From the NCBI GenBank assembly GCA_004764695.1, contig SMSO01000036.1, positions 2,356,001 through 2,420,000 of the forward strand: a DNA stretch of 64,000 nt, written 5' to 3'. Within the stretch, counting starts at the first letter, position 1, and every line of letters starts with the position of its first letter. This document shows positions 1 to 64,000 of the stretch, piece after piece. The notes under the pieces were generated by a model. It was not told where the DNA came from, ran no database searches, and saw only the letters and a list, made by a program, of their open reading frames with translations. Source of the DNA: Schizochytrium sp. TIO01 (Eukaryota; Protista; Bigyra: Labyrinthulomycetes). The translations under genes were made by a program, and so were the position numbers.

Positions 1-865
1 TCTCACCTGTTTGCGTACCCCACGCCGCGCTTCCTAACTACACCTACCAAATTTTCAAGTTAGTTAAGCATTTTGCAGCTTAAACTGCTGAAGGGAGAAA
101 GGTCGGTAAGCTGGGCCCAAAATTGGGCCCGCCAATCTTTACGCCTAACCAACATGAGACATAGGCTTCCATGATCGATTCCTACGCACGTTCAAACAGG
201 CTCCTTTTCTGCAGGTGCTATTATCCACTGCTTACGAGCGCTCCGAACTTTAAAAATGTTGCTTCTTTTTTTTTTAAGTCTCCTCAGACCCTTCAGCTTG
301 ACGACCTTCAAATCCTCGGCTATCTAATAAAAGAAAAATTTGTTAAAATGGAACCAATTACTATTTAAATTTAATAAATAAAAAAAATCGAACTTTAGAA
401 AAATCTTTATATCGAAGTGAAAAGGTGATTAGCAAGAGCGGTTGAAAGCAGTAGAAGATCCATGGGACCGCAATGAAGCAGCTCGTTCTCTAATGCAAGA
501 TGCATCTTCATCAGGCACAGTGTAGCAAAAGACCATCAAGAACACCTTTCAGGAAATCTGAGAAGCAGGATTAGTTTGGTAGTTAAACTTTTTTTTTTTT
601 TCCGAAAAGTTTCAGTTCATTTTGCAAACAATCTTGGCATTTCAAAAAAAAAAAAAAGCTTTAATAATAAAATCGAATTTGAAGAATATGAAAGCAATTC
701 CCAAACGCTTGAACTGTCCTTTCCTAGATATTAAGCAAGAAGAGTACTGCTAGGCTTTACCTAGTATAATTCGGTGCGACCCCTTCGCATGCGAAACAGC
801 GCGTACAGAGAATACATACATCTGAATAGTCACTGTTAAATCTCGTGAGTGTCTCTGGTACAATC

Positions 866-1237
866 ATGACAGATCAACGGCATAACCAACTAAATGCCCG
901 CAGATCCGCTGATCCTCCTCAGCACCTGGGCTCACAGGGCTTGGGAGATTGTCCAACTTCAAGCCTTGGGAGAACCAATCTGTCCTTCGACCAAGGAAAC
1001 TATCAGCAGAAACCTTGGCCAAAAAGACAAGGGTACCTGTCTACGAACCAACAAGAACACCAGCAACAAAACCCCAGACTCCAGCCACTATCCTTCACGT
1101 GTTTTCGTTCGGAACCAGGTAGCTCCTGGAAAACTGCCGAAAGCACGTCTGACATGAATGAGTTCAACGGCGTGAAAGCTCCCCTGGTAGCTTCCCATAT
1201 TGACTGCTCTTCCCCCAACACTTCAACAATTTTCCCC

Positions 1238-1269
<32 letters not shown>

Positions 1270-3313
1270 TAATTTCACGGAACCGATTAACAACGTCTAT
1301 TTGGAAGGCATACTTCAGAGTACGGATGGTCAGCATGGATTCCCTGACCCGATTGAGTTAATTAATTTTGACGAAGATTTGCTCTTTCCAATTTCTGCTC
1401 CGACTTTTGAGGTTTCAAGTTCTGATTCACACCAATTCGAATTGGATTTCCTAAATATTTTGAATAGCACTCCAGATCAAATTTCAGAAGGAACACCAAT
1501 GCACTCTGATGTCCCTATCTGTAACCCACGCAACCCGAGACCACAAAATACTATCAAAACCAAGGCATCAGTACCTGAGGTTTCTGCAACCTACGATGTA
1601 AGATATACATTGGTAGAGGCAGGACAAAATCATAATCTCTCCCATACCACAATCCAAGTTCCCGGTGTTGTGGTACAACCTACATCAACAATGTGGTATG
1701 CGTTCCCTCGTAAAACAGGAGAAGGATTACGCACACAACTTGTAGTCATTATGCTTCATCCTGGTACCAAACTCAGTGACTATGTTCTTGACGTCGTTTC
1801 TGATCTATCAGCTACACCGCGTACCCGAGCAGCACCAGCAGTGCTCGTACAAGGAGAAGAAGAACAGCAAACCAGTACAACAGATGAAGCTGTACTGCAA
1901 CGTTTTACTTTTACGCAAAAGGAACATATTTTATCTGGAAGCGGGTCCAGTAGCACTTACGACAGCGACGCAACAGAAAATTCAGAACAAATGATAAACG
2001 CCAGAGCTGCCGGTCTGCCATTTGCAGGTGTCACCGATATTATTCAACGTGGATGTGCAGCTTTGATCCAGTTGATTGCTTCCACTAAGCCAGGCAAAAC
2101 CAGTGGCAACAAGTTCTTCTTTGTTTTACGTCCGATCGCAGGCAGGTCAGAAAGTAGGATGCACCCAATTGTTACCGACTCATTCACGAAATATTCCAAG
2201 ATTCGTGATCCGTATTCTCGATCAGAAAAAAAGCAACCTACTAGCACAGGAAAACAGCCTCGTTTTAATCGTTTTCGCAGCCAAAATGATCAGCATTTAT
2301 CGCGAATCAGCGAGATAAAGTCATGGTTTAACAGCGCAAGCTTTCCTGAAGGCAAGCCTCCTTTTTTACATAATTGGCGAGACATTCATAATAAAAATGA
2401 TCTGTCGTTGTTGAAGAAAAGAAAAGCATCGGACGGTGCTATTGACGCCTCGCGTTCGCCAGCAAATCAGGCTCCGGAAAGGCAACCGGATGAATTCGGC
2501 ATTTCTATGCCGTCCTCGAAGAGACAAAGAACATCCACGAGTGGGCCAGATTATACAGATCATGCCACTCGTTTTCAACCGAGCCCTTCCACTGGGGCGA
2601 CTGGGGCAACTAGTACTTCGCGCTCTCTAGAATATCGGGCTGATCAAGATTATCTCGGGTCGCTCTCGCCTCTTGATCTCAACTCTCTGTTACCCGACGA
2701 AGACGATGATACTTCTTACCAACCATTTAGCAGTCAGAGGCGCCAATCCAAGATCTCGAATAAAAGTAGTCCTGACCAAAACATCAAACATTCTAAAGGT
2801 CTTGTCACTCCTAATTACAATGACAATAGAACTATGCTCGGATGGGAAGATAGACCAGTCTCCCCAACAAAACATACAAGTGCTGTCACACGTCACTGGC
2901 AACAAGAGAGAAGCTTCAGACGTGAACTTTCAGTGTCCCTAGCATGCCCACGTGCTTCAACCCACCATTCAACTTCTTCAGGTAGCTTGCATAATATATT
3001 GATGGGAGCCTTCCGTGCGCTCGTTGCTCAACTTATGCGAACACCAGGCTTTGTTACCGATGACCTTGCCATGTGGGACACTATCCAGGCTATCCTAGGA
3101 GCATGCTTGCAACAGCGTCATTATTTGGATCATCCTAATCAGATGAGAGCTTTGGCTCAAAAGTTGAAGTTCAGTATTCAGAGTACCCAAGAGCTGATGG
3201 ATGCCTGTGACAAGTTCTTGGAAGCTCTGAAGAGCCTTCTCGAAAGCGAGAATGATACGACGGACTTGTGCACAGCTGCCCGAAAATATGTATATAAAAA
3301 TCTACGACAATAA
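866..3313 (+). CDS. Uncharacterised ~815 aa protein, probable transcription factor (polyQ/acidic N-terminus, central beta-rich CudA/p53-like domain, basic NLS-like patches)
   Basis: 822-codon uninterrupted ORF; the track starts at GTG 845 but the first ATG is at 866. PolyQ tract at ~1238-1268. The globular segment ending LIQLIASTKPGKTSGNKFFFVLRP...HPIVTDSFTKYSK resembles the end of Ig-fold DNA-binding domains; basic patches KKRKASD and SKRQRT follow. The CDS is well supported; the function is inferred. Confidence 0.75.
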
Positions 3314-3650
3314 AGGAGGCACCAAGACAGTCTCGAAAGTTGCCAATACTTTTCTTGGTACCTTAGAATGTAGAAAACCAAGCTATCTCTTAAAGTAAAA
3401 ACAGTGCCATTATTATTTTCCTACGTTACTTCAGGAATTCATAAGGAAAATTATCCTTCCTTGTGATTTCAATTATCTATCGCCAAAGTCTGGAGATATT
3501 TGTAAACGCAACTTTGTCTTGCTCTACTGCTGCTTTCGTGGCTCTTTGTATATGAAATGGTCATAAGGCTTTGAGAAAGGCTTGGTGCCCAGAACAGCTC
3601 ATCCCAGAGTGAGAGAGGCTACAGTAGCAAAATCGCTACGTTATTGCAAT

Positions 3651-4178
3651 TCAAGCCTCGGTAGGCTCTGCGCTTGGAATTGAAGCCCCGCCCACAGCCT
3701 GCACAGGCTGGTGATTCTCCTGATTTGATTTTCTGCCCAGCATAGCATTGACAGCATTCAAAGACGTTGGCACGAGCTCCGAGTCCACATAAGATCCATC
3801 AGCGGTGATGCGAAATAGATATCTTCCTTGAAGGTCCCCACGCTTGCTGGTGAAGAGAAAGATCAACTTACTCTTATTCTGGTGATGCTGGATGACCGAG
3901 GCCGTTGTGAAGACGACCCCGCGTACGAGTCCTGGGAGCTCTCTGAGTAGCAGCTGGTTGTTTTTGTTTCTTGACACCAAGAATTGTTGCACGACGGCTT
4001 TGTTTTCCATATCCAAAACATTCACCAGTGCGTTATGCATAGGTCTGTTCTCTTTAGCATTGACTACCACGACGAATTTATTTCCTTCATCTGCATCGTC
4101 CATGATCTGGTCCTTATCCACACGCTCCGTTTCTAAGGTTTGGACTTCCTCTTGGCTTGACCCATCTTCGCCTGCCAT
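3651..4178 (-). CDS. Hypothetical 175 aa protein with a beta-rich central domain
   Basis: ORF open from 4217; the first ATG (MAGEDG) is at 4178. Protein-like composition with an acidic N-terminus and alternating hydrophobic strands. Convergent with the upstream gene. Confidence 0.65.
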   Translation of the reverse strand: MAGEDGSSQEEVQTLETERVDKDQIMDDADEGNKFVVVVNAKENRPMHNALVNVLDMENKAVVQQFLVSRNKNNQLLLRELPGLVRGVVFTTASVIQHHQNKSKLIFLFTSKRGDLQGRYLFRITADGSYVDSELVPTSLNAVNAMLGRKSNQENHQPVQAVGGASIPSAEPTEA

Positions 4179-5685
4179 CCTGATGTTCCCAGAAAACCCC
4201 ACCGTTTCACGACGCAAGCTGTCCTGCTACAATTTAATGGTTCCCTGAGGCTAGCCTCACTTATAATAGAGTCAGAGCTATCGAGGCAGCCTAGCTTCTC
4301 GTTTCGTGGCTCCAATTTAACTGTCTTGACGAAGTTTGCGAATTGCAGGGCTTGCTGCCCGTTTTTTAGGTATTGTTTTTTTAACGTATATTTATATGAT
4401 CGACCCTAATGCGTTGTTATCAGGTACTACTTCTTAGTCAAATACTATTATCTACTAGAAAAATCCAAAAATTAAACAATTGTATGCCATCATTATCTAA
4501 TCAAAAGTTTGTTTCTAACTTGAACTAGTTAAAGTCCATAAATGACAATCTTTTTACTTCGATGAAGACGAGGAAGAAAGCATAAAACCCATGACATGAG
4601 GTCTTAGTCGAAGTGGTATTGCTAGTGAGAGAGACTGATTGGTTGTTTGCAGTGTTGCTTTTATGGGCCACCTTTAACTAACGATTATGCCATCCCAGTT
4701 CTGCTTGTACGGATACCTGAGCTTTGCATCCATCTAGTGAAAATATTAATGCTTACCTATCGTTTTCTGGATTAGTCATAGACACCAGGGGCTACTCCTT
4801 TCAATTCTTCTCCTTGGACAAAAACTCAAGTCAGGACATGTTTCACTGGAGAACATACTGCTGATCATGTGTGCCATCGCAAGAGACTGCATTCAAGTAC
4901 ACAATCCTTGGTTCTTTCCTGAAGTGACTAAATATGCCTATTCTTCTACTATGAGGAAGGTTGCACTCTCTGAGCAGTAAGTGGCTATATAAACTTTGGC
5001 GACCAAGGATGGAATTTCGCCTTACATCAATTAAGCAAGAGCCGCTCTTTCAAACTCACCATTGCAGCACATTCTAAGATGGCAGAGAGGGGTTTGTCCC
5101 ACAATAATGCAAATTCTTAAAAGTACCTATAACGATATCAGCTAGCCGTGTACGTACCTAGTAAGTACAAATTTATGGATCAGTACTAACGCAAGCGGAT
5201 TAGATAGATATCAAAAGCCTTGATAATGGTACTACCCAGTCATAATTGTTAATAAATTTGGCGTTCGCGAATGATAGAAAAGCTTGTTATGAAGCAAAAG
5301 GCCGAGACGTAATCTGAAAATACTGTGTATTATAATAAGATCATTCACTTAACAATTGAGATTCCAGTGTATCTATCTATTCACATGAAGGTATCAGTAT
5401 CAGAGGCTGCAGAGTGAACTAGATCTGCGTCACCAATTACGTGAGGAACTCAAAGCAGATATGAAGACTGTCGGCCAGTTGGGCTGACAAGGAAGGAGAG
5501 ACTGGAGAACTGAAATAATATACGGGGTTTACTACCTTATTAATTTATCTCGGGTTGCTTTTGACTGGGACTTCAAACCAGATGAGAGCATCTTGACTTA
5601 TTGAATAAAATTGAGCGAAACATGAGCTCAGGATATGGGCGCCAGAGAATCGAGCATAAAGTTATATCTGCTCGTTCTCGGTGAC

Positions 5686-7140
5686 TTAGTTTTCTTGAAC
5701 GAGTTTGAGTGTGGTAATAATTACACCTAGCACTCCACTAACGATTGCCCAGACGAAGAAAATATAACTTGTCCTTGTCCAGAAGGCGAGCCGCGACTCC
5801 GAAAATCCGTCCGCGCTGGAAAGACCTGTCAAAAGAGGCTCATGCATTCCACCAGAAGACGATGAAAACTGAACTGGTTTCACACAGCACGACTGCACCT
5901 TGGTCGGGTTGCATCGTGCAAGAAACATCCAGGCAGGGAAAGCGAAACTAATGCAGCCACCGAGAATAGCACCTTTGTAGTCAAGTACAACTCCAATATC
6001 GCTCAGTGTGGATCCCAGAATGAATGTTAGGCCTACAAGCGTAAGAGTGAGGGGGAAGTAAATTCTAGATACCCGGAAATTGAGCGTTGGGAAATGCAGG
6101 GCTAAAAGTGCCATGGCAGAGGCACGCAGCGAGTTGAATGCCAACGGGTAGGTAAACAGGACAACAGCTGACATGGCAACACGGCCGATGGTGGCCTTGA
6201 GAGAATTCTTGCCAAAGTTCGACAAAACATCACTCATGGTTGCTTCACCGAAATGAAGGTAGCCGAAGAGTGCAACAGCGATGTACACTGCACCGCATAA
6301 TGATAAAGAAATTGCCACAGATGTTGCAAACTTTGTCACAGAGCGCTGGTGCATTTCTTGGTAAAAACGTGGCACATTATAGTGAGCAATGAAAGCAACA
6401 TTGACGACAGGAGCAGCAGAGAAGATGCCCCAGGAAAGTGTAGCAACCTTGATCTCGCTCGAAGGGGCAACCTCACCTCTTTTAGAGGCAGCAAAGTACT
6501 CAGTGACTAGCAAAAAGAGTAGATAGAACATCCCGACCATGGACAAGAGACTTGTAAAGCGCAACGCATTAAGGTTTCGCAGGCAGCTGAGTGGGGCCAG
6601 CACGAGAAGGGTGAGGATGGCCACAGACGAAAAACGTGAGTAGAAGATCTGAACAATCCAGCTATCGCACTCCTTTCCGGAGCAAAACCCTTGGGGGATA
6701 CCGTTACTTCCGCTGAAGAAGTCGCCTGCCAGAATCATAAAGCTAACACAGCTGAAGAATGTGTAGATGAACATGATGGACTGGATAGTGATGCCAAAGC
6801 CTCGGCCAAGAGTTCGTTCACCCATGCCACGAAAGGAGAAGCATTGCGTCACATCACAGCACACGGCAATGAGCACAAGCGAAAGGCCACTCAAAATACC
6901 AACAAAAATCATGAGCAAGGCACCTTCGACAATGCTCGCTTCCTTAAAGCAATACGGAAGGGTTAAGATTCCGGCACCGACAATATTATTGGATAAATTG
7001 AAGACTGTTGACATAATTGTAGCCTGACAATCTTCTTCATTCTCTGCCATCAAGTCCTCCGCATCTTCGTTGTCCTCTACATGTTCATCTTCACGCCGCG
7101 CAGACGAAGCACTGTCAACGCCTGTTTCTGTATCAACCAT
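5686..7140 (-). CDS. Amino acid transporter, AAAP/SLC38-AVT family (Aa_trans)
   Basis: Motifs STVFNLSNNIVGAGILTLPY, AFIAHYNVP, FGYLHFG and LFTYPL; about 11 hydrophobic segments; acidic N-tail. First ATG at 7140 (MVDTET). Confidence 0.92.
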   Translation of the reverse strand: MVDTETGVDSASSARREDEHVEDNEDAEDLMAENEEDCQATIMSTVFNLSNNIVGAGILTLPYCFKEASIVEGALLMIFVGILSGLSLVLIAVCCDVTQCFSFRGMGERTLGRGFGITIQSIMFIYTFFSCVSFMILAGDFFSGSNGIPQGFCSGKECDSWIVQIFYSRFSSVAILTLLVLAPLSCLRNLNALRFTSLLSMVGMFYLLFLLVTEYFAASKRGEVAPSSEIKVATLSWGIFSAAPVVNVAFIAHYNVPRFYQEMHQRSVTKFATSVAISLSLCGAVYIAVALFGYLHFGEATMSDVLSNFGKNSLKATIGRVAMSAVVLFTYPLAFNSLRASAMALLALHFPTLNFRVSRIYFPLTLTLVGLTFILGSTLSDIGVVLDYKGAILGGCISFAFPAWMFLARCNPTKVQSCCVKPVQFSSSSGGMHEPLLTGLSSADGFSESRLAFWTRTSYIFFVWAIVSGVLGVIITTLKLVQEN

Positions 7141-8312
7141 GTTAATCAACTGACCGAACTAGATTGAACACTCAAACGAACAAAGCTTTCCTCAAGGCTT
7201 GCTGCTGCAATACCTTGCGCACTGAGTGCTCAAAAGCTGCTCGAAGGAGCTTAAGACAAGCTTTGGATAGCGCGAAGCGAGGATTTAGGTCTGCCAGCGT
7301 CGCGTGATGGTGAAGCTGGACGGCTTCAGATCTTATCCGTCTTATTCAATACCTATCTTCTTATATGACTCTTAACTATTCTGTATTGCTAAAGACTTGC
7401 TTTTAATCAGGTAGCCCCTCGGTAATCCGCATTCATGCATGCCATACTTTGGTCAATTCTAAATGATCGCTACTGCTGTCGCCGTCGTATATGCAGCACG
7501 AGTACAGCTAGCTTTCGTGCTAGTGAAAAGTACATTGTGGGAAAGGCATCCCGAATGTTATTACCTTGAGCAGGTAAGGTATACTACCTAGGTGGTGAAA
7601 TTGTTGATCTGATCTGGTGAAGCAATTCATGCAATTCATACAATTCATGCATTTGTTATACAGAGAAAATATTTGTTGAAGTCAATAGGATATGATCTAA
7701 TTTGAGTTTTGTCGGAGGTAAGAATTCAAGAAGAGTAGTGAGATTGCTTGAAGGCCTTCTCAAAATATTAACGTGCCATGCTATTACATTTCTACGTGTC
7801 AATCCAATATCAGTGCTGAAGTGGCGTAGAACATCTAAGATAGATTAGGGCCACATGACTCACGTGTGTTTATATGCTTTGTTTTATTTTCAAGTATGTA
7901 TCTTTTTAAAGAGAGAGAACGAACAATAATAAACATAATAAACAAGCAAGTTCTGGCATACCCTAATACATACAAAGAGCTAAAAGTAATTTGAGAGCCA
8001 TGAAATTCAGGTTTAAAGACAAAAGAAAGGTGAACAAGCAAGTTTGTGCGTACTTACCAAGAGTGAGTTTGTGATCTATAGAGTTGAGATTTAAAGACAA
8101 ATGGAGACAAGAGTTTCTGATAAGAGTTCAACATAGCAAAAAAAATCTTTCCAAGATGAAATTTGTCACAAGAGGCTAGGCTATCGTTTCTTCGTTCGGT
8201 GTTTAGTAAGTAAGTAACGGGGTTGATGAAGAGTTGATGGAGATGTAGTATAAGTTGGCTCACAGGGAGCGAGAAAGGCAAGGCGATTTAGATTAGGTAT
8301 GGATGCAAAAGT

Positions 8313-10775
8313 TTAGTCAACATCCATGCCGTTCTCCTCCTCGGTCTTCTTGGCCTCATCGCCCTCCTCCTTATCAGCAGAGGCATCCTCATCAGCGGTC
8401 TTCTCGTCAGCGGCTTCCTTCTCTTCGGCAGCCTTCTTCTCATCAGCCTTGGGCTTGGCCGGGCGGCGCTTGTTCACAACCGGGATGCATGAGGACATGA
8501 GCTCCTGGATCTTAGCATCAATATCAGCAGTGCGGAGGGCAGCATCCTGGTACGGGTTGAGCTGTGCCTGCTTGTCAGAGAGGTCCTTGAGCCACTTCTC
8601 GGCTTCCTTGCAAGTCTTGCGGACCTTCTCGCGCTCCTCCTCCTCAATGTGGTCGTACTTTTCGTCCTCAGAGTTCACGACCTGGAGCAGCTGGCCAATC
8701 TTCTCGTTGAAGCGGCCAATGGCAGCCGGGCGGTCCTCTGCCTCGCGGCTACGCTCTACGAACTTGTTACCCAAAGACTGGAGATCCTTGAGCTTGGAAG
8801 CGTATGCCTCCTTGGTCTCATCGTATCCCTCGTCGTAGATCCATGCCTCGGCAGCATCGAGAGCACCGGAGAATTCACTGCGCTCGTCGTCGGTACCAAA
8901 GTCACGGAGAGGTCCAGAAACCTTATCACGGAAGGAGTACACGTACTCTTCGAGCTTGTTACGCATCTCAGCGGTGTCGCGGAGGATCTTGTCCTGGGCA
9001 GCGTAGTTCTTCTCACGAGTGGAGGCGTTTTCAATATCTCCCTCAGTGAGGGCCTTGGTGAAGCTGGACTTGACCTTGAGTGCAACAGCCTTGAACTTCT
9101 TCTTCTTGGGCTCCTCCTTGGCCTCCTTGTCCTTGCCCTCAGCTCCTTCCTCAGTCTCCATCTTGGCTTCCCCGGCCTCTTCAACAATCGGCTCCATGTA
9201 CTTGGCTGCGGCGACCTTAAAGAGTCCAAACTCATCCTGGCGGAAGTCTACCCGAATGCGCGGCACAGTTCCATCACTCACAGTCGCGGGCATTCCTGAG
9301 ATCTCGAACACTCCAATCTCCTTCTTGGCCTCATCTTCTTCCTCTGCGTACTGTGCCTTGATTTCAAATGCTTGTCCCCGACGGAAGGTCACGCGACGCG
9401 TCTTGGGCGTCTCGTCTCCAGTGGCCAGGATGACAATATCATTCTTTCCAGCAGCGACCTCGCCGTTTTCTTCTTCGTCTGCGTTGTCCTCTTCGGCAGG
9501 GGCAGCCGCAGAAGCAGCCTCCCACTCGAGTCTGATGGGCTGAGTGACAGTATCTGCAACGACAAACTCCTTAACCCTGAACGCAGGGCTGAGAATGGCG
9601 CACCTGAGAGCACATCCCCTGCTGGTGGCCTCGTCTGCGTTAAGGGTGGTGGAGAGTCCGAAGTTGTGGGCAGACGCGTCAAGACCAAGGGCCTCGCCAA
9701 TGCGACGCTTGATGGCGCGGACACGAGTGGCTCCTCCGACGATCTCCACAGACTTGATCTTGTCCATGGTAAGACCACTCATCTCCATAGCACGCTCGAT
9801 GGGCTCTGTGACACGGCTGACCAAAGGCTCTACGAGCTCGTCAAAGGTCTCGATCATGAGCTTTGTGTTAAAGTCCTTCTCGTCGAGCAGGAATTCAACG
9901 TTGACGTTGGCAAAGGCGACACCATCGGGTGTGACAGTGTGCTTGGCCTTCTGAGAAGCGTCAAGAAGCTTGAGCACAGCCTTGGGGTTGGCCATGACGT
10001 CTCCGCCGTGCTTGGCCTTGAACTCCTCTGCAAAGTGCTCGCACAGTGTCCAATCAATATCACGGCCACCAAGGTTGGGGTCCGAGGCGGAGGCGACAAT
10101 CTCGAGGCGGCCCTGGTAGAAGGCGGCGATAGTGACCTGGGTGGAGGCATGGCCCATGTCCACGAACATGACGTGCTCTGCCTCGTCCACAGAGAACTGG
10201 TTGCTGGCACTCTTCCAGATACCGTAGCTAAGCGCTGTAGCGGTTCCGTCGTTGATGAGGCCGAGAACGTTCACATCGGCAATCTTGGCAGCGTCGAGGA
10301 AGGCTCTGCGCTGGCGGTCCTGCCAGTAGGCCGGCACGGAGAAAACGATGTCAGCAACGTTGCGTCCCTCGTTAGCGAACTCTGCAGTTCCCTTGAGCGA
10401 GGAGATGACCATTGCGCAGTAGTCCTCAGGAGTCAGGGTAACCTTCTCATCGTTGTAGGCCACGGTGATACCGATGGAGTCGTTCTCGAGCTCCACAAAG
10501 GCTTTGGAGTTAGGGCAGCGCTTGATGTCAAGCTGCACCTGGGGGTCACTCCAGTTCTTGCCAATAAAGCGCTTCACGTCCACCACGGTGTTCTTGTAGT
10601 TGCTTTTGGTCAAGCTTGTGGCAGCCACACCCATGAAGCGTTCCTTACCCTGGAAACTCACGAGGGCGGGAGTCTGACGCTTGGAGGCCTCATTGAGCAC
10701 GGTCTCGATGCTTCCGCGCTTGGCCTGGCTGATGGTGCAGTTAAGCGTGCCGAAGTCCACGCCCACGACGGCCAT
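8313..10775 (-). CDS. HSP110: Heat shock protein 110 (Hsp70 superfamily nucleotide exchange factor, HSPA4/Sse1-like)
   Basis: VVGVDFGT start, NEASKRQTPALVSF, LGGRDID, VEIVGGATRV, STTLNADEA; acidic insertions in the substrate-binding domain; C-terminal MDVD. Strong C/G-ending codon bias suggests high expression. Confidence 0.96.
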   Translation of the reverse strand: MAVVGVDFGTLNCTISQAKRGSIETVLNEASKRQTPALVSFQGKERFMGVAATSLTKSNYKNTVVDVKRFIGKNWSDPQVQLDIKRCPNSKAFVELENDSIGITVAYNDEKVTLTPEDYCAMVISSLKGTAEFANEGRNVADIVFSVPAYWQDRQRRAFLDAAKIADVNVLGLINDGTATALSYGIWKSASNQFSVDEAEHVMFVDMGHASTQVTIAAFYQGRLEIVASASDPNLGGRDIDWTLCEHFAEEFKAKHGGDVMANPKAVLKLLDASQKAKHTVTPDGVAFANVNVEFLLDEKDFNTKLMIETFDELVEPLVSRVTEPIERAMEMSGLTMDKIKSVEIVGGATRVRAIKRRIGEALGLDASAHNFGLSTTLNADEATSRGCALRCAILSPAFRVKEFVVADTVTQPIRLEWEAASAAAPAEEDNADEEENGEVAAGKNDIVILATGDETPKTRRVTFRRGQAFEIKAQYAEEEDEAKKEIGVFEISGMPATVSDGTVPRIRVDFRQDEFGLFKVAAAKYMEPIVEEAGEAKMETEEGAEGKDKEAKEEPKKKKFKAVALKVKSSFTKALTEGDIENASTREKNYAAQDKILRDTAEMRNKLEEYVYSFRDKVSGPLRDFGTDDERSEFSGALDAAEAWIYDEGYDETKEAYASKLKDLQSLGNKFVERSREAEDRPAAIGRFNEKIGQLLQVVNSEDEKYDHIEEEEREKVRKTCKEAEKWLKDLSDKQAQLNPYQDAALRTADIDAKIQELMSSCIPVVNKRRPAKPKADEKKAAEEKEAADEKTADEDASADKEEGDEAKKTEEENGMDVD

Positions 10776-11938
10776 GATGCTCTAGATTACTTGATGAATC
10801 TACTTACTTGCCTACCGGCGACGAGCTAGCGAGTGAGAAGAAGCGAAGCGACCGCGGTCAGGTCACAACGGGGGCGAGTGGCAAAAGAATCTCAACAAAG
10901 AGGGTCTTTCAACAACCCAGTGCAGACGCAAGCGGAGACAGCAGACTCGCTCGACGTCTAGAACACGTTGGAGCTTTGCTTCTCTTTCTATTTATCCTAC
11001 ATACATATACATACATATACATACATACATATCTCTTCTTCCTTTCTTTCCTTCTTTCTTTGTTGTTTCTTTCTTTCACTTTCATTCATTCACTCATTCA
11101 TTCATTCATTCATTCATTGATCGAGAACACTTCTTCAAACAAACATATCACTCACTATTCACAGCACCTGCTTTCACAGTACCGCCGCCACTCCTACTGT
11201 TACCCCTATGCGCTCTCTAGTGCATCGACCTCTCTTTTCATCGAAGCTGTTTCCTCCTTCTAACTAAACACTAGCTAACTATAGCTAACTGTAGATGCGC
11301 ATCCTCTTCTTCTTCTTTCTTTTCTCTTCGGTATGTATCATCACATCGATCGATCATTCATTCCATCACTATTCACTCTTCGTCACTCATTGACTCATCG
11401 ATTGCGCTGTGATCACTCAATCACCAATCAACAAATCAATCAATCACTCAATCAACACATCAATCAATCAATCAATCAATCAATCAACAAATCATCAATT
11501 ATTCCCCCTTAACTTATAAGGGCCAACGAGGGCCGCACATATCGATGACTCCCCCCCACCCTACAGGGCCTCCTACCCTTATCCCTAGCAGTGCCTCTTT
11601 TAAATCCAAACGAACGAACTTTTTCGCAGAAAGCGATCCGAGTTAAAAGAATTCTTCATTTCGCGCTCTCCCTTAGCAACGCCTAGGCGCCTTCTACCGT
11701 CTAGCAGCTGCATAGCACTCAGTAGGACCCATGACTCGTAATGATCGATTAGGAGAGCCAAAGCAGATTGATTCTCAGGAGCAGAATTCGAAGCGGAGCG
11801 CATCGTTTCCACGGCGACAGCTGCGTGGAGGCGGCGGAGGGGCTGAGGAGGATGACGGCGTGAGGCAGGAGGGAGTCGCCGCCGGATTGAGGGCCGCCTC
11901 ACTCAACGGGTCCCAGCGATTCCTCAATCGAGGATGGA

Positions 11939-12020
11939 TATTCATTCATTCATTCATTCATTCATTCATTCATTCATTCATTCATTCATTCGTACATTTT
12001 CATTTTCATTTTCATTTTTA
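11939..12020. repeat. (TTCA)n followed by (CATTTT)n microsatellite
   Basis: Direct tandem units visible. Confidence 0.95.
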
Positions 12021-12075
12021 AAAACGTTTATTTAAACTTAAAAATGAAAATAAAAACAGTAATTAATTAATATGT

Positions 12076-12107
<32 letters not shown>

Positions 12108-12621
12108 TAAATAGTTAATTAAATGAAAGCTGAGGAAACGATATGTTACTCTCATAGTATTTCCAGAAGTTCTCTCATTATTATCATCATTCTGAAGGGC
12201 GATCGCGATCGATCGGTTCGTCGGTGGGCGGAAAGGAGGGAGAGGACGGAGCTCTCTCCAACACCGCCGGCCCCTGCGGAGAGCAGCCCGCGCCGCCTCC
12301 TCCCTGGCGCCGCCGCGTTTCTTCGAGAGCCGCCGCAGTTCTTCTCTATTTTCTTTGTTTTCCAGAGAGCGATTTATAGAAGAAATGAAGAAACGAAGAA
12401 ACGAATAATCCAGATCCTTCGAGCGCCACCGCCGTCGGAGCCGCCACCCGCAAGCGAAGTCGGCGCGGCTGGCAGCGGGGCCCGGCGGAGAGGCCAGGCG
12501 CGGCGGAGGGGTCGCAGCTGCGCCGAGGCACGGAGGCCTCGCGAGCCCAAGGCGCGACAGCTGAGGCTCGGAACTCAGGCGCCCTTTCTCGCAGCGCGTG
12601 CATCGCATAAGGGACTCGTGT

Positions 12622-12640
12622 AGATCTTCGAGAACATTGC
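12622..12640. promoter_or_regulatory. Heat-shock-element-like array upstream of Hsp110
   Basis: agatcTTCgaGAAcaTTGc contains two perfect and two imperfect inverted nGAAn units. A second TTCcaGAA lies at 12161-12168. Both are 1.4-1.9 kb from the ATG, so they may be chance matches. Confidence 0.3.
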
Positions 12641-13901
12641 AGGTTAGCGATATGGGATAACGGGGAGGAACGCGGCTGCGCTCGCTCGCGGTCGAGCGGT
12701 CCTTAGGGGTGTGCGGGGAAAGCGGGTCAGCAGTGACTTTTGGGCGACCTGCGAGCTTGGCGAACTTGGACTTGGACCTGGACCTGGACTTGAAGTAGAC
12801 GTTGAGGGAGGTTGAGGTTGAGGTTGAGGTTGAGGTTGAACTTGAGGCTGGACTTGGAGGAAGAGCGCTCGTCGATGGCGCGGCTCGTACCTGAAGCTGG
12901 AGGGAAAGCTTAGCTTAGGATGGTGCGGGATATCTGGGGTGGGTGGAGGAGATAAGTTTCACTTGTGGGAGTTGTCCTACCTAGATTTTTTAAGTTGTAG
13001 GGAGAGATGAAAGGGGGGAAAACGAACTCGCTTGATTGATTTAGGTACGCGACTGTGCTCCTTGCTACGTGTTGCCTGAAAAGCAGCCGATAGTAGGTGG
13101 GCAGACGGAGGTGTCGTCCTTAATCAATAGAGAAACGTCATGCAAAGTTATTTTCCTCATTTCATTGTCCTCTTCTGTTTTGTTTTTTTTAAAGAGAAAC
13201 GAAAAGAAAAGAAGAAGATTGAGTGTGATGCACAGAAACTTGAAAGGTGAATCGTCGGATCCAACTCTCAGAGCTGATGACGCGGAAATGAGAGCTTCGA
13301 CGGAAACAAATTTCCTGCATGCGAATTTTGTTTTGTTGTTGCCTTTTGCTGTTGCTCTTCCAGATTTTTCTATTGAAAAATATTTGATCCACAGGACGAA
13401 TACAAGATTGTACTTCATCTGAAATCTTGAAAACCAGTGAGTAAACGCCCTCCCGAACACAATCCACGTGCTTCCGTCTCTAATTTACCATATAGTAAAG
13501 ATGTTTGCTCGTTCTGTGGTCTTATTGGGGCTCCTGAAATTTCCCAGTTTCTCAGTTTCTCAATGGCGATTCCACCTGGCAAACGCATGAAGTACTCACT
13601 TCCTTATGATCTTAACTTACAACTAATCGGTGGCAAGGATTCTTGACAAGCACGAGTAAAAGTGAGCTGATCTGCTTTAAACAACAGAAAACTCAAAGGA
13701 AAAGGAAAGGAGCTTGTAATCGCCACGGCAAGGTAGATAGACGATAGAAGACTCTAATAAAAATCGAAAATGAACATGGTTTAGTGATTTGGTGCAGCCA
13801 GTCAGGGCAACGCTAGCTAATGCAGATTGAACAAGAACCCCTAAAAACAAACGGCGACAAATTTCGGCCGCCGCACCTTTTTAAAACGAATGACAACATG
13901 C

Positions 13902-15311
13902 CTACATGTACGCGGGTTCGGGCGAGCGAGGAGAGAGGTCGTCGATTTGCCGAGGAGAGTGGGGCATGTTCGATGAAGAACCAGATGCCGACTTGGAAGA
14001 ACCAGACGCAAGCGCACGCTTTTGCGATCGCAAATCATGAGCAGCGCGCAAGCTACCTTGAAGCAAGGAGTGTCCAACAACTCCAATGCGAAGCTCCATT
14101 TGCTTGATCTCGGCCTTAATCTTTGTGAGAGCCTTGCGAATCTTCTGCAACGGTGAAGTATCCACCATCGAGTTACCACGTGAATCCATGTTATCCTTCA
14201 ACTCCTCAAGTGCCTCGGTGACAGTGCTGAGTTCGTTTGATAGCTTTTCTACAGTTTCATTCGTAGTCTCATACTTGGTAGTGATCATTTTGAGAGTTTC
14301 CTGGACACCCTTATAATCACGAGCAATGGTCTCAAACATTCCGCCAAGAGCAGCTTCCTTGGTTTGGATACGTTCTAAAGAAGCAGTGAGGTCTTCATTG
14401 ATGCGGTTGAGCTGCTTAGTGCAGCTGGGTAGAATTTCTTGTATCATCGTGTTGTGCTTAATAGTCTGTTCAAGATGGGCTCTCCACTCATTGCCGGTGC
14501 CTTGTAAACCAGCCCGCTTCAGACGAGGGGTCACTCGTTCCAATTCAGCCTGCCATGCAGCCTGAAACTCAGGGCTCACCTCATTTTGCAGAATTGCAAG
14601 CTGAGAATCGACCTCCTTCTCCTCCCCTCCTTGCGCACTCATAGATGAATCTCCAGTTGATCCATTGCCATACGACCTGAAGCCACTGCCCTTGTTCGTT
14701 GCCATTGTACTTGCGCTTCGTACATGCTCACTAAAAAGAACCTCCTCTTCCTCGCTTTCGATTGCTTCATCGATGATATCGGTTTGCCCGAGGTCGGCAT
14801 CTTCATCAACTTCAGCTTCCTCGAAGCCATCTGTCTCTGGATAGGCAGGCTCGCGGAATTTGAAGCCTTGCTTCTTTAACGCCTTATCAGCTAAGAAGTC
14901 AAGTACGTTGCAAACAGACTCGCCATACGCTTGCTTGAGCCTTGTAACTGGGAAATCGGGTTCAAAGCCAATTTTCTTCAACGCCAGCATCATCTTGTTG
15001 GCACTTGTGTTTGGATCGTCGTATTTGTCCACAGAGAAATCATTACCTACGGCACCCATGAGCCAACTCACAAGCATGACAAAGGATACCCACTGTCCAT
15101 TGGCATTGGCTGCAGGTTCTGCAAAGAATGTCCTTGTGAATAGCGTTTGGTCTTTGCGGTAAACCACATCCAGATCGTAGTTGAGAATCTTCAGCTTTTC
15201 CACAATGTTCTCTGCTTGCAAAATAACTCCTCCATTCGACGTGTTCTTGGGCAAGCTCACATCGCCAAGCTCTGCTCCGCCCACCGCATCCTCTCCTTCG
15301 CGCGGAGGCAT
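13902..15311 (-). CDS. IFT57: Intraflagellar transport protein 57 (IFT57/HIPPI)
   Basis: EKLKILNY, YDDPN, KLK/RLK-type 'RLKQAYGESVCNVLDFLADKAL', WQAELERVTPRLK, WRAHLEQ and a C-terminal coiled coil ending SPLQKIRKALTKIKAEIKQMELRIGVV. First ATG at 15311. Confidence 0.95.
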   Translation of the reverse strand: MPPREGEDAVGGAELGDVSLPKNTSNGGVILQAENIVEKLKILNYDLDVVYRKDQTLFTRTFFAEPAANANGQWVSFVMLVSWLMGAVGNDFSVDKYDDPNTSANKMMLALKKIGFEPDFPVTRLKQAYGESVCNVLDFLADKALKKQGFKFREPAYPETDGFEEAEVDEDADLGQTDIIDEAIESEEEEVLFSEHVRSASTMATNKGSGFRSYGNGSTGDSSMSAQGGEEKEVDSQLAILQNEVSPEFQAAWQAELERVTPRLKRAGLQGTGNEWRAHLEQTIKHNTMIQEILPSCTKQLNRINEDLTASLERIQTKEAALGGMFETIARDYKGVQETLKMITTKYETTNETVEKLSNELSTVTEALEELKDNMDSRGNSMVDTSPLQKIRKALTKIKAEIKQMELRIGVVGHSLLQGSLRAAHDLRSQKRALASGSSKSASGSSSNMPHSPRQIDDLSPRSPEPAYM

Positions 15312-16890
15312 CTTTGTCGAAAGAACTTGGTTTTGTTCACTCCACAAGCGTCAAGAACCTGCGGTGTTGATCAGAGTATGTGTGTCTGTCTTTCTTTCTC
15401 TCTATCGACCAACCGCGCTTTGAGCCAGCTGCGCTCTCGTCAATTCCACTCCGTGAAAGCGTACAAGAGGACCCCGAGGCCTTCTGCAGCTCTAGTACGC
15501 TACAGCAAAGAAAGTCAACCAGAAAGCAAGCAAGAAAGCTAACAAGCTAGCATGCATGCATTCCCCGAACCGAGAGCGATGTTGCAGAGCTCTTCCAAGT
15601 TACCGTTAGCCCATTTTACACAATAATAGACCATATTACGTCAGCTTTGTGTAATTTGGTGACCAGCACTATGAGCAGGCTACTATGTATGTCATGGAAG
15701 TTAGAATAGGAGACCATATCAGTGTCGTGGCTTTTCGAGGGAAGACTTGGGCCTCAAAGGGTCCAGGACCAGGTTAGCTTGGAGTGACTAACTGTTGTCC
15801 TTCTGCACAGAACTTAACGAAACGATCCGGCGCGTCATACAGATTGACTCCATCTAGTTTAATTGTTACTTTTATTCATTTTAAATTAACTTTTAACTTT
15901 AAAATAAAATAAAATAATATTATTTCTTTACATAGAAAAGTATGGCTAACGAATGACTCACTGAGTACCTGCGATGCATGTATCTATTATATGCCTAACG
16001 CAAGGTCCTTTTAGAATATCGATGTGAAGGTTTGACCTATTGTTCTGACTCTTAATGTGGGGGGTGAGCGAGGGTGATTTAATTGCGGACTTGTTGCGGA
16101 CCAGTTTCGATCGAGTTTGCGGAACTCAAACAAACAAAAATACTACGAAGGGACTTAAAGGAGACTATGCAAAGTGAGACGAGCAGAGGTAACTTAACAA
16201 TATTCTTTTGAACGGTGGGCAGTATTGTCTCTCGCAGGTCGTTCACATAACACTCAGTTTGCGGAAGGAAAAGGAAACATTGCTTATTCAGCTTAGCTCT
16301 GTAGTGGATCGCTCACTTGAACTTCTTTATAGAGAGAGAAAGAGTGTATTAAGAGGCCAACGGACGCCCATCTGAAGTTAATTGATTTTTAATCTATCTA
16401 TATATTTAATTGCATGCCATTATGGTACCCACCAGTACCTTTTTTCTCATTCCTTATTTTGAATATTAAAACTCAGCAGCCGCGGCTCATTTAAAGATAA
16501 TTTGTAAGACGTCCCTGAGTTTAGCGAACCTCTAGAGGAAAATAAATTCTATATATTCTGTGAAACTTGATTAGACATTAAATAGTCATTTAGCTCAAGT
16601 GACTTGTAATCAAGTTTTACGTAATATACATGAGAAATAGACTCGCGCCAAGATAATTTAATAGCAATTTTGAGTTCTGAAGGAATAATAGTAATCAAAT
16701 CTTCACAAACTCATAAGCCTTCACAAATTAAAAGCTATATATGGATAGAATGAAAAATCAGTCAAAAGTTTATAATTGCTCAGTTTGACCGTCAGTATGT
16801 TCAGGATTGTTGTCAAGAAAAAGGAAAATATATAGCGAAGAGGAACGTGTGGTGATGAGTCAGGGAAGTCGTAAATATAAGGCAAAATCA

Positions 16891-19251
16891 TCACAACAAA
16901 AAAGCTTCCCGGCCTCGATCACGGAGCCACACGTGCTGCAATGCTTCGGCGGCAGTAAAGCGCTCGGTAGCATCGCGATTTAGAAGTTTGACGACGAGTC
17001 CAAGAGCCTCCTTGGAAATATGGCCAAACACTGGAGTGGGGAAAGCAAGGCTTTCTGTAAGACAATCCTTGTAGGGCACAAAAGGACGGATTCCACTGAG
17101 CATTTCATACAAAATGATGCCAACAGCCCAAATATCTACAGCAATCGTATAGGACTCTTGGCGCAAAATTTCTGGTGCCACATACCCCATGGTACCAACA
17201 AGGTCCGTATAAGGCACCTTATGCACATCGCCTGTATACTTGTAATACTTTACGTCGGGGACCTTGCGTGAAAGTCCGAAGTCGCACAGCTTGACCACCA
17301 AGCTGGACACTGGAATTTCGTCCGATGCACTAGTGTGCCGAGGACGAGCAAGCAAAAGGTTGGCGGGCTTGAGGTCACCCTGAAGGACACCATATCCATG
17401 CAAGTAGGTCACGGCCTCGAGGACCTGACCGATAATGTGGCGACAGTCTGACTCAGGAAGCTTACCGCCACGTCGAAGAAGAAGATGTTCAAGGTCACCG
17501 CCGTCTAGCTTTTCCATGACCAGGAAGAGACGCTTCGAATCTTCAAAGATTTCATAAAGACGCACAACGTTACGATGACGAAGGACTTGATGCAGCTCAA
17601 CCTCACGCTTGACCATTTGTTTCTCTTCCTCGGAAACAAGCAAGCGCTTGCGAACAATCTTGACTGCGAATTGATGTCCGGTAGAACGGTTTGAGCAGAT
17701 CTTACACACAGAGTATGCACCTTTGCCCAGAGACCCACTCTTGGACATATCTACCTTGTATTTGGTGGTGATTTCTTGCGTTCGGTTGATAATCCACGGG
17801 TTGGCTTCGATGGCATCGTCGGAAAGAGCCTCTTCATCAGACCCACCCTGGCTCGGGCCATTACTCGCACTCGTGGAAGAGCTAAAGTTCGAGGTTGTCG
17901 ACGAGCGTCCACGGCCAGAATCTTGCATGGATCGGGTCGACAAGGGTCTCGGCAAAGAGCTCTGGTGCTGCGCCTGTGTCGTGCGGGCCATGTAGGTCTG
18001 CATCGCAGTGTGCCGCGGCGAGGGTGGCGACTGGCCAGTGGTGGCACTGCACTCACCAGTAGAACGACACCTACGGCGAAGAGTAATTGGCATAGGTGCA
18101 CTGGGGAACTCAGCTTGTGAAGAAGAGTGTGTCATACCGTTACCACTTGGGCTCAAACTTGTGGAGCTGGAGCTTGTGGAGGATCCAAAGGCAGCAGGGG
18201 GGAGAGATAGCTCATCTAGTAGCAAGCTGGTGCGAGCAACAGAAAAGGATGTTGTTGGAAGCAACGGAGGTGATTCCACAAGAGGAGGTGGGGTCGACCT
18301 CGAGTTAGCCAGAATATTGTGGTTTCCACCATTTCCTGAGCTCAAAAGCGAGCTGAGGCCTGAAGACTGGGATACCGAATGGATGCCCGAAAATCCAAGA
18401 CCAAAGGAAGATACCTCCCGAGACGAGTAAGCCGGGTCGTCCTCTTCATCTTCTTCGTCAACACTTGCGTTGTTTGTGGGAACCTGCTCTTCGTCGTCCT
18501 CATTATTGTCCTCAGTTGAGAGTCGGCGAGTTTCATCAGGAACCATAGGAATTCGCGCAGCTCGGCTCTCAAAATACTCGGCATGAAATTGGTCTGTAGG
18601 GAACATGAACGAGGATCCATTGAAATAGGTTTCAGAGTCACTCAGATGGCCATCATAATCATAATGATCGGGGACGGATACGGTTCCTTCACTGAGGTTG
18701 TCTGGAAGGTCGATACGGAAAAATCGTAAGAACGGGTTCTGAGCACAAACAACACGCTCAGCCTCATCATCAGAATCCTCAGCAGCAGCAGCGGCGGCAG
18801 CAGCTTCTGCTTCTAAGGCTGCAGCTACATCATCAAGGTCAGACTCTGATACTGATGTCTGGGTACGCTGATGGCCATGCTCGGGATGCAGAATATGTTC
18901 TCCAAGGCCTTCGACATTACCAGCATCTTCTGCAGCCAGTCGATCAGCAGCGCTTGAGCTCATTGACTTGCGCAAGCGAGAGTAATTATGGAGTCCGTGG
19001 AGTTTAGAATACACTTTAGGTCCCATGTGGAACTGTCCCGTAAACGGATTGTGACGCCAAGATTTCCTTCGCTCGTGCTCTGCTCTGCTTAGCACATCCT
19101 CTCTGAAAAAGCGACTGCGTCCATTAGCTGCACTCGGAGCATGCTGAAAGGTGCCCAGGATCGGGTTGTGCCTTGGCATGTAGCCATAGGTCTGATGTCT
19201 GCTCCGCCTCTCAAAAGCCGGCGTCGCTGGCGACACCGGAGTCGTAAGCAT
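16891..19251 (-). CDS. CAMK-group Ser/Thr protein kinase with long disordered N-terminus
   Basis: LGKGAYSV, FAVK, EVE, HRNVVRLYEIFE, (Q)GDLKPAN, DFG, GTMGYVAPE, DIWAVGII, RFTAAEALQHVW. About 490 aa of Ser/acidic N-terminal region; no EF-hands. Confidence 0.93.
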   Translation of the reverse strand: MLTTPVSPATPAFERRSRHQTYGYMPRHNPILGTFQHAPSAANGRSRFFREDVLSRAEHERRKSWRHNPFTGQFHMGPKVYSKLHGLHNYSRLRKSMSSSAADRLAAEDAGNVEGLGEHILHPEHGHQRTQTSVSESDLDDVAAALEAEAAAAAAAAEDSDDEAERVVCAQNPFLRFFRIDLPDNLSEGTVSVPDHYDYDGHLSDSETYFNGSSFMFPTDQFHAEYFESRAARIPMVPDETRRLSTEDNNEDDEEQVPTNNASVDEEDEEDDPAYSSREVSSFGLGFSGIHSVSQSSGLSSLLSSGNGGNHNILANSRSTPPPLVESPPLLPTTSFSVARTSLLLDELSLPPAAFGSSTSSSSTSLSPSGNGMTHSSSQAEFPSAPMPITLRRRCRSTGECSATTGQSPPSPRHTAMQTYMARTTQAQHQSSLPRPLSTRSMQDSGRGRSSTTSNFSSSTSASNGPSQGGSDEEALSDDAIEANPWIINRTQEITTKYKVDMSKSGSLGKGAYSVCKICSNRSTGHQFAVKIVRKRLLVSEEEKQMVKREVELHQVLRHRNVVRLYEIFEDSKRLFLVMEKLDGGDLEHLLLRRGGKLPESDCRHIIGQVLEAVTYLHGYGVLQGDLKPANLLLARPRHTSASDEIPVSSLVVKLCDFGLSRKVPDVKYYKYTGDVHKVPYTDLVGTMGYVAPEILRQESYTIAVDIWAVGIILYEMLSGIRPFVPYKDCLTESLAFPTPVFGHISKEALGLVVKLLNRDATERFTAAEALQHVWLRDRGREAFLL

Positions 19252-20502
19252 GGCTGGTTTGCCCTGGCGTGGTTTGTTTGAGGTGGGTATGGCAAAATTG
19301 GCAGCGGCTCTTTCTTTCTTTGAGTTTATGCTTTCTTGATTGCCTAGCTTTCCTCTAATCTACGTCTCCACTGTAACCCTCTCAATGTAAACAGCGCAAG
19401 TGAAGAAAGAAGATACCCCTACCCTCGCTGAGATGAGGAATAGTTCCCGTTGTCGCCCACAGGAGAACAAGGAACTGAAATTGCTCGCGAACAGACTTAG
19501 ATATCACAGACCCAGCTCAAACGTCGTAATAATCAGCAACTTGGCTATATGGTGTGGGTGTGTGCGTGCGTGCGTGCGTGTGACGTCTCGGACCCTGGAA
19601 CTCGGTTCCCGATGTCTATCGTCACTTAGGAAATAGTAGGTACTTAAAAACCGCCAATTGAGTCTTCACGATACACGCAATGAAAGATCTACGCACCTCC
19701 CAGGGTGTCAATGTTTCTTTGGGGCGATCGTTTCTTGCTCTGCCTGGTTTCTTGACTTTGTCCACGCTCCTCAAGTCCTCTGCGTCAGTTCTTCCTCTTT
19801 TTCTTTTTTCTATTATTTAGGCTTTCGTGATATTAAAAAATCCTCTCGATTCTCTTCTTCGAACAGCCTTTACTCCCAAGCAAATATGTCGAAGCTGGTT
19901 GGTCTTCTCTTCTGCACCGCCCGAAGTCCTCTTTGGTCTTCAAGAGTTGTCCTGGCACCCTGCGATAAGGAGACAGCAGAACCTGCCCGTTTCTTCTCTA
20001 TAAACAATAGGCTTCACGAATGCGAATGATGACGATGAGCGGCTCACTCCCTCCCGCAGGCAAGGCAGAGAGGCAGGCACACAGGTTGTGATGTAATCGC
20101 TCGGTAGATCGACTTCCTCCCGTGCTGCTGGCCGTCTCTCCTCAACGTTTCTGAGCTTATCTCCTCCGTGTCAGAACCCCTGAGGCTTTCTTCTCTTTCT
20201 TGATGGGTCTCGGACGCCCTCGGGAGCGCGAGGCACGCGAGAGAGACAAGGTCACGGAGTGCAAGATTCGCTAGCTAGCTAGCTCGCTAGCTCCTGCTGC
20301 AATCTGCGAGTCGGCACAGCAGGACGGCCGTCGAAGCAGGCAACCTCACGCCTGCCCCTTGCACGTTGCCTTTCTACTTCTTCCGCGCCGCCACCTGCTC
20401 TGAGTCTGCTCCAGCGCTTTGGCTTTGCTGCTCTTCTCTTTCCGTCTAATCGCTCTGTGGCTCTTTGTCACTCTTTCTCTCTTTGTCAGTCTTTTCGCCT
20501 TC

Positions 20503-20503
20503 T

Positions 20504-20565
<62 letters not shown>

Positions 20566-20670
20566 TCTCTCTCTCTCAAATTCAAATTCAAATTCAAATT
20601 CAAATTCAAATTCAATTCAAATTCAAATTCAAATTCAAGTTCAAGTTCAAGTTCAAATTCAAATTCAAAT
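20503..20670. repeat. Compound microsatellite (TTTC)n-(CT)n-(TCAAAT/TCAAGT)n
   Basis: Direct tandem units visible; the source of several spurious ORFs. Confidence 0.95.
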
Positions 20671-21624
20671 CAAACTCAATTCTCAGAGCTTTTAAAAATA
20701 AATTTGAATTTGGACATCTCATTGCTACTAATCTACCTACGTGCCCACCTAGGAAGGTCTTTGAAATTTGAATTTAAGCTCTTTCACCTTTTTATTTCAA
20801 TTTACGTAGCAATCAACTTACTTTTGCTAAGCAAGCTGAGGAAAGAATTAATTAAGAAATATAAACTTTCTTTCTTTTGAGCAGACACTCAACTTTTGAA
20901 CAAAAACTGGCCAGGCTAAGGCCTACCTATGGGTTGGTTAGGACACGTTCTACTGTTCCACTGTTCTTCTTGGCCGTCTGTCTGTCTGTCTGTCTGTCTG
21001 TCTGTGTGAATGTCTGTCTGTCTGTCTATCACCAGTGAATGAAAGAATGAATGAATGAAAGAAAGAATGAATAAATTCTCGTTCTCATGGATCAATCAAC
21101 GCCTCGATTAGCTTAGAGACGCCCGTTTCTTCGCCCAACGCCTTCTTCGGCTTGGCTCCTGCGGCTGGAGGCCTTTCGAGTCTCGAGGCGCGCTGCTTCA
21201 ACCGGAATGACAGACAGAGCGCTTGAATTGGCTCAACCATTTCTTAAAAACTAACCCTCAATGATAATTACGATAACAAAATAGTAAACCATAAATAACA
21301 ATAAAAAGAGTAAAAAGGGAGTGTTTTCTTTCTTTCTTTCTTTTCTTTCTTTCTTTCTTTCTTTCTCCTTAACAAATAACCATTTCCATTTCCATTTCCA
21401 ATTCCAATCAATTCCAATCAATTCCATTTTCATTTTCGTTTCCAATTCCTTGCCAGAGTCTCGTTCCCAGGCCTCTGCAGGCGCTCGGGAGGGCAGCGCA
21501 GCAGCGGCCGCCGGCGTCCGCGGCCAGGACCTCAGGCCGCTGGGCCAGCTTCCAGAGGCCAGCAGGCTCAATCAATGGCTCAATGGGAGCGACGAAGGCC
21601 TTAAGCAGAGACAGAATACGATCA

Positions 21625-21745
21625 CTCATTCATTCACTCATTCATTCTCATTCATTCATCAATACATACATACATACATACATACATACATACATACATA
21701 CATACATACACACGTATATAGATAGAGTTAGTGAGTGAGTGAGTA
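21625..21745. repeat. Compound microsatellite (TTCA)n-(ATAC)n-(GAGT)n
   Basis: Direct tandem units visible. Confidence 0.9.
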
Positions 21746-23251
21746 AGTACGACGCTTCTTGATTCAATTATTGATTTAGCTTTATAGTATTCTTATCAGA
21801 AATGGCTTTGAATGAACGACTACCGTAGTTTACTTTACTTTCAGGAGAAGAAAGAGCAAATCGACTTTGGTCGAACTTGCTTGATTTTAAAAAAGGCCCA
21901 CAGTACGCACTTCTTTCTTTCCCTCCATTGCTCAGTTTTCTTCGTTTTCTTTCAAAGTTCTTTCTTTCTCTCTTTCTTTCTTTCTCGCTCCTGTGTCTCC
22001 GACGAACTTTCAAGAACGGGAACGAAGACTTCTTGTTCTTCGAGGCACATGCTAAGAAGAAGGAGGAGAAGGAGAAGGAGAAACCGCTTCGAAGAACAGC
22101 AGAAACACGACAGAACGGACACACGCAGCGAAGAAGAACTTGAAAGAGAAGAAGCCAAACGAGAAGAAGTCGAAGGAATTCAAGGAATGCAAAGAACTGA
22201 GGCCACAGAGATGGAACCAGAGAGAAAGTGAGGGAACGAAAGAGAGAACTTGAGAAGTGGCAGATCAAAGGAAAAGCCACATCACTGTGGTTAATGTGGG
22301 AGTGGAAGCCATCCATATGTCCCCAAACAACACCCACTGCGGAGCCTCCAGCTACGACTGGACACACTGGCCCACAGCAAGCCCGGCAGGGTGTGCTACA
22401 AGAAATGGATACGCTAAACAGTAAATACACCGCGGCAAAGCATGTTGGAAAGCCCCTTACCGCTCCCACAGTCCATAGAAATCAGATATGTGAGCCTAGG
22501 GTGACGGCGCCGGAAGTGTTTGCAGGGTGAGAGTCTCCCTGCTCCGCTAAACTTGTATCAATACATGCGCAGCAACTGGCCAACTTCCCACAGTGCCATT
22601 CTGAGAAGCTGGCGCTTCCTTCTTATGCGGGCGGCCCACCGGACTGAGCGAACGTATACACTAATGTCAACACTTCTCCCTTATCTACCCCCCACCGGTT
22701 CTCTGGTTACCCTGCTTCTAACCGCGCACACGGGGGTCACCTTGCAAGTAATCGTGCGGGGGCCAGATTTCATCCCTAAATAGGCCTTTTTATTCAAAAT
22801 AGACCGCCTCCATCCCAGACCAGGTTGCCATAACACCTCTCCCGGAGTGCACCCCGGCTCCCCCTCCCTGTGATTGCGGGAGGGGACAGCGAGGGGCAGT
22901 ATGGGAGTACTCTCCTCGCGGCGTTCCGGGCGTGAGGCCTTGGTCTCGACCTCATAATCCGCTCATTCGAGGAACTGAGACCATACTATCTATTATTATT
23001 ACGCTATTATGCTATGGCTTCTTTCTTTGACTTTTTTGCTCGATGATTGATGATGAAGAAGAAGGATGAAATTGACCCATTTTGTTGCGCTCGCCATCCA
23101 TCGCCATCGTTGGTCTGCAGAAACTAGCACTTAAAACATCGATGAACTGGGAGTCCTTCGAGAGCCGCGAAACCGTCCGTCGCTCAGGCTCTCCAAGTCC
23201 GCTCGTATGGATGGCCACCCCAAAACCTGTCTGCTCCATCTGTTGTTTGTT

Positions 23252-23295
<44 letters not shown>

Positions 23296-23544
23296 TGTTT
23301 GATGTTGTTTATATTGAAACTGTTTATTTGAGATTGTTTATTTGAGATTGTTTGTGCCGTTCTATCGACATAATAAGAAGCGCTTCCCAGGAAGTCCACC
23401 CTCAAGGTTTTCAGACTGTGTCGATCAAAGGAGATATCACAGCGCAGCACAGACAACTGACTGAAGATAGGGCAGAAGAAGGAGATTTAGGCGGTGTCCA
23501 CCAGTTCGTTATGATATCTTGCACACTCCTCCATTCCAGTCATT

Positions 23545-23704
23545 GAGTGAGTGAGTGAGTGAGTGAGTGAGTGAGTGAGTGAGTGAGTGGCTTTTGCTTC
23601 GGTCGTCCGTCTTTGGTCTCTTTGGGCTGTTTACAGAGGGAAAGTTCTCTCTGTGAATCAAGTGAAGTGGAGTGAAGTGGAGTGAAGTGAAGTGAAGTGA
23701 AGTG
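23545..23704. repeat. (GAGT)n and (GAAGT/GGAGT)n microsatellites
   Basis: Tandem units at 23545-23589 and ~23660-23704. Confidence 0.9.
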
Positions 23705-26590
23705 CGTGTTTCAACTTCAGTTCTGGAGTTCTGCTATGTGCCATGATGTTTCTTCTTCTGTAAAGTTGTTGAGTTGTGTCAAGTGAAAATCGCCAAGCTT
23801 TCTATTTTTAGAGACGAGTGCATAGTGGGCAGACAAATAAATGCACGACCAGAGAGATAACTTGAATAATACTGATCAAAATAAGGGTCGCCGCTTTGAG
23901 AAATGAGGTGTTCTCATTCAATCAGGTCTTTACATATCGCACTTCCTCGTATTATATGGTATAGGATCGATCATTTTATTATGATTTCTATTTTGTTGAA
24001 AGTAGTAATTGAAAAAAGAATAAAAAATACGCATATATATTATATATATACTCTTTTTAATTGAGAGGAAAAAAACTAAAACTGAAAAGTAGTGGGTCCA
24101 TGAAAATCGCTCAATTCCATTCGCCAGGTTTTACCAATTTCGATGTTGAATCGTGGACCAATCTGCGTTTTTCGTTGCACAGAGATGCGGAGGGTCGCCA
24201 GGTCGGCTCCTCACGCAAGGACGGTGCTTCGGCCTCTCCGAACTCTTTCCTCAGCTTGAGGTTCTCGAGCTGTCCGTAGAACTCGAGTCGATTGGAACTC
24301 TCAATTCCTCCTTCATCGCAAGGGAGTCTAATGTAACCAACCCTCAATTCTACTTTGGACTCCTGCTCCGGAAGCGAGCCGCACGGCGGCCAAACCGATA
24401 CCCTCGCGGCTGAGTACTGGGCCTTGAGCCGGAGCTCGAGATACCCTGCGACCCGGAAAGCGCAACGGAACGGAAACCGCGCGAAGAATAGATCGACGCC
24501 GAAGTCTCCAGGTACCGAGGTGCATGCATGCAAGCATCTATGGGTTTAGGGCGGGCCCGAAAGGTGGAGTGCGACGCGAGGGCCCGTGCGAGCGACACTC
24601 ACTCGGCACTGGCCGCCAAGGAAGACGCACGGCGGGCCCATAACCCTCCTGGGCTGCCACGAGGCGGCTTTCGCGCTGGCCAGAACGAAGAGCGCTGTTG
24701 CAGCCAGAGACGCTTTCTTCGAAGCCGAGTTGGGTCCTGCTCTCGAGAACTGACTCACGTGACTCCGGTTCCGCTGATGTAACCACTAATGAAATAACAC
24801 TTGTGGGGAATAAAAGACTACGTGGTATTATATAGATGCGACCACGATCGTCTTTGGGGACATCCTCGCACACACCCGAATTCTACAAAGAATGGTGGTC
24901 GAAAGAGATTGACTACTCTCGCGTTGGCCTCGTTTCATGTGCCCTGGAAGGCTGGAGGAAATCAGGAAAGGTGCTTGAGGTCGAGGAGAACTCGACTGGG
25001 AGGAGGTTGCAGACTTCCCTCTTGCGCTTGCCGAACCACCCGAAAGATTGCCGCCCGGAAGCCAGGGGCCACTGGGACGAATATTTTCTAGCACGATCGT
25101 GTGGCAAAATCGTAACGGATTTCCGGATTTCCTCATACTTTTGTGCTGTGAAGTAAGTACGGTTGGCACACTGGCTGGCCAATGATAGCATGGTTGATAC
25201 ACATCTTGAGCTGAGGGTGGGGCGCTCGGCTGTTGGGATAATGCAGCAGGCCTCGGGAGCCAACGGGTGTCGCAGGCACTTGGCAGCGGCTGAATTGCTG
25301 ATGATTCCCCTAGGTTAAGTAAAGCTCCTCTTGGAGCAAAACACAGTGGCATACGAAGGTGATAAAACGATACTCAAACAAGCATAATTGGCGGGTAACC
25401 TTGGCAATGATTGCATAGGAGAGGCCGTTCTAGCGATGCGGACGCTTCGCTGGTGGCAGTTTAGGGCGTGTTTAGAGACTATAGATCGACTGACCCTCAC
25501 GCATGAGCAACCGGTGGACAGAGGCCGCGCTCCAAGGCAAGTTGATCTCGACAGTGGTGGGGGGCAGGGGGGGGGGAAAGGAATATTTCCCTCAAGTGTT
25601 TCCTAAACGAGAGGGAGAGACCTGCAAGAGGTACTGATTCGTTGACAAATACGGACCTCAAGACTTTTTCAAGAAAACGAAAACGAATTGCGCCTTTCAA
25701 TTTATGTAGATTGAGAGCTTGAGAGTAAAACGCACGCGCGACCGATGTATTCTTTATTCGACTTTGCGTTCCATCAAGAGACTCACAACCCGAAGCAGAA
25801 TATATAAAAGTGCTGGCGCCCAACCCAAGCTAACAATTGGTATCTTGATACCCGATAACTATGGATGAATATGTCTTACCGTCCGCGAGGCGTTATTTGT
25901 ATGCCCTCACTCTCACCAAAAATGCATCGCTCGTCGACTCATTACATCATCTTGGCATATTGATATTTTTGGTGCTTTTAATACAGTCAATTTGGTTCGT
26001 TCGTTTTACCAGAGGCTTTATTCTCCTTGAAGTTCTCGGCCATTTTTTATTTTTTATTTTAACGATTTTTGCATTTTTTCAGTTTATTTACATGTTTACT
26101 GTCAGTACAAAAGTTCCATGATATAGTCATAATCAAGTCTTGATTATGAAAGGTAGCCACACTCAGCATGACTGAGAGTTGAGGGGACCTTGCTCAAAAC
26201 TAAAAGAAGAAATTTTAAATGAGGCATGTTCTTGCAGACAAATATTGGTCCTTATTGTTGAAATGTGTATGAAGCACACTGCAGGTCATTGTAGCCAGTA
26301 ATGCAAAATTTAGTGGAATTTAGTGGAGGGGCAATTTAATTTAAGAATTGGTTTAAGATTGAATCATAAGGAAAAATATCCTAAACGCAGTGGTTGCTAA
26401 AAAAATAAAAAAAGAAAAAAAGAGAAAACAGAGTGGCAAAGTAAGCATAGTGTTCAGCTTTTAGAAGTGGATAGAAAGAGAAAGAAGCTCGATGGAATAA
26501 TAATAGAGAGACCTGTTGTATGTTTTCCTCTGCTATTGCCTCGACCAAAGCTATTTCAAAAGTAAACGTAAAAGTAAAAGTAAAACAGCC

Positions 26591-27466
26591 TCAAGGTTTG
26601 CGCGCAACGACACGGATACCAAACTTATGGCCATTGTCAAGGTACTCACAAGTCTTGACGAGCCAGTTTTGTACTGTACCACCTTCTTTCGCAACACGTG
26701 CTTGCATATTTTTCAGCTGTCCATGCAGATGTGATGATGCCAAAGAAGTGATATCTTCTGCTATTTCGATTTGAAACCCTGCTGCCTTGAGATCACGAAT
26801 GTAGTCATCAGCACAGACAGGGTCAGAACCAGACTCAGCACAGTACTTTTCAAGAGTCTCTTTAGGCCATCCTTGGCCAGGGATCCAGTGGTGGTGGAAA
26901 ACAAAGATCCCCCCACTCTTGAGCGTTTCGAAGCAGCCCTGCAGGCATGCAGGCCGTTGTGCTAAAGAAAGAGCGTCCGGGTCTTGCCCATAGATAACTT
27001 GGAACTCTTTGGGGGGAAACGGCAACGAGAACGCGGATCCTGCAACAAAGTCTACATGATCCTGCACGCCAGCCTTCGAGGCCTCCTGCTTAGCTTTTGC
27101 AATTGCCGTGTCCGAAATGTCAATGCCCACCACATTCCATCCGCGCTGCTTTGCAAAGTAAATTGCTGTCGATCCTTCTCCGCAGCAGAGATCGAGCAAT
27201 TTGGCCTGCTCCGGCACGAGATTTTTCATTTTCAGTTCAGTTTCAATCTCTTCGAGGAGCTTTCTGGTCATGTCCCAGCCTCCAGAGTGCAGTTGGTCTC
27301 CATCCTCGGGCCAATCTTTGCGAAGTCGATCATGGAACGCGGGATCTTTGTACGCCGCAACGCTTTCATCCTCAGCATTTGTTCCGCCTGTTGCCGCGAG
27401 TCCAGTTTCCCCGCTGCTTTCCTCCTGTCTCATGAACGCCATGAGTTTCGATTGCAGCGCACCCAT
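26591..27466 (-). CDS. Class I SAM-dependent methyltransferase (sarcosine/dimethylglycine- or phosphoethanolamine-N-methyltransferase-like)
   Basis: Motif I LLDLCCGEG, VVGIDIS, GSAFSLPF, FQVIYGQD, LKSGG; upstream HSGGWDMT. Substrate is inferred, not established. Confidence 0.85.
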   Translation of the reverse strand: MGALQSKLMAFMRQEESSGETGLAATGGTNAEDESVAAYKDPAFHDRLRKDWPEDGDQLHSGGWDMTRKLLEEIETELKMKNLVPEQAKLLDLCCGEGSTAIYFAKQRGWNVVGIDISDTAIAKAKQEASKAGVQDHVDFVAGSAFSLPFPPKEFQVIYGQDPDALSLAQRPACLQGCFETLKSGGIFVFHHHWIPGQGWPKETLEKYCAESGSDPVCADDYIRDLKAAGFQIEIAEDITSLASSHLHGQLKNMQARVAKEGGTVQNWLVKTCEYLDNGHKFGIRVVARKP

Positions 27467-28057
27467 CGTGACAGCACAAACAAAGCAAGGTGTGTTGCCT
27501 CAAATACCTTCAATGCCGTCAGCACCCTCCTGCAGTCGTGCACCAGCCGCTGACCTCCACAAACCCTGCAAAGGGTTTTGATCCGATTCGATCATTCAAC
27601 TATTTTATGCACGCTCAAAACTGGAAAATGTACCGATTTCGAGGAAGCTTTGTGTGTGCACCCTCGCTTTGCTATGCCGCTCTGCTACAAGCTATTATTG
27701 TACAAATGAACTACCTGTATTCAATCTATAATATCATTAATGGTTCTGTTCTCCTTCCGTGAATCTAGAGATCTCGTTTCTCTTTCTCTTTCTTTTCAAT
27801 CTGTTTTTATTTTTGTTTTTATTTTTGTTTTTGTAGTTGCTTTCTTATGAAGCAGCGAATCAACGAGCCAGTGACTCAATCAATCAATATCTTCTTCGAG
27901 TTGACTTTGGGCTTTAGAAAGCCTCGAGCTTGAAGGCGATCGTGGCGCCCAATTGGTGGTGCCAACAAGTTGGTGTGGACACGGCTAAGAACTACGGAAA
28001 CGTGGAGGCCTCCAGGCTCCAGGGCACGAGACGTTAAAGTATTCTACGAAGGCCGCC

Positions 28058-29203
28058 ATGGTCTGGGTCGTTGCCAAAACCGATGACTTTGGCTCTACAA
28101 CCGCAGGTGCTTCTATGGAGCAGGACGATGGTGAAGAATCTGGGATGATGACAGAGAACGTCAAGGTTGAAGCTGCGGAATTGCAAGATGTAAGATGTTT
28201 TGTGACGTCCACAACGCTCACCGAATCACCGCTCAGAAAATGTCAGCATGTGATATGGGGTGGCAAAGTTCGGGCCAATCGTCAAGGAGCACCTTTAGCC
28301 CTTGTGGTGCCTCTACCTATTGCATTTGGCAGCGCAGAGACTAATGTGAAGCTGTACCCTTCAAACGGCATCGCTAGTGTGGGCTTGCAGTATCATCAGA
28401 TCTTGGAGAAGCTTAAATTGTGCTTCCCGCAAGTTGTAAGGGAATCTCTACTGGTCCAGATGCTCATGGACGAAGAAGACGACGAGGAGGACGAAGAAGA
28501 GAATGATGGCAACAAGCCAGTTAAAATGGACGATGATAGTGACGAAGACAGTAACAGCGACCAAGACAGCGATGAAGATGATAGTCAATCAAAGCTGAAG
28601 TCCCTGGCAGGACGCTATGTTGAACAAAAGGCTGAAGAGAAGGTGAACATGCTTCAAGAAGTAAGCGAGCAAGTCATGTCTCTGCAGCAAATTCAAGAAC
28701 AACTGGGAGAAAGCATTGCACAAGCAGTGCGTCAAAATGAATATTTGCAAAATGAAACTGCATTTTTGGTTATTCAAGGCAAAACGCCTACTACCGGTGA
28801 TATTTATTTTGCCACAAGATATTCCTTTGTGACTCCGGCTACCGAGGAAATGATTGTGCCATTATCGACTCGGCCCTTCTCATCGGACCTGGCTGACCAG
28901 CCAGTGCTAGAGCCAGTAACTCGACGGATGGACCATTGCATATTTTCCTTGGGTGCCGATCGCCGGGCCGGGGAAGTCAACGGTGCTGGTAAGACAGCTC
29001 AAGAGACGCTGCATGACATGGAGCTTCGCCATGCATCTGGGTCTCAAACCGTTATTGTCAAGCCCAAGTATTCTGCTCAAGAAGCTTTGAGCAATTTGCA
29101 GGATGACATTGGTTCCGCCGATGACAATGCTTTACGTCTAAGACGTATTGTCGGACCGTGGAATACGGTCAAAGATCTTCGACTTCAGGTTGAGAGTCTG
29201 TGA
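28058..29203 (+). CDS. Hypothetical 381 aa protein with acidic insertion; possible DUF2330-like/giant-virus-shared family member
   Basis: Uninterrupted ORF with gccgccATGG start context. Globular segments (LALVVPLP, YHQILEKLKLCFP, AFLVIQ, MIVP, MDHCIF) flank a D/E-rich loop. Confidence 0.8.
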   Translation: MVWVVAKTDDFGSTTAGASMEQDDGEESGMMTENVKVEAAELQDVRCFVTSTTLTESPLRKCQHVIWGGKVRANRQGAPLALVVPLPIAFGSAETNVKLYPSNGIASVGLQYHQILEKLKLCFPQVVRESLLVQMLMDEEDDEEDEEENDGNKPVKMDDDSDEDSNSDQDSDEDDSQSKLKSLAGRYVEQKAEEKVNMLQEVSEQVMSLQQIQEQLGESIAQAVRQNEYLQNETAFLVIQGKTPTTGDIYFATRYSFVTPATEEMIVPLSTRPFSSDLADQPVLEPVTRRMDHCIFSLGADRRAGEVNGAGKTAQETLHDMELRHASGSQTVIVKPKYSAQEALSNLQDDIGSADDNALRLRRIVGPWNTVKDLRLQVESL

Positions 29204-31150
29204 GATGAAAGATGATGTACAATAACATCTGATGTTAGTGCCTCTGATTAAAAATGATCAAACTCGAATTTTCTATTTCTGCCCCGTTTCCTCTTAAGAT
29301 CTTCTTAATCCCCTCCTTACTAGCCTTGAATGTATGGGGAGCGAACATGTACCGAGGCGACGGGCAATGCCCCACCAGAATACGAAAAAAACTCCACAAC
29401 GTTCTGTTGGCCGCAATCGGTATTGACATGGAAGTGGAAAGTGTCCGCAGTCAACTAACGTGCATATATTGCGGCCTTGGGAGGCTTCTTATGTTTCTAC
29501 AGTTTCTCAACTAATACTTCTCTAAACCCCCTTTAACCGGTGTCAAAGCACGCAGCGTCATACTGTCAAAAGTTTATCTAGCTCATCTTGTATTCCCTCA
29601 GACTAACGAGATTCCAATTCGATATATCAATCATATTTTTGTACCTTCAGTAAGGGTTTGCGTAAACGAAATCATCAATGGGGTACACGGAAGTTCTAAA
29701 CTCTCAACAAACACGACACCTAGCCGCACCTCAGACATACAATATCACCCCCTCCCCTTCTTTGTCTCTACCCACGCAGGTGTACTCACAGCATTAAATA
29801 AAACAATACAGAGGCTTCTTATATTTTTTCAGAGAAGGCGTCAGACAGCCAAGGGAAAATCTCGTCACGAAGATAGAATTGAAGAAATCAGAAACTCTAG
29901 TCTGTTGGAAATCATCTCTCGCTCTTCTCGTTTGCCTCTACATGTATGTTTTTACTGTCGCCATACCTAGACCACTCCCCCCCTCTACTTTGCTTTGGTT
30001 TGGGCACGCCATTCTGGCTAAGGCTCATGTGCAAGGATCGCACAGACCACAATAAAACAAACGTACAGCTCATGAAGGTGCCATCGTGAGTGACTGTGAT
30101 GGTGAAACCAGAGGATGGTTACCAACACAGAAGGTCTCTGGTGCTGTTTAGAGCTCCAGAGATACAGGTTTGCTGGAAACCCTGCGTGTCCATGGCGCGC
30201 TTTCTACTGATGCTGCCAGCTCACCAACCACACATTCTTAAAGACATACTATTTTCCATACGATCAACTCCCAGGAAGTTCTCTCGCGCGCGACCGAGCC
30301 TTATGGCAGCAACCCTTGTTGGGCTTGTGTGGCGGATGATGACCTTCCACATCGACCCAGTAATGGTTGGGTGCAAAGACTAAGTTTGGGCTAAGATCAC
30401 AAGGTGCAAGAAAGAAGACTAACGACGATTTGTTTGACCATCATCGAAACCATCCTAATTGGCCAGGACAGGAGGGAAAATTCTGATCTGGCGTTGCGAG
30501 AATGGTGGTTTTACATTTGGTCTTTATAAATTGCGGATTTCTTCGCAGTAGAAGAGCCAATCTGAAAGGATTAAATAACTACTGCTTCTGAAGAAGCGAG
30601 ATGAATATTTCATCTATCTATTAAATGAAAACATGAACTCATATTGTAGATGGCGATTTGCAATTGAGGTCTTCAAGAGGTGGTTGGTACTGAGCTGCCT
30701 GACTACCCTTGCTAAGCCAAAAAAAGGTTGAGAGCTTGAACAGGTTCCAGAGAATCTATGATCTATGTATGTGTACAGGTGCGGCTCCGGAGTGCATTTC
30801 TAATGTATAATTTTACTTACATTACGAAAACCACTCTAGGTTGTCCTACCTCAAAGGTGTGACACTAATGCCTTCTACTTTAAGCTATATTCATCATGTG
30901 CTTAGTTTGCATTCATAACGACATACGTTTCTTCAGCCTCACGCGAGGCAAGGTTTTCATATTGTATTTGGTTCATGGACTCCAATTTGGGGCTACACAG
31001 TCCTAGATCTTATTCTTACAAACCCTAGTAGTACTCACTTCTTCTCTTCTTCCTTTTTTAATAAGAGAAGGCTTTGAAAGAAAGGCCTCAGGTCAAGATA
31101 GAAACCTGGCTAGATACAAAAGAACTCAGCCGTGGACCAGAAAGGACACC

Positions 31151-31522
31151 ATGGTGGACGTTGTTGAGTTGTGCATTACTTGTGGCATTCTCATTGCCTT
31201 TACTTACCTTGCTGAGTTCTCCAACACACTAGCAGCCGCCCTCGCAACGGCGCCAGTCACCACTACTGTGGCGCTCATTTTGTATGAGCGTCAGAGGCAG
31301 AAGGATGTTGCGAACAGCAACGGGTCTGACGCGATAAGTGCAGCCCAAGCTGGAAATGAGGAGCTCAGCCACTTCACATTTCAAATCATTAAAGGGATTT
31401 CTGCAAGTCTCCTCTTCGCTGTAGTTCTCTACACAAGCGTAGCGCACTTCAAATGGCAACTTATTCCTGCTCTTGGTGTGAGCTATGCGTTCTGGACTCT
31501 CGTTTGGTTCATGATTATCTGA
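31151..31522 (+). CDS. Small four-helix membrane protein, DUF3147/GlpM-like
   Basis: caccATGG start; four hydrophobic segments; LAAALATAPVTTTVALILY and GISASLLFAVVLY...WQLIPALGVSYAFW match the remembered DUF3147/GlpM pattern. Confidence 0.75.
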   Translation: MVDVVELCITCGILIAFTYLAEFSNTLAAALATAPVTTTVALILYERQRQKDVANSNGSDAISAAQAGNEELSHFTFQIIKGISASLLFAVVLYTSVAHFKWQLIPALGVSYAFWTLVWFMII

Positions 31523-31565
31523 GATCAATCCCTTTCACCTTCTGGCTTGAATTCGGTCGTTTGGA

Positions 31566-32510
31566 ATGGGCCACGATTGTATATATGTAGTCTATAGGGA
31601 CACCATAGAAGAAGTATTTCCAGCTGAGCTGATTGAGCATTCTTTGTTAACTGTTCTGCAAGCCCGTGTGTCAATCCTGAGTTGTGCGAACCTCTCATTT
31701 GAATGTCCGTCAGTAGAATACAGCTCACGAACATATGAATCATATCTTCAGTCCTCTATTCCCACTTTACTAAGGGTACTCTGTTTCTATGTGTCGACTG
31801 TCAAACAATGCCTATTTGGAGGTATACAGCACAGATGGTGCAAGACTTCCAGTGTAACGAGAGTTTATGCGCGTACTGGCATTAAACCATTGCATGAGTG
31901 ATACGTACTCTACCACAAAATTTAAAAAACACTATGACAAGATGTATCTATTCTTAGATCCCTCAGCAGCTATAAGATATATTTTCAAGTTCCATGGAGA
32001 ATAAGCTTTAGTCTACACTGATTTGAAAAGAAGTGTGTACGATCCCTACAACCTAACGTCCAAGAAATATAAATCATAGATCGACAAGATTTACAACGTA
32101 TGACAACTCTGGTCTAGAGGTGTATATTTTTAACGGGGAAATCATGTAGTGCGTACTATAATGATTCCTCAAAAACTTAGCAAGGATGTCCAACAAAGAG
32201 AGAAACATCACAATCAGGTCTTTAGTTCTAATGTTACAAAATATAATATAGACGAAAAAAATGTCTTGTGATACAGATGGTGTCACGCTAAACATCCATC
32301 TTCATAAAGATAAGGAAGCCCTGAACAACCGGAAGGATGTAGAAAAGAAAATCGTCTAGGAAGGATTGCTTGATCAGACAACGTTGAACAGCTCCTTGCA
32401 TTATTCAAAAAGAGGTTGGCCAGAAAACTTATCTCTTACTACAAAAGACTGGGAGTGGCTCTCATAATTTACAATTTCTCGACAGCAATTATCCTAAGCT
32501 TCACGATAAG
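31566..32510 (+). pseudogene. AT-rich decayed coding relic of unknown origin
   Basis: The frame starting at 31801 reads protein-like (NNAYLEVYSTDG...KKHYDKMYLFLDPSAAIRYIFKFHGE*ALVYTDLKRSVYDPY) with scattered stops and probable frameshifts. Confidence 0.35.
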
Positions 32511-33089
32511 TTTTTTTTTTTCTGAGAGAGACCATTGATCTTCTGTGAAGCACAAGTTCACGGCCGTCAGGCACTACCTAAGTAGTAGGTTCGCTCCGAG
32601 ATTTAGCGACTATAGGACAGAATGTATTGCAACGGTTATCACGTTGAATTTTTTTCATGCTTTTCACTGTTCTTGAGAAAAACTAAATAGTACAGTGAAG
32701 CTTGCGCTGACTGTACAGGGCTTTGGTAAGTTTGGGATAATCCCATTTTCAATATTTTTTTCTAACTTGCAAAATAGAAGCAGGGTAGGAGAGCTTCACA
32801 GCATCATCGCTAAGCTGAACTTTTTCCTCTCGCAAAAATCCTGAATATATTCTCATGACGAATATGCGAGGAAAATACAGTAAAGTAGAAAGATCCTATT
32901 GAATTATATTCTGACGTGGTACTCCATTTATTCTACTAATTTCTAAATTTTTACTTTCTTTTCTCGTAAAGGACAATGCAATGCAATGAGATAAAAGAAA
33001 AAGGAGAGTATATTTCAAATGATAGCTGATGAATCACTAGCATACTTGCGGTTATTGAGTTTATTATTGATGACAATATAATTTGGGTT

Positions 33090-33421
33090 ATTAGATCATG
33101 AATGGTCATGTCGATTCTTGCTTTCATCACTTGAAAGCAGTATCCGGGGGTGGCTATGGTATTATCTCACAATATTCAAAATCCAGCAGTATAAGGGTTT
33201 GCTTCAACTGTGTCAAAGGGATTAAATTATTTGAAGAACATTTGACTCCGAGAAACAAATTCTTGAGTATTCATGTATTCATAAACAACCATTCATACTT
33301 TATACTGGAGTAAATCAGTGTTAGCGCTGATCGTGAATTCCTTTTTCTTGGATTAGCTTTGATGGTCCTCTAGTTAAAAAGTTATCCGCTATTATATAGA
33401 AGCTGTTGTTTATGGCATGAC
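33090..33421 (-). pseudogene. Decayed ORF resembling a CRESS-DNA virus capsid (jelly-roll) segment
   Basis: A single frame gives VMP*TTASI**RITF*...KEFTISANTDLLQYKV*MVVYEY...NPYTAGF*IL*DNTI. Motif order is like PQGT..QRIG / VRMIV / FRILRD in CRESS capsids. By-eye similarity only. Confidence 0.35.
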
Positions 33422-33903
33422 CTCATATCCTCGATAAGTTAAGGTGCTTCAATCTTGGTATATCTTTGTAACTAGATGTATGAACAGAAAAAGAGGGTAC
33501 ATCTTACTTCCATGCTCGTCAGGGAAGTTTGCATGTTCGTCGGTGCTTAAAATTTAATTAACAAAGGTGATACATAGAAAGGTGAGAAAGGTTGAAGAGA
33601 GTACCCGCTCCACGTAAAAGGACGAGCAGTATTGTTATGCATCACCGCAACATAGCCCGGTCAATGTTTTTGCATTCGCGAAAATACGCTCCATGTCAAA
33701 TGTTATGGTCTCAACACGTCCACGTATGCAACGACGTATTTGATGAGGCAATCAGGAGACCAAGCCAAGCTTGAACCGCAATAGACACAATTTAACAGGA
33801 CAGGTTAGCTTGTTTTAATAGCCTTCAAGTCACACTTTACCAAACCTAAACTATTTGAGTGCGCTTTCAATTGCTTGATCTCTTCGGGTTTGCTGAGAGT
33901 TGA

Positions 33904-34283
33904 TTCTGGTTGGCTTGAGGTTTTACTGTAAACATGAAGGCAAGGGTCTTGATGAAGGCTTTAAGAAGGTTGATTTTAAGAGTTAGCGAACTGCTATCCT
34001 GGAAAGAAATTCCGGGGAGGATGGATTTATGTAGTAATTGAGGATGCTCAGGCATTCTTGAACGGTGTTAGAGTTGCTTGGTGCGTTAGTTTCATACCAT
34101 CTCTTCAGCCATCGATTCGTGATATCGCTATTTTGTTTCTTGGCTTTGGCAGCCACATAAATCTGGCTGTCTTCTTCTGCTCCATTGTAAGCCCCCTATG
34201 TCAATGAGGACTTTTTACAAAGGGGCGCCAAGAACTCTAGCAAGGTGTTGATTACTAGTTCGTTCGATTGGAGATTTCAGCAA
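33904..34283. repeat. Dispersed repeat, copy 1 (pairs with 63231-63636)
   Basis: Shared blocks such as ttgatgaaggctttaagaaggttg, ttttacaaaggg-c-ccaagaact-tagcaa and ttcgattggagat-tcagcaa, in the same orientation. A partial echo of the 3' end lies at ~34375-34420. Confidence 0.9.
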
Positions 34284-35153
34284 GATTCGCAATCATGCGC
34301 CTCGCCGCCATCTTCTAGTCCTGTGTAAGCCCTATACTCTGGAGAACTATACAGTGATACAACCAGAACCTTCCTAGCAATATCCCACCCAGAGGTAGCT
34401 TCGATTGGTGATCTTAGCAATCGGGTCATTAAGGAAATACAACAGAAAGACTAGGACAGCTTCCCTGGTCTGTCTTGGGGGCGCAATATCAGCCTCAGCT
34501 TTTGGTTATTAATTCGCCCTAATACCCGGAAAGCATTATTTCCAAGTCGGCTTCTTTGTAATCCTGACCACCATGAACCCTACTTTAGGTTACGGAAGAT
34601 GTATTGATCCAAGAAAATCTCAAATCACATCATGTTTTTCTTGTATACGTCCTGGACAAGTCATTCAAAATCTGGTATTGAAGTAATTTGCGTTTAGGAA
34701 AAAAGAGCAAAGATCGGCACTCAAAAGTGACTACTTTTTTTTAAATGTCAAAAGATATATCTGACGTGGAGCCAATCAGCAAGGTCAAATCATCAATCCC
34801 AAATTTGGTGCGTCAGTGTAAGTCCTTGGATAGTGTAGCTGGATGCAACTAAAAGAGAAGACATCACAGTGAAGGATTAGATTAGGATTCTGCAGACGAT
34901 CTTGCTTGCGACTTAAAAATACCTCCACAGCAGCAAGATCAATGTACACAATGGTGAAAGGAAAAGAGGGATCTTTCACTAGGCATGGGTGAATTCTGGG
35001 AAGATCATCAAGAAAGAATCAAGGAAAAATTGGAATCGAGAGAAGTTGTGCAAATGACAAATCTGATTTTGCAAAGGCAGGCACTATTATGGTGTAAATA
35101 AAAACGGCTGATGACCCTTCCAAGCATCAAGTGACAAGTTCATAAAGTCAAAT

Positions 35154-36446
35154 TTACTTCTTGCCCTGCTGCTTGAACTTGACGGACTCGTCGGAGCCGC
35201 CGGTGGCGTTACCCTCGGAGTAAGAGTGGGCACCAACACCAGCGAGCTTACCGTTCTGGGCAATGAGGTACTCGTCGCGGATGGGCTTGTTGTCGAAGAT
35301 GCACTCGAGGGTCTCAATGACACCAGCGGCGTAACGGTGCTGGGCAGAGAGGGAGGTACCAGAGATGTGCGGGGTCATGGCGTGGTTGGGCATGTTGCGC
35401 CACGGGTGGTCGCGGGGAGGGGGCTGGGGGAACCAGACATCACCAGCGTAGCCAGCGAGCTGGCCAGACTCGAGAGCGCGCACGATGGCGGGCTGGTCGG
35501 TGATCTTGGCACGAGCGGTGTTGATGAGGTAGGCACCGCGCTTGAACTTGGAGAGGAGGTTGTCGTTCATCATGTGCTCAGTCTCGGGGTGGAGAGGGCA
35601 GTTGATGGTGACGATGTCACAGACCTTAACCATGTCCTCAACGTTGGCGTGGTAGGTGAGGTTGAGCTCCTTCTCAACAGACTCGGGGAGACGGTGACGG
35701 TCGGTGTAGTGGAGCTTGCAGTCGAAGGGAGCCATGCGGCGGAGGACGGCAAGACCAATGCGGCCAGAGGCGATGGTACCGAGGTGCATGCCCTCAACAT
35801 CGTAGGAGCGGGAGACAGCGTCGGCAATGTTCCAGCCGCCCTCCTTGATGATGTTGTAGGAGGGGACGAAGTTGCGGACGAGGTTGAGGATGTGCATGCA
35901 CACGTGCTCAGCCACGGAGATGGAGTTACAGAAGGTCACCTCGGTGACGGTGATGTTGCGCTTGCAGGCAGCCTCGAGGTCAACGTGGTCAGAACCAATA
36001 CCGGCGGTGAGGCAGGCCTTGAGGTTCTTGGCCTTGGCGATGCGCTCAGCGGTCATGTAGGCGGGCCAGAACGGCTGGGAGATGACGATGTCAGCGTCCT
36101 CGAGGTGCTTCTCGAACTCGGAGTCGGGGCCGTCCTTGTCGGAGGTCACGACGAGCTCGTGGCCGCGGTCCTCAAGGAACTTGCGGAGGCCGAGCTCACC
36201 GGAGACACAGCCGAGGAGCTGACCGGGCTTGAAGGGGAGCTCGGTCTGGGGGGTGGGGGTGGTCTGGCCGTCAGGGTACACCTTGATCTCAGGGATATCA
36301 TCACGGGCGTACTTGGGAGGGTAGCCGGTCACGGGGTCGTCGTAGAGGGCAACGAGAACCTTCATGTCCTGGCGGGCAGAGGCGTGGAGGCCGCGGGCAG
36401 AGCCCATGCGGCGGGCGACAGAGCGCATGTTGCGAGCAGCCAACAT
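35154..36446 (-). CDS. fdh: NAD-dependent formate dehydrogenase (bacterial type) with N-terminal mitochondrial-type presequence
   Basis: LYDDPVTGYPPKYARDD, GELGLRKFLE, ISQPFWPAY, AGIGSDHVDL, CNSISVAEH, ASGRIG, YTDRHR, NCPLHPET, GYAGDVWFPQP, MTPHISGTSLSAQ. First ATG at 36446 (MLAARNMRSVARRMGSARGLHASAR). Strong codon bias. Confidence 0.97.
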   Translation of the reverse strand: MLAARNMRSVARRMGSARGLHASARQDMKVLVALYDDPVTGYPPKYARDDIPEIKVYPDGQTTPTPQTELPFKPGQLLGCVSGELGLRKFLEDRGHELVVTSDKDGPDSEFEKHLEDADIVISQPFWPAYMTAERIAKAKNLKACLTAGIGSDHVDLEAACKRNITVTEVTFCNSISVAEHVCMHILNLVRNFVPSYNIIKEGGWNIADAVSRSYDVEGMHLGTIASGRIGLAVLRRMAPFDCKLHYTDRHRLPESVEKELNLTYHANVEDMVKVCDIVTINCPLHPETEHMMNDNLLSKFKRGAYLINTARAKITDQPAIVRALESGQLAGYAGDVWFPQPPPRDHPWRNMPNHAMTPHISGTSLSAQHRYAAGVIETLECIFDNKPIRDEYLIAQNGKLAGVGAHSYSEGNATGGSDESVKFKQQGKK

Positions 36447-36928
36447 CTTGATGAAAAGGTGGTTTCGAGTACTAAAGCTGGAGGGGCGCCACAACGAAAG
36501 CAATTACCGGAATTACACAAGTGCTAAGTTAGTTTCATGTTGTGCACAATTCTGCCTTACAGTGATGCACGGAAGCCCAACTTCCAAACCGCATTCACTT
36601 CTCACAACCAACTACAACTGCTACTTCAAAATCCAGCAGAGCAAGGCGAGATCTGGTGCTAGCGAAGGTCTCAAGGCAAGCAAAGCCCACCGAAAGGCCT
36701 TGGTCTTGCATGAAAGTCTGGAATGGCGGTCAGACCCACTAACGCTTGGACCAAAGATCCGCTGCCTAAGCCTTACTACGCCAGTCGATAGACATCCAAC
36801 TACATGCTGCAGCGCAACGCAATCTCAGCGAGGACAACAATTCATCTTTGTTGATATCCCTCACTGCAATCAGCGTCAACGCCGTGGCTCATGCTGCACC
36901 AGCTGCTGCTGGCATTATCAGCATCGCT

Positions 36929-36937
36929 GTCGTTGTC

Positions 36938-36966
<29 letters not shown>
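36929..36966. repeat. (GTT)n microsatellite upstream of fdh
   Basis: Direct tandem units visible. Confidence 0.95.
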
Positions 36967-36968
<2 letters not shown>

Positions 36969-38327
36969 GAGTTGGTGACTTACCTTCGAGGTTGCGGGTT
37001 TGCTGACCAGAGCTCGGCGGCGGCGGCGGCGAGGCCTCGATGCCGGTGCCTGCCAGTGTACACAGAGGCAGTGGGCAGAGAGGGAGGCCTCGATACCAAA
37101 GGGTTCTGGCGCAGAGAGGGATCTGAGTCGAAGGGGTTTTGCGGCGCCAGGAAAGAACCAATCCGAAAAGAAATTGAAAGCTTCTTTGCGTCTGATTCCT
37201 ATTGTTAGAGAGAGGAGAACTGCTGAATAAGAATCAGCGGAATGGCACAGAGAGAGAGCTATCTATCTAACTATCTATCTGTGGCTGGTTATCTTGCTGG
37301 GGCTGTGCACCTGCTCGCTCTGAGGCATGCCAAAGGGGCTCCTCAGCGAGGATGAATGAATGAACCAATGTATAAATAGATGCGCAGTGGCGAAGATTGA
37401 GATCGATCGCTATCTTTGAGAAGTTCATATTCATTTTTTCATTTACCATAAATTTATTAAAAAGCCTTCCGAGTTCTTCTTTCTTTTCTTTAGATTTCTT
37501 TAGATTTCTTTTCTCTTCTCTTCTCTTCTTTCTCAATCAAATAACGTTTGATGTTAATTTTTTTTTAAAAGAATAATTGAAAAGTAGGAAATGAGAAAAG
37601 GCATCAAAAGGGAATGAATTCAATCTGCAACCTTCTCTTCTTCTTTCCTTCTTTCCTTCTTCTCTTGAGCAGGCAGATTATGTCTGTAAATTTTAGTCAA
37701 CCTTGTTTCGCGATTTCTTCTATCTCGAATGAAAGAAAGCCAAAAGGACGAAGACGAGTAACAAAAGTGCCTTTTCGCTGTGGTCGTTTCAAAGTTCGCT
37801 CGAAGAGGCTTAGGGAATCGGCTAGGGGGCCCTAAGAACGGCGCAGAATAGCAGGTTTTCCACAGGGCGGAATTCGGTTCGCTCAAACTTCAACTATAAC
37901 AAGGCGTACGAGGTCTCCTTTTCTTTTCTTTCAATCTTTGAATTTATTCCTTTCTTTCTGGCTTTTCGCGATAGAATTCGACTTCTTCGCTTTCGTTGTA
38001 AGTACGACTCGCGTGAAGAACTGTAAGTAAGTGATAATAGCCACCGCATGATCGCGTTTGTTTCCTGACTCATGACCTGTTAATTAATTAATTAATTAAT
38101 TATTCTCTTTTCGGCGCGATTATTTTCCATCTCAAGTAAAAAAAAGATAAACTTCATTTTCAGCCGCAAACTCTTTTATTCGAACAAAACACTTTTATTC
38201 TTTATTCTAATTTTTTATGTTGTTTTTACAGCAGAAAGAAAGATAGAAAACGCAATCGAATGTCATGAATGTATGTATCTTTTCTGAAGCGCTAGAATCT
38301 CTCTCGCGTCAGCAAAGAGTACTTCAT

Positions 38328-38328
<1 letters not shown>

Positions 38329-38377
<49 letters not shown>
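38329..38377. repeat. (GATT)n microsatellite
   Basis: Direct tandem units visible. Confidence 0.95.
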
Positions 38378-38379
<2 letters not shown>

Positions 38380-38799
38380 TGGTGGATTCTTTCGTTTACC
38401 TCTCGTCCTGAAACAGGCCAACATGGCAAATTGGCACCCTCTTTGTTTGTGTGCAGCCTTTCAAGAGAAGGGCGTATAGGAAACGTGCAATTTTCTCGTC
38501 CCAATGCCCCGCTTTCACTTCTTCGAAACCTTCGCCCCAAAGATTGATTAATTAATTGATTAATTGATTGATTGAATTACCAAAGTTCGGCCTTGCCACT
38601 CTTTCTGATGATCTAATTAAGGAAAGCCAACTTACAAGTAAGATTGAGAAGGATATTATTGCTTCCTTTTACTTTTACAATTTATTATGTATTTTTTGTT
38701 TTTAATATAACACCCCATTCGATTTTCTTTTAACCCGCTGGGAGGTCCCGCCGTACACGCGTCCGGTAATAGACGTACCCGGTTCGACGAATCTGTGTT

Positions 38800-38835
<36 letters not shown>

Positions 38836-41800
38836 TGTTTTTCTCAATCTATTTCTTTGTCTCTTTCTCTTTATATCTCTTTGTCTCTTTGTGTTTGTTT
38901 TCTGCAATGCATTTCTTGTCAGTTCTTCGACCTCAGCTCTGCAAAGACAGTACCTACCTTCCTCTGCATCATTGTCTGCACGGAAGACGGCGCCCGCTGC
39001 AGCCTGGCTGGCCGCCAGCTTGGAGGGGGCGCGAAGATGCACAGACAGCAGGATAGACATACATTCTTCGCAGAGGCAGCCACTTGCCGGATTGGTTGTT
39101 CGTTCTCTCTTCGAGTTGGAGGAGGAGGCGAACCTCTGTAATCTCTCCAAATTGCTCGCGATTTCCTGCTTTCAATGCTGCACATCGCGGCTTCGTGAGA
39201 GCGAATGCGATGCTCTGCGAGATGTGGCAACGGATGGGATTTGATTTCCTCACACGGTTCTGACAAAATCTTCAAGCGGCTAGCTAGCAAGCAAGCAATA
39301 GCAAGAAGTTCTTGAGCCAGATCCCGCGTCGTCGAAGAACTCGACGCCGAAGCCGCCGGGGAATGGAATTGCGGCAGCAGGAGCGACCTTGGAGGCTGAT
39401 TTGATGCGTGCAGGAGGGAAGGAAGCCCAGGCTGCGTAAGTTATTGGCTGATCCTTCGCCAGAGCGACCAGGAAGAGGTAACCTGCGGCTGCTGGGAGCT
39501 GAATTGGTTGGCTTCGCTCGCGAGCTTGACGTTGTGCTTGCTAGCTTCGCGATCCCCATCATCATCTTCATGATGCTGTCTGTGCATGGAAAGTACCTAA
39601 ACGGTGAAGTTGGCGATTGATGGATTAGTTGATTCATCGATCACAGCGGTCGATTTGGCCAGCAAGTGGGGTTGGGTTTTCAAGAAGGAGGCGATGATTT
39701 TCTGGTGATGATTGTGATTTCGCGATGATCTGTACGGATGTGATGTTATTTTGTGATTTGGGTTCGTGTGCTGTAATCTAACTCGGGTTAATTTGGTATG
39801 GTCTCTTCTGATGCGTAATTCAATGATTCAGATTCGTGGATCTTATGGGTTCACGGATTCAGGATGCAGGATTCAGAATTCCAAAGCCTGTGAAGCAAAA
39901 AATTGGTGAAACTGCACACGGAGGACTTACGAAGAACGCACTCCACGCCTTCATGAGCACGATGTCAAGGCAAGTGTCCTTTTGCGAGCTACCGTGAGGT
40001 TGATCATCTTGCTTTTCGAAAACTTGCTCGCAACTGTATCTATCTATATCTTCTGCTGCTAGGTAGCTCAATTCGGTGTACCTCTTTCCTTTAAAACTTG
40101 TGCATGTCTTTCGTAGTGTTTGAAGATATTGATGTGAGCAAGTTCAACAGCAATTGATTTGTCCTTGCACTGTTTCGTTTCGAGCGTAGACCCGGACATA
40201 ATCTCAACCTTTCCTGCTTAGCAGTCAGGCAGCAGCATGAAACGCTGATGATCTCGCTCACTGCGGCCAAAACCATGTACTACCTAGCGACTTCGCTTCT
40301 TGAAAGCCCAAATCCATCGCTCCGCTCTTTTTTATTTTCTGTGGTTTCCTGAAAAAGAAAAATTGTGGTATTTTTCAATCTTTATTCTTTTTTTATATTC
40401 CTAATTTTATCCCTTTTTCCTTTCAATTTTAAACAATGCTGCTACGATCTTAGATTGTCCTTATGACATAACCCTAATGAAAAACTTAGGTATCGACGTA
40501 CTCATTCGCTGATCGCCGAAATCACTCGTTATAATTAATTTCGAATACACATTCACTCGTTTCGAGCTCAGGCTATACATCAGCATCAGTTGGAAGGCTT
40601 CTGCTTTGAGGCAATGTCCAAGCTCAAGTTCAACTTCTTCAAGTTCCTGTCCGGGTTTCCACTCCTGTCAAGCCCTCGCTGTGAAAGAATCAGCACTTGG
40701 TACTGTGCTTTCCACCCATCAGCTATGCCCCGCGTGACATGATCGTCTTCTTCAATTGCAAAGTGAAGACATTTACAAAATGAAGAAGAGATGCCGCCAT
40801 GAATCAATCAATACGTACGCAGGTACGTGCCAAAGCGTGCAAATGTACGTGTTTGTGTGAATTGGCAAAGATGATGATGATGGGTGATGGATGATTCATG
40901 CAATCTCCAAAGAATCCTGCAAGGTTGCCTCGCACTGAAGCTCGCCCAAGCCCTCGCTCAGAGTCTGCACGGCAGTTGAGAGGGTTGGTGAAACACGAGC
41001 AAATTGCAAGGTCCCGGAAGCGGTGATCGGGATGATTCTGCAGTAGGCCCCGTCCAATTCATTATAATTACAAGCTTCCGAGGCGGCCTTCGTGGAGCGC
41101 CCCGTCATCAATTTTGGCAGCCTGAGCTTGCTTAAGATTTGGACAAATGTAGAAAACCGTCAAAGCTAGGTACCTACAAAATAAATGCAGCATTGCAGAA
41201 GAACGGGCGTCTTACTGGAGAAGAACCCACTCGCTCATCCGCCTGATATAGAATACAATCACAGCGCATGGTGATTCGATCAGAAGTGATTTGTCAAAAG
41301 GAATCAGTGAGCCATGTGTTATTTATTTATTCATTTCGCCCAAACAGGTTGGGTCTCGATAGAATTGCAAAGGAAAGATATGGAAGGCGGCACTCAAATC
41401 CCCGACTGATGACCATTGTAATGGAGACGATGCCCAAAACGCACACTCTTGTTTCTTTCTCAAGCAGTTCTCCAACTTGCTCAAAGTGACGGTGATTCCT
41501 CTCATGATGGTGGCATTTGTCCGTCAGACTTTGGAACTTGAGCCAGCCTCCAAGTTTCCTTCCATCCATCCCGAAGAAGACGCTTTCGATGATGCAGAGT
41601 TGATTGAAGAACGGTAATTTGGAAATTCTAAGCAGCCCTTTGAACACAACTTAGGCATGCAGGAAGAAGACGAGGGTTTTCATTCGCCCGCTGGCACAAT
41701 GAATGCGACAGATATTGATTACCTGCCTACCGTCCGCCATCCGAGCTTCATCTAACAAACCAATTTCCTCCTTTTAATTCACAAAGCTAACTGACGAACT

Positions 41801-44800
41801 ATTTTAGCCTACTCGACAAATACACAGCCATCAAAGAGAAGGAGTACCTCGAAAAGCCTTTGAAGAATGAGTTCAATCGGCAACGCTATTCGGACAAAGC
41901 ATTGCACGGCTTATCGTTCGATCCTGTGTTACTATGGCAATGATAGAAATTCTATAAAATGATTCATTTACAAAGAAAACAACTAAAAAGTCTTTGATTG
42001 TTGTTATGACTCTTTTCACTTACCCATTTAGTTGACTTATTTATTCATTTCTTTCAATAATGTCGAGGCACATACGCGTTATAGTCGTCGATCATGGTCG
42101 AGAAACGTCCACCGATCTTACTCAGCACTCCTGCAAAGATGCCGGTATAAGTGTCTTCTTGGATAATGCTGGTTTCGAGCTTTCACGTTCCTCTCCATCG
42201 CTGCTATTGAGCACCTTCTCACTTTTTCATTTCTTTCTTTCTTTCTTTCTTCTTTCTTTCTTTCTTTCTTTCTTTCTTTCCAACTTGCGAAGACCACGCC
42301 TAAGAAACTTTACCCGCACTTCGAGTCAGCATCCTTTTTCCTTTCTTTTATGCTGTTATAACAACAATCTAATCAACTCTTTTTGGCTTTCGTTTACATA
42401 GTCTACAGAAGAAGAAGAAGAAGAAGAAGAAGAAGCAATTCCATAAAGGAGAGTGAAGAGAGTAAAAACAAATCGATGAAGAGTTTATTAAGGAAAACAA
42501 ACCGAAGCTGAGTAAGCGCCCTCTTAGACAGAACGATAATAGTCGCCCCAGGATCCCTACAGTTCCTAGCACGCACGGGTACTGAGGGGTGTGCGGACTT
42601 AAAGGACTGTGACGCATGACTTCAGGAGGAGGCCACGGCGAGTGGAGGTTGCTTTACTTATTGGTTGCTTTTCTGAGAAGGTACCTACCTACTTAGCTAG
42701 CTACCCATGAAGATCGATGTTTGAGATTCATAAAAGCGCCCCAATAGCTGAGGAAGGACGGCTCTCAGCGCCTAAGTTTCCTCAAGGCTCAGTTAAAACC
42801 TCTTTGGAGGAGACGGACGGAGGATTTTGGAGGCGATTTCCTTTCCTCCATCGCAGCACATTTAGAGTGATTGATTACTTTTCGATGATGATCTTTTCTA
42901 AGAAAACTTTCTTTTGGGGCTTTGTGTTTTATTTTTATTTTATTCGATTTTTAATGAAAATAAATAGTAATTTGATCATAATTATTCTACTCATCATAAA
43001 CGAGGTTTGAAAGGAGGAAAAGATAGGGGAAGATTGTGCAAACATACACCTGCTGGGTAAGAAGGCGCATTCGGAGGTTATTAGGAGGAGGAAAGGGACG
43101 AGCGCTTTCTTAAGGGACCGGTGGCACGACGGGGCCGCGCCTAAGTACCTGATTTTGCAGCTACGGCGCAGATTGTGGCGCATGTTGTGGAAGAGGGTTG
43201 TTTCATTGAAAACGAACGACACCATGGGACGCTGGTATACTCGGTACCAGCCGTGTGCTGACTTAAAGCTTGCAGCGCTTATTCATGAATTGAACAAACC
43301 CACTGCTCGCTTGGTTGAAGATGATTTTCATGATTTACCTCTTTTCCAGTATATTAAATATTGCGCTGCGCTTGAGGTTCCTGAAAATTGGAAAGCCAAA
43401 TGATCTCAGCGGATGATTCGCCGCCAGCCCCGGAAAGGAGGCTGGCTGAGGCATTCGTGCGAGCTGAAAACATCCGTGGCAAGACCTCGAGGGCTTTGAA
43501 TGTCATTCATCTGCCATGGTTCACGGAAATCTGGTAATTCAATTTGCTGTTTATGGATAGCATCAACTTGAAATGATCATCGCACTCGGCACCAGGGAGT
43601 GATCTTGAATTTAGTTAGATAAAAGACATTAAGTGGCATACGCAGGGAGGTACTTTACTTTTTGTTTGACAGCCATCTTTAAGCAGAAGTGCCAAGCAGC
43701 AGAAGGTAGTAGAAAGGTTAAAGAAGGGCCTTCGCACTTTTGTCCAGGTTCCTTTTGTTTTCGTTGGTTCCTTCTGTGAGCTTGACCCCCTTCTACGAGG
43801 CGCAGCTACCCGAAACTGATAGCACCCGCATTACATTTTGCGATGCAAGTTAAATACAAGTTCTGCAGGTGCGTCGAACAGAACGAACTAAAGATTGACT
43901 TAAGGACTGAAGATTCACATCATCGACATCTCGAACAATGGAGCTGAGGTTGAGAGACGATGAATGATAATACATTACATGCAGATAGGTGGGCAGGTAC
44001 TTGCATAGGTACCTGGCAACTACCGAAAGAACGAGAAGCAGCTCAGGACCAGGAACTACAGATGCATACCACTTCATTTTGCTCTGCCTGCAGGCTTAGA
44101 CTGTGCATCGGCATCCACGCCGCTGAGGGACGGTGCTGACTGCCTGCCTACTGACTACCTAGCTCTTCAAGTTATCTTGGAACTGATGCTGATTGCGCAT
44201 AACTCCACAACGATGATTCTGGTGTTAGTCATAAGTTTTAATCTAATTCATTGAGTGGAGGGACTATTACATTGAGGATTCAAAGCTAGACGGAGGACTC
44301 GATAATCAATCAGTAATCTTGGAGTGCTTCTGCAATTGCTGGCAAGTGTCTCAGTGTCTTGTCGGCAGAAACGTCCTGCTTGCACCTGTGCGAGCAGATT
44401 TCTGACGGCTGGGAGGAGGCTGCGCGCGCGAATCGTGCTCGCAGACCCTCTCCGGTAAGCTTGTAAAAAAAAAACATTTAATTAAATAAAAAATCCTTGT
44501 TTTCTTCTTCGTCTCGCGCAAAAAGTACAACGTTCCTGACAAAAAAAAGAAAAGAAAAAGAAATAGGATCAAAACGGTTACAACGCCATCAGCTTATCAC
44601 AAGGCCCTTAAAGCTGTCGAGCAAAGGCTGCCTCGAAAGCCTAAGTGAGGCTTCTACATCCTTGAGCGCAGAAAATGCCCATCTTGGACTTCATAGTTGA
44701 AGCGCCAACTTCATGGTCAGCACCTCCACCTACTTCAGCTCGTTTCTCGTCAGGTTCAAGTTTCGCGCGGGAAGATTTTGATCCAGACACACCGAATGTT

Positions 44801-47800
44801 CAAACTTTATTGATGGCGAACGAGGAATACGACTTGCTATCTAATATTAGACACCCAAAGTACCTATCAGAATTGCTAGCTAGCTAGCTAGGCAATAGGT
44901 AGTGAGACATAGTTGTTAGCAGAAAAGAACTAGAGGGCCCAATGTGTTTTAGGAATCAAGCGAGTCATGAAAGGGAAACGAAGTATTGTTTTGAATAATT
45001 AGTGTCTTTCTTTATAAAGTAAGTTTTCTTATTGAAAGCAAAAGTGGACTCTGAGTCAGATGATAGAATTTGTAGGCCAGTAAAAAAACGAACGTGCAAG
45101 GAAAAGCACAGTTTTGAGAGTGCTGGATACAACTGAGCACCCGCAGGCAATATAAATTACTACGTGGAATATGATTCGTGGAGTTGCAACTGCAGTGGCG
45201 ATCGAATTAAAATCGCAGAAAACTCGTTTCCAAATCATTTCCGAGCGGGCCAAATTTCGCCATCCTTCCAGCATTATTATACTTTGAACTGATAGTAGCA
45301 GTCATGAAATTCGTTTTTTCGTAAACAGAATCAGCTGTATTGTTGGCCAACCAGGATAGATTCGGTTGACAGGCACGGTTGCAGAAACCTTCAGATGAAT
45401 TTGTTTTTACGATAATATTCGCCCTTGTTACCATTTATTTTGTAAATTAAATCAAATATGCGTTGTTAGTGCAACAGTCAATCTATTCTTCTACTCATTT
45501 CTTTTTATGAAATGATAAAATTTCTATGACCCAATTATGACTCCCACGAGCTTGAGAATTCCTGCATTTGCATTTCCTTTTCTTTCAGATTAAACTTGGC
45601 CGAATTCGGCATCAAAGCTCGCAGTTGTAAAATACCCAAATCTGACTCAACTCCGATCTCCAATGCATGCTGGCTTCCCCGCCAGCACGATAGGTAGAGG
45701 AAGCTAGCTAGGCACTTACTTATGTGTTTGTGTTTGTGTTTGCCTGCCTTTGCTCCACTATAGCTACGATCTCAACCCTTGTCATCTCCCCTCAAAGAAC
45801 TAACTCCCAAGCCCGGATCCACCCAGACGAAAACACTCCTCCACAAGCAGAGGGACTTCCGCAAAGTTTCTTCGGCGCCCGAGTGCGCCAAACTCTCTGC
45901 TCTTGTAGGAAATAGATACACCGATCGCCATCATGGCGATCCGCTTTCACTGCTGCGCTTTGGCTGATGTAAGCAGTGAAGTCATCATCGCTCGAAAGAT
46001 TCGTTGGTCTCGAGGTGTCTGACATCGAATCGGTCCGCCAGTGTCGGTCCGTCGAGCTGATGTCGAGCGAGCGAGCTCAGTTTATCAGGATGGAACTTGA
46101 AGAGCAGGATATAACGCAGGTTTAGAAGAAGTATGAATGAACAGGCTGGAAAGGCGAACTCGTTCCAGTAGAAATTCGCACTCGCTGCGTTTCCAACTAG
46201 CTTTTTTCTTTTCTTTTTCTTTTTCTTTTCTTTCTTTTTCTTTTTAAATTAAATTAGATTAAATTGAATTAATCAAATTGGCTGCAAAGTTAATGAAGAA
46301 TGAGTGTTTCTTTATTACGCTCTTTTTCCAGCCTCCCCTCGGTCGGTGAGACTCTAAAAAACTAATTACAAAATCGAAGCTCGCTGGCCTTTAAGATATT
46401 CATTCTCTTTAAGTAATTGTATTGTACATTAAAAACAACGTTCATCAACAATTCAACAACAAGAGGATGACAATCTACAGTTTCAAGTTCTTTGGGATTT
46501 GGAAAATCGATAGCAGTTCTCAGAGGGATGTGTCACGTAAATGGAGAAGAGGATAGACGTTCCCAGCGGTAAACGAGGCTTTCTATGGCAGTCAGTGTTC
46601 TTCTGAGAGGTCTTTGTTTCCAGCTTTTCAATTATATGTACTTTTTATTAATTTTTTTAATATTGTTTTTTAATCAAATAGCTTATAGAAAGAGAAGAAC
46701 ACGGAAAGTTTCCATTTCCCTTGAAGAACCGTTGCAAAAGCCTCACACAGGTAGTACGAAGCAGCATATTCGTGAGCACAACAATCTACGATGAGTAAGC
46801 CAATCAACAAATCTGCGGCCTCGAGCTATTTTATGCATGCGTATCTATTTGGCAGGCACACGTAGGCCCTCGAAGCGGATTGCTTTCAAGAGGGATCATA
46901 AATAAATAACTAAAGCAAGCAAGCAGGTCCAGAGCAACGCAACTTCTGAATAGCCTCATATCTTTAAACAAACTTGGAGCGACTTCAACTGTGCCCTCGT
47001 GTGATGCGAATCGAATCAACGGAATTCAGTGCAGCGTCTGCGTGAAGCTTGTTTTAAAAGACGACGCTTGAATCGATTGATCAAAGATCACGAAGAAAGA
47101 CGAAAGGAGCCCACGCCAAGAGCGGAACGGTTTGCGGCTCTATATATATATGTATATATATGCATGCATGTATGCATTCCAAACTCGGTGCTTTGCAGTT
47201 TCTGCTTGAATCGCTTTGACTGCAGTTGAACTAACTATCCATGAGAAGACTCACATTTGTTTGGCTCTTTAGCTACTTCGCCGTCTGTCTATGAAAGGGT
47301 GCACTGCCTCTGGTAGGAACGCCACCGATGAGGGTGAGTGATAAATTAGAATTAGTAGTCTATTGGCCATGCCTTTTTATTCTCATCCGGTTCTTCAAGT
47401 TGCTCATATATGTATACATATTATCATTATTATTATCATTGTAATATAATATATGCATTTCTGTGTGGAAGGCATGGCGATGCTTCAAGATCAGGTTGAG
47501 AAACGCAGAGAAGAGCGCTGCCACGTTCGAAGAAAGCGGCACGAAGGAAAGAAAAGCTGTGCGTGCGTGCGTGCGTGCGTGTGTATGTGTGTGTCTGAGC
47601 AGACATAAACTCGGACGGATCTTTTGCTGCGATCACATAAGCAAATTGGCAGATGGATCTCAGCCTTCTCTTCTCTGAGTGAGTGAGTGAGTGAGTGAGT
47701 GGGTCTGAAAACTTGATCGTGAACACTCTGAATCAACTAATCATTAACTAATCAATTAATTGATTAATTAGTTTGTTAATTAATTCTCAAGTCTTGTATT

Positions 47801-50800
47801 TAAGGTTTCATGCCTACGTGGAAAGTATATATCTTTTCGAGCGATTACACACTTCTTTCTTTCCACTTTTGGTTTCGGAAAGGTCACTGAAAGATGTTGC
47901 CTTCCAAAGAGCTCTTTTGTTTATTTGTTTGTTTGTTTGTTTGTTTGTTGTAGGTACCTATCACTCCATCTTTATGGGTTAATTGTTTTGTTAGAAAAGT
48001 AATATCTTCTTTTCTTCTGGCGAATCTAACTAATTCTGTTTCTTTTTAGTTTTCTTTTAAAAGTCTTTTTTAATTCAAAACTTAAGAACAAATAGATATA
48101 TTTTTTAACCAATTAGAGGATCAATTTATTTTATTAACAGGAATTAAATTCATGAGGCCGTTGTTGTTCCTTGAAAAGTTCAACACGACGATGCTCAAAC
48201 AATCTTCCACCGGCCCTACAACAAACTAACTAGCTTTGCACGAAAATTCACTGCGTTCGCGCCAGAGACTCTGCGGACTCTTCATTCTACATCAGGGCGA
48301 CGCCTTCGGCCGGCCCTTTTTAGGTTCTAAACTTGGAGTTATGCAGAAGCACACAGGCCTCCATTCCTCCATCTTAAACTGTGTAAGTGTCCCTCATTAA
48401 AAATTATTTGTTTATTGATTTGGTTTGAAAATTGTTGTTTTATCTTTTTATGTGATAGTGGTTTCCTGTTCTGTTTGTTTCTTCTTTAGTGTTAGGACTG
48501 AGGAAATAGAACGGAACAGCTCTTTAGTTGATTGAAGTGTCTCAGATTGATCTCTGAAGAGCGATCGAAGTCTGTGATGGCGTGGTGAAGAACTCTGCGA
48601 AGAATGGCATTAACTTTGAGAGTGTCGCAATGGCCGGCTTAGGTACATGCATGCCTGCCTGGGCGCCTACCTACCCACCATAGGCAGCGGCGCTAAACGC
48701 TGATTCATGCTGCACGGAGAGGAGTCCGGCACGAGCGAGGGAGGGCAATTGTTGCGGAGAGCTCGGTCTGCGCACACGTAAGAACCGCCGCAGGGATGGT
48801 CGCGTTCGGCAACCCCAGGAGCCACGGCGTTGCGTCAAAAAACACTCGCCGTCTCCGCCTTCAAGCCGGCTTGGCAGGTGGGTAGGTTGCTTGTGCTGCG
48901 AGTTCTTCAGCTCTACTGGCAGCTCGCCGTCAGGTCATCGAGGTCGGCAAGATCGTCGAGCACCTCGAAAACCTTGCCCTGAAAACCTTCCTTCCTGAGA
49001 TATCAACCAAACTGAGGCGTGGCAGTGTGTCTGCCTGCCTGTCTGAGTGTCATGCTCGAGAGTGTGATTGTGGAGAGAGCTCCGAGCAGAGAGACTGACT
49101 GCTCAGGCGAACAAGGTCCACGAGCATCTCAGCGGACTCAGCCACACGAAAGGTACCCGAGCTGAGGCAGCAATGGGTGTGTGTGCTACATTTTAACACA
49201 GATGCAACTAACTACAAAGAAGGCGGGCGCAGCCCATATTATGGGGAGGCGTATAGGGAGATTGGTAGTGAATGAGTGAATGAGTGAATGTGTTGATGAG
49301 TTGATGAGTTAATGAGTGAGCGGTGTAAGCACTGATCGTAAGCATTGGATTTGTAAGCAAGCGATAGACAGTCCTCTTCTACCTCAGCCTGCATCTTGTT
49401 TTGAGGATAGTAGTGTCACTCCACCCCCATTACGGGGCATGCTTGCTGACATTTGCAGAGGTTGGACGTGTAAAATTGCCTTGAGTCAAAAGAAGGCCGC
49501 AAGAGATTGTAGATGCAGAGAGGAAAAAAATTAAAAATTAATAAAAATTAAAATAAGCAGGTCCAGTCGGGATGTGAGCGTGCCCGCGTGTGCGTGTGGG
49601 AAAATAAAAGATTAAGTTTGGTTTATTATTATAGTCATGAATCCTCTCGTGCAATATTCAGCTTAGTTCTTTTTCAAAAGGTAGATATAACAGTTGTCGA
49701 AATCTTAAGCTGATTAAATTAGGAGTCAGTTGTTGCGGTTGTTGTTTTCCTAAGTCACCCAGAAACCTTTCAAGTGTAGTGAGCACTGTTAGCAATAGGG
49801 AATGCCACTGAGACTTCGTAATGCCTTATTTTCTTTTCCTGCAGTGATACTAAGGTTAATTAAAACAAAACCGTGAAAAACCAAAACATTACTTTATAAC
49901 GACTTTCTCTACTTTCTTCTTCTGTTTTATTTTGTGTAAGAAGAGAAACAATATAATTTAATTTGGCTAATATATACCGTGACCCTTACGTCTAATAAGT
50001 TTGCCCGCCTACTCGCTCTCTTTTCGACGGCTTGATCCCAATCATGCTAACAAGACAAACTTATTCACCTCTTCAGATTCCATGTTGAATCTTTTTGCTA
50101 AATAAATTTTCCCACACACAAATCTCACAGGTTTTACGAGTTAGCATGATAAAGATCTGAATTAAATATGGAACCCTACGATAGACATGGTTATGTAAAT
50201 CCTAGAGGCAATGGAATGGTTGGCGAGTCCCTCAGTTTCCAACCAAAAAAGGGTTCTAGGACGATGTAGCGAAGTAGTTATCTGATCCAAAAATTCAAGT
50301 TGTTTGCAATAATAGGGGCACTTTCAAATGTGCGGCATGCTGTTCTAAGCCTTCAGATTAAAAGGAAGTTAAAGATACGTTTCTGTTTCTTTTAAAACTA
50401 ATTTTCATTTCTCAGTCCGAGCAGATTTTATTAAAAGTTGTCTAGAAGTATTTACGTTGAGAAGTTCTTTTGAAAATGATATTTTTTGTGTTTTATCTCA
50501 TCATCATAACACATTTCAGAAACCTTAGTCTTTCTTTTAATGGGTTCTTTTCTCTCAAATTTGATTCACAATAGGTGAACGGTTTTGAACATGATTTCGC
50601 GCGCAAGAAGTCAAGCAGAAATGTTGTCAAAGTGTCAGTACTCGCGGCGGAAGTAAGAGTGATGGCTCAAATTTCAAATGCTGCACAATTATCTTCATAG
50701 CACGAGCAAAATTGGACTAAGACTCTTCATTTTGAACAAGAAGATCCATCATAATTCTTTTGTTTTAATTTTGTGTTACGCTACACTAGCTAAAATTTGA

Positions 50801-53800
50801 CTCTCCCTAGCTTTAGTATATATAAAGTATGCTTCTGTGGGGCTCTCTCATCGAATTGTAGAATCTATAAAAATACTCTCACCTAGAGTTCAACTGATGT
50901 CCGACGATACAGGCGGGTACTATGTGTTTTATTCTGGTCAGTTTGATTTTTTGCCATACAAATCATGAACAGATAGATCTCCATATAGAATATAATATTT
51001 TCTTCACAGTTTTATATGAATGCAAATCCGAAGGCACAGGTTTTTAATTGAACTACTACGAAAACTCGCGTCCCAGATCCAGCAAATAAGTTTGGCTTTT
51101 TATTTTTAAAACACAAAAGGAAATGTGGAGTGGAATGTGCGATGACGCAATCTGAAGAGACAAATATGACGATGACGAGCAAGTGACGACTCTGATAGAT
51201 TAGTATATGGTGTTAGTGCGTACGTGGAAAACCAATGGGAAATTCTATCATGGTACTCGAGAGTGTTCAGGTTGGATTGTGACCTCTGATCCGTGTTTAG
51301 ATCCAAGGCAAATGATATACATTTTCTTGGTGAACATATGAACGATACAGAGGTCAATTTTGAAAGGAAAAGTTACGTCGAATTTCGCTTTTGCAGATTG
51401 AATCTGAGGTGACTGATTTCGAAATTAAAATGCACAGATGATTCTTGTATTGTTAAATTGCAAACTCGTATAAGTATATTAGATTTGTCAAAAATGACAG
51501 CGAATAATATATTGGGTTCATTGACTTTGAGACTTGTTTTGCAGAAGTCGGGACTAAATTTCTAGAGATGACACCCATTGTACACAAGGCTAGTCACAGA
51601 AATTTGGCTCTATACTATCAATATACACCACAAAGATTCAAGCAGCGTTATTAGAATACGGAATTCGAGTCACTGGATTATGATGTATGTAGCTATTTAC
51701 AACTCATTCCCTCAAGCCCTCTTGCTCAAAAAGAAATAGATTGCAAAGATTGCTTTTAACTGCATCGTGAGGCGCCAATCCAATCTGGCCGTTCAGGCCT
51801 TATGGCGTAGCTAAAATCGTCCAGGTTCCTTTCTTTCAAACAGCTCACGCCACCACCAGGTGGAAGGTACCTACCATGTCGACACTTTTCTTTTTTGTTT
51901 TATTGTTTGTTTGTTATTTTAATTAAATAATCATAACAAAAACCAAGCCTTGATTATATAGCAGGTTTCTAAGAACACCTCCCTATGTTGGTAAATGAGT
52001 TTTTGACGAGCAGCTCTTTCTACCATCAATGTTTTGGTAGGATGGCCTCCGTTCTCAATAGTGCGATGATGCTGATGATGATCATCATAAAGATCGCCAA
52101 TAGATCAAGCTTAGATTTCCCTCTCACTTTTGCAGCTTGCTCGCTTGCTTGTTGCACTTGGCAACTAACAAAGTGGTGGTGGAAGGAGGTAATCTTCGAA
52201 GCCTTCCTAGTAACCTGCTGAGCAAAGCACAGCGGTGCAAAATGTGTTTCCATCCATTGTTCCCGCGCATACAAAGCCCATGTGAGAGAACCATTATGGT
52301 AAATACACGTAATTGCTCCGCAAAGAGGGAGCACAGTCACAGTCCTGTGTTTGCACCTCGCACGACACCACTCGAGCGGGGCTAAAGCGGGCGAGAAGAG
52401 TTTCCGAGCGGCGAGGCCACCGCCGCCGACATTCTTTACAATTCCAACTTCTTTCGGTGGTCATCCTTGGAAGCAAATCGCCACCGCGGCTCCTCGGCGC
52501 TCACTGCCTCCACACGAAACAGTCTCGAGGCCCGGCATGAGTCTGCCCGCTCGTTCTGAGTGCTGTCATAATCGCAGCCTTCGCAGCTTGGACTTAAATC
52601 AGTCCAAGCAAGCTTGAAATCGCAACAGCAGTTCATGAGTGCGTGAGCGTATGAATGAATGAATAAATGAATGAATGAATGAACGAATGAATGAACGAAT
52701 GAGAGCGAGTGCCTTTGTCTGCGATGTGCACTCCATTCATGCGGTCGAGCGATCGATTGAGCGAAATGAGAGGACCCATAAACATGGGTAACCAAGCTCA
52801 CTCCCCTTAAGGATTTCATCGAGGAGGTTGACACGCGACATGACGACTCGGACGACGGGTGGCGAATTCGTCCGCCTCGCACGCTCAATCGCACGCCGAT
52901 CAAGACTGGCTGGCCCCTCTTCCTGTTCCCCAGCACCGCAGTCTCGAGCGATCGATCAATCATCTATTCGTTCGTTCATGATGATTATGCGGAGCCGCTC
53001 GCCTTGCTCCGGAGCCATGCAAAGCAGCCCTCTCAGGCTAGAGCACAGATGACCACCAGCTAGCCCTCTCGCTAGAGAATACAGTAGGGACTCCCACTGT
53101 GTGTCTGTCATCGCCACAGAAGTGGCAGAACACTCAACGCCGTTTTCTCGCCAAAGTATCGATCATCAAGGGGTAGAACCTGAAGTAGCAAAACCCTAGG
53201 ACTGGTTCTCGCCGGTGCTCTTTTTCAGAGCAAATATCAAGCGGCGAGTGCTAAGGTTTGTGGTAAGGGCGCCCCCTACCTCCGCCGTTCTCTCTCTCCC
53301 CGCCTCTTCAGTTCTCTTCGAGAGGTGCTGTTTCCATTTAATACGTACCTTTTAATCACTTGCGTACCTTCTGTTTGAAGAAGGGGTGAAGGGGTAGGCA
53401 AAAGCTGATGATTCCAGCTCGATCGAGTTCGTTGACTCAAGTTCATCGAGTGGGGCTCCTGATCAGCATGCATGGGTGTAGCAGATAGAAACACATCTAC
53501 ATTTATAGACTTTGGCATGCATCATTTATATATATATTTATGTATATGTGGATTGGTTTGGCTTTGGGAAGTGGACTTGGACTGCTGAGTGACCTTAGAT
53601 GATGAGCGAGGATGATTTGCAATTCAAGTTGTGGGAGCAAGTGGGTCACTCTCAAACCGCTAGTGCCTGGAGTAAAGAACGGTACTACAGGAGTCCCACC
53701 CACTTTTAAAGTTGGAAAGGCCCTCAGCTGACTCGAAGTGATTAAGATGATGAATCAAGGAAACAAGAGCAAGATTTGCATTTCGAGTTCGCCTCAATCA

Positions 53801-56800
53801 AGAGACACTTAAGCCGCGTGGCACTTATATAACGCTGGCTGAGAGTGATGGATGCCAGGAGATTCGAGACGTAAGATCGAAGAGTGGAAGCTTGCCAGCT
53901 GGAGCTTTGAGCATTACCTGCTAGCAACTGAACGGCGTGGGTTTAGATAAAACCTTCTCCGAGACCAAGCTTCAAAGGTTTCCCACGTTATTCACTCCAT
54001 TCATTCAGTTACATACACTGTCAGAAAACTTGATATGTTGAAATTTAGTTTCAAGTTGTAAAATATGTTTTGTTTTATTCTTAACTAAAACTATTTTAAC
54101 ATAAAGAATATTTAAACGGGGCTGACACCGTGTCCGGTATTCCCTGGAAAAGATTGAATGAAAAGATAGTCAGAATTCAAGATCACTCACTCATTCACTG
54201 TATGTATGTATGATCGCCACGTTGAATACGGACGAAGCAGAGTCCTTTGCAATCAGTGTTCTCTCTGATTCGGCCCGATCCCGCTCAGCTTGAAGTGGCC
54301 GCAACCCTCCCGAAGCTCTGAAGCTCTTGGGTACGTATATATGTGTATATTTATCTAAATCATATCTACATGTATTCAGGAGCGGTTTTTGAGCTGGCAG
54401 TTCGCTCGCACCTTTGCGAGAAATGAGAGAACCATCCATACACACCACCATCTTTGGGGCCGAGATTCAAGTTCCTTGCGAAGACACCGCCTTCATAGGA
54501 AGAATGAAGAAGACTGAAGAGTGCACGAACAAGCGAATCAACGCCAGGTGAGTCATAAGTCGATAGATAATTTGCTCGCGAGGCAGCATTCAACAGAGTG
54601 TGATGCGTAGTCGTTGTAATTGTTTGTAGATAGCGCAGGACTTTCTCTCTTTGCATATCTGTGCACATACATACATATATACATACAATATATACAAATA
54701 TACATACATACATATATACATATATACATGGATAGATTCATGTATGGGTTGGAGCAAGTCACTGCATCTGCAGAAACCGCAAACCTCACGCGGCACGCTC
54801 GAGCTGAATGGAATTGAAACCAAACAGAACTGGGCCAAAGCGGACCTGGAGAAACCTGAAGAGCATGCATGCCAGCAGCACCGAAGTTACAACTTGGTTG
54901 GAATCCATACTTACATCCATCCATACATACATACATACATTCCTACATTCCTACATTCATTCACTCTCTTGAAATCATACGTTCGCGCAAATCTTTCGAA
55001 ATACCACAGAAGAGCGAATTCAAGATCCTCAGCCACGGCCTCAACTCCAAGCTCTGGCCGCTCTTCGCAGTGGGTTGATTGCTCTGCCGAGACCGATGCA
55101 TCCTCGCTGTCCAAATCAGGCCTTCAACAGCAGGTTCGCAAAATTGCAAAATTGCAAACTTGCAATTGATTCATTGATTTGTTGAGCTTCTTTGTTTTGC
55201 ACCGGAAGCTGCGGTGGAAGCCAACTTGAGAACGCGTGTACGGCGTTTCTGTTGTCCCTGTTTCTGCTGGCTGACGTCAGCGAGCGCTCGGTAGGAGTGC
55301 TAGGCGAAAGCGGTAGCCACAGAGTAGCTTGAGGGCCCCGTGGTTCGGCTGATTGATCGAAAGGATTTTTATTTAGTTTACTGTTTCATTTCAAGTTCTT
55401 GTTTTTTTGATCATGTATGTATTTTTTACAGTTTTGTTTTTAGTATTAAAATTTAATGTAAAGTAAATAATTGAGATTTTTGGAATTTAATGGTAATGAA
55501 AATAAAAAAGGGGACGAAAGGAGCCGAGATCTTTCTTTGGCGCAGACTCACAACAGAAGACGTGGAAAAGGGAGCGCTAGAAAGGATTCAACGAGGCGAC
55601 CAAAGAGTGTGCTCGGCCATCCTGCTCTCCCTCTCTCTTAGTGGCTGAGTGGCCATCACTCAGTTTATCTTCATTCTCTCCCAAATGCAATTTACATTCC
55701 ATCTTTTAATTTTAATTTTAACTGTAAAGATTAATTCTATTTATTTATTTATTTATTTGCTTATTTGTTTGTTTAGTTTGTTATGTAAGATTAAAATGAT
55801 ATAACATCATATCATACTTTTTAATGATTTTTATAACCAAACATGACAAACCTAAATCTGAAAGGATGATGAAAAGGTGTTCTCTCTCGTGGGTTCCTTT
55901 CTAAGTTTGACCAATCGAACCTGCGCATAGCAAGATAACAAACAGATATTAAATAAATAATCAACTAATTGAATACGTAAATAAATCGTGATAAACAAAC
56001 AAACAAATAAATAAATGTCCGTCGCTCTTACCTCTTTGTTTTAAAGTTTTCTTTTAAAATTAAAACAATAAAAACAATAAAAAACAATAAAAACTAACAA
56101 AGTCGCAGGACGAGGCTGCGAGAAAAGGTCGCTTTCCTCGTCTCGCACGGCGTCAAGATCGGCGCCGGCGAGGCCCCGGGCTGAGCCCTGGTCCACCGGC
56201 GGCTCTTCGAGGAGCCCGGCAGGCCCGCCGCTCGCAGCCGCAGCCAGCGCAGGCACAGACCACCCACCGCTCGCTACGCTCTCGCGCGCAGGCACAGCCG
56301 GGCGCTCGATACGTTCTGACGACGAACTCACTTACTTACTTACTTATCTGTACTCACTCACTCAGAAAGAAAAGGCGCGAACTCGCTCAGCAGAAGAACA
56401 GAACGAGAAAAGAACGGGAGGGCGGCGCAACCCTTTTCTGGGACGAATGGGTTCTGGTGAAGTCCCAAGATGAGGTGCCGTGCATGCCATCCCATACGTA
56501 GGACCTAACGGGGAAGCGAGATAGCGAGATAGCGAGCAAGGGAATGGAGACGCGTGTATTGAGGCGCGAGTATGGCGGCTGGCGAGAAGGCGAGGGAACG
56601 AACGAAAAGACAATGCGAAGCTAGAAACAGGGGCAGAGATTGAGGAGATAACTAAGGTTGCATGGGGAAAGGTAAATGTATGTGAGTTGTGGATGCGGTC
56701 GTTGTTCTTGTTGCTGAGTTTTGGATGATATCTGGCCAAAGTAGACTCATTTCGAGAAAAAGTTTGAGGTTGGTTTTTTCCGAGAAAGGTTGTACTTTGG

Positions 56801-57545
56801 AACGGACTATTTCAATGAGTACCTTGGCCAACCCTGTGCTCGTATCGAGCACGTCTTTTGTGTATATCGACAAACTATTGTTTTAAAAGTATTGTAATCA
56901 TTATCAATTTAGTTTCAGCTCTTGAAACGTTGAACCCTCTCTCTCTCTCTCTCTTTGTTGTTCGGACTTTCTTATTCGCGTGCTCTATCTAATTCCTCGC
57001 CGCAACCTATTGTCAAAGTAAATACGTCTAAGAAAGCCTTGTTTATTTTGTTGATATTGTTTGAAATAATATAGAGTTCACGCAAGCAAGATGCCAATGA
57101 ACGCACATAAAGATGCCAAGTATACATATCTTGGCTAGAAAGGGTGATATTGTTATGCACGTATTGATCCGCTGATGCTCCGAGATACTGGCATAGAGTC
57201 TGCGCATCCACGATTGCAGCCCGTTTTTACAAATGACAATGATCTTGCCTTTGCTACAAACAATCAATACATGATCTTTACAATACAGAGGTCTTGATTG
57301 AAGTAAGATATCTTTGGACCCATTTTTATTTATTTTTTAAGAGTGATTCTAGAACTTTACAATTATATACGCACATTGGCATGTATCGTTTGAGAGTGGC
57401 TGGAAATCTCTGACGACAAGGACTATGCGAGCAAGCCATTGTTAGAGTTCACAAATTCATTCGATTGTTGACTTACAATCTGCGTTAGTGCCACACATGA
57501 GAACTCCTGAAATACCTGATCTTTCTTCTTTGGTTGTGATGTCTT

Positions 57546-57583
<38 letters not shown>

Positions 57584-60500
57584 GTTTTTCGCTGCTGGAG
57601 CTTGCGATTAATATATTATAATTTCAACCTGGATTCACATCACCAGTTCAATATTCAACTCTGCATAAGTAAACGATGTAAATCACAACAAAAGGCTTAA
57701 AGTCATCTCACTTTCTTTCTAAGTATTTGCAGTCATAATCTTGCCGATGAACTTTTCAAAATACGAATATGCTGATCTTTTACATGTAAAACCTGATTCA
57801 TTGGGCCACCATGTCACAGTCTCCGTTTAAGAGGCTCTTGGCAGCAATAAATTATGCTCCCTTATAAGAAGTTTGAATGTTCATGCTTCGTTTTACGCTG
57901 GCATATGCCGGTAGTAGACTTTTTTGGTGTTGGAAACCTTGCAAAATTCAAGTAGAAAGAAATTTTGTGTAGAATTCATTAACAAGAACCTGATCTTCAG
58001 CAGGTTTGATTCATTAGCTTACCTTTTTGTCCATTACATCATGGTGCTTGTTTAACTTTGTGCACGTTTAAACCAGGATGTTAAAGCCTAATATGAGTCA
58101 GATTTCAATTTTCTCTTTTATAATCAACCAAAAGATTGTCCCTGGGCCCTTTTCAGCAGTGGTGAACATCCTTTGTCCATTCCTTACGACAACTAGCACC
58201 ATGTTTCAAGTATCGTCTCTTGAAGATGGTGCTTTCTGTCCTTTACCTTATGTCCTGTGGCTCAAAGCCCCGGTAGAACTCAGCTGCTCAATGCATGAAG
58301 CTTATTTATAACCCAAGAATACAAATTTGACTTTGCTTCGAATCATCAGGGTAACTGAACAGTATGATATGTGTTTCGATGTTGGATAGTCCAGGAGAAA
58401 ATGGAATGCTGCATTGTGAAGCAAGATCCAACTTTGGTGATAACTCACTGTATAGATGTTCAGAGAGATGCGCATTTCGATGAATAGTTTCCCAACATAC
58501 CTGGCCTCACCCTAACGTATGACACCATAATATACTGTACCATGATTGCTCAAACCATGCTAAAGCGTGATTTAGTTCGTATTGACATGAACCTTCAGAC
58601 ATCATTTTTCATTTGAAACGAGCTTCATATATTTGAAAAACACAAGATTGTCAGTCATTAGCCTCAGAACGAGCTAGCAATAGCCCTAGTATTTAGTTTG
58701 TTGCGGATACAGGTTTGCTTAAACGAGAAATCTGAAAGAATCCATTCATGCTATCTGAGCATTCAGCGCTTCTTACGTCAAACGAACCCCGTAACGAAGC
58801 AAGTTTGCAGTATATGTCCATCAATACATTATAATGAACTTATGGATGCAGTCCTTCGCACCTATCTTCAAGCGTAGAGCGCAGTATTAAAGCTTCTTTT
58901 ATTCACCTAGAAGAAGCAAGTATGCAAATATTTAACGTCATGTAGATGTGTTGTTCCAACCAAGAAACGAGGCAAGTAGATGCATCTGACATATTCAATG
59001 AAAGATTGTCTCCATCTGGTGCTTGGTTCTTTTCACTTTTGCTACAGGTCAAAAGATTTTCTCAAGTGCATGCCTCCACCGGATATCACTCTGTTATGAG
59101 TCAATAAGAGTATTGTCTAGCTTGGCTTGAGAAAGTTTTTGTTCTCTTCTTAATACCAATGCATTAAGCTTTTGTCAGTTTGTCCTCCCTCGATTTTTGT
59201 TTTTGTTTTTGTATAATAAAATAATAAGAGAAGTGCATCACCGGTCATTCCCACGACAGCAGTCATAAAGGTTGTATTTCTTTAAGAAAGTCGAACAACA
59301 AAATATCACCAATCCGATCAAAGTCCACCTATATTCGCAAAAACACCTTTTTTTCCAAATCTTGGTAGATACCCTTGATAACGTACTCTTCCCTCCCTTT
59401 AAAGATCCTTGCCAAATCACAACACGTGAAAAGAGATGCTCAGAGACCAATTAGCTTAAGCAAACTATAAACAGGATGATGCTAATGAAGCATCAAAATC
59501 CAACATTAACAAGTCGTCACGATGAAGTATCCTGCATGCGTTGCCAATCCTTCTTTGTCTCATCTCTGGATAGCGTCTTTCCTTTATGAAAGTGAGATCG
59601 CCAAAGATAGATCCATTTACCACCCGCTAAACCGGTACTCTGGAGGAGAATGAATCCCAAGGACCAGCGAGAGTCCACTGTCAGACCCCTTGCCCCACCC
59701 AAGCTTTTAATGACACCACCACCAACACTATCGACCTTGAGTGACAATTCCCATCCACCGCTCTCGACTTGAGCAAGTAGTAGCACCCTTTGCACACTAC
59801 TCTAGCTCGTGTGTATGTACTCCACTGCTTGTAGGTAAGTGCCACCCGTGCACCGTAGCACATTCGAATCCGGCCAACGTGATCTCGGGGCCCCGAAGTC
59901 ACCAAAACGAAACTGGGTTCCGCAATCAAAGGACGGTTATAGCGAAAACAACAACAACAACAATAAACAAACACCCCAACAAAAAGAAAGAACAGCGGAA
60001 TAGAACGCTCAGAGAACAGAGCTCCGGCTCGATGAGAATGCACCGCAGAAAGTAAGCAAATCAAAGGGATTGTCATTGGTCGGTTTGCAGAGAGCGGTGC
60101 TCGCAACCTGCGCAGCCGCTGGCCTCGAGATGATCTGCGTGGACTCTGGGCAGCGCTGAGGAGCGCAGCGAAGAAGAAGCAGCAGCAGATCAGAGTCTTC
60201 TTCTAAGGAAAGGCGCTTCGAAGAGATGAAGAAGTGGAAAGAACACCTGGCATGGCGCCTAAGAGTGTCCTATCCGTCGCTAGGACCCCGTATTATAAAC
60301 AAGAACACATTGCAGTCAGTACCTCGGCAGCTGAAGAAAGGAGGAATCAATCGACCATTCGACGCGCAGGACAGGCGAGGACACGTCGAGGCCAGGCAAA
60401 GGGGGGCTGAGGCTCTGCCGCGGTTTTGGGGAGTGATCAGGACAGACGGCATTGCCTGGCTCGAAATGAAGATGAAGCATCGATTGATGGAATGGAGACT

Positions 60501-60703
60501 GATGAGGGTCCTATTGACTGTTAGGGGGCTTAGCGGAAACTCCGAAGTTGGGGAAATGAGATCAAAGCAGATGAATTGAAGAGAAGAGACTGAGACAGAC
60601 CTAGAACCAAAGTCCTCTTGCGGGAAGAGGCTGGCGAGCTCGGAGCGTGCAGGCACGGAGCGAGGCACGGAGCGAGACAGGGTTGTTGCTGCAATAAGCC
60701 ATC

Positions 60704-62380
60704 ATGGGCGAAGATTCTGGCGCCCCGAAGGGCGCAGACAGTGGTAAACCCGCGTCCCCGACATCGCCAACTCCGGCTTCGTCAGCGTCTCAGGGTAGCG
60801 CCTCAAGCACGTTCCTGGGCATCGCGATGTCACTTGCGGGTCTCGTGGCACTCGTTGCGGCCCTTGCAGGCGTCGTGGGCGTGGTTGCGGAGAATAACCC
60901 AAAGCTGAAAGCAGCTGTGGTGGATTTTTTTCCGGAGGAGCTCGTGATTGTCGTCGAAGACGCCACGGGACTCTCGCTGCTCACGCGTGGAGGCTTCAAA
61001 CGCAGCCGCGAGGAGCTCTTGCTCGCCCAAGAGAACACACCTGCTGCCCCTGTGACCTTCTCCGTCCACTTTAACGGAGACGGCCTCAGTGAAGGCGTGC
61101 TTAAGAATTCCGCAGAGTACCCCGGTCTTGACGCCCTTATTTACGAAGCGTGTCTCGAAATTCCCGAGGTCCTTGAGATCGTTGCAGAAGGAGATATCGA
61201 GAAGCATCATGAGATCTGTAAGCCAGAAGAAGGAGCGAAGCTTTTCACAGCAAGAGGCCGGAGAGTACTTTCTTTTCATGATATTGAAGAGGGCCAGCGC
61301 ACGTACGTGGTACCACAGGGACTCCATTTTGTGTGGCCTCTAGGAGAGGTTGGGAGCATATGGACTCCAGATAGCGTGGAGTCGCCGATCCCGAGCAAAC
61401 CGATTCGGCTGAGGCAATTGAGCAAGTCACCGCGGGTATTCACTGTAGAAAATTTTATGTCACCAGAGGAGATGCAGGCGATTTTGGACCATAATAAAGA
61501 CCTCCTGAAACCCAGTGAAGTTGGATTTGCAGGCTGGAGGGATAGCACACGCACAAGCAGTACAGCGTGGGACTTTCACTCATGGGCAGCACGCAAGGTT
61601 CAAAAACGAAGCTTTGACCTCCTCGGCATGGACTTTGATGGGTCTATGGCTGACGCCGTACAGGTGCTACGATACAATATCGCGGAGTGGTACAAGCCGC
61701 ACACCGACTGGTTTGACAAGAAAGCCTATGATGGACATGATCCCAAAATCAACAATGGTACCAACCGCTTCGCTACCGTCTTTCTTTATCTCACTGATGT
61801 CGAAGAAGGTGGACACACTGTCTTCCCACTCTCCACTACGCACGAGGGATACAATGGAGAGCAGCTCGTCCATCCTGGCACTGAGAAAACTGCCGGATAC
61901 ATTGCTCAGCGAGATGCCGAGTGGGTCTGCAACACATCCTCCACTGCACTGCGCTCGCAGCCGAAGGCAGGCAACGCTGTGCTATTCTACAGCCAAGAGG
62001 CCGATGGCTCCCTCGACAAATACAGCCTGCACGGCGGCTGCCCTGTTATTGCAGGCACCAAGTACAGCGCTAATGTTTGGATCTGGAACCGCCCCAAGCC
62101 TGGTAAGGATCAGGCCAAGGATGGCAAGGCAAAGAATGATGACACTAAAATCGAGATGCAGTTTCACAATGCGCGTAATGAGCCTATTGAGCTCTTCTGG
62201 GACAACGGGTCCACAGAGGGCGTCTTTCAAGTTCTCATCGACCCCGGCATGTACTCACCAATGACCACTTATCATGGTCACTCCTTTTTTGCTCGTCCTG
62301 TTGGGAGTGCCGAACGCATCTTCTTTTTCACTGCTAGTGACGCCATGAAGAGTAAGGAGTATGTTGCGCAGATCGTGTAA
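60704..62380 (+). CDS. Membrane-anchored prolyl 4-hydroxylase-like 2OG-Fe(II) dioxygenase with DCX-like and VHL-beta-like accessory domains
   Basis: TM segment at aa ~37-62; LSKSPRVFTVENFMSPEE, RTSSTAW, QVLRY, YKPHTD (HxD), RFATVFLYLTDVEEGGHTVFP, PKAGNAVLFY, SLHGGCPVIAGTKYSANVW (distal His and 2OG-binding Lys). Confidence 0.93.
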   Translation: MGEDSGAPKGADSGKPASPTSPTPASSASQGSASSTFLGIAMSLAGLVALVAALAGVVGVVAENNPKLKAAVVDFFPEELVIVVEDATGLSLLTRGGFKRSREELLLAQENTPAAPVTFSVHFNGDGLSEGVLKNSAEYPGLDALIYEACLEIPEVLEIVAEGDIEKHHEICKPEEGAKLFTARGRRVLSFHDIEEGQRTYVVPQGLHFVWPLGEVGSIWTPDSVESPIPSKPIRLRQLSKSPRVFTVENFMSPEEMQAILDHNKDLLKPSEVGFAGWRDSTRTSSTAWDFHSWAARKVQKRSFDLLGMDFDGSMADAVQVLRYNIAEWYKPHTDWFDKKAYDGHDPKINNGTNRFATVFLYLTDVEEGGHTVFPLSTTHEGYNGEQLVHPGTEKTAGYIAQRDAEWVCNTSSTALRSQPKAGNAVLFYSQEADGSLDKYSLHGGCPVIAGTKYSANVWIWNRPKPGKDQAKDGKAKNDDTKIEMQFHNARNEPIELFWDNGSTEGVFQVLIDPGMYSPMTTYHGHSFFARPVGSAERIFFFTASDAMKSKEYVAQIV

Positions 62381-63230
62381 ATCAAAGGTTGCCTTGTTCC
62401 TGTCTCCATTCTTACACATGCCTCCATGGCGTGCATACACAAACATATGCATGCATGCATACATACAAACGACGATATATACTTACCTACTCGCATGCAA
62501 ACATCTACTAGGACCTTTGGTTTTCTTTGTCTTCATCATCATTGTTTCCGCTGGTTTGACATGATGTTTTCAACTGTCCACAGTATTCGGCTGTCTGACA
62601 ATAAACTTCAAAATAGCTGTTGTGCTCCCTTGGCTAGCCATTTTGAGCCACCATGACAGTTCTTCCTAAAATCGACCATTACTAATATTCTTATTTTGTA
62701 TTATACCTAGCTAAGGAAGGCGGCGAGGAAATATGTCAATTCCAACCCACATTACGTTTAGTGGACGGAGCCAGCTTCGATCTATTTGATAGAATTCTGT
62801 GGAGGTAAGGCTGCTTCGTTGCCCCTATCATCAGTCCAGATTTTAGATATCAACATTCTCCTAAAAGCGCACTTGCTCGAATAACTTTGTATATCTTGCC
62901 TCCTAATTCTATCTTGTGCTCGACTCCTCCTGTTTAACCCTCTATTTCTTTCGAGTATAGAGGCTGAAAAATGAATACGGTCAGCGAGAGGTTCATTATG
63001 GGAAGAGGGCTGAAGAATGCATCATAAATTTTGGCTTTTGGAATGAACATCCGTTATCCACAGAACTGGGTACTAAGGTGGACTCATTTATATAACAATT
63101 TTGGGACTGAGTCATATCTTTTCTGTATCTTATGGTGACGCAAATCTGAAGAGGCTAGGTTATCTAATTCAGTCATCTTTAGATTTCGCCATATTAAGTC
63201 TATTGAAATTGTATGTATGCTGAAAGGTGG

Positions 63231-63636
63231 TTCTGATTAGCTTGAGGTTGACTGTAAAGATGAAGGCAAGAGGCTTGATGAAGGCTTTAAGAAGGTTGGT
63301 TTACGAGTCAGCAAACTGCTGTCCTGGGAAATGAACTCCAGGACAGATGCATTCATGTAGTAGTTAGGGAGATTAAGACATTCTTGAAAGTAGTTAAAGA
63401 TAATCGATGGGGTTAGGTTAATCCAACTTCTCCGACCATGGATTCAAGCTAAACCATGCCTGGGTGTAGGTAATGTGTATCCACACTTATAGTTCTTGGC
63501 TTCAGCAGTCACGTGAGTCTGGTTGCCTTATTCTTGCTCTATTGTAAACCTTATGTCTACTGGGGTTTTACAAAGGGACACCAAGAACTTTAGCAATGTC
63601 TTGTCCACTAGTTCCTTCGATTGGAGATCTCAGCAA
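63231..63636. repeat. Dispersed repeat, copy 2 (pairs with 33904-34283)
   Basis: Colinear similarity to 33904-34283 with substitutions and indels; the central part is more diverged and slightly longer. Confidence 0.9.
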
Positions 63637-64000
63637 TGCATACGTTCAGTTGTTGGAGTTATTGGCTCCACAGTTTCGTATCAGATTGTCTAGTTCTAAT
63701 CCAATTTGTAAACTAATTATCTAGGACTTACATCTAGTAATACCGTGTCCTTATTGGGGCTTTAAGCAGGTATATTCTTTCGTACCTCTCTCTCTCTTAT
63801 ACCAATCTGTCAGTTGTGAAAATATATACTATTAAGAGATCAGATTTAGAGCGTTGAATGGCACTGATGTGTTCAATCTCTTTCTATTTCTCTTTTTCCG
63901 GATCTTGGATGCCACACTGATTTCTCTCAAACACTGTATGTATAATGCGAGGTTATTGTTAAGGTAAAAAATTAATGGAACCTGTGTGTAACTAGGTCAT

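What the first reader, a model, noticed from the sequence alone, without database searches (positions are those of the whole stretch)
62150..62380. Prolyl hydroxylase fused to a VHL-beta-like domain: hydroxyproline writer and reader in one protein
Seen: after the P4H catalytic domain, the last 76 aa read IEMQFHNARNEPIELFWDNGSTEGVFQVLIDPGMYSPMTTYHGHSFFARPVG. Established: the von Hippel-Lindau beta domain (F.N.S...V..VW....G.P..Y..L.PG......SYRGHLWLFR) binds hydroxyproline through W88, Y98, S111, H115 and W117. By-eye alignment keeps the F-x-N strand, W88, the PG turn, T for S111, Y112, G114, H115 and F for W117; Y98 becomes Q. Inference: the enzyme may bind its own product, for processive hydroxylation of Pro-rich substrates or for O2-dependent docking. 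That would recapitulate the animal PHD-VHL oxygen-sensing pair as one polypeptide in a non-animal eukaryote. The N-terminal signal anchor suggests a secretory-pathway location. Similar domains may already be in databases for stramenopiles; I cannot tell how well this is described.
Basis: partly seen in the sequence, partly recalled or inferred. Interest (0 to 1): 0.85.

Follow-up and report, generated by a model that had tools for sequence, protein, structure and literature searches.

The report
Prolyl hydroxylase carrying a VHL-like domain
A marine protist (thraustochytrid) makes a membrane-anchored prolyl 4-hydroxylase whose last 76 residues are a true relative of the hydroxyproline-binding half of the human VHL tumour suppressor; the same pairing recurs across many protists, which suggests that making and reading hydroxyproline were linked long before animal oxygen sensing.

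Summary
Window 62150-62380 encodes the last 76 aa of an intronless, expressed 558-aa ORF (60704-62380, +). The protein has an N-terminal membrane anchor, a conserved N-domain, an algal/collagen-type prolyl 4-hydroxylase (P4H) and a flexible linker before the tail.

The tail is a VHL beta-domain homologue:
- phmmer from the tail reaches Pfam-certified bacterial VHL-beta repeats.
- A mixed profile hits only pVHL in the PDB (E 4e-11).
- The AF2 model (pLDDT 96) superposes on pVHL 72-152 (Z 10, rmsd 2.0 Å).
- Pfam itself misses the tail.

The hydroxyl-binding pair S111/H115 is kept as T522/H526, and W88 as W499. W117 becomes F and Y98 becomes Q, a conserved "W-Q-T/S-H-F" pocket variant.

The fusion is not a one-off. 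87 of 115 P4H homologues carry it (thraustochytrids, oomycetes, pelagophytes, chlorarachniophytes). Two other architectures exist, and this genome holds at least four such genes.

Hydroxyproline binding itself is inferred, not shown. The "PHD-VHL oxygen sensor in one chain" reading is not supported: there is no VHL alpha domain, the catalytic domain is not PHD-type, and the protein is probably lumenal.

The scan noted the same theme before on other DNA of this genome (s1-840050, s1-837480). I found no paper describing it.

The parts
60590..62700 (+). Unspliced, polyadenylated mRNA spanning the whole ORF
   Evidence: Contigs of four runs from four studies start at 60590-60612 and end at 62700-62948 without joints. 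The X1 contig ends at 62700 followed by 24 A. The runs are only guessed to be RNA, but the contig ends and the poly(A) run fit a transcript.
60704..62380 (+). Intronless ORF of 558 aa (stop included)
   Evidence: Orthologues of the same length and architecture are P0002 (Hondaea fermentalgiana, 78% identity) and P0003.
60809..60889 (+). Single N-terminal hydrophobic anchor (aa 36-62), preceded by a Ser/Pro-rich disordered tail (aa 1-35)
   Evidence: Kyte-Doolittle 19-residue peak of 2.63, the only segment above 1.6. Predicted as helix 34-62. Orientation is inferred from plant/algal type II P4Hs, not tested.
61031..61408 (+). Conserved alpha/beta N-domain (aa ~110-235) of unknown function
   Evidence: pLDDT 92-98 in the full-length model. 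Conserved NGDG and VPxGxHFVWP motifs across 69 homologues. No Pfam match. Another first-reader note calls it DCX-like; this was not tested here.
61409..62089 (+). Prolyl 4-hydroxylase catalytic domain (aa 236-462). Includes H333-x-D335 (61700-61708), H443 (62030-62032) and the 2OG-binding K453 (62060-62062).
   Evidence: H333 and D335 are invariant, and H443 and K453 at least 90% conserved, in 69 homologues. The best structural match is Cr-P4H-1 3gze (TM 0.79 on the target, 31% identity).
62090..62149 (+). Lys/Asp-rich linker (aa 463-482)
   Evidence: The linker has the lowest confidence between the folded domains: the block aa 471-480 has pLDDT 67. Sequence printed.
62150..62377 (+). VHL beta-like seven-stranded sandwich (aa 483-558). 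Pocket codons: W499 at 62198-62200, Q509 at 62228-62230, T522 at 62267-62269, H526 at 62279-62281, F528 at 62285-62287.

Best explanation
The gene encodes a secretory-pathway, membrane-anchored prolyl 4-hydroxylase of the algal/collagen type. Its C-terminal 76 residues form an independent VHL beta-type sandwich tethered by a flexible linker.

The sandwich most likely acts as a peptide-binding module for the enzyme's proline-rich clients. It probably recognises 4-hydroxyproline through the conserved Thr522/His526 pair in a cage formed by Trp499, Gln509 and Phe528. Once one proline is hydroxylated, the enzyme would then stay attached to its product and work along neighbouring prolines. This is a writer-reader coupling, like a carbohydrate-binding module on a glycosidase.

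Shown here: homology, fold, residue conservation, recurrent fusion and expression. Inferred: lumenal location, peptide binding, preference for hydroxyproline and processivity.
For: Homology:
- The tail finds 43 proteins at E<=1e-3. Of these, 14 are Pfam PF01847 (best 2.4e-98), and P0014 is hit at 9.4e-9.
- A profile of the tail, own-genome paralogues and bacterial repeats hits only pVHL in the PDB, at 4e-11; the next hit is at 0.19.
- hhalign of this family against a second family whose tail passes Pfam's cut-off gives Prob 95.4, E 1.7e-8.
- ESM Atlas neighbours are VHL-beta clusters, score 0.94.

Fold:
- The AF2 model has pLDDT 95.9.
- All top Foldseek hits are pVHL, TM 0.81-0.83, rmsd 2.2 Å.
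- VIA-align gives Z 10.0, rmsd 2.0 Å, 75 of 76 residues aligned, against 7.6 for the next fold.
- The same seven strands appear with a family-only alignment.

Pocket:
- In 88 P4H-fused tails, S/T111 is kept in 88/88, H115 in 86/88, W/F117 in 87/88 and W88 in 70/72 aligned.
- These are among the best-conserved positions of the domain.
- Ser111 and His115 make the critical contacts with hydroxyproline in pVHL (PMC8013866).

Recurrent fusion:
- 87 of 115 P4H homologues carry the tail.
- A second architecture is signal peptide-VHLb-VHLb-P4H.
- A third is anchor-thioredoxin-like-PF13640-like oxygenase-VHLb; 51 of 63 of its homologues keep the tail.
- The genome holds at least four such genes.

Expression as one mRNA.
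Against: - No binding data exist, and I could not inspect model coordinates, so pocket geometry is unchecked.
- Y98 is Q and W117 is F, so two of the three aromatic walls differ from pVHL.
- The window's tail does not reach Pfam's VHL threshold. It gave no hit at E<=10; the orthologue scores 17.6 bits and the paralogue 13.8 bits against a cut-off of 21.
- A protist-only two-domain profile found nothing in the PDB.
- Bacterial VHL-beta proteins keep the same Thr/His pair, yet three of four such genomes sampled lack a PF13640 hydroxylase and the fourth has it unlinked. The conserved pocket therefore need not mean hydroxyproline.
- Some homologous domains sit in apparently cytosolic proteins with ankyrin or MORN repeats.
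Confidence: 0.5

Rival explanations
1. The VHL beta-like domain binds the unhydroxylated proline-rich substrate (polyproline-II stretches). It would play the role that the peptide-substrate-binding domain plays in animal collagen P4H alpha subunits, recruiting substrate rather than reading product.
For: - Accessory substrate-binding domains are usual in collagen-type P4Hs (established knowledge).
- The domain occurs on either side of the catalytic domain and in one or two copies, as expected of a generic tethering module.
- The pocket differs from pVHL at Y98 and W117.
Against: The two polar residues that in pVHL hydrogen-bond the 4-hydroxyl are almost invariant: S/T in 88/88 and H in 86/88. 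That is hard to explain if only a hydrocarbon ring is bound.
Confidence: 0.2
2. The domain binds something other than a prolyl peptide (for example a glycan, an O-glycosylated Hyp, or another protein), or it serves mainly as a structural or oligomerisation module. The conserved Thr/His/Trp cluster would then be a general ligand or fold feature of the superfamily.
For: - Bacterial VHL-beta repeats keep the cluster without a P4H in the genome.
- They sit in large surface-type proteins with PKD, Big, SprB and Por_Secre_tail domains.
- Weaker structural neighbours include starch-binding CBM20 domains at Z 5.4-5.7.
- The published view is that the function of prokaryotic VHL-beta domains is unknown (PMC7736814).
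Against: - The protist branch closest to this tail is overwhelmingly fused to prolyl hydroxylase-type oxygenases, in three architectures. This argues for a ligand tied to prolyl hydroxylation.
- pVHL stands well above any CBM in structural similarity (Z 10.0 against 5.4-5.7).
Confidence: 0.22
3. A one-chain version of the animal PHD-VHL oxygen sensor. Oxygen-dependent self- or client-hydroxylation would create a docking site that triggers degradation or signalling in the cytosol.
For: Only the co-occurrence of a prolyl hydroxylase and a VHL-beta homologue in one protein supports it.
Against: - There is no alpha domain or BC box; the ORF ends at the VHL-equivalent residue ~152.
- The catalytic domain is Cr-P4H/collagen-type, not PHD-type.
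- N-terminal anchors and signal peptides point to the secretory pathway.
- A six-frame search of the genome found no canonical VHL. The two extra weak hits are noise.
Confidence: 0.03

Closest known systems
pVHL beta domain (human VHL residues ~63-154; Pfam PF01847)
   Same: - Seven-stranded sandwich, superposable over 75 of 76 residues at 2.0 Å (Z 10.0) with an ungapped sequence register.
- N78, W88, P103-G104, Y112, G114 and H115 are identical. S111 is conserved as Thr and W117 as Phe.
   Different: - No alpha domain or BC box, so no link to elongin C/Cul2.
- Y98 is Gln.
- Scores below Pfam's cut-off.
- Fused to an enzyme and probably lumenal rather than cytosolic or nuclear.
- Hydroxyproline binding is untested.
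Chlamydomonas reinhardtii prolyl 4-hydroxylase 1 (PDB 2jig, 3gze) and plant type II membrane P4Hs
   Same: - Catalytic domain 31% identical; phmmer E 1e-23; Foldseek E 5e-17.
- HxD...H triad and 2OG-binding Lys are kept.
- N-terminal membrane anchor as in plant P4Hs (established knowledge).
   Different: - Has an extra conserved N-domain and the C-terminal VHL beta-like domain.
- Some plant P4Hs instead carry a C-terminal ShK/Tox domain (from my own knowledge, not tested here).
Bacterial 'VHL beta domain-containing proteins' (e.g. the Amaricoccus sp. B4 1888-aa protein with nine repeats)
   Same: Same domain family. The tail hits it at E 9.4e-9, and it scores 2.4e-98 on PF01847.
   Different: - The bacterial pocket is the pVHL type, W/Y/T/H/W, in 70 of 87 repeats. 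Hydroxylase-fused protist domains are W/Q(M)/T(S)/H/F.
- The bacterial proteins are repeat arrays not linked to a P4H.
- Their function is unknown (PMC7736814).
Second oxygenase-VHL-beta family of the same genome (G000 C36, loci L001/L007; Hondaea FCC1311_021902/021912)
   Same: - Membrane anchor, 2OG oxygenase of the PF13640 kind and a C-terminal VHL beta domain with the same W-Q-T/S-H-F pocket.
- Its tail passes Pfam's cut-off (27.6 bits) and hits human VHL directly by phmmer.
   Different: - The catalytic domain is very divergent: Pfam blank for most members and no PDB hit by profile.
- It has a thioredoxin-like N-terminal region instead of the N-domain seen here.

Membership tests
VHL beta domain (Pfam PF01847) | Score at or above Pfam's gathering cut-off (21 bits) | tested here: not met
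   No hit at E<=10 for the whole protein or for the tail. The orthologue P0003 scores 17.6 bits and the paralogue 13.8 bits.
VHL beta domain (superfamily level) | Statistically supported homology to certified members and to pVHL itself | tested here: met
   - Tail to P0014 at 9.4e-9 in 1.8 billion proteins; P0014 scores 2.4e-98 on PF01847.
- Mixed profile against the PDB: only pVHL, 4e-11.
- hhalign to the family-III tail: Prob 95.4.
VHL beta domain (superfamily level) | Seven-stranded beta sandwich superposable on pVHL residues ~63-154 | tested here: met
   AF2 pLDDT 95.9. Foldseek TM 0.81-0.83. VIA-align Z 10.0, rmsd 2.0 Å, 75 residues, VHL 72-152.
VHL beta domain as hydroxyproline reader | Ser111/His115 pair that binds the 4-hydroxyl | tested here: met
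   T522 and H526 in the window. S/T in 88/88 and H in 86/88 P4H-fused tails. Role of the pair in pVHL: PMC8013866.
VHL beta domain as hydroxyproline reader | Aromatic cage W88/Y98/W117 | tested here: inconclusive
   W88 is kept (W499), W117 is Phe (F528) and Y98 is Gln (Q509). The W/Q/T/H/F variant is conserved in two hydroxylase-fused families.
VHL beta domain as hydroxyproline reader | Selective binding of Hyp over Pro peptides | not testable with these tools
   Needs binding assays.
pVHL E3 substrate receptor | Alpha domain with BC box/Cul2 box after the beta domain | tested here: not met
   The ORF stops at the VHL-equivalent residue ~152.
Collagen/algal-type prolyl 4-hydroxylase (PF13640, P4Hc) | Double-stranded beta-helix with HxD...H iron triad and 2OG-binding Lys; closest structures are P4Hs | tested here: met
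   - PF13640 at 1e-13; 2jig at 1e-23.
- H333 and D335 invariant; H443 and K453 at least 90% conserved.
- Foldseek top hits are Cr-P4H-1, B. anthracis P4H, C-P4H-II and P4H-TM.
HIF prolyl hydroxylase (PHD/EGLN) type | Closest relatives are PHD2-like enzymes | tested here: not met
   PHD2 appears only at rank 35 and below, at 15% identity and E 1e-7, against 31% and 5e-17 for Cr-P4H-1.

The most novel reading that the evidence does not exclude
VHL beta-type recognition of hydroxyproline is much older than animals and was ancestrally coupled to prolyl 4-hydroxylases. It binds the Hyp product in the secretory pathway and makes hydroxylation of Pro-rich wall or matrix proteins processive. The animal HIF-VHL degron would then be a late cytosolic re-use of an existing Hyp-binding module.
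Probability: 0.4. Interest if true: 0.85.

Novelty: new variant of a known kind. Interest (0 to 1): 0.72.

Why it matters
pVHL is the only well-understood hydroxyproline reader. It is generally treated as an animal (at most holozoan) invention tied to HIF (PMC9618697), and prokaryotic VHL-beta domains are called functionally unknown (PMC7736814).

Here a VHL-beta homologue with the hydroxyl-binding pair intact is physically fused to prolyl hydroxylases. The fusion occurs in three architectures and across thraustochytrids, oomycetes (including plant and animal pathogens), pelagophytes, chlorarachniophytes and a foraminifer. Almost none of it is annotated: only 2 of 120 listed homologues carry PF01847.

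If the domain binds Hyp, three things follow:
- It is the first writer-reader enzyme for prolyl hydroxylation.
- It gives a route to the origin of the VHL pocket.
- It provides small, stable Hyp-binding domains that could serve as reagents.

All of this can be tested with simple peptide-binding and enzyme assays.

Tried and rejected
- Direct Pfam scan of the protein and of the tail: only PF13640, no VHL.
- phmmer of the tail against the PDB: nothing relevant.
- A profile of protist two-domain proteins plus the tail (A2) against the PDB: no hit. The link to pVHL needed the bacterial repeats and the family-III domain.
I therefore saw no genomic context or sample origin for the metagenomic homologues.
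- Profile of family III against the PDB: only VHL, so the oxygenase part was not identified that way. Its 2OG-oxygenase nature rests on PF13640 hits in 3 of 18 members, source names and ESM neighbours.
- Test for a P4H link in bacteria: negative. VHL-beta was found in 4 of 401 Pseudomonadota sampled, and PF13640 in one of those four genomes, on another contig.
- Two further weak PF01847 hits in the genome (L002, L003) translate to junk and were rejected.
- A tree of the 55-column domain resolves only a family-III clade (support 0.82) and a bacterial clade (0.86). It cannot place animal VHL, because no animal sequence was available by reference.
- Pocket geometry could not be measured, because model coordinates are not exposed.
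- No tRNA or Rfam family lies in 59000-64000.
Full report
**What is there.** The stretch 62150-62380 is the 3' end of an uninterrupted ORF, 60704-62380 on the + strand, of 558 aa.

Contigs from four public runs of four studies cover 60590/60612 to 62700-62948 without any joint. One contig ends at 62700 followed by 24 A. The gene is therefore intronless and expressed as one polyadenylated mRNA that includes the tail. The runs are only guessed to be RNA, but the contig ends and the poly(A) run fit a transcript.

The nearest named orthologue is a Hondaea fermentalgiana protein annotated "Prolyl 4-hydroxylase subunit alpha-1" (78% identity). The organism is thus a thraustochytrid.

**Anatomy of the protein.**
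- A Ser/Pro-rich disordered head, then a single hydrophobic anchor at aa 36-62. This is the only segment above the Kyte-Doolittle threshold and is predicted helical.
- A confidently modelled, family-conserved alpha/beta N-domain at aa ~110-235, with no Pfam match.
- A prolyl 4-hydroxylase domain at aa 236-462. PF13640 matches at 1e-13 and Chlamydomonas P4H 2jig at 1e-23. H333-x-D335 are invariant, and H443 and K453 at least 90% conserved, in 69 homologues.
- A Lys/Asp-rich linker. It has the lowest confidence between the folded domains (pLDDT 67).
- The 76-residue tail.

The full model's best structural matches are algal Cr-P4H-1 (31% identity, E 5e-17), then bacterial, viral and human collagen-type P4Hs. 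HIF-PHD2 comes far lower, at 15% identity and E 1e-7.

**Is the tail a VHL beta domain?** Direct searches fail. Pfam gives nothing for this protein, and phmmer of the tail against the PDB gives nothing. Four independent lines then agree.

1. *Transitive sequence search.* phmmer of the tail against 1.8 billion representatives finds 43 proteins. Fourteen of them are Pfam PF01847, with a best E of 2.4e-98. One is a nine-repeat Amaricoccus protein named "VHL beta domain-containing protein", hit at E 9.4e-9.
2. *Profile search.* An ungapped alignment was made of the tail, two further domains of this genome, one close homologue and the nine bacterial repeats. As a profile it hits only pVHL chains in the PDB, at 4e-11; the next hit is at 0.19.
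3. *A bridging family.* A second family in this genome has a tail that passes Pfam's cut-off (27.6 bits) and hits human VHL directly by phmmer in an ungapped alignment. hhalign links the window's family to it at Prob 95.4, E 1.7e-8.
4. *Predicted fold.* The AF2 model of the tail (pLDDT 95.9, no templates) has seven strands. All top Foldseek hits are pVHL, at TM 0.81-0.83 and rmsd 2.2 Å. A Foldseek-independent scan of 48,161 chains puts pVHL first at Z 10.0 (rmsd 2.0 Å, 75 of 76 residues, VHL 72-152), against 7.6 for the next fold. The same strands appear in the full-length model, which was built from a family-only alignment without bacterial rows.

ESM Atlas neighbours are also VHL-beta clusters. 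I take homology as established. By Pfam's own threshold, however, the tail is not a member.

**The pocket.** The register is ungapped, with tail residue i equal to VHL residue 71+i.

| pVHL residue | Window residue |
|---|---|
| W88 | W499 |
| Y98 | Q509 |
| S111 | T522 |
| Y112 | Y523 |
| G114-H115 | G525-H526 |
| W117 | F528 |
| N78 | N489 |

In pVHL, Ser111 and His115 make the critical contacts with hydroxyproline (PMC8013866). The aromatic cage W88/Y98/W117 is textbook knowledge that I did not re-derive.

Across 88 P4H-fused tails, the Ser/Thr is kept in 88/88, His in 86/88, Trp/Phe at position 117 in 87/88 and W88 in 70/72 aligned. Position 98 is Gln (37) or Met (22), never Tyr.

Sorting 291 domain instances shows two pocket types:
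- Bacterial repeats have the pVHL type W/Y/T/H/W (70 of 87).
- Hydroxylase-fused protist domains have W/Q/T(S)/H/F. This holds for 41 of 88 in this family and 46 of 52 in the second family. An oomycete subgroup has W/M/S(T)/H/W.

The polar pair that would bind a hydroxyl is thus retained, while the walls of the cage are a distinct, conserved variant.

**How common is the fusion?** It is very common and almost unannotated.
- Of 115 further homologues of this P4H, 87 carry the C-terminal domain by my local HMM. They include Aurantiochytrium, two Hondaea genes, the oomycetes Phytophthora, Aphanomyces, Achlya and Plasmopara, the pelagophytes Aureococcus, CCMP2097 and Chrysophaeum, the chlorarachniophytes Amorphochlora and Partenskyella, and a Chaetoceros transcript.
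- Only 2 of the 120 listed proteins have PF01847 on record.
- A second architecture is signal peptide, one or two VHL-beta domains, then P4H. It occurs in metagenomic and transcriptomic proteins and in the foraminifer Nonionella stella. Some short "two-domain" proteins are truncated models of it: P0013 is a fragment of the 541-aa P0120.
- A third architecture is anchor, thioredoxin-like region, divergent PF13640-type oxygenase, then VHL-beta. It has 63 homologues, of which 51 keep the tail.
- This genome holds at least four such genes: the window's gene, a 550-aa paralogue on C24 (43% identical tail), and a convergent pair of the third type on C36. It has at least 16 PF13640 loci in all.
- A six-frame search found no canonical VHL. 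The two remaining weak hits are noise.

**Mechanism.** Recurrent, differently ordered fusion to prolyl hydroxylases argues that the domain's ligand is tied to prolyl hydroxylation. So does the flexible linker and the near-invariant Thr/His pair.

My best reading (confidence about 0.5) is a tethered reader of the enzyme's own product. It would keep the enzyme on Pro-rich clients in the ER/Golgi lumen and favour multiple hydroxylation. Lumenal topology is inferred from plant and algal type II P4Hs and from the signal peptides of the second architecture. It was not tested.

The rivals are:
- binding of unhydroxylated polyproline substrate (0.2);
- another ligand, or a structural role (0.22);
- a cytosolic oxygen-sensing device (0.03).

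The last is disfavoured by the missing alpha domain, the non-PHD catalytic domain and the secretory signals.

The main caution comes from bacteria. VHL-beta is rare there (4 of 401 Pseudomonadota sampled). Those genomes mostly lack a PF13640 hydroxylase, yet their repeats keep the pocket. Some eukaryotic relatives carry ankyrin or MORN repeats and look cytosolic.

**Known or new?** Full-text searches found:
- pVHL treated as an animal or holozoan component (PMC9618697);
- prokaryotic VHL-beta domains described as of unknown function (PMC7736814);
- one purely in-silico note on a bacterial VHL-domain protein (PMC9002001).

I found no paper on a hydroxylase-VHL-beta fusion. The library lacks most subscription journals, so this is not proof of absence.

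The scan itself had already noted the theme on other DNA of this genome. s1-840050 is the C36 pair, with a follow-up reaching the same reading. s1-837480 is another P4H-VHL note. I reached the C36 pair and the C24 paralogue independently before reading those notes.

**Limits.**
- E-values from my local HMM scans refer to small sets.

Noticed in passing
window 61031-61408 (aa ~110-235): Conserved alpha/beta N-domain between the anchor and the P4H domain, with NGDG and VPxGxHFVWP motifs. It is confidently modelled (pLDDT 92-98) and has no Pfam match. Another first-reader note (s1-851212) calls it DCX-like. The strand-helix order is compatible with a small beta-grasp, but I ran no fold search on it alone.
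   Followed up: partly
window 63540-63640: A dispersed repeat of ~96-100 bases with a sharp 3' edge near 63636. The genome holds at least 40 scored copies at 92-97% identity, out of 282 candidates. In the RNA-like assemblies it has very high depth, and contigs run on into many different sequences. No tRNA or Rfam match.
   Followed up: partly
G000 C36:1805253-1806923 (L007:70-1740, +) and C36:1807858-1809558 (L001:1372-3072, -): A convergent pair of genes for anchor, thioredoxin-like region, divergent 2OG oxygenase and VHL-beta proteins. The real product of one is the 677-aa P0057. The same adjacent pair exists in Hondaea (FCC1311_021902/021912).
   Followed up: yes
proteins P0134, P0090, P0094, P0101, P0157, P0158, P0178: Close homologues of thraustochytrid proteins are filed under Durusdinium trenchii (68% identity to the window's protein) and under Batrachochytrium salamandrivorans assemblies BASA81/BASA82. 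This may be labyrinthulomycete contamination of those assemblies.
   Followed up: no
P0011 (Pfiesteria piscicida), aa 137-177: One VHL-beta repeat also touches Pfam PF12904, 'putative collagen-binding domain of a collagenase' (22.3 bits, cut-off 22). This hints at a possible relationship between the two families.
   Followed up: no
P0216 (Plasmopara halstedii): A P4H-VHL-beta protein of this family is annotated 'RxLR-like protein' in a plant-pathogenic oomycete. The label is probably an artefact of its N-terminal signal region.
   Followed up: no
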